IMG/VR virus record: IMGVR_UViG_3300045988_060089
DNA length: 58,206 nt
Direction: 5' to 3' (one strand)
From: a virus
The notes under the pieces: model-generated
The model's database searches: none
What the model saw: the letters and a program-made list of their open reading frames with translations, nothing else
Told to the model about the DNA's origin: nothing
Position numbers and translations under genes: made by a program
Shown here: piece by piece, positions 1-58,206 of the stretch
How the letters are laid out: the number at the start of each line of letters is the position of its first letter
How positions within the stretch are numbered: position 1 is the stretch's first letter

Positions 1-162
1 TTTGTAACCTGTGGCAGAGGATGCACCGCAGTTACCTGTGGCAGAGGATGCACCGCAGTCACCTGTGGCAGAGGATGCACCGCAGTTACCTGTGGCAGAG
101 GATGCACCTTTGTAACCTGTGGCAGAGGATGCACCGCAGTTACCTGTGGCAGAGGATGCACC
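1..162. repeat. 27-bp coding tandem repeat, 6 units (array continues at 58076-58206)
   Basis: Units (tttgta/gcagtt/gcagtc)acctgtggcagaggatgcacc at 1,28,55,82,109,136. The minus strand reads GASSATG+YK/NC/DC. Confidence 0.95.
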
Positions 163-510
163 GTAGTCTTCATCACTTTCAGCTTCTTTTTTAACTCTAC
201 TCATAGTAAAATCAATGGCCGCCTTTACCAGTCCAGAAATATCCAATCTCGCACCAATCTTTATTTTTGTGGATGCAACCTTGGAATCATCTTCACCTCT
301 GTCAAATTCACCGTTCTGCTCCACTTCATGGTAAACAGATTCGTTCGGAGAATAATAACCAAGGCAATCCAGAGGATATTCACAAGCATGGAATCCGCTG
401 TGGCAGGCATCTGCTGTCTCCTCTTCGTACTCCTTGCCTTCTTCGTACTGAAATCCACGGCAAGTCATGTCCTTGTTGAACCCTTTGTAACTCTTAATTA
501 CTTTTTCCAT
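1..510 (-). CDS. Repeat protein, 5-prime part: GFHAC-motif N-terminal domain (DUF7666-like, from memory) followed by GASSATGxx nonapeptide repeats; continues at 57825-58206
   Basis: ATG at 510 preceded by ggaggaagtgaaaa. Translates MEKVIKSYKGFNKDMTCRGFQYEEGKEY..CHSGFHACEYPLDCLGYY..MSRVKKEAESDEDY then repeats. Open to nt 1 (exactly 170 codons). Confidence 0.75.
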   Translation of the reverse strand, partial: MEKVIKSYKGFNKDMTCRGFQYEEGKEYEEETADACHSGFHACEYPLDCLGYYSPNESVYHEVEQNGEFDRGEDDSKVASTKIKIGARLDISGLVKAAIDFTMSRVKKEAESDEDYGASSATGNCGASSATGYKGASSATGNCGASSATGDCGASSATGNCGASSATGYK

Positions 511-2455
511 TTTTCACTTCCTCCACTTTCAAAACCGCATCATCACTTCTTCGGAACATAATCAACTGACTGTCAACATCAGGAATCTTCCAAGGGTCAA
601 GGCTTTCGGTATCGTCAACCATGATAGGCAATTCCACACCAAACCGCTTCTGAAACGCATTGCAAATGTCAATCTCCGTCAGAATCCTTGCTCCGTGGTT
701 CATGTTTCGGCTGTAAGGCTCTCCACGGTATGTAAAGTCACAACATTCTTCCGTGTCACCATTCACAAGAGGTCTGAACATCCGCACAGTGCAGAAAGAA
801 AGATACTTGTTCACATCAGCTTCCAACAGTTCGTTCTTCTTCCGGCTGAATTTCTTTAACAGGTCAAGCTGTGCCTGCACATCTGTAATCTTCTGTGCAA
901 TGTTCTTGCGCTCCTGTTCCAGTTCTGTGATACGCCTATCCACACTCTCGTTAATGCTTACACTCGCCAAAGACTTATCAACCACGGAAATATCCTTGCG
1001 GATCTGCTCTTCATCACATTTTAACTGGAATCTAAGAAGATTCATGTCAGTGAATTTGTGCATGGCAGCTTCTTTCTCTGCAATCTGCGACTGAATAGCT
1101 TTGTATTCTTCTGTGTTGGAAATATCCACGCTTGCCGGAATGGAATTTAAGACATTATCAGCAATGGCAATCTCTTTTTCCAACCTCTCCATTTCATCCT
1201 CGGTCTTTTTCAGTTCCTCACGCTTATGTTCCAGTTCTGCCTGATCCGATTTGATATGGTCAGCACATGAAGAACCCTCTTTGGTAATCAGTTCCAGTTC
1301 ATGTGCCTTATGCGTATCAAACTCCGTTCTTAACTGCTCTTTCTTCTCTTCCGGATATTCCTGTCCACAGTAGGGGCAAATCAAAGAGTTTTCATCAAAT
1401 TTAAGGCTTTTATTCAAATCCCAACTCTTCTTCAATTCCTGTCTCTTCTGCTCATACTGTGCAATGCGCTTTTCCAGTGCAGAGATCTCTTCACGAATGG
1501 TATCTGCCTTAAGCAACTCTTTCTGATGCTCATTCTGAACTTGGTTCAATGCCGTGTGCTTCTCTCTTCTGTCCACATCCAGTTTTTCATTTGCTTTCTG
1601 CTGCAATGCGCTCAACTGACCTTTTAACTCAATGATTCCATCAGAAAGCTTATCGTAGGACTTCATACTGTTCTGCGTATCTGTCTGCTGCTTAATGTTC
1701 TCTGACATCTTATCCAGTAAAGCTTTCTTTTTCAGTTCCAGATCCGCAAGGTCAATATCTACTCTCTGACGGCTCACCTCGTCAATACGGCTAGGAATTT
1801 CATCTAACAGATCCTGCAATCCCTTGGTTCCATTTCTTCCCCTTGTGCCGTACAACTGCGTATTGCAACGCTTTTTCAGTTCATCAACAGTGCCGTCCTG
1901 CAGAACAGCCCTTAATGCTTCAAACTCCGGAAACTGATTGCAAATGTCATCATTACTGTGCTGACCAAACATATCAGCAAGAATTGCTCTCTGATCCGTT
2001 CCACCTTTCAGAAGAAGTGTCATAGCATTGATGCAAAGTGAAAACTTATCTTTTCCGCAGACACTCTCTTCCAAAAATGCTTCAAAATCTGCTGCCTTTT
2101 TGGGAATATCATTCACATAGTAATCCGTGACATTCCCGGTAAACTCTCCTTTCTTATTGAAGTTCTGACGGCATACTTTTTTCAGAACCTTGTCTGTACC
2201 GTCAATCTCCACGGTAACTTCTGCGGTAATATCTCCGTCGATGTCATTGCCGTCCTTATCGTGCGGTCTGATTCCGGTGATCTCTCTGCCGTTCTCGTCA
2301 CGGCATCCAAAAATATACTGAATTGCTCTTTTGATCGTGGACTTACCTGTTTCATTTACACCGGAAACCTCTGTCCGGTCGTATAAATCAGTGTCCACTA
2401 CGTTAGAACCATAGAATTTGCAGAAATTCTGCAAAAAGGTGTGTTTAATCCTCAT
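494..2455 (-). CDS. SMC/Rad50/SbcC-like ATPase with coiled coil and CxxC zinc-hook
   Basis: Start MRIKHTFLQNF. Walker A GVNETGKST, long heptad-rich middle with ICPYCGQEYPEE, C-terminal LPIMVDDTESLD (Walker B/D-loop-like). Confidence 0.75.
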   Translation of the reverse strand: MRIKHTFLQNFCKFYGSNVVDTDLYDRTEVSGVNETGKSTIKRAIQYIFGCRDENGREITGIRPHDKDGNDIDGDITAEVTVEIDGTDKVLKKVCRQNFNKKGEFTGNVTDYYVNDIPKKAADFEAFLEESVCGKDKFSLCINAMTLLLKGGTDQRAILADMFGQHSNDDICNQFPEFEALRAVLQDGTVDELKKRCNTQLYGTRGRNGTKGLQDLLDEIPSRIDEVSRQRVDIDLADLELKKKALLDKMSENIKQQTDTQNSMKSYDKLSDGIIELKGQLSALQQKANEKLDVDRREKHTALNQVQNEHQKELLKADTIREEISALEKRIAQYEQKRQELKKSWDLNKSLKFDENSLICPYCGQEYPEEKKEQLRTEFDTHKAHELELITKEGSSCADHIKSDQAELEHKREELKKTEDEMERLEKEIAIADNVLNSIPASVDISNTEEYKAIQSQIAEKEAAMHKFTDMNLLRFQLKCDEEQIRKDISVVDKSLASVSINESVDRRITELEQERKNIAQKITDVQAQLDLLKKFSRKKNELLEADVNKYLSFCTVRMFRPLVNGDTEECCDFTYRGEPYSRNMNHGARILTEIDICNAFQKRFGVELPIMVDDTESLDPWKIPDVDSQLIMFRRSDDAVLKVEEVKNGKSN

Positions 2456-2765
2456 TTTTCCTATCCTCCCAAAGATATAAATACAGTGAATTAACAAACA
2501 TATAGATTGAGACCGGCTTGTCTGTCTCATTGATCTCCTTGTATAGCTCTGTGCTTGGGTTCATCTTATCAACAACCCACTTGATCGCCCGGTACACGCT
2601 TTCCTTGGTTGTGCTGTGTTCCTCTCCGATAATCCGGTAGATTTCAGAAAGTCTTCTGTTCCGGTTCTCAAACATCAGCGTTTCAACCTCGATGATGTAC
2701 TGGAATCCCGGCAAGTACTGTTTCAGCCCCAGTTCTACCAAGATTTTTCTTATCTTCCTTTCCAT
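2445..2765 (-). CDS. Spo0A C-terminal (DNA-binding) domain-only protein
   Basis: IRKILVELGLKQYLPGFQYIIEVETLMF..IYRIIGEEHSTTKESVYRAIKWVV matches the Spo0A_C pattern ([40 protein letters not shown]). No receiver domain. Confidence 0.65.
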   Translation of the reverse strand: MERKIRKILVELGLKQYLPGFQYIIEVETLMFENRNRRLSEIYRIIGEEHSTTKESVYRAIKWVVDKMNPSTELYKEINETDKPVSIYMFVNSLYLYLWEDRKNED

Positions 2766-2784
2766 TTCCTCACTCCTCCGGCTT

Positions 2785-2907
2785 TCAGTCTTCTGTTACG
2801 TGGATCATGTTGTCCTCTTCGCTGATATACAAGATTCCTGCATCTAACAGTCTTGCAATCAGAATCTCATTCGCACGGACGATGGGGATAATCTGTTGTT
2901 TCTGCAT
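2785..2907 (-). CDS. Small hypothetical protein (40 aa)
   Basis: aaaggag SD 8 nt before the ATG. MQKQQIIPIVRANEILIARLLDAGILYISEEDNMIHVTED. Below the ORF-track size cutoff; overlaps the end of the upstream ORF. Confidence 0.3.
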   Translation of the reverse strand: MQKQQIIPIVRANEILIARLLDAGILYISEEDNMIHVTED

Positions 2908-3061
2908 AAAAATACTCCTTTCTTAACCATTTTTTCTTCCCGGTATTGCGGTTTACAATTCTGTAATAGAATGCTGTTTCACGGTCAACTTCCCATTCTT
3001 TCGGACTGTAAAATATCTTTCCGATGCACCCTTTGACGGTAAACCGCTTTTTGGCACTCAT
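2867..3061 (-). CDS. Hypothetical protein
   Basis: ORF track 2867-3094; internal start MSAKKRFTVKG abuts the stop of the upstream gene. Confidence 0.45.
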   Translation of the reverse strand: MSAKKRFTVKGCIGKIFYSPKEWEVDRETAFYYRIVNRNTGKKKWLRKEYFYAETTDYPHRPCE

Positions 3062-3450
3062 ACGGTGTCCTCCGCAAGTTTTCCTTGTCTCCACAATGTT
3101 ACATCATCAAAGCCTTTAGCTGAAAAAGAAGTAGCACCATTAGTCCATGTAAATATTCCCCCATTTTTGAATCTTGCAAAATATCTAGGACACCAAGATT
3201 CACTGTCAGAATCTCTTACGAATACCTTTGTATCCACCGGCACTTTTGACCAGTCAACAGGTGGTTCAACATATTCCTGCTCTGCCCATTCTTTGAACCT
3301 TTCCCTGCATCTGCTTTTATCACTCCATGCGCAATCGGAACAAAGTATTACATTGCAATCACATAACTTTCCTTCTTTGTCCACAGCTATCTCTATACTA
3401 TCAAGTGCCATGTCAATAATCTGTTCCGCATACTTCTCTCTGTTCGTCAT
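3058..3450 (-). CDS. Hypothetical protein (Cys-containing, 130 aa)
   Basis: ORF track; ATGA-type overlap with flanking genes in the early operon. Confidence 0.6.
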   Translation of the reverse strand: MTNREKYAEQIIDMALDSIEIAVDKEGKLCDCNVILCSDCAWSDKSRCRERFKEWAEQEYVEPPVDWSKVPVDTKVFVRDSDSESWCPRYFARFKNGGIFTWTNGATSFSAKGFDDVTLWRQGKLAEDTV

Positions 3451-3929
3451 TTTCCATTCATCCTTTCCAGTTCTGCGCTCCTGGTTAATATCCAGTCTGC
3501 GTAATCACTTAATTCTGTCTTTGTAGCTGCGTTCTTCTCTCCGTGGTAAACCATGAGTACAATTCCTACATCGCAGTACTTTTCAAACAATTCCGACAAG
3601 TAGTCGGCTCCCACATGAACATTACCGTCCACGGAGTAAATGTCCGTCACTCCCAAACGCTCCATGCGGTCTTTATGCCATCTGTCAGAAATCTGCATCA
3701 GACCTTTGCAACCGCCACTTTCCACATCCGGTCTGCCGGAAGATTCTTTCTCGATCATTGCCATGAGCAGTTCCGGGCAGATGCCGTATTCCTCACCGTA
3801 CTTTACACACGATTCCTGCGCTTCCTCGGAGATAAAACTGCCGGCTGTCTGTGCCGTGGATGTAAATGTGATGGAGAGTGCTATTATAATAGGAAGAAAC
3901 AGCTTCAATGTTGTTCTCATAAAATCCAC
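3447..3929 (-). CDS. Secreted lytic transglycosylase (SLT domain)
   Basis: N-terminal signal-like LKLFLPIIIALSITFTSTAQTAG. SLT motifs MIEKESSG, GLMQI, ADYL. Confidence 0.8.
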   Translation of the reverse strand: MDFMRTTLKLFLPIIIALSITFTSTAQTAGSFISEEAQESCVKYGEEYGICPELLMAMIEKESSGRPDVESGGCKGLMQISDRWHKDRMERLGVTDIYSVDGNVHVGADYLSELFEKYCDVGIVLMVYHGEKNAATKTELSDYADWILTRSAELERMNGK

Positions 3930-4188
3930 AATCTCCTTTTCATATCAAATATTTTATTGCTAACTGGACTATTAAACTGGTTATAGTAGAAACAAATATC
4001 GTCCATAGAATTTCCTCGTTTCTAATAAACCAAAACTTTATTTTGATTTTTAAAGGAGCTGATTTACAATGTTCCTTATTTCTCTTCTTTAATATTCTTT
4101 TTTCTCTATATAACATAGAGTAGAATCACCCCCGTGAATATTCCTAATAGCCAGAAGAAAACCATAAGGACAACATCAACTATTTTTC

Positions 4189-4971
4189 TCATACGCAATA
4201 CCTCATAGCATATCTCCTTACGATATTCTCAAAGATTACTCTCAATCTTACATTGTCAAAAATAACCGCAATCTTTGTAGTTCCTTCTTTGATAGCTGTT
4301 TTTGTGTTGCCTGCATCTTCCATACGCTTGATTTTATTGCCCTGAAGCCTTGCTAAAACACAATGTGCTTCATTTTCCAATTCACCATACATCTGATTGT
4401 AAAGTGTCTGATAGTCAATACCGCTCTTTGCGGAAATATTGCGTACCTTTGCATTAATGTCTGCTTTCCAGTCTCCGATAGGCTCTGTGAAAATTTCTTT
4501 CATGTTGGTGACTGTACTTTCCAACTTCTGAACCTGTTCAGCTTGTTTCTTCTGTTCCAGTTCCTGTCGTGCCATGCTCTCAGCCAGTGACATAACCATC
4601 TGCATCTGTGGAGAAAGTTGTGAACGGTTGATTACTTCCTGCTTCGCCCTGTCCTCTATGGTGATAAAATACTGTCTTGCTTCTTTTCCCCTTGCAGAAT
4701 GGCTTTCCATTGACAGATGTTTTGCAAAGTCGGTAGTCAGTCGGTAATCCTTGCATTCATTACCGTTCGTCACAGTGACGAACCCCCACCAATCCTTGTT
4801 TTCTTCATAGAACTCATTCTGTTCAATGTTCCTTTTCGCCCATTTTGAAAAGTTGCTTTTCTCTCCGCTTAAGAACTCATACAGTGCTTTTGCGGTAGTC
4901 ATTCCGTTTTCATCAACACCAAGCGCAATCTCAATGGGTGTTTTCATGTTTGATGTTTGTAATTCGTTCAT
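4189..4971 (-). CDS. AntA/AntB-type phage antirepressor
   Basis: N-terminus TPIEIALGVDENGMTTAKALYEFL..FSKWAKRNI..DYRLTTDFAKHLSM is typical of the AntA domain; helical C-terminal half. Confidence 0.75.
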   Translation of the reverse strand: MNELQTSNMKTPIEIALGVDENGMTTAKALYEFLSGEKSNFSKWAKRNIEQNEFYEENKDWWGFVTVTNGNECKDYRLTTDFAKHLSMESHSARGKEARQYFITIEDRAKQEVINRSQLSPQMQMVMSLAESMARQELEQKKQAEQVQKLESTVTNMKEIFTEPIGDWKADINAKVRNISAKSGIDYQTLYNQMYGELENEAHCVLARLQGNKIKRMEDAGNTKTAIKEGTTKIAVIFDNVRLRVIFENIVRRYAMRYCV

Positions 4972-5017
4972 TGTTCTCCTTTCTGTGGTATAATGTTCTA
5001 AAAACTGGAGGTTTCAT

Positions 5018-5398
5018 ATGCTTCTCAAAATCGAAAGAAAAGTACTTAGGAAAACTGTAAAATCTTCTGAATGTTCCATTTCATTGTCTGAAATAGGGAA
5101 TTACAATGGTGAAGATGTTTACCAAGCATTTTTGTCCTTAAAGGAAAAGGGATATTTCACCATAGTTAGTTCATCCATAAATCGTGAAATGTTCACATTC
5201 ACTTTGTCTTCAAAAGGAAGATTCTACAAAGAACATTTATTTCTCTCATTTTTGAGAAATATACTCATACCGTTTGTTGTAGCTTTAATAACTGCAACTG
5301 CCACATACCACTTAGAAAAAGTAGCAGATAGCTATTCCGACAGCCGCCCCAGCCAATGCACTTATGAACTGAACCAGTGCAGTGATCCACGGTTCTAA
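5018..5398 (+). CDS. Hypothetical protein with C-terminal TM helix
   Basis: ggagg SD before the ATG; ILIPFVVALITATATY hydrophobic segment. Confidence 0.55.
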   Translation: MLLKIERKVLRKTVKSSECSISLSEIGNYNGEDVYQAFLSLKEKGYFTIVSSSINREMFTFTLSSKGRFYKEHLFLSFLRNILIPFVVALITATATYHLEKVADSYSDSRPSQCTYELNQCSDPRF

Positions 5399-5439
5399 TT
5401 TGTCAAGAAGATCTCTCTTCTGGCGGTAAGTCCATTTTT

Positions 5440-5592
5440 TCATTCATGTTCTCCTTTCATTGCATGAGAAACTGCATTGCAAATGGTCGTATGCTGTTTC
5501 TCATCATCATTCATGGACTTCTCAATTCTTTTCAGAGTACCTTCAATGCTCTTTAAGGTTTTGAGAAGTTCTCTCTCAAATTGGCTTTGCAT
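5440..5592 (-). CDS. Small hypothetical protein (50 aa)
   Basis: Internal start MQSQFERELL of track ORF 5440-5664, overlapping the stop of the 5576-5728 ORF. Confidence 0.4.
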   Translation of the reverse strand: MQSQFERELLKTLKSIEGTLKRIEKSMNDDEKQHTTICNAVSHAMKGEHE

Positions 5593-5728
5593 TTTCTTCC
5601 CCCTGCTTCTTAACAGATTCCTCTGCCATCTTCTCTGTCTTTCCGAGAATATATCCCTTGTCAAAATCGGACATATTCGGAATGGCTCTCTTTAACTTCT
5701 CAACGATTTTTTTCTCTTTTTCACTCAT
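5576..5728 (-). CDS. Small hypothetical protein (50 aa)
   Basis: MSEKEKKIVEKLKRAIPNMSDFDKGYILGKTEKMAEE..; below the track cutoff. First gene after the divergent region. Confidence 0.45.
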   Translation of the reverse strand: MSEKEKKIVEKLKRAIPNMSDFDKGYILGKTEKMAEESVKKQGEENAKPI

Positions 5729-5788
5729 TCAATTAACTCCCTATTTGTGGTATACTCTCCTTATTCTGATATAAGGAGGTGAATTACA

Positions 5789-5980
5789 TTGGATTCCAAA
5801 GAATACGCATCCGCTTACGCCATTGCTAAAATTTGTGGATATACCGGAAGTTTTGATGATTTTAAGAACCTGTACGACCAATACTATTCCGAAATCATCA
5901 ATTCTTTACCGGAAGAAAAACCACAATTAGCAAAAGCCGAAGCAATTAGCAATCCTTTCCAAATCCAGAGCCGTTCCTAA
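5789..5980 (+). CDS. Hypothetical protein (TTG start)
   Basis: aaggaggtg SD 8 nt before the TTG; converges on and overlaps 5946-6191. Confidence 0.3.
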   Translation: MDSKEYASAYAIAKICGYTGSFDDFKNLYDQYYSEIINSLPEEKPQLAKAEAISNPFQIQSRS

Positions 5981-6191
5981 AAGGCGAAATGGCGGTAAGT
6001 ACTTTGATAGACAAATCAATATTTGTTTCTTCGATTTTCTTATCGCCATCTATAATGCTTTTGTAATCTTCGATAATGTCAAACGCAATGTGCTGTGCCA
6101 TCTCGTCAATTCCAACAAAACGTGAATCAGCTTTCTGAACTATATTTGCTTTACCGTTTTTGTCTAAAACCACATATCTCTGTTTTTCCAT
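5946..6191 (-). CDS. Hypothetical protein, first gene of the leftward early operon
   Basis: ORF track; divergent from the XRE repressor gene. Confidence 0.55.
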   Translation of the reverse strand: MEKQRYVVLDKNGKANIVQKADSRFVGIDEMAQHIAFDIIEDYKSIIDGDKKIEETNIDLSIKVLTAISPFRNGSGFGKDC

Positions 6192-6206
6192 ATTCTCACC
6201 TCTTTT

Positions 6207-6293
6207 CTGTTGACCTTGTAAACATATTATAGTCCCTTAGAAACTTTATGTCAACACATTTTTGTTGACTTGGGGACTTTTTGGGTGTATATT
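6207..6293 (+). promoter_or_regulatory. Divergent switch region: sigma70-type promoter plus TGTTGAC operator half-sites
   Basis: TTGACT (6265-6270), 17 nt, TATATT (6288-6293). TGTTGAC at 6207-6213 and 6263-6269, inverted GTCAACA at 6251-6257. Confidence 0.5.
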
Positions 6294-6315
6294 ATTAGTG
6301 AAAGGAGGGATGTAA

Positions 6316-6684
6316 ATGAATGAGAGAATCAAATCTTTGCGAAAGTATTTGAATATGACACAAGATGATTTTTCAAAGCAAATCGGCTTGTCAAGAAACT
6401 ATATTGCGCAAGTTGAGATAGGCACGAAGACACCATCTGAAAGAACCATATCTGATATTTGCAGAGAGTTTGATGTAAACGAAGAATGGCTCCGAAATGG
6501 AACTGGTGAAATGCTTGTTCAGAAATCAAAAGACGAACAAATCTCTGAAATGCTCGGAGAAATTCAAAAGTCCGGTGAAGATACATTTAAGCACCGTCTT
6601 GTATCCGCACTGGCCAACTTGGACGAAGATGGATGGAACTCTTTGGAAAAGTTGATTGATTCAATCGCAAAAAAGAACGAATAA
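6316..6684 (+). CDS. XRE/Cro-CI family HTH repressor
   Basis: IKSLRKYLNMTQDDFSKQIGLSRNYIAQVEIGTKTPS is a canonical HTH_3; ggaggg SD. Confidence 0.85.
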   Translation: MNERIKSLRKYLNMTQDDFSKQIGLSRNYIAQVEIGTKTPSERTISDICREFDVNEEWLRNGTGEMLVQKSKDEQISEMLGEIQKSGEDTFKHRLVSALANLDEDGWNSLEKLIDSIAKKNE

Positions 6685-6688
6685 GAAA

Positions 6689-6724
6689 AAGCCAAGGGCA
6701 ATGCGCAAGTCCTTGGCTCTTTTC
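6689..6724. terminator. Bidirectional rho-independent terminator
   Basis: Stem gccaagg(6691-6697)/ccttggc(6711-6717), flanked by an A-run upstream and tcttttc downstream; lies between convergent genes. Confidence 0.7.
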
Positions 6725-6726
6725 CT

Positions 6727-6834
6727 TTATCTAAGTAATTTTTTAACATAGGCATAAATGCACTCTAACCAATGTAAATTATCGCAAGCATTGATTAGCT
6801 TTGTGATTTCCTCTTTGTAATCTTCTTTCCCCAT
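6727..6834 (-). CDS. Small hypothetical protein (35 aa), paralogue of 37767-37871
   Basis: MGKEDYKEEITKLINACDNLHWLECIYAYVKKLLR; same pattern as MREELIKKIICNLENTSIHFLKCILAYTNILCDR. Confidence 0.35.
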   Translation of the reverse strand: MGKEDYKEEITKLINACDNLHWLECIYAYVKKLLR

Positions 6835-7052
6835 AGTACACCCCCCTAATCTTTCCGCACTTGGTAGCGATACCTAAATTATAGAACATATGTTCTTAAC
6901 AATCAATATATTTGACTCACGTTTTTTATTGTTGTAAAATATCAACAAAAGAGGACGGTGAAAACGCCAATAAACACCGCCCTCGCCAGAACTTGAAGTC
7001 CCTTGAAACAAGGGATGTTACAAGTGTATCATGTGAAAGGGGGATAAAAAAC

Positions 7053-7844
7053 ATGATGAAAAAAGACCGAATCAAAGAAATTTCGACACATTTATCAGTC
7101 AACCGTACTAATTATATGTTAAGTTTTCGTGGAAATCTCCATGAATTTCTAAATGAGCCGGACATGACGGTTTACAAGCTTGCAGATGAAGCTAATTTGC
7201 CTTATTCTACGCTTAATTCACTACTATACGGTAATTCTAACGACACAAAGCTATCGACCGCTGTTGCGCTTGCTAGAGCCTTTGGAATCAGCGTAGATGA
7301 GTTGGTAGGCTGTGGTACTATGGAAGATAAGATGTTGGAATCTGTCAAGATATGCCGCAGTCTGCCGGAACACTCTCTGTACCTTATCCGCTACTCCATC
7401 CGTCACCAAGATAAAATCTATTCCAGTCTTGAAAAATCACACAAGTATATTTCTGTCCTTAAACCGCAACTTGTGAATGGAATTATAGCCACCACAAACG
7501 CTGTAGAACCTATTTGCATAGACAAATTACCGGAAGATATAAAATCCAAGACTTATATCGGTTTGAAAATTCCCTGTGACTACTATATGCCGTTTTATCT
7601 GCCTGGGGAAATTGTTCTCCTTGCAGCGGATCGGGAACCACAAGACGGTGAACGATGTATTGTAACAAGTAATGGTGGGATACAAATTGCCGTAAAAACC
7701 CATATAATAGAATATGGCGTTAGAAAATGGAGATATGTTTCGCTCATGTCTCCGAACAGTATACTTCCGGAACACATAATTGATGACATGATAGGATATG
7801 TGGTTGGTTTTGTCAACAATGACGGTGACTGGGGAATCAGATAA
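7053..7844 (+). CDS. CI/LexA-like repressor: XRE HTH plus S24-like C-terminal domain (nucleophile apparently substituted)
   Basis: Start MMKKDRIKE after gggggataaaaaac. HTH MTVYKLADEANLPYSTLNSLLYG. C-terminus CDYYMPFYLPGEIVLLAAD..GERCIV aligns with the S24 GDSMxP..GDxVxV motif. Confidence 0.75.
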   Translation: MMKKDRIKEISTHLSVNRTNYMLSFRGNLHEFLNEPDMTVYKLADEANLPYSTLNSLLYGNSNDTKLSTAVALARAFGISVDELVGCGTMEDKMLESVKICRSLPEHSLYLIRYSIRHQDKIYSSLEKSHKYISVLKPQLVNGIIATTNAVEPICIDKLPEDIKSKTYIGLKIPCDYYMPFYLPGEIVLLAADREPQDGERCIVTSNGGIQIAVKTHIIEYGVRKWRYVSLMSPNSILPEHIIDDMIGYVVGFVNNDGDWGIR

Positions 7845-7852
7845 ATAGATTA

Positions 7853-7883
7853 AGAGCATGGCTTTTACACCATGCTCTTTTTT
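7853..7883. terminator. Rho-independent terminator
   Basis: agagcatgg (7853-7861) / ccatgctct (7870-7878) followed by ttttt. Confidence 0.75.
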
Positions 7884-7908
7884 GTTGTTATTTCGCAAAT
7901 ATTTTTTT

Positions 7909-8163
7909 ATGACTGCTTCTGTAAATGGCAAGTTAGAAAACGCAAAGGTATTAATAGACACTATAACCACTGACGGATCAGGTAATGCCTATCTTGGAAA
8001 CTATGTTGCAGTATTTGGCGTATCAACAAATACCAATGATACAAAAATTGAAGTATTTAAAAATACTCTCGGAATGTTTTATGCTCATGTAAATAATGTT
8101 GCCGGAGATAATTATCCTGGCACATTTCAATTTTATATATGGGGCATAAAAAATGTAAGTTAA
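7909..8163 (+). CDS. Hypothetical protein (weak call)
   Basis: Track ORF 7858-8163 starts inside the terminator. Internal start MTASVNGKLE has no clear SD. Confidence 0.3.
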   Translation: MTASVNGKLENAKVLIDTITTDGSGNAYLGNYVAVFGVSTNTNDTKIEVFKNTLGMFYAHVNNVAGDNYPGTFQFYIWGIKNVS

Positions 8164-8215
8164 ATATAATAATATGTGGTTGTTATATCAATCAACATTG
8201 TAATTATAATAATTG

Positions 8216-9556
8216 CTATATAGAAATGATCATAGTAACTTTATAAAATCCACTTGGGATAGATCTCCCAGTTGCAATGAAAACATTACTATCTTTTAGC
8301 AATACAATTTGATATATTTTACCATCAACAGTATTAAGTATAATCGCATCTAATCTGCGGTTAAAGGTAATAACATTATCATTTTTTACAACATAGAACA
8401 ATGTTCCATTTTCCGGTACTGTTTCCGTTAATTGTACAAATGCATCAATATAATACATATTATTTACGCACACAGAACAGTTAGCAGAAACAACAGAAAT
8501 ACCAATACTTGTATTAATTCCAAATACATTGTTTGTAATACTTAACTTGCTATTTACATCACTTAATCCCCCAGTGATAGTACCGTCACCAATAGTCGAA
8601 ATATCGGTAGTTCCGATAAGGCCTATAAGTGATTTAAGGTTTTTTACAGACAGTTTAATTTTTCCCAAAATAGATGATAACTTTTCTCCTGTCGTTAATT
8701 CATCTAAAGTTGTTGCTTCTTCAAACACCGCAGTCAAATTACTACCGTCACCAGTTTTGGTCAAATAGTTTGTCAAATACGTTTTAGGAATTGCATCTAT
8801 TTTTTTATCAACGCTTGTTTTGTCATAATAATTTGTCAAATCAGAAACTTTTTTTGTAATGTATCCTACATCATTTTCTAATTCGCTAACTTTTGTTGGT
8901 ATTCCTCCTGTTTGCTGTTTTGCTTGTTCCATATAATACTTTGCATTATCGGTATCTTCTCCTTCTCTTGTTCCGGTTCCACCTACGGCATAAGATTCAG
9001 CCAATACAGATTTTGCATTTGCGGATTGCGCATAAGCAGATGCATTTGCGGATTCTACTCTAATATCTGCTAAATAATTAGGCTGAAGCATATCATCTGT
9101 TACTGATCCTGTTTTTATCGAAAAAGAATAAGTCTTATTCTTTCCAGTACCAGTCACGGATACAGTTATGGTTGCAGAATCTTCAAATGTCAACACCGGA
9201 ATCATAGAACCAATATCAGCTGTAAACTGTGTTCCATCTTCTGTAGTCATGGTAATGATTCCGTCATCAGACATGGAAAATTCGACAGGTATTTTTTCAA
9301 TATTAAGGTCAAAAATTACTTTTTCACCATTGTACTTTGTAATAGTAATAACACCGGTTGTTTCATCCATAGTCCAATCAGCAATATTTCCGTTTATTGC
9401 AGACTTGTCTACTTTTAAGGCATCCTGTGATATGATACGGTTGTCCAACGCATCAATAGCAGAATCCATCTGATTAAGATTGTATGCATCTAAATCCGTG
9501 TTTTCACTTGGATAATCTTCCCAGTTAATTCTGGTATAAACCTTATTCAACGCCAT
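8216..9556 (-). CDS. Tail fibre / receptor-binding protein
   Basis: Last gene of the tail operon. N-terminus MALNKVYTRINWEDYPSENTDLDAYNLNQMDSAIDALDNRI is typical of Firmicutes phage fibres; Thr/Ser/Gly-rich body. Confidence 0.55.
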   Translation of the reverse strand: MALNKVYTRINWEDYPSENTDLDAYNLNQMDSAIDALDNRIISQDALKVDKSAINGNIADWTMDETTGVITITKYNGEKVIFDLNIEKIPVEFSMSDDGIITMTTEDGTQFTADIGSMIPVLTFEDSATITVSVTGTGKNKTYSFSIKTGSVTDDMLQPNYLADIRVESANASAYAQSANAKSVLAESYAVGGTGTREGEDTDNAKYYMEQAKQQTGGIPTKVSELENDVGYITKKVSDLTNYYDKTSVDKKIDAIPKTYLTNYLTKTGDGSNLTAVFEEATTLDELTTGEKLSSILGKIKLSVKNLKSLIGLIGTTDISTIGDGTITGGLSDVNSKLSITNNVFGINTSIGISVVSANCSVCVNNMYYIDAFVQLTETVPENGTLFYVVKNDNVITFNRRLDAIILNTVDGKIYQIVLLKDSNVFIATGRSIPSGFYKVTMIISI

Positions 9557-9725
9557 CTGCAGATACCTCGCTTTCCTCTTTCATAATCTGCATATCTGAT
9601 AACTGTTTAGTCTCCGAATACACTTCATACAGTACAAGCCTTTTCACCTCGATAGGCAACGGTGTTTGATTTAATACTGTCACAAGGTTGCTTTTTAATT
9701 TCTTAATCTCAAAGTTTGCTGCCAT
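9543..9725 (-). CDS. Hypothetical protein (tail module)
   Basis: ORF track; overlaps the downstream fibre gene start. Confidence 0.5.
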   Translation of the reverse strand: MAANFEIKKLKSNLVTVLNQTPLPIEVKRLVLYEVYSETKQLSDMQIMKEESEVSADGVE

Positions 9726-9726
9726 A

Positions 9727-10029
9727 TCAATTCTCCCTTACATAGATTTCTTTTCCTTGCTCTTCTGCATATGCATACAGATTTTTGCACAGTTCAGATA
9801 CCTCATATCCGCTCTGTGCAACCACTGTATCCGACATGTCAATAAGTTGCTTCATAAACTCTTCAAAACCATCGCCATCTTCCGTGCTAAACAATGTGGC
9901 ATTTATTTCCGTAAACGTGGAAATTCCAATGGTAAAAGCTATATATTGCTGAATTTCTTGCCTTTCTTCCATTACTTCTTTCATTGTTTTTCCAATAATC
10001 GTTTGAAGAATAAATATTTTTTTTACCAT
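9727..10029 (-). CDS. Hypothetical protein (tail module)
   Basis: ORF track; tightly packed between the Tal-position and fibre genes. Confidence 0.5.
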   Translation of the reverse strand: MVKKIFILQTIIGKTMKEVMEERQEIQQYIAFTIGISTFTEINATLFSTEDGDGFEEFMKQLIDMSDTVVAQSGYEVSELCKNLYAYAEEQGKEIYVREN

Positions 10030-10039
10030 AATAAATCTC

Positions 10040-11953
10040 CTACGTCATAAGTGTGACAATTCCAGATGTTGCAGTGAGCAAACCTCCAAGTGATGAAACT
10101 CCTGTAATAAAATTAACATTATGTCCAGGATAATCAGCAACATTGGCTGTTTGTGTTACCAAAGATACATCTGATACGGTTCCATTTATATAATTTTTTG
10201 TGACACTTAATGTGGCACTTGTCAGTACTGTCTTACTGCCTAATATTTGAGAAGTTGTTGATATGTTTTTTACATATTGTGAATCATATGTTGCTCCATT
10301 TCCTACCACTAAAATTCCGCTTACACTTACCATTGAAGCATCAATAGTAAGATATTGTCCCAATCCTTTTATAGATCCTGTGCTTTGCAATAGTTCGTTA
10401 TAAAATTTAATTTCACCTGATGATACTTCTGTGTAACTTCCGTCTTCCCCTATAGACTTAAAACTACCAGTCATTACTGCGTTTTTAGCTGTTATAGTTC
10501 CATCTGCTGATATGCTACAGTTATCTGCTTCCAATACAAAACGGTTTCCAGAAATACTTACCTGTCCACTTTCAACACTTAACTGAGAACTGACATCGCC
10601 TTTTGATACTTTCAACTTGATTTGGTCTGCTTGAACTGAGATTGCCGCCGCCAATTCTACTTCTGCATCTATTGCCCTTTTTGCTTCAAGTTCAATCTTC
10701 CCGGCTGTCTGTGTAATTTTTGTATCCAGTCCACTTTCAACATCCTTTATCTCAGACCGGGTCTCTTCAACATTACGCTCCAACTCATTAGTCTTGCCGC
10801 GGAGTTGAATTATACTTTTGTTAATTCCATTTACCTGTTCACTGTATTTTGGTGCTTTTCCGGTGGCAGATATGGTGTCTATCGGTTGTTGGATTCCTTT
10901 GTATGTTCTGCTCAACACATAGCTTTCTATGATTTCTTTAGCCGTATATACATTGACTGCTTCTCCAAGGCTCAAACAAGGATTTCCTATTTTTTCACAG
11001 TTATAAGGTCTATATTTTACAACTTTAATAACCTCATACAGATTTCTTGCAACCGTTTCTAGGGCATCTGCACCCATTCCATAAACAAGGAAATTATCTT
11101 GCAAAATATAACTGTTGTCGTTCTCGGTAATCTCTGTATCCGGGTAAACTGCACCAATATCATTTTCTGATTGTCTTATCTGCACTTTTGTAACTTTTTG
11201 GCAGACAAAATCTTCATATTTAACTGATTTGTATTTTCCACCAGTAACCTTTTCTTTTTCAGAACCTTTTCTAGGGTATAATCCTTTCTGTGGATATAAT
11301 CCTTTTTGTGGATATAATCCGGATATTATTGCTTTAAGGAAAACATATTCAAATTTTCCATCATGGTTAATGTGACCAAAGCATCCATTTATTGAGCAGA
11401 TTGCTTCCATGACCGTCTGGCCAGAAAGTTCACTTGGGTTTATGGTTTCTGCCACTTCCATGCTGTCATTAGGTAATGTGGCTGCTACTTGCTCAACACC
11501 AAAATATGAAAAAAAACTGTCTCTGAACTGCTTTAAAGTCAGAGGAAACTTCAATCCGTTATACCAGGAAGATACTTCTGATTCTCCAATATCGTATATA
11601 ACGTCATATGCCGTCACATTCCTGTAACGCTTATCATCTGTTGGTTTATCGGAAATGACACGGTATTTGCCGAAAATAAACGGTGCGTCAACATGTCCAT
11701 TAATCACAGCAGAAACATTTATCTGTTTCCCAATCATGCTTGTGAACACGTTGGAAATTTTGAATTTTAACTGTGATGCATTGCACTGTCCAAATGTAAG
11801 GTAATCATCATCACATAGTATTTCTTTTAATTCAAACTGTTCAAAATGGATTTCGCTGTTGGTGATTTTTACAGACTTGTCCTCTGTTTCAATTGTGATT
11901 TCCTTTTTGGATGCGCTTTTATCAAACAAATCCGCATAGGTATAGTTACTCAT
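10040..11953 (-). CDS. Tail-tip/baseplate protein (Tal position) with coiled coil and beta-rich C-terminus
   Basis: 637 aa, directly after the Dit-position gene. Central ELERNVEETRSEIKDVESGLDTKITQTAGKIELEAKRAIDAE coiled coil; GLYPQK x3 repeat. Confidence 0.55.
   Translation of the reverse strand: MSNYTYADLFDKSASKKEITIETEDKSVKITNSEIHFEQFELKEILCDDDYLTFGQCNASQLKFKISNVFTSMIGKQINVSAVINGHVDAPFIFGKYRVISDKPTDDKRYRNVTAYDVIYDIGESEVSSWYNGLKFPLTLKQFRDSFFSYFGVEQVAATLPNDSMEVAETINPSELSGQTVMEAICSINGCFGHINHDGKFEYVFLKAIISGLYPQKGLYPQKGLYPRKGSEKEKVTGGKYKSVKYEDFVCQKVTKVQIRQSENDIGAVYPDTEITENDNSYILQDNFLVYGMGADALETVARNLYEVIKVVKYRPYNCEKIGNPCLSLGEAVNVYTAKEIIESYVLSRTYKGIQQPIDTISATGKAPKYSEQVNGINKSIIQLRGKTNELERNVEETRSEIKDVESGLDTKITQTAGKIELEAKRAIDAEVELAAAISVQADQIKLKVSKGDVSSQLSVESGQVSISGNRFVLEADNCSISADGTITAKNAVMTGSFKSIGEDGSYTEVSSGEIKFYNELLQSTGSIKGLGQYLTIDASMVSVSGILVVGNGATYDSQYVKNISTTSQILGSKTVLTSATLSVTKNYINGTVSDVSLVTQTANVADYPGHNVNFITGVSSLGGLLTATSGIVTLMT
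11271..11324. repeat. 18-bp coding tandem repeat x3 (GLYPQK/GLYPQK/GLYPRK)
   Basis: ctagggtataatcctttc / tgtggatataatcctttt / tgtggatataatccggat on the plus strand. Confidence 0.85.
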
Positions 11954-12368
11954 TCGCTACACCTCCGACAAATGAAAACTCTATCTGATTGTATTTAATC
12001 TCTCCGTCATAAGTTCCGTAGATTGTAGGCTTTATATCAGCCATATAGCCATATTGTGTGACATATTGACCTAAAAATGGAATGTATGCCGTGATATTGC
12101 ACCCCTGTTCCGTTGCATCAATAAAGTTGCTTCGTATCCCGGACAGTAACTCTTGCAAATCGTCATCCGTCAGCATTGCAGGCGTGGAAAAATCAACACT
12201 TAATGCTTTTAGCTCCACAGCATTTCTATGTACGTATCCATTTGCATCAGTCCACGGGTCTACATCCTGCATATTTACAGCTGGCTGATAACTTTCAGCG
12301 GCTATAAATCTTGACTGGTCAATAACGTAATCTCCAATTTTTAAAAGCCATCCTTGATATGCTGACAT
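11946..12368 (-). CDS. Tail component (distal tail protein position)
   Basis: 140 aa immediately after the tape measure gene; overlaps the next gene by 8 nt. Confidence 0.45.
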   Translation of the reverse strand: MSAYQGWLLKIGDYVIDQSRFIAAESYQPAVNMQDVDPWTDANGYVHRNAVELKALSVDFSTPAMLTDDDLQELLSGIRSNFIDATEQGCNITAYIPFLGQYVTQYGYMADIKPTIYGTYDGEIKYNQIEFSFVGGVANE

Positions 12369-12425
12369 ACGCTCACCGCCTCATTGCATAAAAATAGACA
12401 GCACCCATCCAGAGTGCTGTCTGTG

Positions 12426-15400
12426 TTAAAATACATATACATTCTTGTGTTTTTGGTTAAATTGCTCTTGACCGTATTGTCTTGCTGCAATTCCAATTTG
12501 ATCGGTTGTTATTCCAAACTCTTTTTCAAGGATTCCTTGCAGTAGCTGATTATTCTGTTTCAGAAGTGCAATTTCCTGTTGTGCCGTGGAATTAATAGCA
12601 TCTTTGATTCCAGTGATTTCAACTCCACCGGCAACCGCTGTTTTTCCACCTACTGTTCCGGCAATCTCCGGTATACCGTTCTCTCCTGCCATGAACATCG
12701 TATATCGGCTTGGAACGTAACCACCTTTTTCAAATGTAGGTATTCTTCCAACACTAATGTGTTGTATATTATTCGGAACTGCGTCACCAATTTTAGGTAT
12801 TAACCTTGCTGCAGACATCAAACCATTAATAAGGTCTATGGCATTGTTTATCATGGTTTCTATTCCACTTATTACAAGGTTCAGAGGAGCTATTGCAACA
12901 TTAGCTGCTGTTTTAAATGCTGTTCTAAACGCCGTTGGAATGTTTTCAAGCAATTTATTCCATTTTGTTAGTCCAAACTGCTCTGAAATTTTTTTCCACC
13001 AACTTGAAAATCCTGTTTGGTTCCACCATGTTGTAAAAGAAGTCCATTTTTCAGAAAGTGATGACTCTATAGTTTGACCCATTCCTTGCCACTTTTCCTT
13101 TGTGAACCAAGGAGATACATTTTCATTAAACCAGTTTCCAACAAGTGGTGCTATATTGATAAGTGCAGATGACAGACCAAAAGTATCTGACATATCTACT
13201 TTTGTATTTTTTATTTTATCAATTAGCCAATCAATTTTATCTCCAAAATCATCAAGAGTGCTATGTTTTGGAAGCAACATTGTTCCTGTCAAGAATCTAT
13301 ACAAATCATTATCTGTTATATCTTTGTATAAATCATCCCACGCAGTTTTTAATGTGGTAAAATCAGTATTTTTTAATGTATCAAAAAAACCATTTTCACC
13401 AAACCACGTAAAATTGTCGTAGTACTCTGCGTCTTCTGGGAACAATGCTTTCCCTAAAGATTTTCCTACATTAAATCCAATCTCCCAAGTAACAGCAGCT
13501 ATTGCAATTGTCGGAACTATTCCTATACTTGATCCTAGTACTTTGGCTGATAACTTGTCCGATATTTTTCCCCATATGATATCTCCAACACCAGTAAACT
13601 TTAAAAGACCTATTGCTGTGATAATCGTGGTTTCAATCGGTGCAGCATCAAAACTTCCTTTCCACAAATCGATAGCCGCATCTATGGCAGTCTCTATGAA
13701 GTTTCCGGCAGATGTAAACACAGCAGTCCAGTCAATACCAGCAAGAAACTGTCCTATGTTTTGCCCAATCTGATACCAATCTACAGATGCAATAGCATCA
13801 GACATCCAGTTAAATATTCCAGTTACAATCCCGGATAAATCTTGTCCGGCTTCAAAGAAATCACCATTGAATAAATCTTTGAATAACTTTTTCACAGGCT
13901 CAAGAAGTTTTTCTATCTTATCAGCCCAGCCAAGAGCTGTATTCTGCATCTTGTCAAATGCTTCCTGCCATACTTTTTCGTACTCTGCAGTAGCATCCAT
14001 GATTTCTTTGGTAAGGTCAATTCCTGCTCCACCAGCACCACTTCCGGAACCACTGGATTTTGGCATTGAAATAACTTTCAATTTATCAAATGCTCTGATT
14101 CCGCTTTGAGCATTTTTTGCGCTTGTACCAACTTTATCCAGTGCATCTGCAGTGTCTTCCAACTCTTCATTGTACCCGGATACACCTTGACCGAATGACG
14201 AAAAGTCAATCTTGATTCCCAGTAAATTTGCCACACTGACAAGCAATCTCTTAATTGCAATTACGACACCGTTAATAACAGGAAGTACTTTCTGCAATAC
14301 CGGAATAAACAACTGACCCAGTACCATACCAGCTTCTTTTACGTTGTTAGTAAACTGGCGAATCATGTTACTTGGAGAATTGATTGTATTCGCTAAATCT
14401 CCCCATGATACCTTGGACTGGTCTAAGATTGCCAGTAGACGCAACTGCTGTTTCTCTGCCTGTGACATTTCAGATACAGCCTTTTCAATGCCGTATTTGT
14501 AAGCATAAGTCTGCAGTGTGGCATTTGTGATATCAATACCATACTTATACAGTGCTCTTGACTGACCGATCAAACCGGACTGTAAGTTTGTTGCGACTGT
14601 ACTGAAATCCACGTTAAACAGAGATGAAATGTCCCCGGCAAGCATTGTCATGGACTTTGAAATTGCCGTAGTAACTTCTCCGGTCTGCCCTAAAGAGTTG
14701 GTAATAGATGCAAGTTGTGAAGCGTACTGCGTAATCTCCTGTAAATTCAGTCCCAGGTTCTTCATTCCGCTTTCAGAAATCAGCCCACCGTCTACATCTA
14801 CTTTCAGACCGGACATTTTGCCAAGCAGTTCATTTACACGGTTTCCGAAACTCTGCGCATAATCTTCTGCATTGTCGTAACCGAATTGTTCAAAATCCTT
14901 GCCCCATTCCTTGCCGACTTTATTGAATGCTACCGTGTAGTAGTTGAATGCTTCGATATAGTCCGTAGTTCCCTCTATGGACTTCCACAGACTTTTAATT
15001 CCACGGATCACAAGGAAATATGTTGCGTAGAATCTGCCGAAAGCCGCAGCAAGGCTAAATGTGCTTTTCGTGGCTCTTCTTGCGCTTACCGTATAGGTGT
15101 TCAGATTACGTCCTAAAGAGTTTGCCGCTCTTCCGGATGCCGCACCAGTAGATGCCAGTCCTGCCAGCGCATTTGTCATGCGGATAATGTTCTCACTGAC
15201 ATTCGGAGCGGTTGAAAGAGTTGTAAATAACTGCTTCAAATTCTTTGCCAGCAAAGGAATGTTCGTGATTGCTCTGCCGGATGCCACACCTCCAAGTCTT
15301 GAAATCGAAGATGCTATGCTCGCAATATCCCCTACTCCATCTACTTTAGTTCCTGCCATGTCAGCAGAAAAAGTCTTCAGTGCAGAAGAAATCCTGCTTA

Positions 15401-15653
15401 ATCCGCTTGTATCTATTTTCCCCATTCTGTTAATGGAATTTGTCAATGTGGATATGTTCTTAATACCGCTCGCATTCATGGAACTGGCGGCATTTGCGAT
15501 ACTCTGTATGCTATTAGAAATGCTTGTCAGTTTGGATGTATCAATGGACAAGCTTCTCTGAAAATTCGTAAGGCTGTTTGCTAACTTATTTAGTGCGTTA
15601 CTTGCGTTATTCGCATCCGCTTTTATTTTAATCTGTAAAGAATCAATATCCAT
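12426..15653 (-). CDS. Tape measure protein
   Basis: Largest ORF (1075 aa), downstream of the tail chaperones. Ala/Ser/Asn-rich helical N-terminus and long Gly/Ile/Ala hydrophobic segments. Confidence 0.85.
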   Translation of the reverse strand: MDIDSLQIKIKADANNASNALNKLANSLTNFQRSLSIDTSKLTSISNSIQSIANAASSMNASGIKNISTLTNSINRMGKIDTSGLSRISSALKTFSADMAGTKVDGVGDIASIASSISRLGGVASGRAITNIPLLAKNLKQLFTTLSTAPNVSENIIRMTNALAGLASTGAASGRAANSLGRNLNTYTVSARRATKSTFSLAAAFGRFYATYFLVIRGIKSLWKSIEGTTDYIEAFNYYTVAFNKVGKEWGKDFEQFGYDNAEDYAQSFGNRVNELLGKMSGLKVDVDGGLISESGMKNLGLNLQEITQYASQLASITNSLGQTGEVTTAISKSMTMLAGDISSLFNVDFSTVATNLQSGLIGQSRALYKYGIDITNATLQTYAYKYGIEKAVSEMSQAEKQQLRLLAILDQSKVSWGDLANTINSPSNMIRQFTNNVKEAGMVLGQLFIPVLQKVLPVINGVVIAIKRLLVSVANLLGIKIDFSSFGQGVSGYNEELEDTADALDKVGTSAKNAQSGIRAFDKLKVISMPKSSGSGSGAGGAGIDLTKEIMDATAEYEKVWQEAFDKMQNTALGWADKIEKLLEPVKKLFKDLFNGDFFEAGQDLSGIVTGIFNWMSDAIASVDWYQIGQNIGQFLAGIDWTAVFTSAGNFIETAIDAAIDLWKGSFDAAPIETTIITAIGLLKFTGVGDIIWGKISDKLSAKVLGSSIGIVPTIAIAAVTWEIGFNVGKSLGKALFPEDAEYYDNFTWFGENGFFDTLKNTDFTTLKTAWDDLYKDITDNDLYRFLTGTMLLPKHSTLDDFGDKIDWLIDKIKNTKVDMSDTFGLSSALINIAPLVGNWFNENVSPWFTKEKWQGMGQTIESSLSEKWTSFTTWWNQTGFSSWWKKISEQFGLTKWNKLLENIPTAFRTAFKTAANVAIAPLNLVISGIETMINNAIDLINGLMSAARLIPKIGDAVPNNIQHISVGRIPTFEKGGYVPSRYTMFMAGENGIPEIAGTVGGKTAVAGGVEITGIKDAINSTAQQEIALLKQNNQLLQGILEKEFGITTDQIGIAARQYGQEQFNQKHKNVYVF

Positions 15654-15745
15654 ACCGCACCGCCTTTACCGAAATAAAAAAAGGAAGTGTCTGCCACTTC
15701 CAAGAAAAGAGCGGCAAGCTGTGACACCTACCGCTCCTAAAAAAA

Positions 15746-16759
15746 TCAATTATAGAATGCTGCCTGGATACTGTTGTATCCTACTTTTCCATCTTTTGTC
15801 AGGTTCAACTTGTCCTGCACTGCAATGGTCTCTTTTCTCGCAGTTTTTCCATACTTGCCGTCTTCGTCCTGATCATGCCCCAAAATCTCATTGCAACGTG
15901 TCTGCCACCACTTAACTACCGCTCCTGTGGAGCCAACCTTATAGGTCAGTCCGTATCTCTTCGCCTGCAAGCAGATCTTCTTACGGACATACTGTGTGTT
16001 CTTTCCGTCCTTACCATCGACTGTGAGTTTACGACCGTATGCATCCCGGTATCCGTCTGCGTTAGCCGCCTTCTGGAAGTTCTGAATGTTGATATTACAG
16101 GTTTCTTCCCTCTGCGCCGGAACAGAAGATACCATTTCAAAGTCGGTATAAAAAATGTTGATATCGCACTTTCCGCTGATTCCGGGGACAAATCCGGAGG
16201 ATGTATACTGCCAAATATCCGCAAGGTTAATCTCTGACGTTGACAAGCTGGATGTATAACGTGCATACCATACGTATACCTTTCCCAGTGCTGCTACAAT
16301 CCGGTTCATATCAAAGTATCTATTAAGGTAATCTTTGTTGGTATAGATAACTGGAAGATAACCGGCTTCTTTGACCTTTTGCAAAAATGCAATTGCCATA
16401 TCCGTAGCCAGCTGCTTGGTGACATTCACTCCCTTTTTTCGGGCATAATTCACGGAGTCATACTCAAAGTCAAACGCAATTGGGCACTTAGTCCAGTACT
16501 TTTTAGCCTGAGTGATGCAAAACTCTGCTTCTGCCACTGCCATTGCTACCGTGTAAGCATAAGAAAACCAGTATAGCATCACTTGCACAGCCAGATTGAA
16601 GCTGGCTAATGCATTACTCACATATTTCTCATCGACATTATTTTTCCCGTATCCAGCACGGATACCGATACGCTTGTATCCTGCATCTCTCACTCTTTTA
16701 ATGTTTACATTCCCGTTATGTTTGGAAATGTCAGGTCCTTTATACAATGCTTGTTTCAT
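15746..16759 (-). CDS. GH25 muramidase with C-terminal peptidoglycan-binding repeat (endolysin or tail-associated lysin)
   Basis: GPDISKHNGNVNIKRVRDAGYKRIGIRAGYG, FDFEYD, VIYTNKDY, VWYARY, IWQYTSSG..GKCDINIFY are GH25 motifs. C-terminus DGKYGKTARKETIAVQDKLNLTKDGKVGYNS is PG_binding_1-like. Confidence 0.85.
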   Translation of the reverse strand: MKQALYKGPDISKHNGNVNIKRVRDAGYKRIGIRAGYGKNNVDEKYVSNALASFNLAVQVMLYWFSYAYTVAMAVAEAEFCITQAKKYWTKCPIAFDFEYDSVNYARKKGVNVTKQLATDMAIAFLQKVKEAGYLPVIYTNKDYLNRYFDMNRIVAALGKVYVWYARYTSSLSTSEINLADIWQYTSSGFVPGISGKCDINIFYTDFEMVSSVPAQREETCNINIQNFQKAANADGYRDAYGRKLTVDGKDGKNTQYVRKKICLQAKRYGLTYKVGSTGAVVKWWQTRCNEILGHDQDEDGKYGKTARKETIAVQDKLNLTKDGKVGYNSIQAAFYN

Positions 16760-16768
16760 ATTTTCTCC

Positions 16769-17098
16769 TTAATCCGGACTTTCCGGTAATCCTTGTTCTC
16801 TTAATGCTTTGATTCTCTGTTTCATTTCCCATATTGCAATTTCTTCGTTGGATTCCTTATATTTAGGCTCATTATCATGTGCTATCTTTTCTGAAATAGG
16901 CTTTTCAACATAAGTAGTTCTTGCTTTGTCTCCATTTAAGCAATGGTCTATTGCAAAGATTAATGCAGATATTCCATAATCTCCCCACCGTTGCCATGAA
17001 TTCCTATCTTCTTCCTCTTTTTTGAGTTTATATCCTTTGTAGCACCACTCTAATTTCTTAGGATTCAGATGTTTGAACTCTTCTATCGAAATTCCCAT
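16769..17098 (-). CDS. Tail assembly chaperone, T-like ORF (possibly made by frameshift from 17131-17607)
   Basis: Lies between the chaperone and the lysin/TMP. Its reading frame stays open upstream across the stop of the preceding ORF. Confidence 0.45.
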   Translation of the reverse strand: MGISIEEFKHLNPKKLEWCYKGYKLKKEEEDRNSWQRWGDYGISALIFAIDHCLNGDKARTTYVEKPISEKIAHDNEPKYKESNEEIAIWEMKQRIKALREQGLPESPD

Positions 17099-17130
17099 GG
17101 AAAAAGCAAATGGAAAATATTCTTCCCATA

Positions 17131-17607
17131 TTATTTTGTGCCAGTCGATTTCTTCTTGTGATCCTGCGGCATCTTCGTTACCTTGTTGTCCTCTTTCTCC
17201 ATCTCTTCCTTGGTCTGCGTCATCATTTCCGTCAGACCCGACAGTTCGAAAAAACCGTCTTCTTCCATACAGTCTGTCAGTTCTCCATACAGCTTTACAA
17301 AAGACAGACCGTTTGCTTTCATGTATTCTTTCATTAAAGCATTGGATTCATCCGGTTTAATATCTTCATGGTTTTCGATAAGACCAGCATAAAAAGCCGT
17401 TTTGCATACATGAGGAAATTCTGCAAGCATATATCCGCTACCATCTACAATTTCTTCTGGTGTGGGATTCTGTACATTTTTTGCTTTTTTAGCTACATAG
17501 CCACCGGAAAGCATAAGAAACATCTTTTGAATCAAATCCTTGCACTCCACAGCACCGAATCCAAACTCTAAAGTATATTCAACATCATTAACTAAAATCT
17601 TCTTCAT
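17131..17607 (-). CDS. Tail assembly chaperone (G-like)
   Basis: Start MKKILVNDVEYTLEFGF; acidic protein directly after the major tail protein gene. Confidence 0.55.
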   Translation of the reverse strand: MKKILVNDVEYTLEFGFGAVECKDLIQKMFLMLSGGYVAKKAKNVQNPTPEEIVDGSGYMLAEFPHVCKTAFYAGLIENHEDIKPDESNALMKEYMKANGLSFVKLYGELTDCMEEDGFFELSGLTEMMTQTKEEMEKEDNKVTKMPQDHKKKSTGTK

Positions 17608-17742
17608 AAAAACATATCCTTTCCCCAACATTTTGTTGGAAAGGAGCCGCCCGAAGACGGCTCTCTTTTTGCTAAATCAATGTTTCGCCTACCGTTTCAT
17701 AATTGTCAGCCACGGCAGTGTTATTTGTTTCTGACTGACTTT

Positions 17743-18240
17743 CTATTTTTTTGTCAGTGTAATTGCTGTTGGATAACCGTTTTCGTCTTCGGTTACTGCA
17801 ACAGTGTAATTATCTTCAATCCACTTCGGTACAGTAGCCTGTGCAATCGTAGCAGTTCCAGTCAGATGATCGTCTGTTGCTTCGTCCGGTGCAAAACTTT
17901 CCTGACCGATAAATGCACAAATACCCTCTGAGCCTTTTCCGTCAGTTCCATACAGAATGATAAAATCAAGTTTCTTTCCCTCGTTCGTCACCATTTCATC
18001 CTTGTACTTTTTCTCAAATGCTCCTTGCACTTCCATACTGTTAGCGGCTCTACGACCCATTTCCTGCGTCTCTACCAAATCTTCCAGTGTAGAAGTATCC
18101 ACCATGTTCTGACTTCCGAACGGTGAAGGAATACTTTTTGCTCTCATAAGCAATTTGTACGTTCCTGCCCAGTACTCACCAGTAGCGGCACTAGAACTAG
18201 GCTCTTTATAGGCAATTCTTGATTTTAAACCAGTAGCCAT
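17743..18240 (-). CDS. Major tail protein
   Basis: ggaggtaaat SD before MATGLKSRIAYKEP; ~165 aa in the canonical position before the chaperones. Confidence 0.65.
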   Translation of the reverse strand: MATGLKSRIAYKEPSSSAATGEYWAGTYKLLMRAKSIPSPFGSQNMVDTSTLEDLVETQEMGRRAANSMEVQGAFEKKYKDEMVTNEGKKLDFIILYGTDGKGSEGICAFIGQESFAPDEATDDHLTGTATIAQATVPKWIEDNYTVAVTEDENGYPTAITLTKK

Positions 18241-18291
18241 ATTTACCTCCAATTTTGCATAAAAAATAGAGCCTTAAGGCTCTGTCAATAG

Positions 18292-18699
18292 TTACAATAT
18301 ATCATCAGCATCTACGCTTCTTCTGAACCGTGCAGTGCTTCTGTATGTGTCCTGCGAAGTATTATTGAACTCCGGCATGGAAATTATCTGAAATCGCAGA
18401 CGTTTGAAAAGTCCGGCAACCGTAGCCATGATAGCTTCGGCTTCTTCCTGACTTTTGTTGGTTATCACATCCACCTGGTATGATGCTGTGATTCCATTAA
18501 CAGAACGTGCTTCAAGGTCTTGTCCTGTCTCTGTGAACGGCATAGCATGAAAGTACACCGTAGGGAATGTAGGGTCTGACAAATCCTTACTTTTGTCCGT
18601 CACATAAGCTTTAGGATGGCTCTGTGGTATCTTCATTTTTAAGTATGATGCAATCTTGACTTTGAAATCTGATACCCACTGATATTCATTATTTTCCAT
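18292..18699 (-). CDS. Neck/tail-completion protein (by position)
   Basis: ORF track; located between the HNH-like insertion and the major tail gene. Confidence 0.4.
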   Translation of the reverse strand: MENNEYQWVSDFKVKIASYLKMKIPQSHPKAYVTDKSKDLSDPTFPTVYFHAMPFTETGQDLEARSVNGITASYQVDVITNKSQEEAEAIMATVAGLFKRLRFQIISMPEFNNTSQDTYRSTARFRRSVDADDIL

Positions 18700-19315
18700 T
18701 TGATGACCTCCTTAATTCTCGAAGATCTCCTTGAAACAGAATCACATTAGGATCATTATACCCTCTGTAAATTCTAGCCATAATGGATTTTGGGTTTATC
18801 CCTAGCAGTTCTCCCCACTCTGTTGCGCATCTTGTTTCTCCATTTTTTGTAATCAAAACATTACTTGTCTTGTTTCTTGCTTGTTCTTTCATGGTTATAA
18901 AGGTACAGTTTTCAGGGCAATAATTTTTATGGACATCTATTCTTTCAATAGATAGTTTTGGATTCCATCCATTTTCCAAACACCAGTCAGCAAAAGAATG
19001 AAAATCATTCTTCCATTTTTCGCATATGCAAATACCTTTTTCTCCGTATGAATAATATCTTTCAGATTTGGGGTCATAGCATCTTTTTCGCATATTGCTC
19101 CAAACTCCGTATAGCTTTTCATAATCTTTTGAATGCATTCCATATGAATTTTTATTTAAGCATCCGCAGGATTTTGCTTTTTTAAGTTGATCGGTTCTTA
19201 CATATTTTGTTTTCCCACAATCGCACTTTACTTTTACATATTTCCTGTTTTTTTCGTATTTTTCTTCTCCAATGATTACTACTTTTCCAAAACGCTGACC
19301 GATATAATAGTTCAT
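18689..19315 (-). CDS. Free-standing HNH/AP2-like homing-endonuclease-type DNA-binding protein
   Basis: Cys pairs CDCGKT..CGC. LSIERIDVHKNYCPENCTFITMKEQARNK resembles the IDRIDNxGNYxPxNCRWxTxxEQxxN motif. Interrupts the neck module. Confidence 0.6.
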   Translation of the reverse strand: MNYYIGQRFGKVVIIGEEKYEKNRKYVKVKCDCGKTKYVRTDQLKKAKSCGCLNKNSYGMHSKDYEKLYGVWSNMRKRCYDPKSERYYSYGEKGICICEKWKNDFHSFADWCLENGWNPKLSIERIDVHKNYCPENCTFITMKEQARNKTSNVLITKNGETRCATEWGELLGINPKSIMARIYRGYNDPNVILFQGDLRELRRSSNGK

Positions 19316-19378
19316 AAATCTCTCCTTTTTTCTATAAAAAGAAAAAAGCAGGACTTATTGCTGTCTCACGACATGAGC

Positions 19379-19915
19379 CTACTTCTCATTAAAAATCTTT
19401 TCTGCTTCTGTTTTTACAACACTTAACAATTCCATAGATGTGTTATACATAAATGGTCTGCTGTCCATACCTTCGCACCAATAAACTTTCCCGTCTTTGC
19501 CTTTGTAAAACCATCCGTATTGACCGGATTTTAATTGCATGATGTGTGAACCACTGCCGTAATTCCATTGAACACCTTCCGGCAAAGGATATGGATATTC
19601 TTTCTTTCCACCCATGCTACCAAGAGTACCAAACTCTACGAAAGCCGCATGGTCTGTACCGGCAACCACCGCCCAAACACCGCCACCCTTTACAGAGCCA
19701 ACGTATTCCGCATGAATGCTTTGCAAAAGTTCCGATGTAAATATAGCATCAAGGTCAGCAATTTGGACCCTAGCAATCTCTACGCCCTTTTCTGCCAGTG
19801 TTTCAGCCAGTAGCCTACATTTATACTCTAAGCTATTTTCATAGTCTCTAAGAGCCTTTACAGCCGCTTGTATGGACTTTTGGTCAAACAGGTTGATATT
19901 GATTGTCTTTTCCAT
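19379..19915 (-). CDS. HK97 gp10-like neck/tail component
   Basis: DHAAFVEFGT motif, and position after the head-closure gene. Confidence 0.55.
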   Translation of the reverse strand: MEKTININLFDQKSIQAAVKALRDYENSLEYKCRLLAETLAEKGVEIARVQIADLDAIFTSELLQSIHAEYVGSVKGGGVWAVVAGTDHAAFVEFGTLGSMGGKKEYPYPLPEGVQWNYGSGSHIMQLKSGQYGWFYKGKDGKVYWCEGMDSRPFMYNTSMELLSVVKTEAEKIFNEK

Positions 19916-19916
19916 A

Positions 19917-20339
19917 TCACTTCACCGTCTTTTGCAACAAAAACAAATCTGCTGTCAGTCCCTCGTCTGCAACGCCTTTGACAACATAGTCCGCAGTCTT
20001 GCTGTCCACAAGTCCGTCATCGTCACGGCCTACTTCTGACTTCTTCCAGATAACGTCCCCTGCCTTAATCGGCAAATAGCCTTTGTCGGTCACAATCTGA
20101 CAATACGAACTGGAATCATCAATACCAAATTCTTTTACCAGTACTTCCGACAGCTTATTACTGATGTTGGCAGAAAAAAGGACGGGTTCAGAATATCCAG
20201 TAGTTTCTCTCAAAACCACTGGAATCCTTTCTCCGTCCATCTCGATGTACTTTATTGCTCCGTTTTCGTCCCGGTCATAAATCGTGACTTTTTCTCCCTG
20301 CCGTGAGTACTTCATTTCCTGCTTGTTAATGTCAAGCAT
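19917..20339 (-). CDS. Head-closure/adaptor protein (by position)
   Basis: ORF track; 140 aa in the head-tail joining region. Confidence 0.4.
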   Translation of the reverse strand: MLDINKQEMKYSRQGEKVTIYDRDENGAIKYIEMDGERIPVVLRETTGYSEPVLFSANISNKLSEVLVKEFGIDDSSSYCQIVTDKGYLPIKAGDVIWKKSEVGRDDDGLVDSKTADYVVKGVADEGLTADLFLLQKTVK

Positions 20340-20604
20340 TTTTCTTCACCTGCTTGTAAATCTGATTTACACCAGTGCTTGCCAAACCGGAAACAATTCC
20401 GACCGCAATCGCATTCAGCACATCATTTGCCGGGAAATCCGGAATAACATACATTCCTACTACTCCGAGAATGCCACCTACAATGCCAACAACAACCGGG
20501 ATGTAGTTATCCTTAATAACCGGAATCAGCTTCGCTCCAATACCGGCAAGATAGCAGATAACCACGATTGCAACACAAGTTCCTACCTGGGAAAAATCCA
20601 TCAT
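20332..20604 (-). CDS. Holin-like three-TM protein
   Basis: 90 aa with three hydrophobic segments (VAIVVICYLAGIG, IPVVVGIVGGILGVVGMYV, AIAVGIVSGLASTG) and a basic tail KQVKKNA. Confidence 0.55.
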   Translation of the reverse strand: MMDFSQVGTCVAIVVICYLAGIGAKLIPVIKDNYIPVVVGIVGGILGVVGMYVIPDFPANDVLNAIAVGIVSGLASTGVNQIYKQVKKNA

Positions 20605-20906
20605 TCCTTACCTCCGTTCTTCAATCTTATTTCTTTGATTTCTTCATACATTTTAGTTGCCATTCCATTTCCACCAAGCGCATGATAAGCATTGTACATC
20701 TCAACAAAGTTTTCATACGCATAGCTTGGAATTTCTCCTAACTTCATGTACTTATCGTGATACTCAATAAGTTGCACACGCAAAAGAAGCATTGTTCCCT
20801 TGCTGTTCGCATCCCTATCTTTCTTTTGCTGCTTTAGGAGCCAGACGATGTAGCCTAATAAAATAGGCAGAACAATCGTATACGTCTGTAATAAAAATTC
20901 TTTCAC
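20601..20906 (-). CDS. Single-TM membrane protein (possible holin partner)
   Basis: N-terminal TM TYTIVLPILLGYIVWLL then KQQKKDRD; overlaps the holin-like gene by 4 nt. Confidence 0.5.
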   Translation of the reverse strand: MKEFLLQTYTIVLPILLGYIVWLLKQQKKDRDANSKGTMLLLRVQLIEYHDKYMKLGEIPSYAYENFVEMYNAYHALGGNGMATKMYEEIKEIRLKNGGKE

Positions 20907-21036
20907 TTCATATCTCCTAACTGTTTATTTGTTGGCACACCGCCCACCACCCTTAAAGTGTGCCGCCTGCAACCTTATTACCGGAATCCGTAACATGGTC
21001 ACGCACAATCTTCTAAACCCCTCGATTTCGATGGGG

Positions 21037-21408
21037 TTATAAAACTTTTGCAAATGGGAAAACACCCACAAACAGTTCTTCCCGGTCTCTCCATGTTCTC
21101 GACACACCATTTTCTGAATAGCTTGCCATGAAGTTTTCACCGGCTTGCGATCTGTCATACACGACAAGATTAACCACAACGGACTGAAATTTTTTCATAT
21201 CCGCAGCAATCTTCTCTTCCGTGTAACTTTCCGGGTACATTCTCTTTGCTCTGATGTCTGCTTCTGCTTGACTGATAAGTTGTTCCAAAAGAGGATTTTC
21301 TTCCAAATGGTCAAACACGACCTCGGAGCTTTCAGAATCACTTTTAGAATCAATATGAAATTGTTTCAGACGGATTTTTACTTGCTCCAAAGTCGTATAT
21401 TCTGCCAT
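21037..21408 (-). CDS. gp6-like head-tail connector
   Basis: MAEYTTLEQVKIRLKQ..; ~120 aa immediately after the capsid gene. Confidence 0.55.
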   Translation of the reverse strand: MAEYTTLEQVKIRLKQFHIDSKSDSESSEVVFDHLEENPLLEQLISQAEADIRAKRMYPESYTEEKIAADMKKFQSVVVNLVVYDRSQAGENFMASYSENGVSRTWRDREELFVGVFPFAKVL

Positions 21409-21418
21409 GTGTTACCTC

Positions 21419-22735
21419 TTATTCATCCTTTGCAGTTACCGTAGTAATACCTGCTTTTACTGCTCTGTAATTAGGATCACACTCGATAATCATAATTTCC
21501 TTGCCGGTTATTGCTTCAATTTCAGAAATGCCGTCCCAAGTAGCATACGTCTTTACATTTCCAAGATAAGAAGGTAATTTACAATCATCTGCTACCTTGT
21601 ATTTGTAAGAATTGTCACCGCTTTTTGCAGGGGAAACGCTTACTTTCGTGTATCCATTAGTTGTTTGGCTTGCAGTGCTGTTCACTACCAATGTATCCAA
21701 ACCGCTTTCTCCTTCGGTTAAAGTACCGATTACGATTCCATAAGGGTTAGGAATTACAGGGATAAACACGCCACTAGCCTTAGTCCACTCAGCAACCGGA
21801 TCAGGAGTTGCCCACTGGGAAATAGTAATGAATTGCTTTTGGGACAGGCTTGTAAATGCACTTGCCTTTTCTTCTTCCGGAGTTACGCCCCAAAGTCCAG
21901 TACCAATCTTTCCGTTTCCAGTAGATACATAAAGAGTAAATACATTATCCGGTAAAAATCTCTTGGGAGTTCTCGTTGTATTTTCCTTGTTGGCAATTCC
22001 GTACATATCATCATCAATTACCATATTCAGACCATACAGGCTAAGTAACAGATTTGCCACTTCTGCCGGAGTAATTGCCATTCCAACGAAATTAACTCCC
22101 TTAATAGCTTTCATGATTCCTTCATTCTTAAGCATATAAGAGCGCATTTTGGTAGAAGTCAGTGCAGTATTGACAACATATCCTTTGTCAAGAGCCATCT
22201 GAACCATGTCTGCAATATCTCCAAGGATATCATGGGTAGGATCTTCCCAGCCTTTCAGTGCCTTGAACTTATTTACTTTGAAGTCAATAGCAAAATTGAG
22301 ACCATTTTCGTTAATAGTCATCTTACCAGTAGACATAACCTCCATTTTTGCGATTTCAGTTCTTGTCTTAACAGAATCAGAAAGCCGACCCATATCGTCA
22401 TATACATAGTCAATCAGGTTGCTTTCTCTTACGCCATGATTCAGCAACTGGCGTAATCTTTCAGACTGGTTGATTTTTTCCTTGATCAGCAGCTTTTCTA
22501 CGCTTACTTTTTCGAATCCAGGTCTTACACCAATAGCAGCCTCGGTATCAAATGCGTGTACCATTGCTGCGGTAGGAAGATCCATTCCCTCGGAAAGTCT
22601 TTCGTACTCTGCTTCAAGGTTCTCGGTCTTGATATCAGGGAAAAGTCGATCACCTACATAATTTCTTGCTATAGAATAGTTCTGTGAAAAGTCCAGTCTA
22701 TCCTTATCTGTAATCATTGTTAATACACTAGGCAT
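21419..22735 (-). CDS. Major capsid protein (lambda E-like family) with C-terminal extension
   Basis: N-terminus DRLDFSQNYSIARNYVGDRLFPDIKTENLEAEYERL..AAMVHAFDTEA is typical of Phage_cap_E. The last ~90 aa are beta-rich (Ig-like?). Confidence 0.8.
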   Translation of the reverse strand: MPSVLTMITDKDRLDFSQNYSIARNYVGDRLFPDIKTENLEAEYERLSEGMDLPTAAMVHAFDTEAAIGVRPGFEKVSVEKLLIKEKINQSERLRQLLNHGVRESNLIDYVYDDMGRLSDSVKTRTEIAKMEVMSTGKMTINENGLNFAIDFKVNKFKALKGWEDPTHDILGDIADMVQMALDKGYVVNTALTSTKMRSYMLKNEGIMKAIKGVNFVGMAITPAEVANLLLSLYGLNMVIDDDMYGIANKENTTRTPKRFLPDNVFTLYVSTGNGKIGTGLWGVTPEEEKASAFTSLSQKQFITISQWATPDPVAEWTKASGVFIPVIPNPYGIVIGTLTEGESGLDTLVVNSTASQTTNGYTKVSVSPAKSGDNSYKYKVADDCKLPSYLGNVKTYATWDGISEIEAITGKEIMIIECDPNYRAVKAGITTVTAKDE

Positions 22736-22755
22736 ACTGTTCTTACCTCCGTAAT

Positions 22756-23079
22756 TTAATCAAAGTAAATGCCGCTTGCTTTAAGTGCGGTTTCGGCATT
22801 GGTATCTACTGCAACAGGCAAATTTTCCTTAATAACACGGCCTGCAATAATTACAGAAATAGGCTTCTTTTCGTCATCTGTAATATCAACATCCTCAAAC
22901 ACAATTCCCTTCGCAGAAGCGTTATTTGTTGGAACCACAGTTCCTGCCTTGATGATCTTCTTATCATCTACCTGTGTTGCCATTGCTTGTGTTCCCTCAA
23001 AAGTTTTTAACACAAGTCCGACTTCACTTGCTAAAATATTTACACCAGAAGTGTAAGTAGTGGTTTTCATGTAAGCCAT
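22756..23079 (-). CDS. Head decoration-like protein (by position)
   Basis: 107 aa between the scaffold and capsid genes. Confidence 0.4.
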   Translation of the reverse strand: MAYMKTTTYTSGVNILASEVGLVLKTFEGTQAMATQVDDKKIIKAGTVVPTNNASAKGIVFEDVDITDDEKKPISVIIAGRVIKENLPVAVDTNAETALKASGIYFD

Positions 23080-23098
23080 AACGTTTATACCTCCTTGC

Positions 23099-23629
23099 TT
23101 ACTGTTCGATTACATAGCGCTGATTATATTTCTTTGCCATTTCAGCACCTTTACTTTCAGTTCCATTACCACCGCCAGAACTACCACCGCCCGGATTTGT
23201 GGTTCCGTTTGCGATTTCCTGCTCTTTAGCCTGTGCCGCAGCAGTCTCTTTATCAGAGATAATTTTTCCGAGTACTTCGTAGTCAAAACTGCCGTCATCC
23301 TTGATAACCTGTGATGCCTGTTCAGCAGAAATGTTAAACTTGGATGCCGCATTGCTTCTCTGATCCGCAATAGCCTGTGTCTTTTCAAGTTCTGCGATTT
23401 TTGCATTTGCAGTTTCCAAAGCTTTATTAGCTTTTTCAATTTCAGAAAGATTTCCGGCTTCAAGTTCATCAAGCTTTTTCTGTAACTCATCTGCACTATC
23501 AGCCTTAGCCTTGTATTGTCCTGCCTTTGTTTTTTCTCTTGCAACTTCCGAATTGTTCTGATTCAAAAGATTTGTAATCTGTTCGTCCGTAGCTTCGGGA
23601 AAAAGTTTTAATACGTCTTCTCGTGTCAT
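23099..23629 (-). CDS. Scaffolding protein
   Basis: MTREDVLKLFPEATDEQITNLLNQ.. then coiled coil (KLDELEAGNLSEIEKANKALETANAKIAELEK); located between portal and capsid. Confidence 0.75.
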   Translation of the reverse strand: MTREDVLKLFPEATDEQITNLLNQNNSEVAREKTKAGQYKAKADSADELQKKLDELEAGNLSEIEKANKALETANAKIAELEKTQAIADQRSNAASKFNISAEQASQVIKDDGSFDYEVLGKIISDKETAAAQAKEQEIANGTTNPGGGSSGGGNGTESKGAEMAKKYNQRYVIEQ

Positions 23630-23739
23630 AAATTACCTCCGTTAAACTCACGCTTTTGTTACCGCAGGTCGCTCCTGCTGAGTCTCTGCTATTTACCGCA
23701 TAGCTGCAAATTTTATAAAATAAAAACAGCTACCTATTT

Positions 23740-25173
23740 CTAGGCAACTGTCTTATTTTGCATTTGTTTTACAATTTCTTGTGCTTTCGCCATCTGCTCT
23801 TCTATATTGATAATGTCAGCAGTTTTCCACAGAGCATCAAGGTAAGGTTTGGAAAGGTTGAAAGTCTTTTCGCAATCTCCCCAAAGTCCAACCGTTTTGA
23901 TTGCAATAAGCGGATGAATACCACACTGCAGAAGTTGCAGTAATGTCTGCGACTTGGTATACATATTATCTTGTGGACTGTGGTTAATCTGCACATCAAA
24001 ATCTCTAAGAGTGATTTTCAGATCCTCTTTCTTAATGCGGATAACATTCAGCGCAACCTTGGCCAGTCTCTTCTCTGCTGTCTTAACAACCGGATCCTTA
24101 AGCCTTGCTCTTGATTTTGAAAAATCCCATCCGTTTCTCAGCTCAACCGCACCCTGCGTATCACCGCCAGTGTTTCCTTGCTTGTTCGGTATTCCCAAAA
24201 TTGAAAGTGCGCTGTCTGTTAAATCATCCTTGGAAACCTGTGTTTGTGTCTGGTCAAGTTCTTGCGACATAACGTCTACATCGGACTTATTGTCTTTATT
24301 GATGGACTTTACAACCAACGCATGGTTCATCTTCATTTTTTTGAACTCTTCTTCGTCAATCTCGCAGTTTACAAATTTGTACCATGCCTGGATAAACTGC
24401 TCTATACCATCCATTCTGTTTGACTGTGTATTATTGATTGCATCCAACAGATCTATAACAAGTTCAATATCAGACAACCGCTCATGGTTGTTCGGAAATT
24501 CTACAATCGGAATACCACCAAATCCGTGAAGTTTCCATGTATCAGGAACAACCGCACTGTTTTTTATCTTACATTCATAGGATTCCGTGTAGCATAGTTT
24601 GTACCACTCGCCGTTTTCATCTTTTAATTCCTGTACCGCCAAAATCGGTTCTTCAGAACTGCGGTTGTAAATGACAAACGTGTTCAGAGGATTAGGTGCA
24701 ACCACACGGATAGGCACATCTCCATTCACAATCTGAATAGCTTTGAATGATGTTCCGGTTGCCGACTGCCACTCACCAGCTTTTATGTCTTTCTCATGCT
24801 TATTTGCATCTGCTAAGTAATCATTCAGTTCATCTACTGCCTTATTTACAGCTTCATCATCTTTTCTGCTGACAAACTGAATAGGCTCTCCGTAAGTCTG
24901 AGCGACCTTGAATTGCACCCATTCAAAAGAATGGTTCTCTACTACTCGATTGGTGATATCCTCATTTGACAGCTTTGTTCTGTATAGTACCGGTTGATCT
25001 CCTTTGTAGTACTCCCACAAGTACTTGATAACTGGCTTATTGTAATAAAAAACACCGATGCAATCACCGATAACCTTTACAATGTTGTCTTCGGTTATCT
25101 GCTCCACATCCGTATATGCAATTTTTCTACCGTGACAACCCTTTACAAGGTCTTGAAATTTCATAGTGTTCAT
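23740..25173 (-). CDS. Portal protein (SPP1 gp6-like)
   Basis: 477 aa downstream of terminase; YLWEYYKGDQPVLYR.., typical size and position. Confidence 0.75.
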   Translation of the reverse strand: MNTMKFQDLVKGCHGRKIAYTDVEQITEDNIVKVIGDCIGVFYYNKPVIKYLWEYYKGDQPVLYRTKLSNEDITNRVVENHSFEWVQFKVAQTYGEPIQFVSRKDDEAVNKAVDELNDYLADANKHEKDIKAGEWQSATGTSFKAIQIVNGDVPIRVVAPNPLNTFVIYNRSSEEPILAVQELKDENGEWYKLCYTESYECKIKNSAVVPDTWKLHGFGGIPIVEFPNNHERLSDIELVIDLLDAINNTQSNRMDGIEQFIQAWYKFVNCEIDEEEFKKMKMNHALVVKSINKDNKSDVDVMSQELDQTQTQVSKDDLTDSALSILGIPNKQGNTGGDTQGAVELRNGWDFSKSRARLKDPVVKTAEKRLAKVALNVIRIKKEDLKITLRDFDVQINHSPQDNMYTKSQTLLQLLQCGIHPLIAIKTVGLWGDCEKTFNLSKPYLDALWKTADIINIEEQMAKAQEIVKQMQNKTVA

Positions 25174-25181
25174 ATTTTCAC

Positions 25182-25382
25182 CTACATAAATGTCATTCCG
25201 CTGCTTTGGTCTCTTTTTGGAAGTTTCTTGATCTCACGTTCTCCGGTCTCCGTATGGTAAACAACCATCTTATCGCAATTCCGGCACTTATATGTCTTGT
25301 CGATGTGTGATTTTGAACTGCATTCACCGACCAACCGTCCGCATCCCGGACAGTACACTCTAATTTTTTGATTAAAAATCAT
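25182..25382 (-). CDS. Zn-ribbon protein
   Basis: CPGCGRL..CRNCDKM; internal start MIFNQKIRVY of track ORF 25182-25403. Confidence 0.5.
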   Translation of the reverse strand: MIFNQKIRVYCPGCGRLVGECSSKSHIDKTYKCRNCDKMVVYHTETGEREIKKLPKRDQSSGMTFM

Positions 25383-25402
25383 AAATACCTCTTTTCTGCG
25401 CA

Positions 25403-25434
25403 CAAAAATACCGCCCTTGCTGATAAGAGCGGTA
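25403..25434 (-). terminator. Rho-independent terminator inside the packaging/head operon
   Basis: The minus strand reads taccgc-loop-gcggta followed by tttttg. Confidence 0.6.
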
Positions 25435-25545
25435 CTTCTGTAGTCTTCACATGATCTGAGGAGGAAATGAAAAATATCTTGGAATCTTTCTGCATCTTAA
25501 TAGTATCACGGAAAAATCGGACATATCGGACAAGTTTATATGGAA

Positions 25546-25824
25546 CTATACTATTTCGTATGTTTTTTCAAAAATGTCAGGCTTGCAAGGGTAAAATTCT
25601 CCATTTACTCCTTTTATTATAAAATCATTTATAGATACGTTCATATATCCCTCTAAAGTTTTTATTTTCATGATTACATGAGGTGAAGTTTTTCCTGCTC
25701 TCCAAGCATCATCGATAATTTCATATATAAGTGATTTCCCAACAAATGCTTTTATTTCATCTAAGTTAATGCCATTCCATCTAATAGCTTCAACAATAAT
25801 AGGTATCTTTCTATATTTTGCCAT
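25546..25824 (-). CDS. Hypothetical protein
   Basis: ORF track, 92 aa. Confidence 0.55.
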   Translation of the reverse strand: MAKYRKIPIIVEAIRWNGINLDEIKAFVGKSLIYEIIDDAWRAGKTSPHVIMKIKTLEGYMNVSINDFIIKGVNGEFYPCKPDIFEKTYEIV

Positions 25825-25844
25825 TTTTATACCTCCGTATTATT

Positions 25845-26285
25845 TTAATTTGCCATATAACGATCAAATGCTTTTCTTACGCTATCCTCTGTGTTTCCAC
25901 CACCGATTCTATCAGCAACCTTGTTCCATGATAATTTTTCAACAAAACGTAAATTGATGATCCGTCTTATACGGCTGTCCTGAACGCTTGCAATAAATTT
26001 TTCGACTTCATTATTTTTTTGCAGTAAATCGTCCTCTAAAAGCTGTAAAGTAGCCTTTCTGGAATAAAGCAGTGTCCGTTTTCTGCTGTACTCTGGATAA
26101 GGGAATCCTTCAATACGAAAATGTTCAGTGCCGCCGCATCCACCTGATACGCTGTCAACAACATTCCCATCCGATTCAATTTTTCTGATATCCGATTCAA
26201 GTTTTTTAATCTTCTGCTGTACTTCTTTGATTTCTTCCTGTAAATCTATGTATTGAGACAAAACATCTTTAGTCACCATAATCAA
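25845..26285 (-). CDS. Phage transcriptional regulator with sigma70 region-4-like HTH (ArpU/RinA/DUF1492-like late-regulator candidate)
   Basis: Coiled-coil N-terminus. C-terminus RIRRIINLRFVEKLSWNKVADRIGGGNTEDSVRKAFDR. Confidence 0.5.
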   Translation of the reverse strand: MIMVTKDVLSQYIDLQEEIKEVQQKIKKLESDIRKIESDGNVVDSVSGGCGGTEHFRIEGFPYPEYSRKRTLLYSRKATLQLLEDDLLQKNNEVEKFIASVQDSRIRRIINLRFVEKLSWNKVADRIGGGNTEDSVRKAFDRYMAN

Positions 26286-28051
26286 TACCTCCGTCCGAAA
26301 GAGAATGGGTTTTGAATTGCTTCTGCTCTTGCCATTCTTTTATTTCCGTAAATCATGTCACATAGTTGTGCCGTAGAATCTATCCCGTCATCATGCTTCA
26401 TTTTCCCTTCAAAAGTAGCAGACAAAATATTTTGAAAATACTTTCTGTACTCTTTTGTTTGATATTTCATGTCCACAAAATGAAGTTTTCGTATGTCTGG
26501 AGCATGATTTTTGATTCTATCCATTTTTGCAGTCTGATTGTCTGCCGGATCATGACTTGTGTTAATAGGATATCCGTCTTTTTCCCATATCTTTTCACAA
26601 TCTGTACGGTATGCTGATGTTGTCTTTGTTTCCTCAAAATGGACTTCTGCTGTCTTATTATTAAATTTATCTAAATGTCTTTCCATTCGTGAAGTAACTT
26701 CCGGTATGGTAATTTCCTTATCACCGTCATTGTAGACAACATCAGTGATATAATGTTCTCCGTCAATCTCATAGCAGATAGGCATTGATACAAAATCACC
26801 GCCACCATAAGCAGGGTCATTAGCTGCAAATATCCTATCAGGTCTTATTCCTTCAAGTTCTGCCGGATTAAAGAAATTCATCATATCGACATTGAACATC
26901 TGACCTTTTCTTTCAATAGGCTCCTGTTGATACTGTGCAAACCATGATGCCATATCGTCATTGTTCTCAAAAGATGCCATACGTCTTTTGTAATCAAGAG
27001 TTGTATATCCCAAATGATACGGATAATCAAAATTGCTATCTCCGTTTTCATTTAGTGCAGGAATAATAACCTCTCTGTGCCGTATGCCTTTGTATTCAGG
27101 ATCATTTTGTAATAGGTCTAACCGTCTACCTTGAACGTCCTTTTTCGCCCAACGTGTTCCTATCCCCAACAATTTAGCCTTTCCAGGCTTAATTCTCGGC
27201 ATAAAGTTGTTGTCGAATTTTCCCCATACAGTATTTTGCCTATCTTCACTCAATGCTTCATCAATACCGCTGAATAAGTCATCATAAACTCCAAGCCCGT
27301 CACAGTCACAAGCACCATTCAATGTTCCGTAAATGCTTCGCATGGTAAATGTTGGGTATGTCTTTTTACGGATAAGGTCTACTGTCAAATCTTTTCCATC
27401 AGTGACTAACTTTTTCTCAACTATGTTTGGATATATTTCAGCATATGTGTATGTCGGGTCTGTAATCATTTCTATGATGCCGTCATAGTAACCACCAGTA
27501 ATTTTGTCCGAATATGCCGAATACAGATTAGACCGTTCCGGTCTGTTAGAGCCGAACCACAGATTACCCATTTTTACTATTTGTGTCTTACCGATTCGTC
27601 CGGGACAAAACACCATTCCTTCATCAAGCACATCATCGTACAAATCTTGAATAAGCTGTGCTACCTGCCGTAATGGATTTATTCTCGGCTGATAAAATCT
27701 CTCTTCTACCGGTCTGTTCTTTTCCATGTATAGCATGAAGCTTTCAAATCGGTAATGTGCTTCAATCAGAAGAGTTTTGTAATAGTCATCAACAAGGCTG
27801 TATTTTTCTTCATGTTGTTGGCTGTATTTTTCAAGGTCAAGTATTCTACCTCCTGTCCTTTCCATGCAAAAACGCTCTACAATGCCTTTAGAACGGTTTG
27901 TTATCTGTAAGCCATAAGTTATATCCTTTTCGCCATTTATAGCCACTCTGCAGGCTTCTATATACGCATCAATGACCTGTTCATCAATCCCCTTTCGCTG
28001 TATGTAATTGTCATAGCTGTTTACTGCCGATATAAGGCTCTGACTTGCCAA
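26282..28051 (-). CDS. terL: Terminase large subunit
   Basis: 589 aa. Walker A-like CPGRIGKTQ, then a nuclease-half-sized C-terminus. TTG start after ggaaggagg. Confidence 0.85.
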   Translation of the reverse strand: MASQSLISAVNSYDNYIQRKGIDEQVIDAYIEACRVAINGEKDITYGLQITNRSKGIVERFCMERTGGRILDLEKYSQQHEEKYSLVDDYYKTLLIEAHYRFESFMLYMEKNRPVEERFYQPRINPLRQVAQLIQDLYDDVLDEGMVFCPGRIGKTQIVKMGNLWFGSNRPERSNLYSAYSDKITGGYYDGIIEMITDPTYTYAEIYPNIVEKKLVTDGKDLTVDLIRKKTYPTFTMRSIYGTLNGACDCDGLGVYDDLFSGIDEALSEDRQNTVWGKFDNNFMPRIKPGKAKLLGIGTRWAKKDVQGRRLDLLQNDPEYKGIRHREVIIPALNENGDSNFDYPYHLGYTTLDYKRRMASFENNDDMASWFAQYQQEPIERKGQMFNVDMMNFFNPAELEGIRPDRIFAANDPAYGGGDFVSMPICYEIDGEHYITDVVYNDGDKEITIPEVTSRMERHLDKFNNKTAEVHFEETKTTSAYRTDCEKIWEKDGYPINTSHDPADNQTAKMDRIKNHAPDIRKLHFVDMKYQTKEYRKYFQNILSATFEGKMKHDDGIDSTAQLCDMIYGNKRMARAEAIQNPFSFGRRY

Positions 28052-28134
28052 TAAAAAAGAGCCTCCTTCCCCAAAATTTTGGAAATTTGGCTCTCTGCGT
28101 AGGCAATCTACGACTGGTGCTCTAAATATTCAAT

Positions 28135-28329
28135 TTACTTCCAATCAAAATAAAACCGTTTCCCACATACAGGGCACTTGATATTGTAACCGCCAAGACC
28201 ATCATGCATTACACCCATTATGTCAGTTGCATTGCATTCTCTTTTCTCGAACTCAAATATCGAACCGCATTTATCGCAGGTTAATCTTTTGGTCGGTGCT
28301 ACTAATTTGTGTCGTTTTATAATTTTCAT
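28135..28329 (-). CDS. Zn-ribbon protein
   Basis: CDKCGS..CPVCGK. Confidence 0.55.
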   Translation of the reverse strand: MKIIKRHKLVAPTKRLTCDKCGSIFEFEKRECNATDIMGVMHDGLGGYNIKCPVCGKRFYFDWK

Positions 28330-28622
28330 TCAAGATTCACCCCAATTCTATTGATTTCCCCACATTTTGGGCATTTGATTTCAGCCTGTCCGTTGAATTT
28401 GCCTAAAAGTCGGTTGCATTTGCTACAACGATGTTCGGACAGTTTTACATAAAAACATTTTTTCAAAGTTTCCTCGTCTTCCTTTGTATCTGCCACAACA
28501 ATCGGGTCTTCTCCGAGTGTTGTACATTCAATTTTTATATTTTCAATATTCCCGATGTTTTTAGGTGTGACCTGTCGAAACACATCACGTTCTATATTTT
28601 CAATTACTGCTGTCATGCTCAT
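28326..28622 (-). CDS. Protein with C-terminal Mu Com-like zinc finger
   Basis: HRCSKCNRLLGKFNGQAEIKCPKCGEINRI fits the Com pattern RCxxCNKLLxK..IEIxCPRC. Confidence 0.55.
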   Translation of the reverse strand: MSMTAVIENIERDVFRQVTPKNIGNIENIKIECTTLGEDPIVVADTKEDEETLKKCFYVKLSEHRCSKCNRLLGKFNGQAEIKCPKCGEINRIGVNLE

Positions 28623-28624
28623 TC

Positions 28625-28810
28625 TTACACCAACTTTCTACCACACATCGGACAATAATTGATTTTTATATATCCAAGGCAACCACTGTCTCCTGTGTCG
28701 ATCAACACTCCAAATCCATTTTCATCTTTGCAAATAAAATCTCCGCCAGTGTATCTTTTTTTCATATATTCATCATTATTCATTGCTATATCTTTGCAAA
28801 ATTCACACAT
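28625..28810 (-). CDS. Zn-ribbon protein
   Basis: CEFC...CPMCGRKL. Confidence 0.5.
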   Translation of the reverse strand: MCEFCKDIAMNNDEYMKKRYTGGDFICKDENGFGVLIDTGDSGCLGYIKINYCPMCGRKLV

Positions 28811-28812
28811 GA

Positions 28813-29052
28813 TTAAAACCTCGCTTCACAATGCTCTACCATTGTTTCCAACGTTTCCTTGTCATACAAAACAGAACCGTTCTTGTCCGCTTTGTATTTA
28901 TCAAAAGTGCATATCGTATTTATAAAATTCCCGATGCAGTCCGCATGGAAATTTATGTTGTATACTTTCTTCTGCCACTTGCCGTTTGCGTATATCTTGG
29001 TGTATCCACCTTTTCTTGTCTTGATAATGATTTTAGAACGTGACTTTTTCAT
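28813..29052 (-). CDS. Hypothetical protein
   Basis: ORF track, 79 aa, basic. Confidence 0.5.
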   Translation of the reverse strand: MKKSRSKIIIKTRKGGYTKIYANGKWQKKVYNINFHADCIGNFINTICTFDKYKADKNGSVLYDKETLETMVEHCEARF

Positions 29053-29237
29053 TTATCAAATGCCTTTCTGCTTTCTTCCATCACTTTACAGTTTCTTGCG
29101 AAATCTCTTTCAATAAAATTTTGCGGTATCCTTCCAAATTTTTCCAAAGCGTACTTATATACCGCTTCTTTGGAAACATCTATTTCAAAATTTTGTAATG
29201 CTTCTGTTTGTGGTTGATAATCTTTCAATCCATTCAT
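29049..29237 (-). CDS. Hypothetical protein
   Basis: Start MNGLKDYQ after ggagga. The longer track ORF (to 29381) runs through a tRNA and is rejected. Confidence 0.5.
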   Translation of the reverse strand: MNGLKDYQPQTEALQNFEIDVSKEAVYKYALEKFGRIPQNFIERDFARNCKVMEESRKAFDK

Positions 29238-29254
29238 CCTCATATCCTCCGTAA

Positions 29255-29327
29255 CCCATGCAGACGGAATCGAACCGCCGACACACATCCTATGCGGATG
29301 CCGCTCTTCCACTGAAGCTATGCATGG
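29255..29327 (-). tRNA. tRNA with CAT anticodon (Met or Ile2), atypical G33
   Basis: 73 nt cloverleaf: acceptor ccatgca/tgcatgg, D stem gctt/gagc, anticodon stem gcatc/gatgt, loop cgCATag, T arm ggcgg-ttcgatt-ccgtc. Confidence 0.6.
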
Positions 29328-29665
29328 AAATCGCACCGTAAAACCTTTTATGGCTTGCGCAAGCCATAACCAAATGCGCACCGCCTACTTGTCACTGACT
29401 ATCCACAATCTCACAGTCTTGTCTGTTCTCTACTTCATAGGCTTGGTTTTTCGCTAAACATATGTGGCTTACGTTTTAGCTAGGGAATAGTTGCCGTGGG
29501 AGTTGAACCCACCCGACGCAAACAATGTACGACTACTTTTGAATCTGCAAATTCTACTCGCAGAAGTGTTTTTCGTTGACCGATAATGAGCAACTACTAT
29601 CCATACATCTCCCATCGACCTGAACTATTGCAGTAGTGCCAGACTAAGTGGAGATAAAGATAAAG

Positions 29666-29739
29666 TTGGGATGATGGGACTTGAACCCACAGCCTATGCC
29701 TTAGAAGGACACTGCTCTTTCCATTTGCGCTACATCCCA
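29666..29739 (-). tRNA. tRNA-Arg (TCT)
   Basis: Acceptor tgggatg/catccca, anticodon stem gtgtc/ggcat, loop ctTCTaa, T arm gtggg-ttcaagt-cccat. One G-A mismatch in the D stem. Confidence 0.8.
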
Positions 29740-29862
29740 ATGTGCGTTTCCATAAGCTGTATGCCTACATTTAAGGCGCTGACACAGCGCAACACTTATG
29801 GCTATTTTTATTTTCGCAGGGCATCCGCCAGTTACCTGCTAGCCGGTTGCGATCCGACATCG

Positions 29863-29946
29863 TGGGGAAAGAAGGAGTCGAACCTTCGATGTTTCTAATG
29901 TCACGGTTTTACAGACCGCTGCAATCGCCACTATGCGCATTTCCCC
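29863..29946 (-). tRNA. tRNA-Tyr (GTA), long variable arm
   Basis: Acceptor ggggaaa/tttcccc, anticodon stem gcggt/accgt, loop ctGTAaa, long variable region, T arm gaagg-ttcgact-ccttc. Layout parallels E. coli tRNA-Tyr. Confidence 0.85.
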
Positions 29947-30219
29947 AAAACCTGTGCCGTATAACCACGACTAAACTTCTGGCACACCTATCTGCTACCT
30001 ACCGATTATTGCAATCACGGTATCGTCTTATCGACGCAGATAAAGTTTTTCACCGCTATATGGTTGCAATGCTTCAAGCGGTTACGTGGAAAACCCTCAC
30101 GAGCCTTGCGACGGCTCTTAACAGCATTCCGCTATGAGGGGAAAGGAGTGTCTCCAATGGAAAAGTATGGAAGACAATTCGCAGATGGCAAAGACCGAAA
30201 GAAGAAAACATCTGCGAAA

Positions 30220-30291
30220 CAGGACTACCAGGATTCGGACCTGGGAATGCAGCAGTCAAAGTGCTGTGCCTTACCGCTTGGCGATAGCCCT
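30220..30291 (-). tRNA. tRNA-Gln (TTG)
   Basis: agggctaTCGCCAAGCGGTAAGGCA..ctTTGac..GCATTCCcaggtCCGAATCCtggta closely parallels bacterial tRNA-Gln. Confidence 0.85.
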
Positions 30292-30591
30292 AAACTCCGG
30301 GAGAGAGACCATCTGCTCCCGGATTATTTTTGTGAAACACCCTATCTTTATCTAAAAAAAATTGTCACGCCTGTGTACGGTACTTTGAAAAACTTTGTGT
30401 TGTCAAACGCATTATTCCATTTTTCGTTTCCCACACACAGGCTACATACACTCTTGATGCCTTGATTTCTCTGCCACATATCCAATGCCAACACAACACC
30501 GGATATTCGGCAATAACAATGGCTTTATGAATTTAACCCATTCAAAATTGTGATATGGGATAATTCGCATAATCTCCGGTAACCACATAGG

Positions 30592-30744
30592 CTATACCCA
30601 CGCGAAAGTTATTCCAAATGCAAGGAACATTGCTAACTCAAATAAAATAACTCCGTCTGATGCTGTTTTCTGTTTTGGAGCATACCATAAAGCAGATATT
30701 GCTAAAACTGTCAATACCAACGTTGTCATTATTTTTAAAATCAT
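30592..30744 (-). CDS. Small two-TM membrane peptide (50 aa)
   Basis: MILKIMTTLVLTVLAISALWYAP..LFELAMFLAFGITFAWV; ATGA overlap with the upstream gene. Below the track cutoff. Confidence 0.4.
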   Translation of the reverse strand: MILKIMTTLVLTVLAISALWYAPKQKTASDGVILFELAMFLAFGITFAWV

Positions 30745-31154
30745 GAATCCAAGCATTTTTTCTTCGTCCTTCCTTCAATTTCATCGATCATTGCCATTAC
30801 CAGTGCTTTAGCAAACTGGCTATTGTTATGTATTTTAATCAGCAAATTGCCCTGCCGGATAAGATACGACCAGTCATCATCCGTTTTCGGATTAGCACAC
30901 TCTTTATGTATTTTCCAAACCTCTGTGTAGATCTCTTTAATCTCCGGTGGCAATTCACATTTCTCCTTAACTGGCAAATCTTCTTTAGGCTCTTTATCAA
31001 GTCTGCTCTTTTGGTGCTTCATCTGACAGCTAACCATTTCTGTAACGTTCTCACGGTCTCTCTTGATTCCGTGACCTTGCAGAAACAACTCACATTGCAG
31101 GACTTCACCGCATTTTGAACATTCGTCTTTTATCTCTTTCCCAAATATCTGCAT
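30741..31154 (-). CDS. Hypothetical protein
   Basis: ORF track, 137 aa. Confidence 0.55.
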   Translation of the reverse strand: MQIFGKEIKDECSKCGEVLQCELFLQGHGIKRDRENVTEMVSCQMKHQKSRLDKEPKEDLPVKEKCELPPEIKEIYTEVWKIHKECANPKTDDDWSYLIRQGNLLIKIHNNSQFAKALVMAMIDEIEGRTKKKCLDS

Positions 31155-31158
31155 ACAC

Positions 31159-31278
31159 TTAATCTCTACCAGTGACTACCGCTCTTAAAAATACTCCGAT
31201 GATGAACAGGATATACACCCATGCAGGAGCATGTAATTGAAACAGTATCCATGCTAAAACTATGTAAATGAAAATCAT
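31159..31278 (-). CDS. Small TM peptide (39 aa)
   Basis: aggaggtgtaccac SD before the ATG. MIFIYIVLAWILFQLHAPAWVYILFIIGVFLRAVVTGRD. Confidence 0.45.
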   Translation of the reverse strand: MIFIYIVLAWILFQLHAPAWVYILFIIGVFLRAVVTGRD

Positions 31279-31476
31279 GTGGTACACCTCCTAAGGGTCT
31301 TTTTTATTTTTGAGGAAATTTGAGGGACTAAGTAGGGGCTGTTCGCTGGTCCTGCCAGACCCCCTCCCCCTGTGTGCTATGTTTCTTTTCAACTATGCGT
31401 TAAACTAATCTTTCACGCAATCTTTATTGACACGTCTTTAACTATCCCATATTTCCGCACGTTTCCGCTGTTGTTG

Positions 31477-32139
31477 CTACTTATTCGCATCTACGTTGCT
31501 ATCGTCATACGCTCCGGAATCGGTCAACATTGATGTATTTTGTCCAAAATTTGTGTCTAATCGTGGAAGTTGGTCGGCTGTCCTGGTTATCTTGTGTACA
31601 ATCTCTTGCTGTGTGGTCTGTTTCCGCCCGTGGTCGTTGTTTAATCGTTCCGTTGCTCCCAGCGCATTCCGCAGATTAAAAGCAACAAGCTGATCACAAT
31701 CTGCATCATCTAACCAATTTACAAAAGCTTTTCTGACCTCGTCCATGCTCGATGTACTTGATTTAGTCCTCCAGGTACTTAAAGCCTGTTTAGATATCCC
31801 TGTTAATATCTTAAATGTATCAGCTGTAGCAGTCATATCATAAGCATTAGCTAACTCCCTAAGATATAAATAAACCTCATACAACAGATCTATGTTGTAC
31901 GCATTGTAGTTAGTTAGCATTTGGTTGATACTATTATCCACTACGTTTTGGGGTATATCTTTTAATACATTGCTAGGTCTTATATAATTATTATATATAT
32001 ATTGCATGGCTCCATTAAAAACCGGTTGCCGTTGTGATCTCATGTCATCGATGCCATAAGCCGCACAATAATCGTCAAAGTATTTACGGATATTTTTTTT
32101 TATCTCGTCAATGTTTGGAATCTCTCTGACGTCCTGCAC
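31477..32139 (-). CDS. Terminase small subunit candidate
   Basis: First gene of the rightmost late operon. LTGISKQALSTWR HTH-like segment; C-terminus LRNALGATERLNNDHGRKQ resembles the TerS tail motif. Probable GTG start after aggaggtg (track ORF extends to 32178). Confidence 0.45.
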   Translation of the reverse strand: MQDVREIPNIDEIKKNIRKYFDDYCAAYGIDDMRSQRQPVFNGAMQYIYNNYIRPSNVLKDIPQNVVDNSINQMLTNYNAYNIDLLYEVYLYLRELANAYDMTATADTFKILTGISKQALSTWRTKSSTSSMDEVRKAFVNWLDDADCDQLVAFNLRNALGATERLNNDHGRKQTTQQEIVHKITRTADQLPRLDTNFGQNTSMLTDSGAYDDSNVDANK

Positions 32140-32650
32140 CGCTCTACACCTCCTGAAAATCTGCAATAAAAAAATCACTAATCCTCACTTAATAGACCCA
32201 TGTTTTTTTATCTCCTCCACAGATTAGGTAAAAAACATAAATTTACAAAAGTGATCAGCTAGTGACTTCTAATCGTTTCCGGTCTGCCGGCTCCGGTGGT
32301 CTTGGTTACAATCTGGGCGGCTGCGTATCCAGAGGGGGTTGGATTTGCTCCGCTGTCACTCGCACCGTGTTAACGTCGGCTCCCTAACTGCTTTTATCAT
32401 ACCATAAGTGCTATTTATAAATCCACAACAACCTTTTACGCATTTGACAATTTGTTACTGTGGTATGTCTTCCGGTGATCCTGAGCATATAAAAATCATG
32501 CGATTAAAAAATATCATCCGGTTAAATTTGACAAATGGGATTATTTAACAGACAGACAGGTAATTTTTGCAGATGGGTACATGGTGGCAGCCGGTCGGCT
32601 CTAGAATTTATATATACTTAGTATATCATTGTCTTTCTGCTCTTATTTAC

Positions 32651-32731
32651 TTTTATTTTATCTAACCTTTATTTTATCTAATCTCCTTTTATTTAATCTG
32701 CGTCTACAAAATGTCTACAATTTGTCTACAA
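32651..32731. repeat. Two iteron sets: TTTATTT(T/A)ATCTAA x2-3 and GTCTACAA x3 spaced 11 bp
   Basis: ttttattttatctaa 32651, ctttattttatctaa 32667, degenerate copy at 32686. gtctacaa at 32702, 32713, 32724. Confidence 0.85.
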
Positions 32732-32764
32732 AATTTAGCACGTTAAAATATCACAGTGAAAATA

Positions 32765-32795
32765 GATCAAGAAAAGCAGGCTGTTACACCTGCTT
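32765..32795 (-). terminator. Rho-independent terminator of the RHH operon
   Basis: The minus strand reads aagcagg-tgtaacag-cctgctt followed by ttcttg. Confidence 0.6.
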
Positions 32796-32804
32796 AATTC
32801 CTGT

Positions 32805-33107
32805 TTATGCTGTTGCTCTTTCTGTTCTTCTGATCCGTTCCGCTCTCGCTGTGATCCGGTCAATTAACGCCCTGTCACCGTATGCGGATTTGCTGGACAA
32901 TAACTCCGGATCCGTCATGCTGTCCAGTGCTTGGAGCGTTTCCGCTTGCACCGTCTCCAGTGCTTGGAGTTCTGCCCGGTTAAATTCTTTCAGCCGTTCC
33001 GATTCCGTTGTTTCCAGTTGATCCCGATAATACCGGAAAAACTGCCGGACGTTTGAGCGAATCCGGGCGGCTTTCTTTGCTGTGATCTGCTCCGGTGTTC
33101 CTGTCAT
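32805..33107 (-). CDS. Helical hypothetical protein, partner of the RHH gene
   Basis: Start MTGTPEQITAKK (ATGA overlap with 33104-33556); GC-richer than the phage backbone. Confidence 0.55.
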   Translation of the reverse strand: MTGTPEQITAKKAARIRSNVRQFFRYYRDQLETTESERLKEFNRAELQALETVQAETLQALDSMTDPELLSSKSAYGDRALIDRITARAERIRRTERATA

Positions 33108-33556
33108 GCTTTCAACTCCTTTTCTCTTTGTATTCGTTCCATACCTTGCTTGTAAATTTCTTTCGCTTCTTTCCTCTTGCGCTCTACCCATTCAACATTA
33201 CTTTCATCTGGCCGCTGTCCGGGTAAGCCTGCCCATTTCGGAGGATGTTTTATAACTGGTTTAACTTCTCCGTGCTCTCTAGCGGCTCTTTCTGCCGCTG
33301 TTTTGGCTTGTAAAGCGTGTAGCCGTTCATTTGCCTGCATGAGTGCGATTTTCTCGTCTATGGGGCTTCTAGAGCCTGTCACGGGCGTTTCTTTCGGTTG
33401 CTCTGTCACTGTCTGCGGTTGTACTGGTTGCAATGCTGTGATCACGGCACCTATAACAAACTGGTTTACACTTACACCGTTTTTTTCTGCCTGCGCTTTG
33501 ATCTGCGGTTCTAGGTCTTTCGGGAATCTAATCATTTGGTTAAATGTTTCCGCCAT
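33104..33556 (-). CDS. Ribbon-helix-helix (Arc/omega/HicB-C-like) DNA-binding protein with extended C-terminus
   Basis: QMIRFPKDLEPQIKAQAEKNGVSVNQFVIGAVITAL is a beta-strand plus two helices (RHH signature). Confidence 0.7.
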   Translation of the reverse strand: MAETFNQMIRFPKDLEPQIKAQAEKNGVSVNQFVIGAVITALQPVQPQTVTEQPKETPVTGSRSPIDEKIALMQANERLHALQAKTAAERAAREHGEVKPVIKHPPKWAGLPGQRPDESNVEWVERKRKEAKEIYKQGMERIQREKELKA

Positions 33557-33575
33557 TTTAGCACCTCCTTTTCTT

Positions 33576-33656
33576 GTGATATCATTAATGCGATATCATT
33601 AGTTTTTTATGATATCATTTGTGTGATATCACTTGTTTGATATCGTGATATCACTA
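33576..33656. promoter_or_regulatory. Array of six GATATC-centred repeats, several matching the WATCACW heptad, upstream of the RHH gene
   Basis: GATATC at 33578, 33592, 33611, 33625, 33639, 33647. tgtgata / tatcact versions are present in both orientations. Confidence 0.8.
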
Positions 33657-33662
33657 TAACAT

Positions 33663-33698
33663 TATGTGCATTATATGTCAATAGATATATGTGCATTA
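33663..33698. repeat. TATGTGCATTA iterons (2 copies) plus ATATGTCAATA variant
   Basis: tatgtgcatta at 33663; atatgtgcatta at 33687. Confidence 0.8.
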
Positions 33699-33890
33699 TT
33701 TTTTGTATTTCTCCATTTTTTCAAGTTCTGCCGCAACTACTTCTTTAATAAACGTGTTCGGCTTTTCAATTCCAAGCTCTTTCATTTTGTCCCTAGTGCC
33801 TGCCGGAAAAACTATATTTATACGGTCGTTTCTTTTTTCGTATTCTCTACTAGCTTTTAATTGTGCTTCACTTGTTTTGTTTATACCCAT
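33696..33890 (-). CDS. Small RHH (CopG/Arc-like) regulator
   Basis: ggaggtaataaga SD before MGINKTSEAQ. RINIVFPAGTRDKMKELGIEKPNTFIKEVVAAEL is an RHH. Confidence 0.65.
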   Translation of the reverse strand: MGINKTSEAQLKASREYEKRNDRINIVFPAGTRDKMKELGIEKPNTFIKEVVAAELEKMEKYKK

Positions 33891-33932
33891 TCTTATTACC
33901 TCCATACAATATAAATATAGCTTTACTATACT

Positions 33933-34043
33933 ATATGTGCATTAGTTTGTCAATAAAATATGTGCAATATACATTTTAACTAATAAACGCATTGTTATAT
34001 GTGCATTATTTTGTTAAATATTACATATTGTATATGTGCAATA
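33933..34043. repeat. ATATGTGCA(T/A)TA iterons (4 copies) in the divergent control region
   Basis: Copies at 33933, 33958, 33997, 34032. TTTGTCAATAA variant at 33947. Confidence 0.8.
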
Positions 34044-34065
34044 TATTTGTTATTATAATATCAAC

Positions 34066-34122
34066 AAATAAAAAAGCCGGTGACCACCTACCAAGCGAAC
34101 ACCGGCACCCAAAAAGAAAGGC
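34066..34122 (-). ncRNA. Predicted ~55-60 nt countertranscript (extended -10 promoter plus intrinsic terminator)
   Basis: Minus-strand TGtTATAAT (34137-34129) with TTGCTT 18 nt upstream. Hairpin gccggtg(34076-82)/caccggc(34100-06) followed by a U-run (34066-34075). No minus-strand ORF. Confidence 0.3.
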
Positions 34123-34159
34123 ACCCATATTATAACACGGGTGAAAAGGTAAAAGCAAT

Positions 34160-34528
34160 ATGAGAAAGAATGAATTATTAGAAGCAATCAACAACAGCAA
34201 GGCAAGAAGCGCATGGAATAAAGGTGTAAAGATCTATGCTTATGAGCTTGTAGAAGCTCTGGAAGTTGAAGAGATCCCGCAGGACAAAACAGAGTTAAAA
34301 AGCCTTTTACTTAATGGCGCCGCTGACTGGAAACAGTACAGTTGGGGCGGCTACTCTCTGATTTATGATTGTGACATTGCCGAACGTCTCTGTTGCCCGT
34401 CTGAGTTAAAAAAGGTTTGCGGCGGCGAGAACAAACCAAACAGATCCGAGGAATGGTTAGACACACAGGCAAGAGCATTAAGCCATTCTTTTGATATAAT
34501 TTATCATATTGTTAAATTTAGCAAGTAA
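34160..34528 (+). CDS. Hypothetical protein of a family I recall from conjugative elements and plasmids
   Basis: ORF track; LLNGAADWKQYSWGGYSLIYDCDIAERLCCPSELKK. Confidence 0.6.
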   Translation: MRKNELLEAINNSKARSAWNKGVKIYAYELVEALEVEEIPQDKTELKSLLLNGAADWKQYSWGGYSLIYDCDIAERLCCPSELKKVCGGENKPNRSEEWLDTQARALSHSFDIIYHIVKFSK

Positions 34529-34609
34529 GACAGGCTTACACCGGGGATCGTGCCCCGGCTTGCTTTTACCCGGAAACGGGAAAAATTGAAAATATGGAGG
34601 AATAGGAAC

Positions 34610-34804
34610 ATGACAAGAATTGAAAAAATGCGAAAAGATGGATACCCAAATATCATAAAAGGGAACGGAGGTTTTAGAGCGTATTTGAAAGATATGCAAC
34701 CTTTAGGCGGTGGAGATTATATGGCTATATATCGCTATCCCGGCGGGGAATGCTGTCATAGCCTGGAAGAAATACAAAAATGCTTTGAAATCATCGAACA
34801 ATAG
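34610..34804 (+). CDS. Hypothetical protein
   Basis: ggaggaataggaac SD before MTRIEKMRKDGY. Confidence 0.55.
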   Translation: MTRIEKMRKDGYPNIIKGNGGFRAYLKDMQPLGGGDYMAIYRYPGGECCHSLEEIQKCFEIIEQ

Positions 34805-34820
34805 CCGCCGCAGAGGATGC

Positions 34821-34848
34821 CCGCCGGATCACTACCGGCGGCGGTTTT
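34821..34848 (+). terminator. Rho-independent terminator
   Basis: ccgccgg-atcacta-ccggcgg then cggtttt. Confidence 0.65.
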
Positions 34849-34892
34849 ATGGGTGGAATTTGCACAAAAATTAAAAATAGGAGGTTGCCAGG

Positions 34893-35009
34893 ATGAAAGA
34901 AAAGAACCTTGAAAGACTTTACAAGCTGTTAGAGTGTGCGGAACGAGAACACGACACAGAGACAGCCGCCGCCCTGCGGTGGGCAATTTTTGAACTTGAA
35001 AACAGATAA
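34893..35009 (+). CDS. Small hypothetical protein (38 aa)
   Basis: aggaggttgccagg SD before the ATG. MKEKNLERLYKLLECAEREHDTETAAALRWAIFELENR; followed by a terminator. Confidence 0.45.
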   Translation: MKEKNLERLYKLLECAEREHDTETAAALRWAIFELENR

Positions 35010-35034
35010 AAGACGGCTTACAACCGTCTTTTTG
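35010..35034 (+). terminator. Rho-independent terminator
   Basis: aagacgg-cttacaa-ccgtctt-tttg. Confidence 0.75.
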
Positions 35035-35120
35035 TCGTGTTCAGTGGGATCTGATGCCGCCTGGCGGTCTATTTGTGTTACTCTTCCACCGGATCCGGTC
35101 AGATCCTGCACCCGGATATA

Positions 35121-35150
35121 TTGACGGCTTGCGCTGTATTGGTGTACAAT
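35121..35150 (+). promoter_or_regulatory. Sigma70-type promoter
   Basis: TTGACG (35121-26), 18 nt, TACAAT (35145-50), 27 nt before the ATG at 35178. Confidence 0.55.
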
Positions 35151-35177
35151 CAAATATTACAAAGGGGATTATACAAA

Positions 35178-35372
35178 ATGCGAAAAGTGGGAATTGGTCA
35201 TGTATATGACATCATGGAAAGCGTATCGGATGCCGGGGAACGGTTGGAAATAGTTATACGGGTTGAGACTGCCGCCGGTGGTCTGTCTCCGAAATCTGCG
35301 GAGCTGTTGCGGTCTGCGTATGATTCTATGCTTTCGGCAGTCGGAGACCTTGCGAAAGCTGCGACACGGTGA
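35178..35372 (+). CDS. Small hypothetical protein (64 aa, GC-rich)
   Basis: aaagggg SD before MRKVGIGHVYDIMES. Confidence 0.5.
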   Translation: MRKVGIGHVYDIMESVSDAGERLEIVIRVETAAGGLSPKSAELLRSAYDSMLSAVGDLAKAATR

Positions 35373-35399
35373 ACGGGTGACAGGTCCAGGGATTGCACT

Positions 35400-35590
35400 G
35401 CAGAAACGAAAAATGTTCCATGCCCTGAAACGGTCTGAAAAAATCTGCGAAAAAACTCTGAAAACGGATTTTTCAGCTTGAAAAGTGCTACCCAGGGGGG
35501 ATTTAAAATTTTTAGCACGAAAATTGTAGAAAAATTTTTCTTTCAAAAACCTCTGAAAATGAGATTTTCGGTTGAAAATGCAGACCTACG
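35400..35590. repeat. Array of (T)CTGAAAA-type motifs with helically phased A-tracts; non-coding
   Basis: cctgaaacgg, tctgaaaaaatc, tgcgaaaaaac, tctgaaaacgg, atttttcag, ttgaaaagtg, tctgaaaatgag, ttgaaaatgcag. Spacing 10-12 bp in 35427-35481. Confidence 0.75.
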
Positions 35591-35706
35591 GGGGTATCAA
35601 AATAAACACATTAAAATTTTTTCAATACTTCACATCTATTTATCGACAGAATACCACAAATGTGTTAAAATTTTATAAAATTCAAAATGAAAGGGGTAAT
35701 TACTCT

Positions 35707-36447
35707 ATGAAACAAAGTGGTTTAGGAATTGCTTCGATGATTTTAGGAATCATCAGTATTTTGACAGCTTGTATAGCTTTCGGAATTGTGCCGGGAATTA
35801 TAGGTGCTGTTCTTGCTATCATTGCACTATGTCAGAAAGACAAGAAACACGGCACTGCTATCGCAGGACTGACTTGCTCTATTATCGGAATTATTATTTT
35901 TGCCATTATGGCATTGTTTGTAAATAGTGTATCCGATAGTAACAAGGAATCTACCGGCACACAGGCATCTGTTTCTGCAATACAAGAAAGTTCTACCGCA
36001 GTATCAGAAAGTACACCGGAATCAAAGGTTGAAGAGGTAGAAGCACCCAGTGGTACTGTTATTTCTCCCGGTTACACATTCGATGCGGACGGCTTGCAAG
36101 TCACTATTAATGATTTTGACCTTGACTACACTGATTATGAGGATGAATACGGTTGGAACGCTCCTGCTGATGGAACAAAATACATTATGATTGATGTTTC
36201 CTATCAGAACAACAGTAAAGATGATAAGTATGTAAGCATCTACGATTTCCAGTGCTACGCAGACGATACAGATTGTGAGCAGAATTACAGTGTTGTTGAT
36301 AGTTCTTCGTTGAATGCGAATCTTTCAAGCGGAAGAAAAACATCTTACAAGATTGCATTTGTAGTTCCGCAAGATGCGCAGAGCATTGAACTGGAATATG
36401 AAACAAGCATTTGGACTGGAAACAAAGAAGTACTCAAATTACAATAG
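35707..36447 (+). CDS. Membrane protein: N-terminal multi-TM (DUF4190-like) plus DUF4352-like extracellular domain
   Basis: GLGIASMILGIISILTACIAFGIVPGIIGAVLAIIAL..; Ser/Thr linker. C-terminal YIMIDVSYQNNSKDDKYVSIYDF..KIAFVVPQDAQSIELEYE. Confidence 0.7.
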   Translation: MKQSGLGIASMILGIISILTACIAFGIVPGIIGAVLAIIALCQKDKKHGTAIAGLTCSIIGIIIFAIMALFVNSVSDSNKESTGTQASVSAIQESSTAVSESTPESKVEEVEAPSGTVISPGYTFDADGLQVTINDFDLDYTDYEDEYGWNAPADGTKYIMIDVSYQNNSKDDKYVSIYDFQCYADDTDCEQNYSVVDSSSLNANLSSGRKTSYKIAFVVPQDAQSIELEYETSIWTGNKEVLKLQ

Positions 36448-36461
36448 AATATAGAATTTTA

Positions 36462-36490
36462 AGGGCATCCGAAAGGGTGCTCTTATTTTT
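36462..36490 (+). terminator. Rho-independent terminator
   Basis: agggcatcc-gaaa-gggtgctct then tattttt. Confidence 0.7.
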
Positions 36491-36493
36491 ATG

Positions 36494-36522
36494 TTGCGAA
36501 CCTACGTTCTGCATGATATAAT
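36494..36522 (+). promoter_or_regulatory. Strong sigma70-type promoter with extended -10
   Basis: TTGCGA (36494-99), 17 nt, TGaTATAAT (-10 at 36517-22). Confidence 0.65.
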
Positions 36523-36715
36523 ATGTGTCAGTTAGGAAGTCTTGCACTACGTCCGGAGAGTGAAAGCTGATTATACAGCCTAGATTGTAACCAAGACCCG
36601 GAATAAAGACAGACCAAAAAAAGATTGGAAGTTCGCTACTCCAACAGTAACAGGGGTAGTGGGCTTATTTTTATGCTCTTCTGCCCCATGACAATGTATT
36701 TGTTGGAGGTAGAAA

Positions 36716-37363
36716 ATGTTAGTTGAAATCAAAACAGTAAACAAAGAAGAAGTAACCGTTGTAACAAGCCTTGATGTTGCGGAAACGTTTGGAAAAGAGC
36801 ATAAACGTGTCATGCAGGACATAAGAGAACTTGATTGTAGTGAAGAATTTAGAGAGCACAATTTCGTGCCTATCTCTTATACAGATAGTATTAACAGGAA
36901 AAAACCTATGTTTGTTATGACAAGAGACGGCTTTACTCTTCTTGCTATGGGATACACTGGTGAAAAAGCAATGCAGTTCAAGGAAGCCTATATTAAGCAA
37001 TTCAACGCAATGGAAAAAGCTCTTATTGGCAAAATACGGGAACGTGAAAAAGGAATTGGTGTCCGCAGGGTACTTACGGATAGTTTGCAGAGGACTTCCG
37101 AAAATGAACGGATGCACGGTCATGCATACTCTACCTACACCGATTTGATTTATAAATCAGTATTCGGAAAAACCGCAAAGCAATTACGGCTTGACCTTAA
37201 TATTGGCAACAAAGAAAACATCCGGGATTATCTGACCGAGGAAGAACTACTGTTAGTTCAGAATGCAGAAATGCTTGTAAGTTCACTGGTTGGATACGGT
37301 TGGGGATACGGAGAAATTAAGGAATTTTTGGAAAATAAGTCGGTGAATAAACTGGTCGGATGA
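36716..37363 (+). CDS. Rha family phage regulatory protein
   Basis: VTSLDVAETFGKEHKRVMQDIREL..FVMTRDGFTLLAMGYTGEKAMQFKEAYIKQFNAME is the Phage_pRha signature. Confidence 0.8.
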   Translation: MLVEIKTVNKEEVTVVTSLDVAETFGKEHKRVMQDIRELDCSEEFREHNFVPISYTDSINRKKPMFVMTRDGFTLLAMGYTGEKAMQFKEAYIKQFNAMEKALIGKIREREKGIGVRRVLTDSLQRTSENERMHGHAYSTYTDLIYKSVFGKTAKQLRLDLNIGNKENIRDYLTEEELLLVQNAEMLVSSLVGYGWGYGEIKEFLENKSVNKLVG

Positions 37364-37371
37364 TAGACGCC

Positions 37372-37402
37372 CTAGATTCAATCTAGTGCATTTTTATTTT
37401 TT
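37372..37402 (+). terminator. Rho-independent terminator
   Basis: ctagat-tca-atctag then tgcatttttatttttt. Confidence 0.6.
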
Positions 37403-37412
37403 GAAAAAATGC

Positions 37413-37454
37413 TTGACTTGTATCTCGAAACATTATATAATGTATCTCGAAACA
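37413..37454 (+). promoter_or_regulatory. Consensus-like promoter bracketed by two identical 14-bp direct repeats (operators)
   Basis: TTGACT (37413-18), 17 nt, TATAAT (37436-41). TGTATCTCGAAACA at 37419-32 and 37441-54. Confidence 0.7.
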
Positions 37455-37459
37455 AGGAG

Positions 37460-37642
37460 GTGATACCCATAGCACCTAAAAGCAGAGCCGATTACTTCAA
37501 AGAGCGAAGAAAGAAAACAAAAAATTTTAGTGTTGAAATCGAAAAGGAAAAGTTTGAGAAGTTAGAGGAAAAACTTTCCCAAAAAGGATTGACTAAAACG
37601 AAATGGTTTAACGAAAAAGTTGATGAAGAAATCGGAAACTAA
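37460..37642 (+). CDS. Small basic/acidic helical protein; start codon uncertain (GTG 37460 or ATA 37469)
   Basis: The track ATG (37409) lies upstream of the promoter. aaggagg at 37454-60. ..APKSRADYFKERRKKTKNFSVEIEKEKFEKLEEKL. Confidence 0.45.
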   Translation: MIPIAPKSRADYFKERRKKTKNFSVEIEKEKFEKLEEKLSQKGLTKTKWFNEKVDEEIGN

Positions 37643-37766
37643 AAAAGAAGGAGCAGCCATACCCGCAAAGTAACCGGCTGCTCCTTTACCCCAAAAGGAT
37701 TATGTAAATTATAGCACTGCATCTTCCTTTTGGCAAATTATTTTTGATTAAATGGAGGAGCTGAAA

Positions 37767-37871
37767 ATGAGAGAAGAACTTATCAAAAAAATTATCTGTA
37801 ACCTTGAAAATACCAGCATTCATTTCCTCAAATGCATATTGGCATATACAAATATACTTTGTGATAGATAA
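37767..37871 (+). CDS. Small hypothetical protein (34 aa), paralogue of 6727-6834
   Basis: ggaggagctgaaa SD before the ATG. MREELIKKIICNLENTSIHFLKCILAYTNILCDR. Confidence 0.4.
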   Translation: MREELIKKIICNLENTSIHFLKCILAYTNILCDR

Positions 37872-37889
37872 AAAGAAAGGAAAAATAAT

Positions 37890-38567
37890 ATGGAAAATAT
37901 TGTAAACGTTGAAGGAACAGAGTTAGATGTCAGAGAATACAATGGTCAGATGGTTGTTACTTTTGACGATATCGACCTTGTTCATAAAAGACCAAGTGGA
38001 ACGGCTAGAAAAGCGTTTAATAGAAACAAAAAGCGCTTTATAAATGGCGTTGATTATATTGTTTTGGAAAAAGAAAATTCTAATGTCCACCGGGTGGACA
38101 TTAGAAATATTGATATTCCAAACAGAGGTATTACTGTATTCACCGAAAGCGGATACCTTATGCTTGTAAAACCATTTAAGGATGATTTATCATGGAAAGT
38201 TCAGAGGAGCCTTGTCAATGCTTATTTTGCATTAAGAAATCAACATCCAGCACCTACTTCCACCACAGCAATCGAGGAAAAGCCGACATTAGAGTTTGAA
38301 ACAGACTGGTTCTGCATCAACCGTGGCAAAATCAACTACATCTGCCGTTGCTACGACATTACATCAAAGGAATATATGCACCACTTACTTGAAGTTTTGG
38401 GAAGAACGTATAATTTTGATGAAGCAAAGAGAATTTACAGCGCAACGACCGGAAACTGGAAATGCAGAAATTCCGAAGTAATCACCTACTTCCCACAGCT
38501 TTCAGAACTTGCATCTAAAATTCTTCAGCAAGATGTTGATAACTGTGCAACAGAAGAGACCCCATAA
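37890..38567 (+). CDS. ORF6N-domain antirepressor-like protein
   Basis: ELDVREYNGQMVVTFDDIDLVHKRPSGTARKAFNRNKKRFINGVDYIVL fits the ORF6N/KilA-N-type N-terminal domain. Confidence 0.65.
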   Translation: MENIVNVEGTELDVREYNGQMVVTFDDIDLVHKRPSGTARKAFNRNKKRFINGVDYIVLEKENSNVHRVDIRNIDIPNRGITVFTESGYLMLVKPFKDDLSWKVQRSLVNAYFALRNQHPAPTSTTAIEEKPTLEFETDWFCINRGKINYICRCYDITSKEYMHHLLEVLGRTYNFDEAKRIYSATTGNWKCRNSEVITYFPQLSELASKILQQDVDNCATEETP

Positions 38568-38581
38568 AAAGGGGTCTTTTC
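38557..38581 (+). terminator. Rho-independent terminator
   Basis: agacccc-ataaaaa-ggggtct-tttc. Confidence 0.75.
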
Positions 38582-38748
38582 TATGCCATTCTTTTATTCG
38601 ACGAAATTCGTCGAAAGAAATATTTAAGGGATTATTTTTCCCCTAAAACACATTTTACTGGTATTCTGATTTTGTTAAGCGACACGTTGTCGCTCAATTA
38701 TTCTATTGTATGTTAAACATACGAAGCAAATCTCAATGTGAATGTCGG

Positions 38749-39069
38749 TCACATTGCCATTCCAACAATACCTCTTATCAGTTCATCAGCCAGTGCAAAC
38801 ACTTCTCTTCCGTAGGTAGCCAAAAAGTCGGCAACAATTTCTTCTGTCTGAATATCCATAGTCAAATTGTAGGACAGGCAGAACGCATGGCACAATTCAT
38901 GGCACAGCACACGGTCATAGAAATTGCCATGAATCATATTTGATATGTAAATATCTCTTGTGTTCCTGTCTGTCATGCCAAACGTATATGTACCATCAGA
39001 ACGCATCAGCATAGGGCTGGGACTTCCTACAAGCCTTAAATTCCAGTCCATTCCATTTATCGTGAACAA
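38749..39069 (-). CDS. Minimal HExxH metallopeptidase-like protein
   Basis: TTG start after ggaggtgg. VLCHELCHAF zinc-binding motif; 106 aa. Confidence 0.6.
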   Translation of the reverse strand: MFTINGMDWNLRLVGSPSPMLMRSDGTYTFGMTDRNTRDIYISNMIHGNFYDRVLCHELCHAFCLSYNLTMDIQTEEIVADFLATYGREVFALADELIRGIVGMAM

Positions 39070-39084
39070 CTTACCACCTCCAAC

Positions 39085-39107
39085 ATAAAAGGGGCTAAAT
39101 AAGCCCC
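39085..39107 (-). terminator. Rho-independent terminator (bidirectional shape)
   Basis: The minus strand reads ggggct-tattt-agcccc then ttttatg. Confidence 0.6.
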
Positions 39108-39116
39108 TTAAGTGTT

Positions 39117-39749
39117 TTAACCGATTTTTGTTATCAGTGCAGACAGCTTATTCCGCAGTACCGTCTTTTCTTCCGGTGTTGCATCGTTGATGATCTCCGT
39201 CATGTCGTTTGCAAGTTCGGTCATGTATGTGTTCAGGTCACGGACTTTTGCTTCTTTGTCCTGCTGTGTATTCGCCTTATGCAGTTCCTTATTTTCCATA
39301 TAGGTTCTGCGGCTCATTCCACTTCTGCCCTCTCTTGCATCACGCATACCGGATGAAGAAGTTTCCGTGTAGTACATACGTCCCATGTCTCTGTCCATGT
39401 CACGGTGATACATTTCCGGAGTCATGTGATAATAGGGTGGTTCTTCATAACCTCTGCGGTAGGTTCCACGACCTTTAGGTGCAAATCTGCCGTCAGCATA
39501 GCGGTAATGGTCATAGAACCGTCTTCCACCATCCCCATAACGTTCAAACATTTCCATGTTTTCGTCCGAATCATATTCCTGCATGGTTTTTGTCAGTTCC
39601 CGATAGTACATAGCTTCCGATAAGTCTTTCATCATGTCGATGACCTTCCCCATTTCGCAAGTATCTACTTTGTCAATTCCTTTGTCAAACTGCGTTTTAG
39701 CGCATTCAGAAAGTTTTTCAATCATTTCATGCATTCTTTTAACATCCAT
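39117..39749 (-). CDS. Tyr/Arg/Met/Asp-rich low-complexity protein
   Basis: taggaggtgaaaaatc SD. GGRRFYDHYRYADGRFAPKGRGTYRRGYEEPPYYHMTPEMYHRDMDRDMGRMYY flanked by helical ends. Confidence 0.65.
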   Translation of the reverse strand: MDVKRMHEMIEKLSECAKTQFDKGIDKVDTCEMGKVIDMMKDLSEAMYYRELTKTMQEYDSDENMEMFERYGDGGRRFYDHYRYADGRFAPKGRGTYRRGYEEPPYYHMTPEMYHRDMDRDMGRMYYTETSSSGMRDAREGRSGMSRRTYMENKELHKANTQQDKEAKVRDLNTYMTELANDMTEIINDATPEEKTVLRNKLSALITKIG

Positions 39750-39762
39750 GATTTTTCACCTC

Positions 39763-40185
39763 CTACGCTTCACGAACGGCAATCAAATTGCTGTTCTGCA
39801 CTTCAATAGCTTGCGTAGAAGTGTTCTGAACGGCTACCGTACTGCAGCATCCACGAGGAACATCAATGTAAGCCTGTGCAGAAACATTGAAGAAATTCTC
39901 TACTGCTGCCGGAGTTACAATCATTCTTGTGGACTGCAAAGGTTCTCCGTCTACTGCCAGTGCAAGGGAAATTTCCTCAACAGTTCCACCAGTGGGAATC
40001 TGAATGTTGCCGGAATAACTTACAAGGAATCTTGCACGACACTGATTAGTGATACCTCTTAACTTCACAATTCCGGATCCCTCTCTATGATTGATACAGT
40101 TACTTCCATTTACGGCAGTTTCGGTAAAAGCAACGTCTGCTCCTGCTGCCACAGTCTGTAATGCTACTGCTGTATATTCAGCCAT
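39763..40185 (-). CDS. All-beta protein, candidate TNF/C1q-like (BclA C-terminal-domain-like) fold
   Basis: agagagg SD. Alternating pattern ALQTVAAGADVAFTE..SGIVKLRG..RFLVSYSGNIQ..ISLALAVDGEPL..AQAYIDV..TVAVQNTS..IEVQNSNLIAV. Confidence 0.45.
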   Translation of the reverse strand: MAEYTAVALQTVAAGADVAFTETAVNGSNCINHREGSGIVKLRGITNQCRARFLVSYSGNIQIPTGGTVEEISLALAVDGEPLQSTRMIVTPAAVENFFNVSAQAYIDVPRGCCSTVAVQNTSTQAIEVQNSNLIAVREA

Positions 40186-40200
40186 AATAAAACCTCTCTT

Positions 40201-40235
40201 TCAAAATCAAAGGGGCAAACCATATAGTCTGCCCC
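40201..40235 (-). terminator. Rho-independent terminator within the cargo block
   Basis: The minus strand reads ggggca-gactatatggtt-tgcccc then tttgattttg. Confidence 0.65.
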
Positions 40236-40297
40236 ATGTTGTCAGTAATTCTGCATAGCAGACATAACCTTAAGGTTAAGTTACTCGATATGCAGTT

Positions 40298-41080
40298 TTA
40301 GCATCCGCAACCAGTGTTGCAACCACATCCGCATCCGTAATATACATTAGGGTTGGGAACCTGGTATGCCGGGATGGGCGCAGGATTCACAGCGTTGATG
40401 ATCTGCTGTGTCTGTGCACTCATGGCAGTAGTCAGAAGAGCATTCTGACGATCCTGAGAAGCGGCTCTGCGCAGATCGTTGTTCTCTGCCTGCAGAGTAG
40501 CGATCTTATCCTGACATAAGTAGTCAAGGATTGCTCTTGTACCGGCGTTCTGGCTGTCGATAATATCACGAGTGTTGTTATTCATGGTGTTCTGCAATGC
40601 GCAAGTATTCGTTGCCATATTGTAGTTTACACCCTGGATAGCTTCACGGGTATCGCAGCAGCACTGTGCTAACTGTGCCTGTAAAGCGTTAGCATTCTGC
40701 ATTCCTGCTACGGTGTCTGCATTGATAGCCTGTTGGATGCCATAGCCAGTCTGTAAAATGTTGGTATTTACGCCATTAAATCCGGTAAGCATACCATTGT
40801 TTACAGCGTAGAATCCGTCACACAGACCGTTGTTGATTCCGTCCAGTTTACCGATGATAGACTGGGTGTCGAACCCTCTTTGCAGTGCAGAATCGGTATA
40901 GTAACTGGAATTAGAGCCATTACCGCCCCATCCATTACCGCCCCAACCTCCAAAAATCGCAAAAATTACGACTATGAACCAGAGCCATCCACCGTCACCA
41001 AATGCACCATTATTTCCGTAGCCATTTCCGGCAGCCGGAATAACAGGCATGGTAAAAGGACTGTTGTTTGTTTCAAACAT
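40298..41080 (-). CDS. Gly/Trp-flanked single-TM protein with Gln/Asn-rich helical body and Cys-Gly C-terminal tail
   Basis: ggaggtaatctaat SD. GDGGWLWFIVVIFAIFGGWGGNGWGGNG; LAQCCCDTREA; ends VYYGCGCGCNTGCGC. Confidence 0.65.
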   Translation of the reverse strand: MFETNNSPFTMPVIPAAGNGYGNNGAFGDGGWLWFIVVIFAIFGGWGGNGWGGNGSNSSYYTDSALQRGFDTQSIIGKLDGINNGLCDGFYAVNNGMLTGFNGVNTNILQTGYGIQQAINADTVAGMQNANALQAQLAQCCCDTREAIQGVNYNMATNTCALQNTMNNNTRDIIDSQNAGTRAILDYLCQDKIATLQAENNDLRRAASQDRQNALLTTAMSAQTQQIINAVNPAPIPAYQVPNPNVYYGCGCGCNTGCGC

Positions 41081-41151
41081 ATTAGATTACCTCCATAATT
41101 TTATTCATAAAGAGGTCTCCCGGGTTTTGTGCACAAACCTCTAATATGCTG

Positions 41152-41373
41152 TTAAAAAGGAAACTGACTTTTTATCTGTCTTATTACATCATCAGGATTT
41201 ATACCTTTCGTTTTGCAGATGTTTCTCGCAAGATTTTCTACTCCTTGGAAATCACCTTTTTGAGCCATCCCATAAGCGTTTTTTACCATGTCGTTAGACA
41301 TGATCTGGCTGTTCCCCATCATATTTTGTATAAACTGTTGCGGATTCCCCATTGACTTAAGCATCTGCATCAT
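41152..41373 (-). CDS. Met/Gln/Asn-rich small protein (start uncertain)
   Basis: ORF track; MMQMLKSMGNPQQFIQNMMGNSQIMSNDMVKN. Confidence 0.5.
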   Translation of the reverse strand: MMQMLKSMGNPQQFIQNMMGNSQIMSNDMVKNAYGMAQKGDFQGVENLARNICKTKGINPDDVIRQIKSQFPF

Positions 41374-49282: not shown

Positions 49283-49912
49283 TCATTCTTCATCACTCCA
49301 ACCTAATTTCTGACCACAATTCTTGCAATAATCATATCTGTCATGTGTTTTCAGCCATTCATCAAGGATTTGTTCGTCTCTATGCTTTTCAAATACCGCT
49401 ATTGCATCTGCCAGAAAGTCGGTCTGGGCAAACCATTTCAGATCGTCAATCACTTTCCACGGGTTATCGCCAGATACATTCATACAAACTTCATGTAACC
49501 TTTCCATTTGATCGCAGTCTTTATATTTTTCCTCTATTTCTGCGATAGGAGATTTTAATGCGTGATAATTGCGAATGTGAACATAATTGAAGTATGCCGA
49601 GGAATATTCCCCTACTTCATACTCTCCGGGTTCAAATGTGTGGTTTTGCATCACGATCTGCAAAGCAACTGGAAGTTCGATAATGAGCATTTCGGCTTTT
49701 TCAATATCCTCAGCAGCGTATTCTCCACTTTCTTCATCGCAGTGCCATCCCATGATTTCACACACATTTGTTGTGGGGCCGCTGTTCCCAAATGGTCTTT
49801 TAACATCTATTGCCGGTCTATACCTATCCTCAGAATCTATTAAAATAGAGATTCTAAAATTAAGGTCTGTCATAATCTTTATGTGCTCCGGTTTTAATTC
49901 AAAACTTGGCAT
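49283..49912 (-). CDS. Hypothetical protein (209 aa)
   Basis: ggaggtaggttgat SD before MPSFELKPEH; C-terminal CKNCGQ. Confidence 0.6.
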   Translation of the reverse strand: MPSFELKPEHIKIMTDLNFRISILIDSEDRYRPAIDVKRPFGNSGPTTNVCEIMGWHCDEESGEYAAEDIEKAEMLIIELPVALQIVMQNHTFEPGEYEVGEYSSAYFNYVHIRNYHALKSPIAEIEEKYKDCDQMERLHEVCMNVSGDNPWKVIDDLKWFAQTDFLADAIAVFEKHRDEQILDEWLKTHDRYDYCKNCGQKLGWSDEE

Positions 49913-49999
49913 ATCAACCTACCTCCGTTTCATTCCTCTGACTGTCTACTTCTCTCTTGCTTCCAACAGGCTATTAAATGTAAATCCTTCACTTATACA

Positions 50000-50251
50000 T
50001 TAATCCTCGAATTTCATGTATTCTTCCATGTTCTCCGGTGTGATGTTTCTCCCAATCATAGATTTGCAGATTTCTACTGATTTCCGGCATTCCTCCACCG
50101 TACCTATCTGCCGGTACTGCTGAACTTCTTCCAGTGCCTTGATTGCCATCTCGTAACCTTGGATTTCGTTTTTTCTCTCGCAATTCTGTATACACATTTT
50201 GGCTAAATCAATAGATGTCTCAAGTTCTTTGATTGCTTCATTCTCCGTCAT
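50000..50251 (-). CDS. Hypothetical protein
   Basis: aaggagga SD; ATG at 50251 (track starts at GTG 50257). Confidence 0.55.
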   Translation of the reverse strand: MTENEAIKELETSIDLAKMCIQNCERKNEIQGYEMAIKALEEVQQYRQIGTVEECRKSVEICKSMIGRNITPENMEEYMKFED

Positions 50252-50263
50252 ATCCACTCCTCC

Positions 50264-50467
50264 TTAACTCCATTTAAAATCCTCACAAGGTCTCATTCTC
50301 CGCTGATTCTTACCCCTTTTATTGCATATTCCCCAACCACCGTAATGACAATCTTCGCAGGTAATCGGATATTGATTTAAATTTTCCTCAATACATTTCT
50401 TGCACTGGTAAGAATTTTGATTATACACATACCGACAATTACGATTCTTGCGTTTGCATGTCTCCAT
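50264..50467 (-). CDS. Cys-rich small protein
   Basis: ggaggagaaat SD before METCKRKNRNCRY; CKKC..CEDC. Confidence 0.5.
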   Translation of the reverse strand: METCKRKNRNCRYVYNQNSYQCKKCIEENLNQYPITCEDCHYGGWGICNKRGKNQRRMRPCEDFKWS

Positions 50468-50906
50468 ATTTCTCCTCCAACAGTTCCGGATCGTCAAATA
50501 CGTTTCCGACAACCTCATAAATACAATCACTGCTTATACGTGGCTTCGATAATCCGTACTCATTACTTGTCCGATAAAATCCGGCATAATTTTCATCCCA
50601 AAGTACAGTTCCGGTGCAATAGTTTTCTGGATGTGCATCATCATTGTAATGCTTAACAATATCATTCTCCCAAATTATAGTACCGTTCTTGTCCTTAAGT
50701 CCGGTGCACCAGCAGACGGTTTTAGGTATAACCTCTACAATCTTATTTCCATGACTATTTTTTCCGCTATCAACGTCATAAAACTTTTCCGGCTCATTTA
50801 CGATAATTACCGTCTTTTCTCCAAGGACTGCACAAAATCCAGTTACCCACTGTTTTCTAGTCCCTATTGGTCTTGCTTTACATAAATATCTATCCTGCAT
50901 CCTCAT
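50439..50906 (-). CDS. YopX family protein
   Basis: WVTGF..., C-terminal YEVVGNVFDDPELLE typical of YopX. Confidence 0.7.
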   Translation of the reverse strand: MRMQDRYLCKARPIGTRKQWVTGFCAVLGEKTVIIVNEPEKFYDVDSGKNSHGNKIVEVIPKTVCWCTGLKDKNGTIIWENDIVKHYNDDAHPENYCTGTVLWDENYAGFYRTSNEYGLSKPRISSDCIYEVVGNVFDDPELLEEKYGDMQTQES

Positions 50907-51199
50907 TCCTCGCTCTCTGCCTTAAGCCATTGTTCCACCTCTGTAACAGAACACATTGCTACGCCGCCCTCAATGGTCTTTGCGCTACCCTCATCATATG
51001 TTTCGATTGAACAAATGAAATCTAAAAGTTCCTCGTCCGTCATGCTCCTGATCCGGTCTGCGTTGGTCATAGGTGCGTAGTGCTCGCAATCTCTTTCTAT
51101 GTCCTCATGCGGACAGTCGTTGATTTTCTCACACCATGAGTACGCATCAAACCCATTATCCTTTGTTTCTAAATTCTTGCAGTTATTACATCTCGCCAT
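50903..51199 (-). CDS. Hypothetical protein
   Basis: ORF track; CNNC..C..C N-terminal cysteines. Confidence 0.55.
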   Translation of the reverse strand: MARCNNCKNLETKDNGFDAYSWCEKINDCPHEDIERDCEHYAPMTNADRIRSMTDEELLDFICSIETYDEGSAKTIEGGVAMCSVTEVEQWLKAESEE

Positions 51200-51206
51200 C
51201 TTCCAC

Positions 51207-51434
51207 CTACTTTTCTTGCAAAAATCTCTTTATGACATCAATATCTCTGTCCAGCACGCTTAAATGCTCTTTGTTCATTTTTTGATAGACAATCAAGGGG
51301 TTCTGTCTTCCTGCCTTTTTCGCTCTTAATACTTCCCATATACCTTTCGGTTCTTCAATCGTCCATCCGGTTTTGATAAGCCATTTGCTAAAAGCATATA
51401 ATTTGTTGCTATGTAATGTGTGTCTATTTGCCAT
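51207..51434 (-). CDS. Hypothetical protein
   Basis: Internal start MANRHTLHSNKLY just after the upstream stop. The longer track ORF overlaps 51439-51864. Confidence 0.45.
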   Translation of the reverse strand: MANRHTLHSNKLYAFSKWLIKTGWTIEEPKGIWEVLRAKKAGRQNPLIVYQKMNKEHLSVLDRDIDVIKRFLQEK

Positions 51435-51438
51435 CTTC

Positions 51439-51864
51439 TTACTCACTTTCCATGTACGGCTCCGGCAGTGGCATCCAGGCTGTGATTTCAATTTCATCAT
51501 CAACAACATCAGGTTCATAATATCCGTATTCCTTGAGATAATCTTCACATACTGCCGAATACCAGTACCATTCCCCCTCGTAGCAGATACCAGTTGCTGT
51601 GAACGGTACATCTTTAATGCTTGCATAATAAGGATCCGGATTGTGGTTTACCCATGTAATATTGACAGGAACATAATCTTCCGGCAGTCTCTCGCTTACC
51701 GGAATCCATACCGGCTGATTCTGCAAGGCGGTGATTGCCATTTGTAATGCATCCTCACAGCAATGATTCACTCCTGTTTGTCCGTACAGAGGACATTCTT
51801 CACAAACCTCTGAGTACCGTTCACTCTGAGCCTTTAAGCAGTAAATAACTTCTTCTCTCTCCAT
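51439..51864 (-). CDS. DUF551-like protein
   Basis: aaaggag SD before MEREEVIY; WIPVSERLPED motif. Confidence 0.5.
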   Translation of the reverse strand: MEREEVIYCLKAQSERYSEVCEECPLYGQTGVNHCCEDALQMAITALQNQPVWIPVSERLPEDYVPVNITWVNHNPDPYYASIKDVPFTATGICYEGEWYWYSAVCEDYLKEYGYYEPDVVDDEIEITAWMPLPEPYMESE

Positions 51865-52018
51865 CCTTGCTCCTTTCCGCAATCCTCGGCTTGCTCTCCA
51901 TCACTGGATAGCTGCAGTCATACGGCTTCGTGCGTCCGATTCTAATAGCATCAGCAACCGGATGTGTAGCCATGTAGAGTAAATCACCGTTCTGAAAGTT
52001 TCCTGTTCCCTCTCTCAT
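51821..52018 (-). CDS. Hypothetical protein
   Basis: Internal start MREGTGNF with ATGA overlap to the upstream gene. Confidence 0.35.
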   Translation of the reverse strand: MREGTGNFQNGDLLYMATHPVADAIRIGRTKPYDCSYPVMESKPRIAERSKDGERRSYLLLKGSE

Positions 52019-52326
52019 ACAGCTACGCTCCTTTTTCCGTATGTACTTGCGATTCTGTATACATTGCAAATTTCTCTGTAATATTTTTCTTGTGCATGGA
52101 TATGAGCATCCACACGGTCAAGTTCCGTCTCACACCACTTTGCAAATTCTTCTGTGGACAATGGTGTCTCTGAAACATCGAATTTCTCTATGTTGTCAAT
52201 CACAAAACGCACCATGTCAACCGGGATGTGGTTCAAATCCGCAAGAATCTGAATCTGCTTATCTTTATCCTCTGCTTTTTCATAATTAGCCAACAATTCA
52301 TAACCTGTCATCTGCATTTGTATCAC
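52015..52326 (-). CDS. Hypothetical protein
   Basis: ORF track, 103 aa, acidic. Confidence 0.55.
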   Translation of the reverse strand: MIQMQMTGYELLANYEKAEDKDKQIQILADLNHIPVDMVRFVIDNIEKFDVSETPLSTEEFAKWCETELDRVDAHIHAQEKYYREICNVYRIASTYGKRSVAV

Positions 52327-52745
52327 CTCTTATCAAGTTTTATTTCTTTGTCGTAGCAACTTTTCTTCGGATTTCCCTCTACTGGGGAAACCATCTTTTT
52401 AGGATCCGTAGTATATGCTCCGTTTAGTTTCAAACCTATTTTGCTTTTTTCGTCCACGTAGCATGACGGCTTGTAACGATCCGGTGGAATGTAATTGTGA
52501 ATGCGCCAGTGCTTTACAAGCATAACACCACTATCGAAAGATAAAAGGAATCTATTGTCTATCAATGCTTTCAAATCATCATCAGAAGCACCGCACATCC
52601 TTGTGATTTTCCGTGGATTATTCACGAATCCGTCATCGTCAGCGTTCATACAGATATGGAAATAAAGCATTTGAGCCGTAGCAGGAATATCCAAAAAAGC
52701 ATCACTCTCAATTATTTTTGCGCTGAACATTCGTTTTTCTGCCAT
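52323..52745 (-). CDS. Phage replisome organizer (N-terminal domain family)
   Basis: MFSAKIIESDAFLDIPATAQMLYFHICMNADDDGFVNNPRKITRMCGAS.DDLKALIDNRFLL matches the Phage_rep_org_N pattern. Confidence 0.7.
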   Translation of the reverse strand: MAEKRMFSAKIIESDAFLDIPATAQMLYFHICMNADDDGFVNNPRKITRMCGASDDDLKALIDNRFLLSFDSGVMLVKHWRIHNYIPPDRYKPSCYVDEKSKIGLKLNGAYTTDPKKMVSPVEGNPKKSCYDKEIKLDKR

Positions 52746-52755
52746 TTATAACTCC

Positions 52756-53331
52756 TTACTCAAAAATAGGCTTCTCAATATAGATCCCGGTATTTTCCAC
52801 CAGTTCTCTCCATAAATCCATGAAATCCTTTCCGTTGCACTTGTCTCCGGCTTTGTCCATGTGGTCAGAAAACTTATCCTTGAAATTCGTCAGCTTCTTC
52901 TTACCGAATCCATCTTCCATAAGGATTACCATTCCATATAGGATGTACCTTGTGGACAACTCATTGATAAGATTGTTACATCTGACCTGTTCCTGGATGC
53001 ATTTCTGCGCTACAACCGACTTGTAATGTGGATAATCAGCTTCGGTAAATTCCTTGTACTCAATCGTCCAGTCTGCAAAATCGTTAAGCCTGCTCTGTAA
53101 CTCCGTATAAGGCTCATTCTCGTACTTTTCATTGTATTCGGTGAATTTACCGCAAAAGTCGGAAAGTCTCGTCTGTGAGTACTTATAGTCTTTCCACAAG
53201 GTATAGCAGAACAGTGTCAGTATTCCGGTGAATGGACTTCTATTCGCAGACTGCTTCAAAAGTTCTGTCTGCCGCATGATTTTCAAAATTTCCTGCGGAT
53301 TGTCATATCGTTTTGGCATTTTATGTATCAC
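52756..53331 (-). CDS. Hypothetical protein (replication module; start GTG 53331 or ATG 53319)
   Basis: ORF track, 191 aa. Confidence 0.55.
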   Translation of the reverse strand: MIHKMPKRYDNPQEILKIMRQTELLKQSANRSPFTGILTLFCYTLWKDYKYSQTRLSDFCGKFTEYNEKYENEPYTELQSRLNDFADWTIEYKEFTEADYPHYKSVVAQKCIQEQVRCNNLINELSTRYILYGMVILMEDGFGKKKLTNFKDKFSDHMDKAGDKCNGKDFMDLWRELVENTGIYIEKPIFE

Positions 53332-53519
53332 CTCTTTTCAAGTTCTGGCTCTTTCCTTTTGCAATGAGTAGCACCGTATTCTGATTTTCCTACATATTCG
53401 TAGCAATCAACACATTTCCATCTACCACTTTGATACGGTTTGTGAGTACGTCCGTTGATTGAGTGCATTGTGTTTGGGTACTCATTCCAACAGCTACAAT
53501 CGTAATTTTTTTCACTCAT
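53328..53519 (-). CDS. Cys-rich small protein
   Basis: ORF track; CSC..C..C..HC. Confidence 0.5.
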   Translation of the reverse strand: MSEKNYDCSCWNEYPNTMHSINGRTHKPYQSGRWKCVDCYEYVGKSEYGATHCKRKEPELEKR

Positions 53520-53710
53520 GTAATCTTCTCAAATTGATTTAACAGGCATTCCTTACAAAAATGTACACCGTCAAACTCGTAAAGTTCCTCTACCTCTTCC
53601 TTACAATCATCGCAATACAAATGTTTCACATTTATGTTCGGGCACCTATTGCCGAGACATGGATAAGCTTTCGTTGCACATCCGTAGCATTCGCCTTTGT
53701 ATTTCACCAT
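53516..53710 (-). CDS. Zn-ribbon small protein
   Basis: CYGC..C..C..CDDC..CKEC. Confidence 0.5.
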   Translation of the reverse strand: MVKYKGECYGCATKAYPCLGNRCPNINVKHLYCDDCKEEVEELYEFDGVHFCKECLLNQFEKIT

Positions 53711-53901
53711 TTTCTGAAAAACTCCTTTAATTTATTGCAGACTTGCTGAAATCTATACTTAAACAAGTACTTTTTAAAAGATTCAGTTCCATATTGATAG
53801 CAAAGATACATAATCTGTTTTTGAGTAGAAAGAGATTCATAAAACTCCTTGTCAGTTTCTTCAACGTATTGTAAAAGTACTTCATAGTCTGTTTTATTCA
53901 T
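53704..53901 (-). CDS. Hypothetical protein
   Basis: Internal start MNKTDYEVLL overlapping the GIY-YIG gene stop. Confidence 0.45.
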   Translation of the reverse strand: MNKTDYEVLLQYVEETDKEFYESLSTQKQIMYLCYQYGTESFKKYLFKYRFQQVCNKLKEFFRKW

Positions 53902-54520
53902 TACTTTTACCATCCTTTTCTCCATGCAAAAGTTCCATAAACTTCGCAAACTGTTTCTGCGACACGGAATTGTTCTGCTTCTCAGGCTTCAATCCGATGA
54001 CCAGATGCTTGTCGGCAATGTTCGCCAATTCCCTTGCAAGGTTGATTTTGCCTTGTGCCAATCCATCACGGTAACCTTTTCCCGGCTTCATTACACCAGT
54101 TACCATTTTCCCTTGTCCTTGGCTTCCTGCTGTAATGTTGTACATTTGTATTCCTTGGTCACCAAACATTTTAATGTACTTTACTTCCTCTTCATCTAAA
54201 TGTTCTTTATCAACTAAGTGATACCAAATATTCCAACCGGACGGATTATCTTCTGTACAAAGTCCATGTTTTTTAAGGCTAAGTGCTATATGATCATATT
54301 CAAGCAAATGAGAAGCGCACCTGTCACACAAGGCAACTGCCTGTCCGCAGTATCCCCTTTTTATTCCTGCTTCGTCCGTTCTGTAAAAAAGATAGATTCC
54401 ACTATCGTTAGGTATTGTAGGGCAAGTTTTTTTGATGCGTTTCACTGCTTCTGCTTTTTTAGCGTATATCTTCTTCCAGTCACTCAAAACGGACACTCCT
54501 TTCCATTCTGTAAAATCCAT
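53894..54520 (-). CDS. GIY-YIG nuclease-domain protein
   Basis: SGIYLFYRTDEAGIKRGYCGQA..; start is ATG 54520, or TTG 54487 (aaaggag SD, overlaps the MBL gene stop). Confidence 0.6.
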   Translation of the reverse strand: MDFTEWKGVSVLSDWKKIYAKKAEAVKRIKKTCPTIPNDSGIYLFYRTDEAGIKRGYCGQAVALCDRCASHLLEYDHIALSLKKHGLCTEDNPSGWNIWYHLVDKEHLDEEEVKYIKMFGDQGIQMYNITAGSQGQGKMVTGVMKPGKGYRDGLAQGKINLARELANIADKHLVIGLKPEKQNNSVSQKQFAKFMELLHGEKDGKSNE

Positions 54521-55176
54521 TCCTTGCCTGCTGCTGCAACGTCCACATTCGCCAATGGAGCAATATTTTTTACCTCTGCTACACATTCATCAGAATCGGT
54601 TGTATCACCGCCTAAATGGCACAATATGACTTTTTGCAAGGCATCTGATTTGTTCGCTCCAACAATTCCTTTGCAGGTTTCCAGTTCGCAGTGACCTTTG
54701 ACCTTGTGAACGTAATTAGGTGCATCCATGTCAACATATTTCTTCTGATAGTTGCACTCGATCAGCATATGGTCTAACCGCTGTTTTTTGAACACATACG
54801 AACAATATTCAAGGTCTGTCAGATACAGAAGTTTCTGATTGTCAACCATAATCAAAAATCCGTAGTTCTCTGTGCCGTTGTGTGGCACTTGAAAGCAGAA
54901 TATGTGGAATTTTCCCATCTGTCTTTCACGTTCTGAATGGTCTGACTGCGGTTGCCACACCTTTATTCCCATGTGTTCAAGGTCTGATACGGATAATGAG
55001 TGGTCTTTGTGCGCATGGGTGCATATCGCACCCACAACACACTTTATATTCCAGTTAAGACCACGCTTTATGTCCATGATAGGAAGTCCTGCATCCAGTA
55101 AAAGCGTTTCACCGTTATCTGCCGTCAGAAGATAGCAGTTACCTGAAGAACCGGATCCTAAACATTTTAGCTTCAT
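54484..55176 (-). CDS. Metallo-beta-lactamase-fold hydrolase/nuclease
   Basis: MKLKCLGSGSSGNCYLL..LLLDAG..THAHKDHS. Confidence 0.75.
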   Translation of the reverse strand: MKLKCLGSGSSGNCYLLTADNGETLLLDAGLPIMDIKRGLNWNIKCVVGAICTHAHKDHSLSVSDLEHMGIKVWQPQSDHSERERQMGKFHIFCFQVPHNGTENYGFLIMVDNQKLLYLTDLEYCSYVFKKQRLDHMLIECNYQKKYVDMDAPNYVHKVKGHCELETCKGIVGANKSDALQKVILCHLGGDTTDSDECVAEVKNIAPLANVDVAAAGKEWILQNGKECPF

Positions 55177-55550
55177 GTTTCTACCTCAATTTCGTCATCT
55201 TTTGGAAACTGAAATATGCAGTTATTTACATATTCAACTTTTGATGGCTCATTGTTCATGGTTTGAACTATAATTCCACTATTTTTCAATTTTTCAAACT
55301 GTTTTACCACATCTTCTGTAATTTCAACATTTTGAAAAAGAATCGGCATACCAACGTATGCTTTTCTAAGCATTTCCATAGCTTTCTTCGATTTTTCTTC
55401 TTTGGAATATGTAGCTACAACGCCATGCGCAATTTCTGAGGGTCTGGCAATGGTATCTCTTATCGCAACAATGGAATTATCTTTTGTAATTCCAAAGCAA
55501 AAATTTTCATATGGAATATCAGTTCTACCGTCCTGTGAAATAATTCTCAT
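55173..55550 (-). CDS. Hypothetical protein
   Basis: gggagga SD before MRIISQDGRTD. The longer track ORF overlaps recT. Confidence 0.5.
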   Translation of the reverse strand: MRIISQDGRTDIPYENFCFGITKDNSIVAIRDTIARPSEIAHGVVATYSKEEKSKKAMEMLRKAYVGMPILFQNVEITEDVVKQFEKLKNSGIIVQTMNNEPSKVEYVNNCIFQFPKDDEIEVET

Positions 55551-55560
55551 GGTGTCCTCC

Positions 55561-56310
55561 CTACTTAAAGCAATCCGGTGTCTCTGCGCTGGAAATGTCA
55601 GTCTCTGCGGTCTGCGGTACTTCCTCAAATGTTGCGTCAGGAAACTCGATAGTGTTTGCATTTGCCTGTACCTCTTCTGCCACAACTTTTTCCACATCAA
55701 GTTTCACATCGGAAACATCAGGAAATTCTTCCTGCGCATACAAACCTTGGAATTTATCCGGAAAAGCTTCTCTTAATGCCTGTACAACAGCAACTTTTCT
55801 TATCATTGTTGCAGGCTTTTTAGACCATTGACCGTTTATTGTTCCATCTTTTTTTCTTCCAACATATTCATCGAAAGATACTGACTGGTACTCCGGTGTC
55901 TCTCTTCCTTTGATAAACACTTTAGCCCAACCTCCTACAATAGATTCGTCCTTAAGGACAAAAGATCCTTCTCTTTCTTCAACGGAACCATCTTTCTTCT
56001 GAACAATAATTCCTGCTTTTTTTCCTGCATAATTCGGATTTGCATCGGCTCTTTTTGTAAAAACATCTTTTCCGGTAACAATCGTAGCAGGATCATTGTT
56101 TCCAAACTTAATGAGGTATGCTTCTTTCAAAAAAGGATTAAGATGCTGATATCTGCAAAGAGACATAAACATCATTACTTCCTGATCCGATACGTTTCCA
56201 CCACCGCTTACAAGGTACTTTCTTACCGTTGTTGGGGAAATTTTTACAATTTCCCCATTTGATTCGTATTCCACAATTCCTGTGTTTTCCTGCTTCTTTT
56301 CGTCTGCCAT
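55561..56310 (-). CDS. recT: RecT/Bet-family single-strand annealing recombinase
   Basis: VRKYLVSGGGNVSDQEVMMFMSLCRYQHLNPFLKEAYLIKFGN..ATIVTGKDVF..NYAG is typical of RecT. Confidence 0.8.
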   Translation of the reverse strand: MADEKKQENTGIVEYESNGEIVKISPTTVRKYLVSGGGNVSDQEVMMFMSLCRYQHLNPFLKEAYLIKFGNNDPATIVTGKDVFTKRADANPNYAGKKAGIIVQKKDGSVEEREGSFVLKDESIVGGWAKVFIKGRETPEYQSVSFDEYVGRKKDGTINGQWSKKPATMIRKVAVVQALREAFPDKFQGLYAQEEFPDVSDVKLDVEKVVAEEVQANANTIEFPDATFEEVPQTAETDISSAETPDCFK

Positions 56311-56318
56311 GTTTCTAC

Positions 56319-57161
56319 CTACCTTTCTACCTTTTTGATGCCGTCAATGTTAATGATGAATACCTGGCTTGTCTTTGGATTCTGAATAAGTGCAAGAGTT
56401 TTCCGCTTATCGTCATCGTGTTGCGAAATGTTCAAAACCTTTGCAACCATTCCGTCTTCAACAGAAACTTCCTTAACATAATTTTGCCTATAACTTCCAA
56501 GTCCACTCCATTTATCATATGATGAATAGCAATGACCGCTATGTGTTACCTCTACCATGTCACCGACACGGATTTCGCTGTCATCATCTTCCTGCGATTT
56601 TTCTTCCGGTTTGTAGTTTTCAAGGACAACGTACTCTCTGTGCCATACGAAACACCTTTTAACAGAGTTTTCAACATCACATGTTGAGTTCTTAACACCA
56701 ATTACTCTGAAAATCTCTCCGTTTTCATATGGTATAAGAAAAGGTTTCGCATCCACAATTTTGATGTACTCACCGACTTTAGCTTTTCTCTTCACCTCCC
56801 GTACACCGTTATCAGGCTTCACATCCTCGCCCATCAGCCGATTGAAAGCCAACTTTGCACCAGTACGGAAATCAAATTCATCAGCCGGATTGCAGTTTGC
56901 TTCTGCTTTCTCGCCAGTGGACTTGTCCAGTGCTATCACTTTGTTGTCCTTGCGGTAGATGACAATAGTTGTGTCTACTTTTTCTAAAGCGGCAGAGAAT
57001 ATAGAACCTATTTGGAAATGTTTTAAACAAATGCTTTCCCCAACTACATCTTTGTAAAAAACAGTGCCACCACTGATTTCTGTGATTTCAATTACTGCAC
57101 CCTTGTCTACAAACAATTTGCTTGTATATCTTTCTCCAACCTTAAATTTACGTTCTTTCAT
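56319..57161 (-). CDS. Hypothetical protein (280 aa)
   Basis: Start MKERKFKVGERY right after the upstream stop; NCNPADEFDFRTGAKLAFNRL segment. Confidence 0.55.
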   Translation of the reverse strand: MKERKFKVGERYTSKLFVDKGAVIEITEISGGTVFYKDVVGESICLKHFQIGSIFSAALEKVDTTIVIYRKDNKVIALDKSTGEKAEANCNPADEFDFRTGAKLAFNRLMGEDVKPDNGVREVKRKAKVGEYIKIVDAKPFLIPYENGEIFRVIGVKNSTCDVENSVKRCFVWHREYVVLENYKPEEKSQEDDDSEIRVGDMVEVTHSGHCYSSYDKWSGLGSYRQNYVKEVSVEDGMVAKVLNISQHDDDKRKTLALIQNPKTSQVFIINIDGIKKVER

Positions 57162-57162
57162 C

Positions 57163-57360
57163 TTACAGTCCCCACTTTCTGTCAAAATCTTCCATTGACT
57201 TTGTAACCTTTGCATTAACCACCACAGCCGAAATCACCATGATTGCATAGACAACAAATGCTAAAATCTCCGGCAGTAGTACAAGCCACCATGACCAGCT
57301 AATCACTCCAAGTAACTTCAGAGCAATGAAAACGATCGTTAAAACCTCTGTAAATCCCAT
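57163..57360 (-). CDS. Two-TM small membrane protein
   Basis: TIVFIALKLLGVISWSWWLVLLPEILAFVVYAIMVISAVVV. Confidence 0.55.
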   Translation of the reverse strand: MGFTEVLTIVFIALKLLGVISWSWWLVLLPEILAFVVYAIMVISAVVVNAKVTKSMEDFDRKWGL

Positions 57361-57378
57361 GCTATTCTTCCTCGCTTC

Positions 57379-57549
57379 CTAAATCTCATTGAATGCCTGC
57401 ACAGCAAACAACTCATTAGCAGTTTCCTTGTAAACCTTGTCATCGACACGGACAACGTAAATTCCATTCTCAAAAGAAAGGCTCTTATCAAAAATTCCAA
57501 CCTTGGGAATAAAAACTCTCTGCATCTTCAAAACATTAGATTTTCTCAT
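57379..57549 (-). CDS. Hypothetical protein
   Basis: gagga SD before MRKSNVLKMQ, immediately after the upstream stop. Confidence 0.45.
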   Translation of the reverse strand: MRKSNVLKMQRVFIPKVGIFDKSLSFENGIYVVRVDDKVYKETANELFAVQAFNEI

Positions 57550-57550
57550 A

Positions 57551-57835
57551 TTATTTTTCCTCGCTTTCCGGCTCATTCATAAATCCACTTGCAACTCCCT
57601 GATGCACTGTCACATCAGCTTTGTAAATCTCCTTGATGCTTCTAGGCATCACATGAAATGTCACATACGTATCAGCAATTTTGCCTTTGAATTTCAAGGC
57701 TCCACGGTCTGAAAGTCCCAGGTACACACCCACGCAACACTTGTCATCAAAATTGAATATCACGGTGTCACCGGCATTGATTGTTTCTCCGCTTGTTGTC
57801 AGAACAGAAATGACTGTCTCTTTCTTAATCTGCAT
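57551..57835 (-). CDS. Hypothetical protein
   Basis: ggaggtggag SD before MQIKKETVIS; overlaps the stop of the repeat protein gene. Confidence 0.5.
   Translation of the reverse strand: MQIKKETVISVLTTSGETINAGDTVIFNFDDKCCVGVYLGLSDRGALKFKGKIADTYVTFHVMPRSIKEIYKADVTVHQGVASGFMNEPESEEK

Positions 57836-58206: not shown

Follow-up and report, generated by a model that had tools for sequence, protein, structure and literature searches.

What is the function of a phage locus in which three small genes lie among four sets of short repeats? An earlier note had proposed a plasmid-like centromere or copy-control module; all four repeat sets were found where it had placed them, and their clustering is far above chance. 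We argue here, mainly from a comparison of related sequences, that the region probably serves a temperate tailed phage as a mosaic, autoregulated cassette for transcription control and not as a module for partition or copy control. The window, i.e., the whole 58-kb stretch of IMGVR_UViG_3300045988_060089 that was analyzed, belongs to an uncultivated temperate gut phage, as indicated by genes for a large terminase, a portal protein, an integrase of the tyrosine type, a CI-type HTH protein, and RecT and by anti-repressor-like genes. The module lies beside the late/packaging genes, next to accessory "moron" genes that include one for an exclusion-like membrane protein. Alleles were compared over 61 distinct related modules. 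The ORFs of the module, its neighbors, and the larger unannotated ORFs were scanned with Pfam and PHROGs, with a few structural-region ORFs left out. The features discussed below are collected in Table 1.

Table 1. Positions of genes, promoters, and repeats in the window
Feature	Position	Strand	Evidence or remark
Repeat sets (a), 32652-32700, and (b), 32702-32731	32652..32731		Invariant cis elements
Intrinsic terminator, end of P2 operon	32774..32795	-	-12.6 kcal/mol, z -3.6; conserved
100-aa protein gene (hel)	32805..33107	-	ATGA coupling to 150-aa gene
150-aa protein gene	33104..33556	-	Pfam HicB RHH, PDB profile, AlphaFold2, Foldseek
Array of six TGATATCA palindromes, inferred operators of 150-aa protein	33577..33653		From P2 -10/+1 to RBS
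Promoter P2, TTGACA-17-(TG)TATAGT	33653..33681	-	11/12 consensus matches plus TG extension
Operators O6 (33663-33673) and O5 (33688-33698), predicted	33663..33698	+	Exact TATGTGCAWTA
64-aa small repressor gene, predicted	33696..33890	-	phrog_31631, 7.7e-26; no Pfam family
Promoter P1 of 64-aa gene, TTGACA-17-TATAGT	33925..33953	-	11/12 consensus matches
Operators O4 (33934-33944) and O3 (33959-33969), predicted	33934..33969	+	Exact TATGTGCAWTA
Operators O2 (33998-34008) and O1 (34033-34043), predicted	33998..34043	+	Divergent promoter region
Divergent promoter P3, inferred	34028..34059	+	Extended -10 TGT-TATTAT/TATAAT, O1 in spacer
Candidate small antisense RNA unit	34066..34158	-	Conserved promoter and terminator stem

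The 64-aa protein and its predicted operators

The small gene agrees in position and length with the earlier note. It has a GGAGG RBS 9 nt 5' of its ATG at 33890, and 64 aa is also the length of most homologues. The assignment of its product to the RHH proteins, made in the same note, can be kept as probable only, as the RHH matches are subthreshold. A Pfam search with allele A, the allele in the window and one of at least three, gave no match, and allele C matched the TacA1 model (8.3e-4 to 1.9e-3) and the ParD, NikA, and RelB models, in each case below the cutoff. Among 120 representatives of the family, the commonest Pfam matches were to RHH families; the hits were Arc (4), CB_ParB_C (3), PSK_trans_fac (2), RHH_1 (1), and RepB-RCR_reg (1), together with four single non-RHH matches. 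RHH proteins were also the best matches when the family profile was compared to the PDB (PutA, with an E value of 0.028, AmrZ, and HP0222), and in L136/L137 the 150-aa protein has a small-protein-like N terminus in place of its RHH domain. The AlphaFold2 monomer model of the 64-aa protein was poor (pLDDT of 57.6), and hhalign gave a probability of 2% against the family of the 150-aa RHH protein.

The six members of set (d), O1 to O6, are all of the exact copies of TATGTGCAWTA in the 58 kb, where 0.13 would be expected, and by position they overlap the promoters that they would regulate. O4 is located in the spacer of P1 and O3 is located 5 nt upstream of its -35 box, and likewise O6 lies within the spacer of P2, the promoter for the 150-aa and 100-aa genes, with O5 upstream of the -35 box. 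P1 is kept in related loci. P3 was missed by the consensus scan and was read directly from the sequence, and it is for this reason listed as inferred; its TG(T/C)TAT(T/A)(A/G)T element is kept across alleles and phages. The gene under this putative promoter (34160-34528) is a variable cargo gene: over 86 loci, the first divergent gene belongs to five unrelated families, in each case after a conserved leader. Neither the cargo proteins of the five families nor the neighbors in the window gave anything informative in Pfam, PHROGs, or PADLOC.

Each allele of the small protein has its own motif, placed as in the other alleles. Allele A (n = 19) occurs with 5 to 6 copies of a ATGCACATA type motif, allele B (n = 32) with 5 to 6 copies of a AAGGCACA type motif, and allele C (n = 8) with 5 copies of an ATAGTTYAAT type motif, and for alleles B and C these motifs replace O3 and O4 in identical positions. 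Across the 61 modules, there are essentially no cross-type copies, and the promoter hexamers are constant. In one locus, allele A and allele B are arranged in tandem and the operators are hybrids. Unrelated phages that share only a 72 to 85% identical small protein retain the 2+2+2 operator layout, with ATGCACATA or ATGCACTTA as the motif and different genes behind P2, and the two protein/site pairs (the 64-aa protein with set d and the 150-aa protein with set c) assort independently. Because gene and operators are physically linked, some association is expected from coinheritance alone; the case for a pairing rests on divergent cassettes that each retain 5 to 6 internally identical sites at constant promoter positions. 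Position and allele comparison thus bear out the suggestion that the adjacent sets (c) and (d) and the two proteins are protein/binding-site pairs, as far as this can be read from DNA.

In light of this, the 64-aa protein probably binds the 11-bp direct repeats at P1, P2, and P3, with one copy per promoter in the spacer between the -35 and -10 boxes and one just upstream, and occupied sites should keep RNA polymerase out. Through such exclusion, the protein would silence its own synthesis and keep both neighboring units low. A short antisense RNA facing P3 is a candidate for a further, third layer. Its predicted promoter consists of TTGCTT (34158-34153), an 18-nt spacer, and TGT-TATAAT (34137-34129), and the transcript would run from approximately 34122 to 34066, with a terminator stem (34106-34076; -22.2 kcal/mol, z of -4.4) that is followed by a U run and shows compensatory variants. 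TGTTATAAT is kept in 58 of 58 aligned copies, including those from unrelated phages, with a few copies reading TGCTATAAT.

The 150-aa protein, its palindrome array, and its partner

The 150-aa protein is a member of the RHH superfamily (MetJ/Arc clan), in which a disordered linker connects the N-terminal Arc/HicB-type RHH (aa 6 to 42) to two long helices that form a conserved C-terminal domain. Pfam HicB matches aa 8 to 37 (1.3e-6; 28.7 bits, with a cutoff of 21); the score for Pfam Arc (PF03869) is under the gathering threshold (18.1 versus 20.4 bits), and the match does not establish the protein as a member of the Arc family itself. Comparison of the profile to the PDB gave Arc (E value of 0.013), Mnt (E value of 0.1), and CopG-type chains. 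AlphaFold2 predicts an extended segment and then two helices for the RHH part (pLDDT of 81 to 87), and with this model Foldseek returned Arc chains (root mean square deviation of 1.2 to 1.5 Å over 33 residues) as well as the antitoxins VapB, AtaR, TacA, and MazE.

Set (c) consists of six TGATATCA units, whose GATATC cores start at 33578, 33592, 33611, 33625, 33639, and 33647, so that 6 of the 18 copies of GATATC in the window fall in 75 bp. The units are spaced by 14, 19, 14, 14, and 8 bp, and Tandem Repeats Finder reported periods of 14 and 33. Relatives have 1 to 9 copies, with one relative having a single site. The array changes to TGACATCA alongside a variant of the predicted DNA-contacting strand: modules with FNQMIRFP (n = 48) have 1 to 9 GATATC sites, and those with FDYKVRFP (n = 12) have 5 to 8 GACATC sites. 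The changed residues align with Gln9 and Asn11 of Arc, which touch bases in the Arc-operator structure. A third and very different N-terminal variant, YSVPVRFP, still has six TGATATCA sites, and a rule by which the strand residues set the site is therefore incomplete. The switch from GATATC to GACATC could also have arisen by array turnover via unequal crossing-over, without selection for matching. The 150-aa protein probably binds this array, from the -10/+1 region of P2 through the 5' leader, and would thereby add a second, cooperative layer of self-repression to the operon that it shares with the 100-aa helical protein.

The third gene, hel, was given as 128 aa in the earlier note; here it encodes 100 aa. 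The stop codon of the 150-aa gene and the start codon of hel share bases (ATGA), which points to translational coupling, and an AAGGAG RBS lies upstream of hel. The protein is charged and predicted to be all-helical. A second allele encodes 120 aa, and only the first 16 residues are common to both. For the 100-aa protein, searches of Pfam, NCBIfam, PHROGs, and the PDB gave no family. A PADLOC match of hel to REase_I (E value of 3.1e-5, 21.8 bits) was treated as a match of helical composition. Swaps of the DNA-binding domain do not separate the partner gene from the C-terminal domain of the 150-aa protein. Plain self-repression leaves this conserved domain and the always-present 100- or 120-aa partner unexplained.

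Repeat sets (a) and (b)

Beyond the terminator of this operon, set (a) has exact TTTATTTWATCTA copies at 32652 and 32668 and a copy with one mismatch at 32688. At up to one mismatch, six copies are found in the window, where 0.51 is expected, and none of 100 shuffles gave six. Set (b) has GTCTACAA at 32702, 32713, and 32724, an exact spacing of 11 bp; two more copies, for a total of 5, occur elsewhere in the window. If all four repeat sets formed one regulatory unit, GTCTACAA in set (b) or TTTATTTTATCTAA in set (a) would bind the 100-aa or the 150-aa protein and might, for example, activate the downstream operon. Both sets lie directly past the terminator of the operon, with the next genes in the same orientation downstream of them, and this location fits the idea, as does the arrangement of three 8-mers on one helix face, but in the loci examined both sets are unchanged whichever hel allele is present and with each of the three N-terminal variants seen in the 150-aa protein. 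Moreover, in about 30 loci extra genes put 400 to 1,000 nt between these sets and hel (50 to 1,000 nt across loci), whereas the distance to the homologue of the 233-aa gene is a steady 700 to 800 nt. We consider such a single unit improbable. The two sets, which the earlier note had placed in one module with the RHH genes, travel with the next downstream gene and belong to the next downstream unit, outside the RHH cassette, where they would more simply be a packaging site, an origin, or an element upstream of a promoter.

Centromere, toxin-antitoxin pair, or transcriptional switch

The proposed plasmid connection was drawn from omega of pSM19035 (inc18), which is likewise an RHH protein that uses arrays of short repeats to regulate several promoters, and a few half-sites here do read TATCAC. 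The TGTGATA and TATCACT copies reported for set (c) are present, four times, with WATCACW at 33575, 33622, 33627, and 33649; however, two of these share 2 bp, and in no case do matches adjoin in a 7-bp register. Over the window, WATCACW occurs 47 times against 46 expected, and the repeat unit of the array is palindromic, which argues against omega-type heptads. Nor was an omega-type RHH segment supported: among solved structures, the 150-aa protein is closest to P22 Arc, Mnt, and CopG-type proteins. Structures of omega exist in the PDB, and none of the PDB chains found by single-sequence and profile searches at E values of ≤10, or of the Foldseek top 50, carried the name omega or ParB of pSM19035. 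The parS site of omega is made up of 7 to 10 consecutive nonpalindromic 5'-WATCACW-3' heptads, and its function requires at least 4 contiguous, gap-free heptads (PMC9499535), whereas the array described here consists of 8-bp palindromes at spacings of 8 to 19 bp. The relative with a single site is incompatible with the requirement for contiguous heptads. Also in contrast to omega, the locus comes without a sequence or fold match and without delta (ParA), epsilon/zeta, or a plasmid context.

More broadly, the arrays might be a plasmid-type centromere or copy-control site at which an omega-, ParG-, or ParR-like RHH protein recruits a host or helper ATPase that segregates an episomal prophage. 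An RHH protein with 1 to 9 sites at its own promoter does resemble type Ib and type II centromeres, an N-terminal RHH with a C-terminal extension is ParR-like, phrog_795 ("partition protein ATPase") weakly matches the RHH segment (E value of 6.9e-4), and CB_ParB_C is the Pfam family touched by 3 of the 120 relatives of the 64-aa protein. Nevertheless, this is very unlikely. As the earlier note had stated, an NTPase of the ParA or ParM type, Rep, and a zeta-like toxin are absent from the scanned ORFs, as are TubZ-type NTPases, CbiA, and AAA_31 (Pfam/PHROGs). A search of 72,556 plasmids gave no DNA or protein match, the integrase is of the tyrosine type, and the relatives sit in contigs of 81 to 123 kb beside a serine recombinase, findings that also speak against acquisition from a plasmid or ICE. 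That acquisition had been suggested by a rise in G+C content, which holds for the 100-aa gene (52.1%, z of +3.2, the top of the genome) and the 150-aa gene (46.4%, z of +1.6), the most G+C-rich pair of the genome, and not for the 64-aa gene, which is A+T-rich (33.8%, z of -1.9).

The 150-aa and 100-aa proteins could alternatively form a prophage type II toxin-antitoxin or abortive-infection pair, in which the RHH N terminus acts at the palindrome array to repress the operon and the C-terminal helices neutralize the 100-aa protein, with the 64-aa protein being a separate upstream regulator. The order of RHH, flexible linker, and helical C terminus, followed by an ATGA-coupled ORF of 100 to 120 aa, fits such a pair and recalls RHH antitoxins such as HicB, ParD, TacA, and RelB; the palindromes at the operon's own promoter, which would allow self-repression, fit as well. 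The 150-aa protein has its best Pfam match, above the cutoff, to the HicB antitoxin RHH, and the antitoxins in the Foldseek list, the pairing with the partner gene after domain swaps, and the shared high G+C content point the same way. In HicB, however, the RHH is C-terminal to the HicB fold, whereas it is N-terminal here. No toxin family was found for the 100- or 120-aa partner in Pfam, NCBIfam, or the PDB, with the 21.8-bit REase_I match being the only one in PADLOC; most type II toxins differ from such a highly charged protein with a predicted all-helical fold; and since each hel allele is found with either C-terminal tail variant of the 150-aa protein, partner covariation is not seen. We regard this pair as unlikely, if less so than a centromere.

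Two predicted RHH repressors that adjoin their own repeated sites at three promoters would therefore make the region a fairly ordinary phage switch and not a centromere. Of the options considered in the earlier note, a stripped-down regulator set comes close to this, and a centromere does not. The output of the autoregulated cassette is most likely the control of accessory or early genes, as for P22 immI or the Aca regulators. Documented cases of RHH proteins acting as repressors of both their own and neighboring operons are P22 Mnt/Arc/sar (PMC2629481) and Aca14 (PMC13551039). Similar to immI (Mnt, Arc, sar, and ant), the locus combines, in a temperate phage, two small probable RHH repressors, operators that overlap the divergent promoter and their own promoters and would allow self-repression, and a location near late/packaging genes with moron genes alongside. 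Between the divergent units lies a candidate for a short antisense RNA, and the 150-aa protein has Arc and Mnt as its closest relatives of solved structure. On the other hand, no similarity of the 64-aa protein to Mnt or Arc was detectable, the P22 operators are a single 21-bp site and one 17-bp site in place of 11-bp direct repeats around three promoters and a tandem palindrome array in the 5' leader, no ant gene lies directly downstream, and nothing in P22 corresponds to the additional C-terminal domain or to the 100-aa partner. Anti-repressor-like genes are found 2.5 to 4 kb away, past several terminator-like hairpins, and a direct immI-like link is a candidate only.

The resemblance to Aca14 lies in a small self-repressor, here a predicted one, with sites over core promoter elements of its own and neighboring operons (PMC13551039), the sites being inverted repeats over the -10 box in Aca14 and direct repeats here. 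No known anti-CRISPR or antidefense gene was found beside the cassette in Pfam, PHROGs, or PADLOC. As in Aca-type loci, the motif is present in the gene's own and in neighboring promoters, with six copies over three promoters, and the neighbors are small and variable, with five unrelated families occupying one slot.

Promoters, putative operators and genes of the cassette

All four repeat sets that the earlier note had described between 32640 and 34160 are present at the positions it reported. The window has just six exact copies of TATGTGCAWTA, all of them in set (d), versus 0.13 expected, and 6 of its 18 GATATC copies, forming set (c), lie within 75 bp. Set (b) comprises three copies of GTCTACAA at 11-bp spacing, and set (a) has two perfect copies of TTTATTTWATCTA plus a near-identical one. 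A consensus scan revealed two near-perfect minus-strand promoters (both TTGACA-17-TATAGT), here referred to as P1 and P2, and the order on this strand is P1, the gene for a 64-aa probable RHH protein, P2, six TGATATCA palindromes, the gene for a 150-aa RHH protein, the gene for its 100-aa helical partner and a terminator. P1 and P2 each have one TATGTGCAWTA copy within the 17-bp spacer and a second one 5 to 6 bp upstream of the -35 box, and the divergent region has the two other copies, at 33998 and 34033. Of these, one appears to occupy the spacer of a third promoter, P3, which we infer from an extended -10 element (TGT-TATTAT, 34048-34056, plus strand) facing the gene at 34160. Transcription would be expected to start at about 33918 from P1, 33646 from P2 and 34065 from P3. 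The first TGATATCA palindrome abuts the -10 box of P2, and the last is located just ahead of an AAGGAGG ribosome-binding site. The palindromic nature of these putative operators also lets the mRNA of the 150-aa gene fold in its 5' leader: a long nested hairpin is predicted for the minus-strand RNA of 33560-33660 (-25.4 kcal/mol, z -5.4), which may be a mere by-product or may serve control at the RNA level.

Coordinates of the module and of other features of the phage genome
Feature	Position	Strand	Details
P1	33953-33925	-	TTGACA-17-TATAGT, consensus scan
64-aa gene	33890-33696	-	
P2	33681-33653	-	TTGACA-17-TATAGT with TG extension, consensus scan
150-aa gene	33556-33104	-	
100-aa gene	33107-32805	-	ATGA overlap with 150-aa gene
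Hairpin terminator	32795-32774	-	-12.6 kcal/mol, z -3.6
Candidate small antisense RNA	34066-34158	-	promoter-like TTGCTT-18-TGT-TATAAT, ~57-nt predicted transcript from about 34122 to 34066, strong terminator
CI-type HTH protein	6912-7844		
Large terminase	26282-28051	-	
Four tRNA genes (Met, Arg-TCT, Tyr, Gln)	29254-30292	-	between regulatory region and terminase genes
Tyrosine integrase	42391-43611		Pfam Phage_integrase, 2.3e-16
PAPS-reductase-like gene	43839-44726		
Three adjacent DNA methyltransferase genes	45544-48493	-	adjoin PAPS-reductase-like gene

Natural variants of the two probable repressors and their putative sites

The 64-aa protein corresponds to phrog_31631 and has no Pfam family. 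Matches of its wider family (245 representative clusters) were mostly to RHH models and RHH structures, all of them weak; hhalign gave no significant similarity to the RHH150 family, and the AlphaFold2 monomer was a poor model, with which a Foldseek search returned nothing. The same module is found on about 95 IMG/VR contigs of 50-60 kb, and 35 more contigs, many of them about 80 kb, carry only a small protein that is 72-85% identical. Among 61 distinct modules, the 64-aa protein occurs as allele A, the version in the window (n = 19), allele B (n = 32; about 42% identity) and allele C (n = 8; 33-37% identity). Each allele is accompanied by 5-6 copies of its own motif (ATGCACATA, AAGGCACA or ATAGTTYAAT) and by essentially none of the others, and the motifs hold the same positions relative to unchanged promoter hexamers. 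These three diverged cassettes, each with uniform sites at the same promoter positions, constitute the strongest sequence evidence for binding of set (d) by the 64-aa protein. As sites and genes are neighbours, part of the association comes from linkage. One related locus (L025, 4350-5000) contains alleles A and B in tandem, with hybrid promoter/operators. In unrelated phages the 2+2+2 layout of sites is kept with ATGCACATA or ATGCACTTA, and quite different genes follow P2. The neighbours of the small cassette in these phages are uninformative, as most are unknown proteins and HNH nucleases.

The 150-aa protein matched the Pfam HicB RHH model above its cut-off and the Arc model just below its own, and PDB profile matches included Arc (0.013), Mnt and a CopG-family protein. 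Its AlphaFold2 model predicts an RHH unit, a disordered linker (aa 46-61) and two long helices (aa 65-95 and 121-149); Arc chains were the top Foldseek matches, although with such a small domain their E-values do not reach significance. Variants with the N-terminal strand FNQMIRFP (n = 48) are paired with 1-9 GATATC sites (TGATATCA arrays), whereas those with FDYKVRFP (n = 12) are paired with 5-8 GACATC sites (TGACATCA arrays). The strand-site pairing and the small-protein allele assort independently, and the changed strand residues align with Gln9 and Asn11 of Arc. Array turnover could spread one mutation over all GATATC copies, and a rule by which the strand residues set the site is incomplete, because a third variant, YSVPVRFP, still has six TGATATCA sites.

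In two further loci (L136, 1480-2133, and L137, 446-946), the 150-aa protein's C-terminal domain carries, in place of the RHH domain, a head resembling the 64-aa protein. Both loci lack a separate small gene as well as the GATATC array, and their promoter is flanked by ATGATATA repeats. The DNA-binding heads are therefore exchangeable, and the constant part consists of the C-terminal domain plus the helical partner. Relatives of the 100-aa partner, in 684 clusters, are all unnamed or annotated as hypothetical, and a 120-aa allele of it has only the first 16 residues in common. PADLOC defence-system models gave nothing meaningful for any of the module proteins.

The proposed plasmid origin and centromere function, and the phage context

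The window (58.2 kb, 40% G+C) represents all or nearly all of the genome of a temperate tailed phage, which also encodes RecT, an SbcC-like ATPase and several anti-repressor-like proteins; an SPP1-type portal is present in relatives. Its first 50 nt are found again at 58092, within a 27-bp coding repeat, so that the window probably stems from a circular assembly opened inside this repeat. Both ends (1-200 and 58090-58206) lie in the 27-bp tandem repeat inside a coding region. The module is located at a coding-strand switch: the genes to its left and the module itself are on the minus strand, running into the packaging and structural genes, and the plus strand carries the genes at 34160-38567. 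Neither of two GTDB genome scans for a host, with the 150-aa and the 100-aa protein as queries, gave a match; the 64-aa protein has relatives named from MAGs of Anaerobutyricum, Eubacterium and Clostridium.

The earlier note had described a G+C-richer island and taken this to suggest acquisition from a plasmid or ICE. Within the module, G+C is raised in two genes only, to 52.1% (z 3.2) in the 100-aa gene and to 46.4% in the 150-aa gene; the 64-aa gene is A+T-rich, and G+C reaches 47-50% in other stretches of the genome. The tRNA stretch is another local peak, at 47-48%. A blastn search with 31000-36000 gave zero matches to plasmids and a single irrelevant 141-bp match to phages, and tblastn with both RHH proteins found no match in either collection; with no plasmid relative by either method, plasmid or ICE acquisition is not borne out. 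The same note had likened set (c) to the WATCACW heptads of the inc18 omega system. The omega parS consists of 7-10 contiguous non-palindromic heptads, at least four of which are required in contiguity for ParA activation (PMC9499535). Here WATCACW occurs at chance frequency and in the wrong geometry, and the four matches in the array are by-products of the palindrome GTGATATCAC. No omega-like protein was among the PDB profile and Foldseek matches, Pfam and PHROGs scans covering the module, neighbouring genes and larger unannotated ORFs found no ParA, and there is no plasmid relative; the proposed omega-type centromere is not supported. The integrase and the presence of relatives in contigs of 81-123 kb argue against a need for partition. 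A new plasmid-like segregation system in a phage is not what is revealed here.

Judged by its sequence, the module is probably a new, uncharacterised phage RHH repressor/operator cassette in a known class. Closest in mode of action are P22 immI, in which Mnt, Arc and the sar antisense RNA lie within a variable "ant moron" (PMC2629481), and the Aca regulators, of which Aca14 is an RHH protein that represses its own and one neighbouring operon (PMC13551039); membership of the module in either family is not established. The cassette has a natural allelic series that is well resolved, and a constant pair, C-terminal domain plus helical partner, for which plain self-repression does not account. If this is right, an uncharacterised small-repressor family (phrog_31631), common in human-gut phage contigs, joins the known temperate-phage controls of accessory and early genes, and its matched repressor/operator variants could be used to test RHH site choice or serve as orthogonal genetic switches.

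The downstream unit and a possible divergent cargo slot

Sets (a) and (b) are part of about 620 bp of noncoding DNA (32180-32800), which is highly conserved in 68 distinct copies, independently of the protein alleles. In loci with extra genes behind the 100-aa gene, 400-1000 nt separate that gene from the GTCTACAA triplet, whose distance to the homologue of a downstream 233-aa gene is fixed despite the insertions. The two sets therefore belong to the next unit, where they may be a promoter-upstream element, a packaging site or an origin. The 233-aa gene has no match in Pfam, PHROGs, NCBIfam, PDB or the phage collection, and Rfam gave no family beyond chance matches for 32100-34250. The minus-strand leader upstream of this gene (32180-32650) is highly conserved and noncoding, with a G+C-rich part at 32250-32400. 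Within it, 26 of 56 sequences show double compensatory changes in a 6-bp hairpin (32253-32274); considered as an attenuator, this hairpin is thermodynamically weak (-4.2 kcal/mol, z 0.15) and was not called a terminator.

On the divergent side, the candidate small antisense RNA would pair with the 5' leader of the gene at 34160 and recalls the sar RNA of P22. Its extended -10 box is kept in 58 of 58 aligned copies, unrelated phages included, and its terminator (-22.2 kcal/mol, z -4.4) has compensatory variants in the stem. The divergent first-gene position (34160-34528 in the window) is occupied across 86 loci (same slot, L001-L095) by five unrelated protein families, one of them very acidic and none with an informative match in Pfam, PHROGs or PADLOC. 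Each is preceded by the same conserved leader and start-codon context, and the position looks like a swappable cargo slot. If the repressor-cassette reading is right, this variable slot behind a conserved, repressed leader is a sensible hunting ground for new anti-defence or exclusion genes.

A broader reading, which we regard as a rather unlikely one, is that the 64-aa probable RHH protein and its 2+2+2 operators form a portable Aca-like "gatekeeper" of gut Firmicutes phages that times swappable cargo. The 64-aa protein would clamp three strong promoters and, together with the cis-antisense RNA, would time the expression of cargo genes to either side that act in anti-defence or superinfection, with the 150-aa protein and its helical partner being one such cargo. 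Were this true, the three operator specificities and the domain-swapped fusions would offer ready-made orthogonal repressor/operator pairs.

Further along the plus strand (34541-34982), terminator-like hairpins at 34541, 34821 and 34966 each follow a very short open reading frame, which suggests a series of independently terminated mini-units leading from the divergent promoter to the exclusion-like and anti-repressor-like genes.
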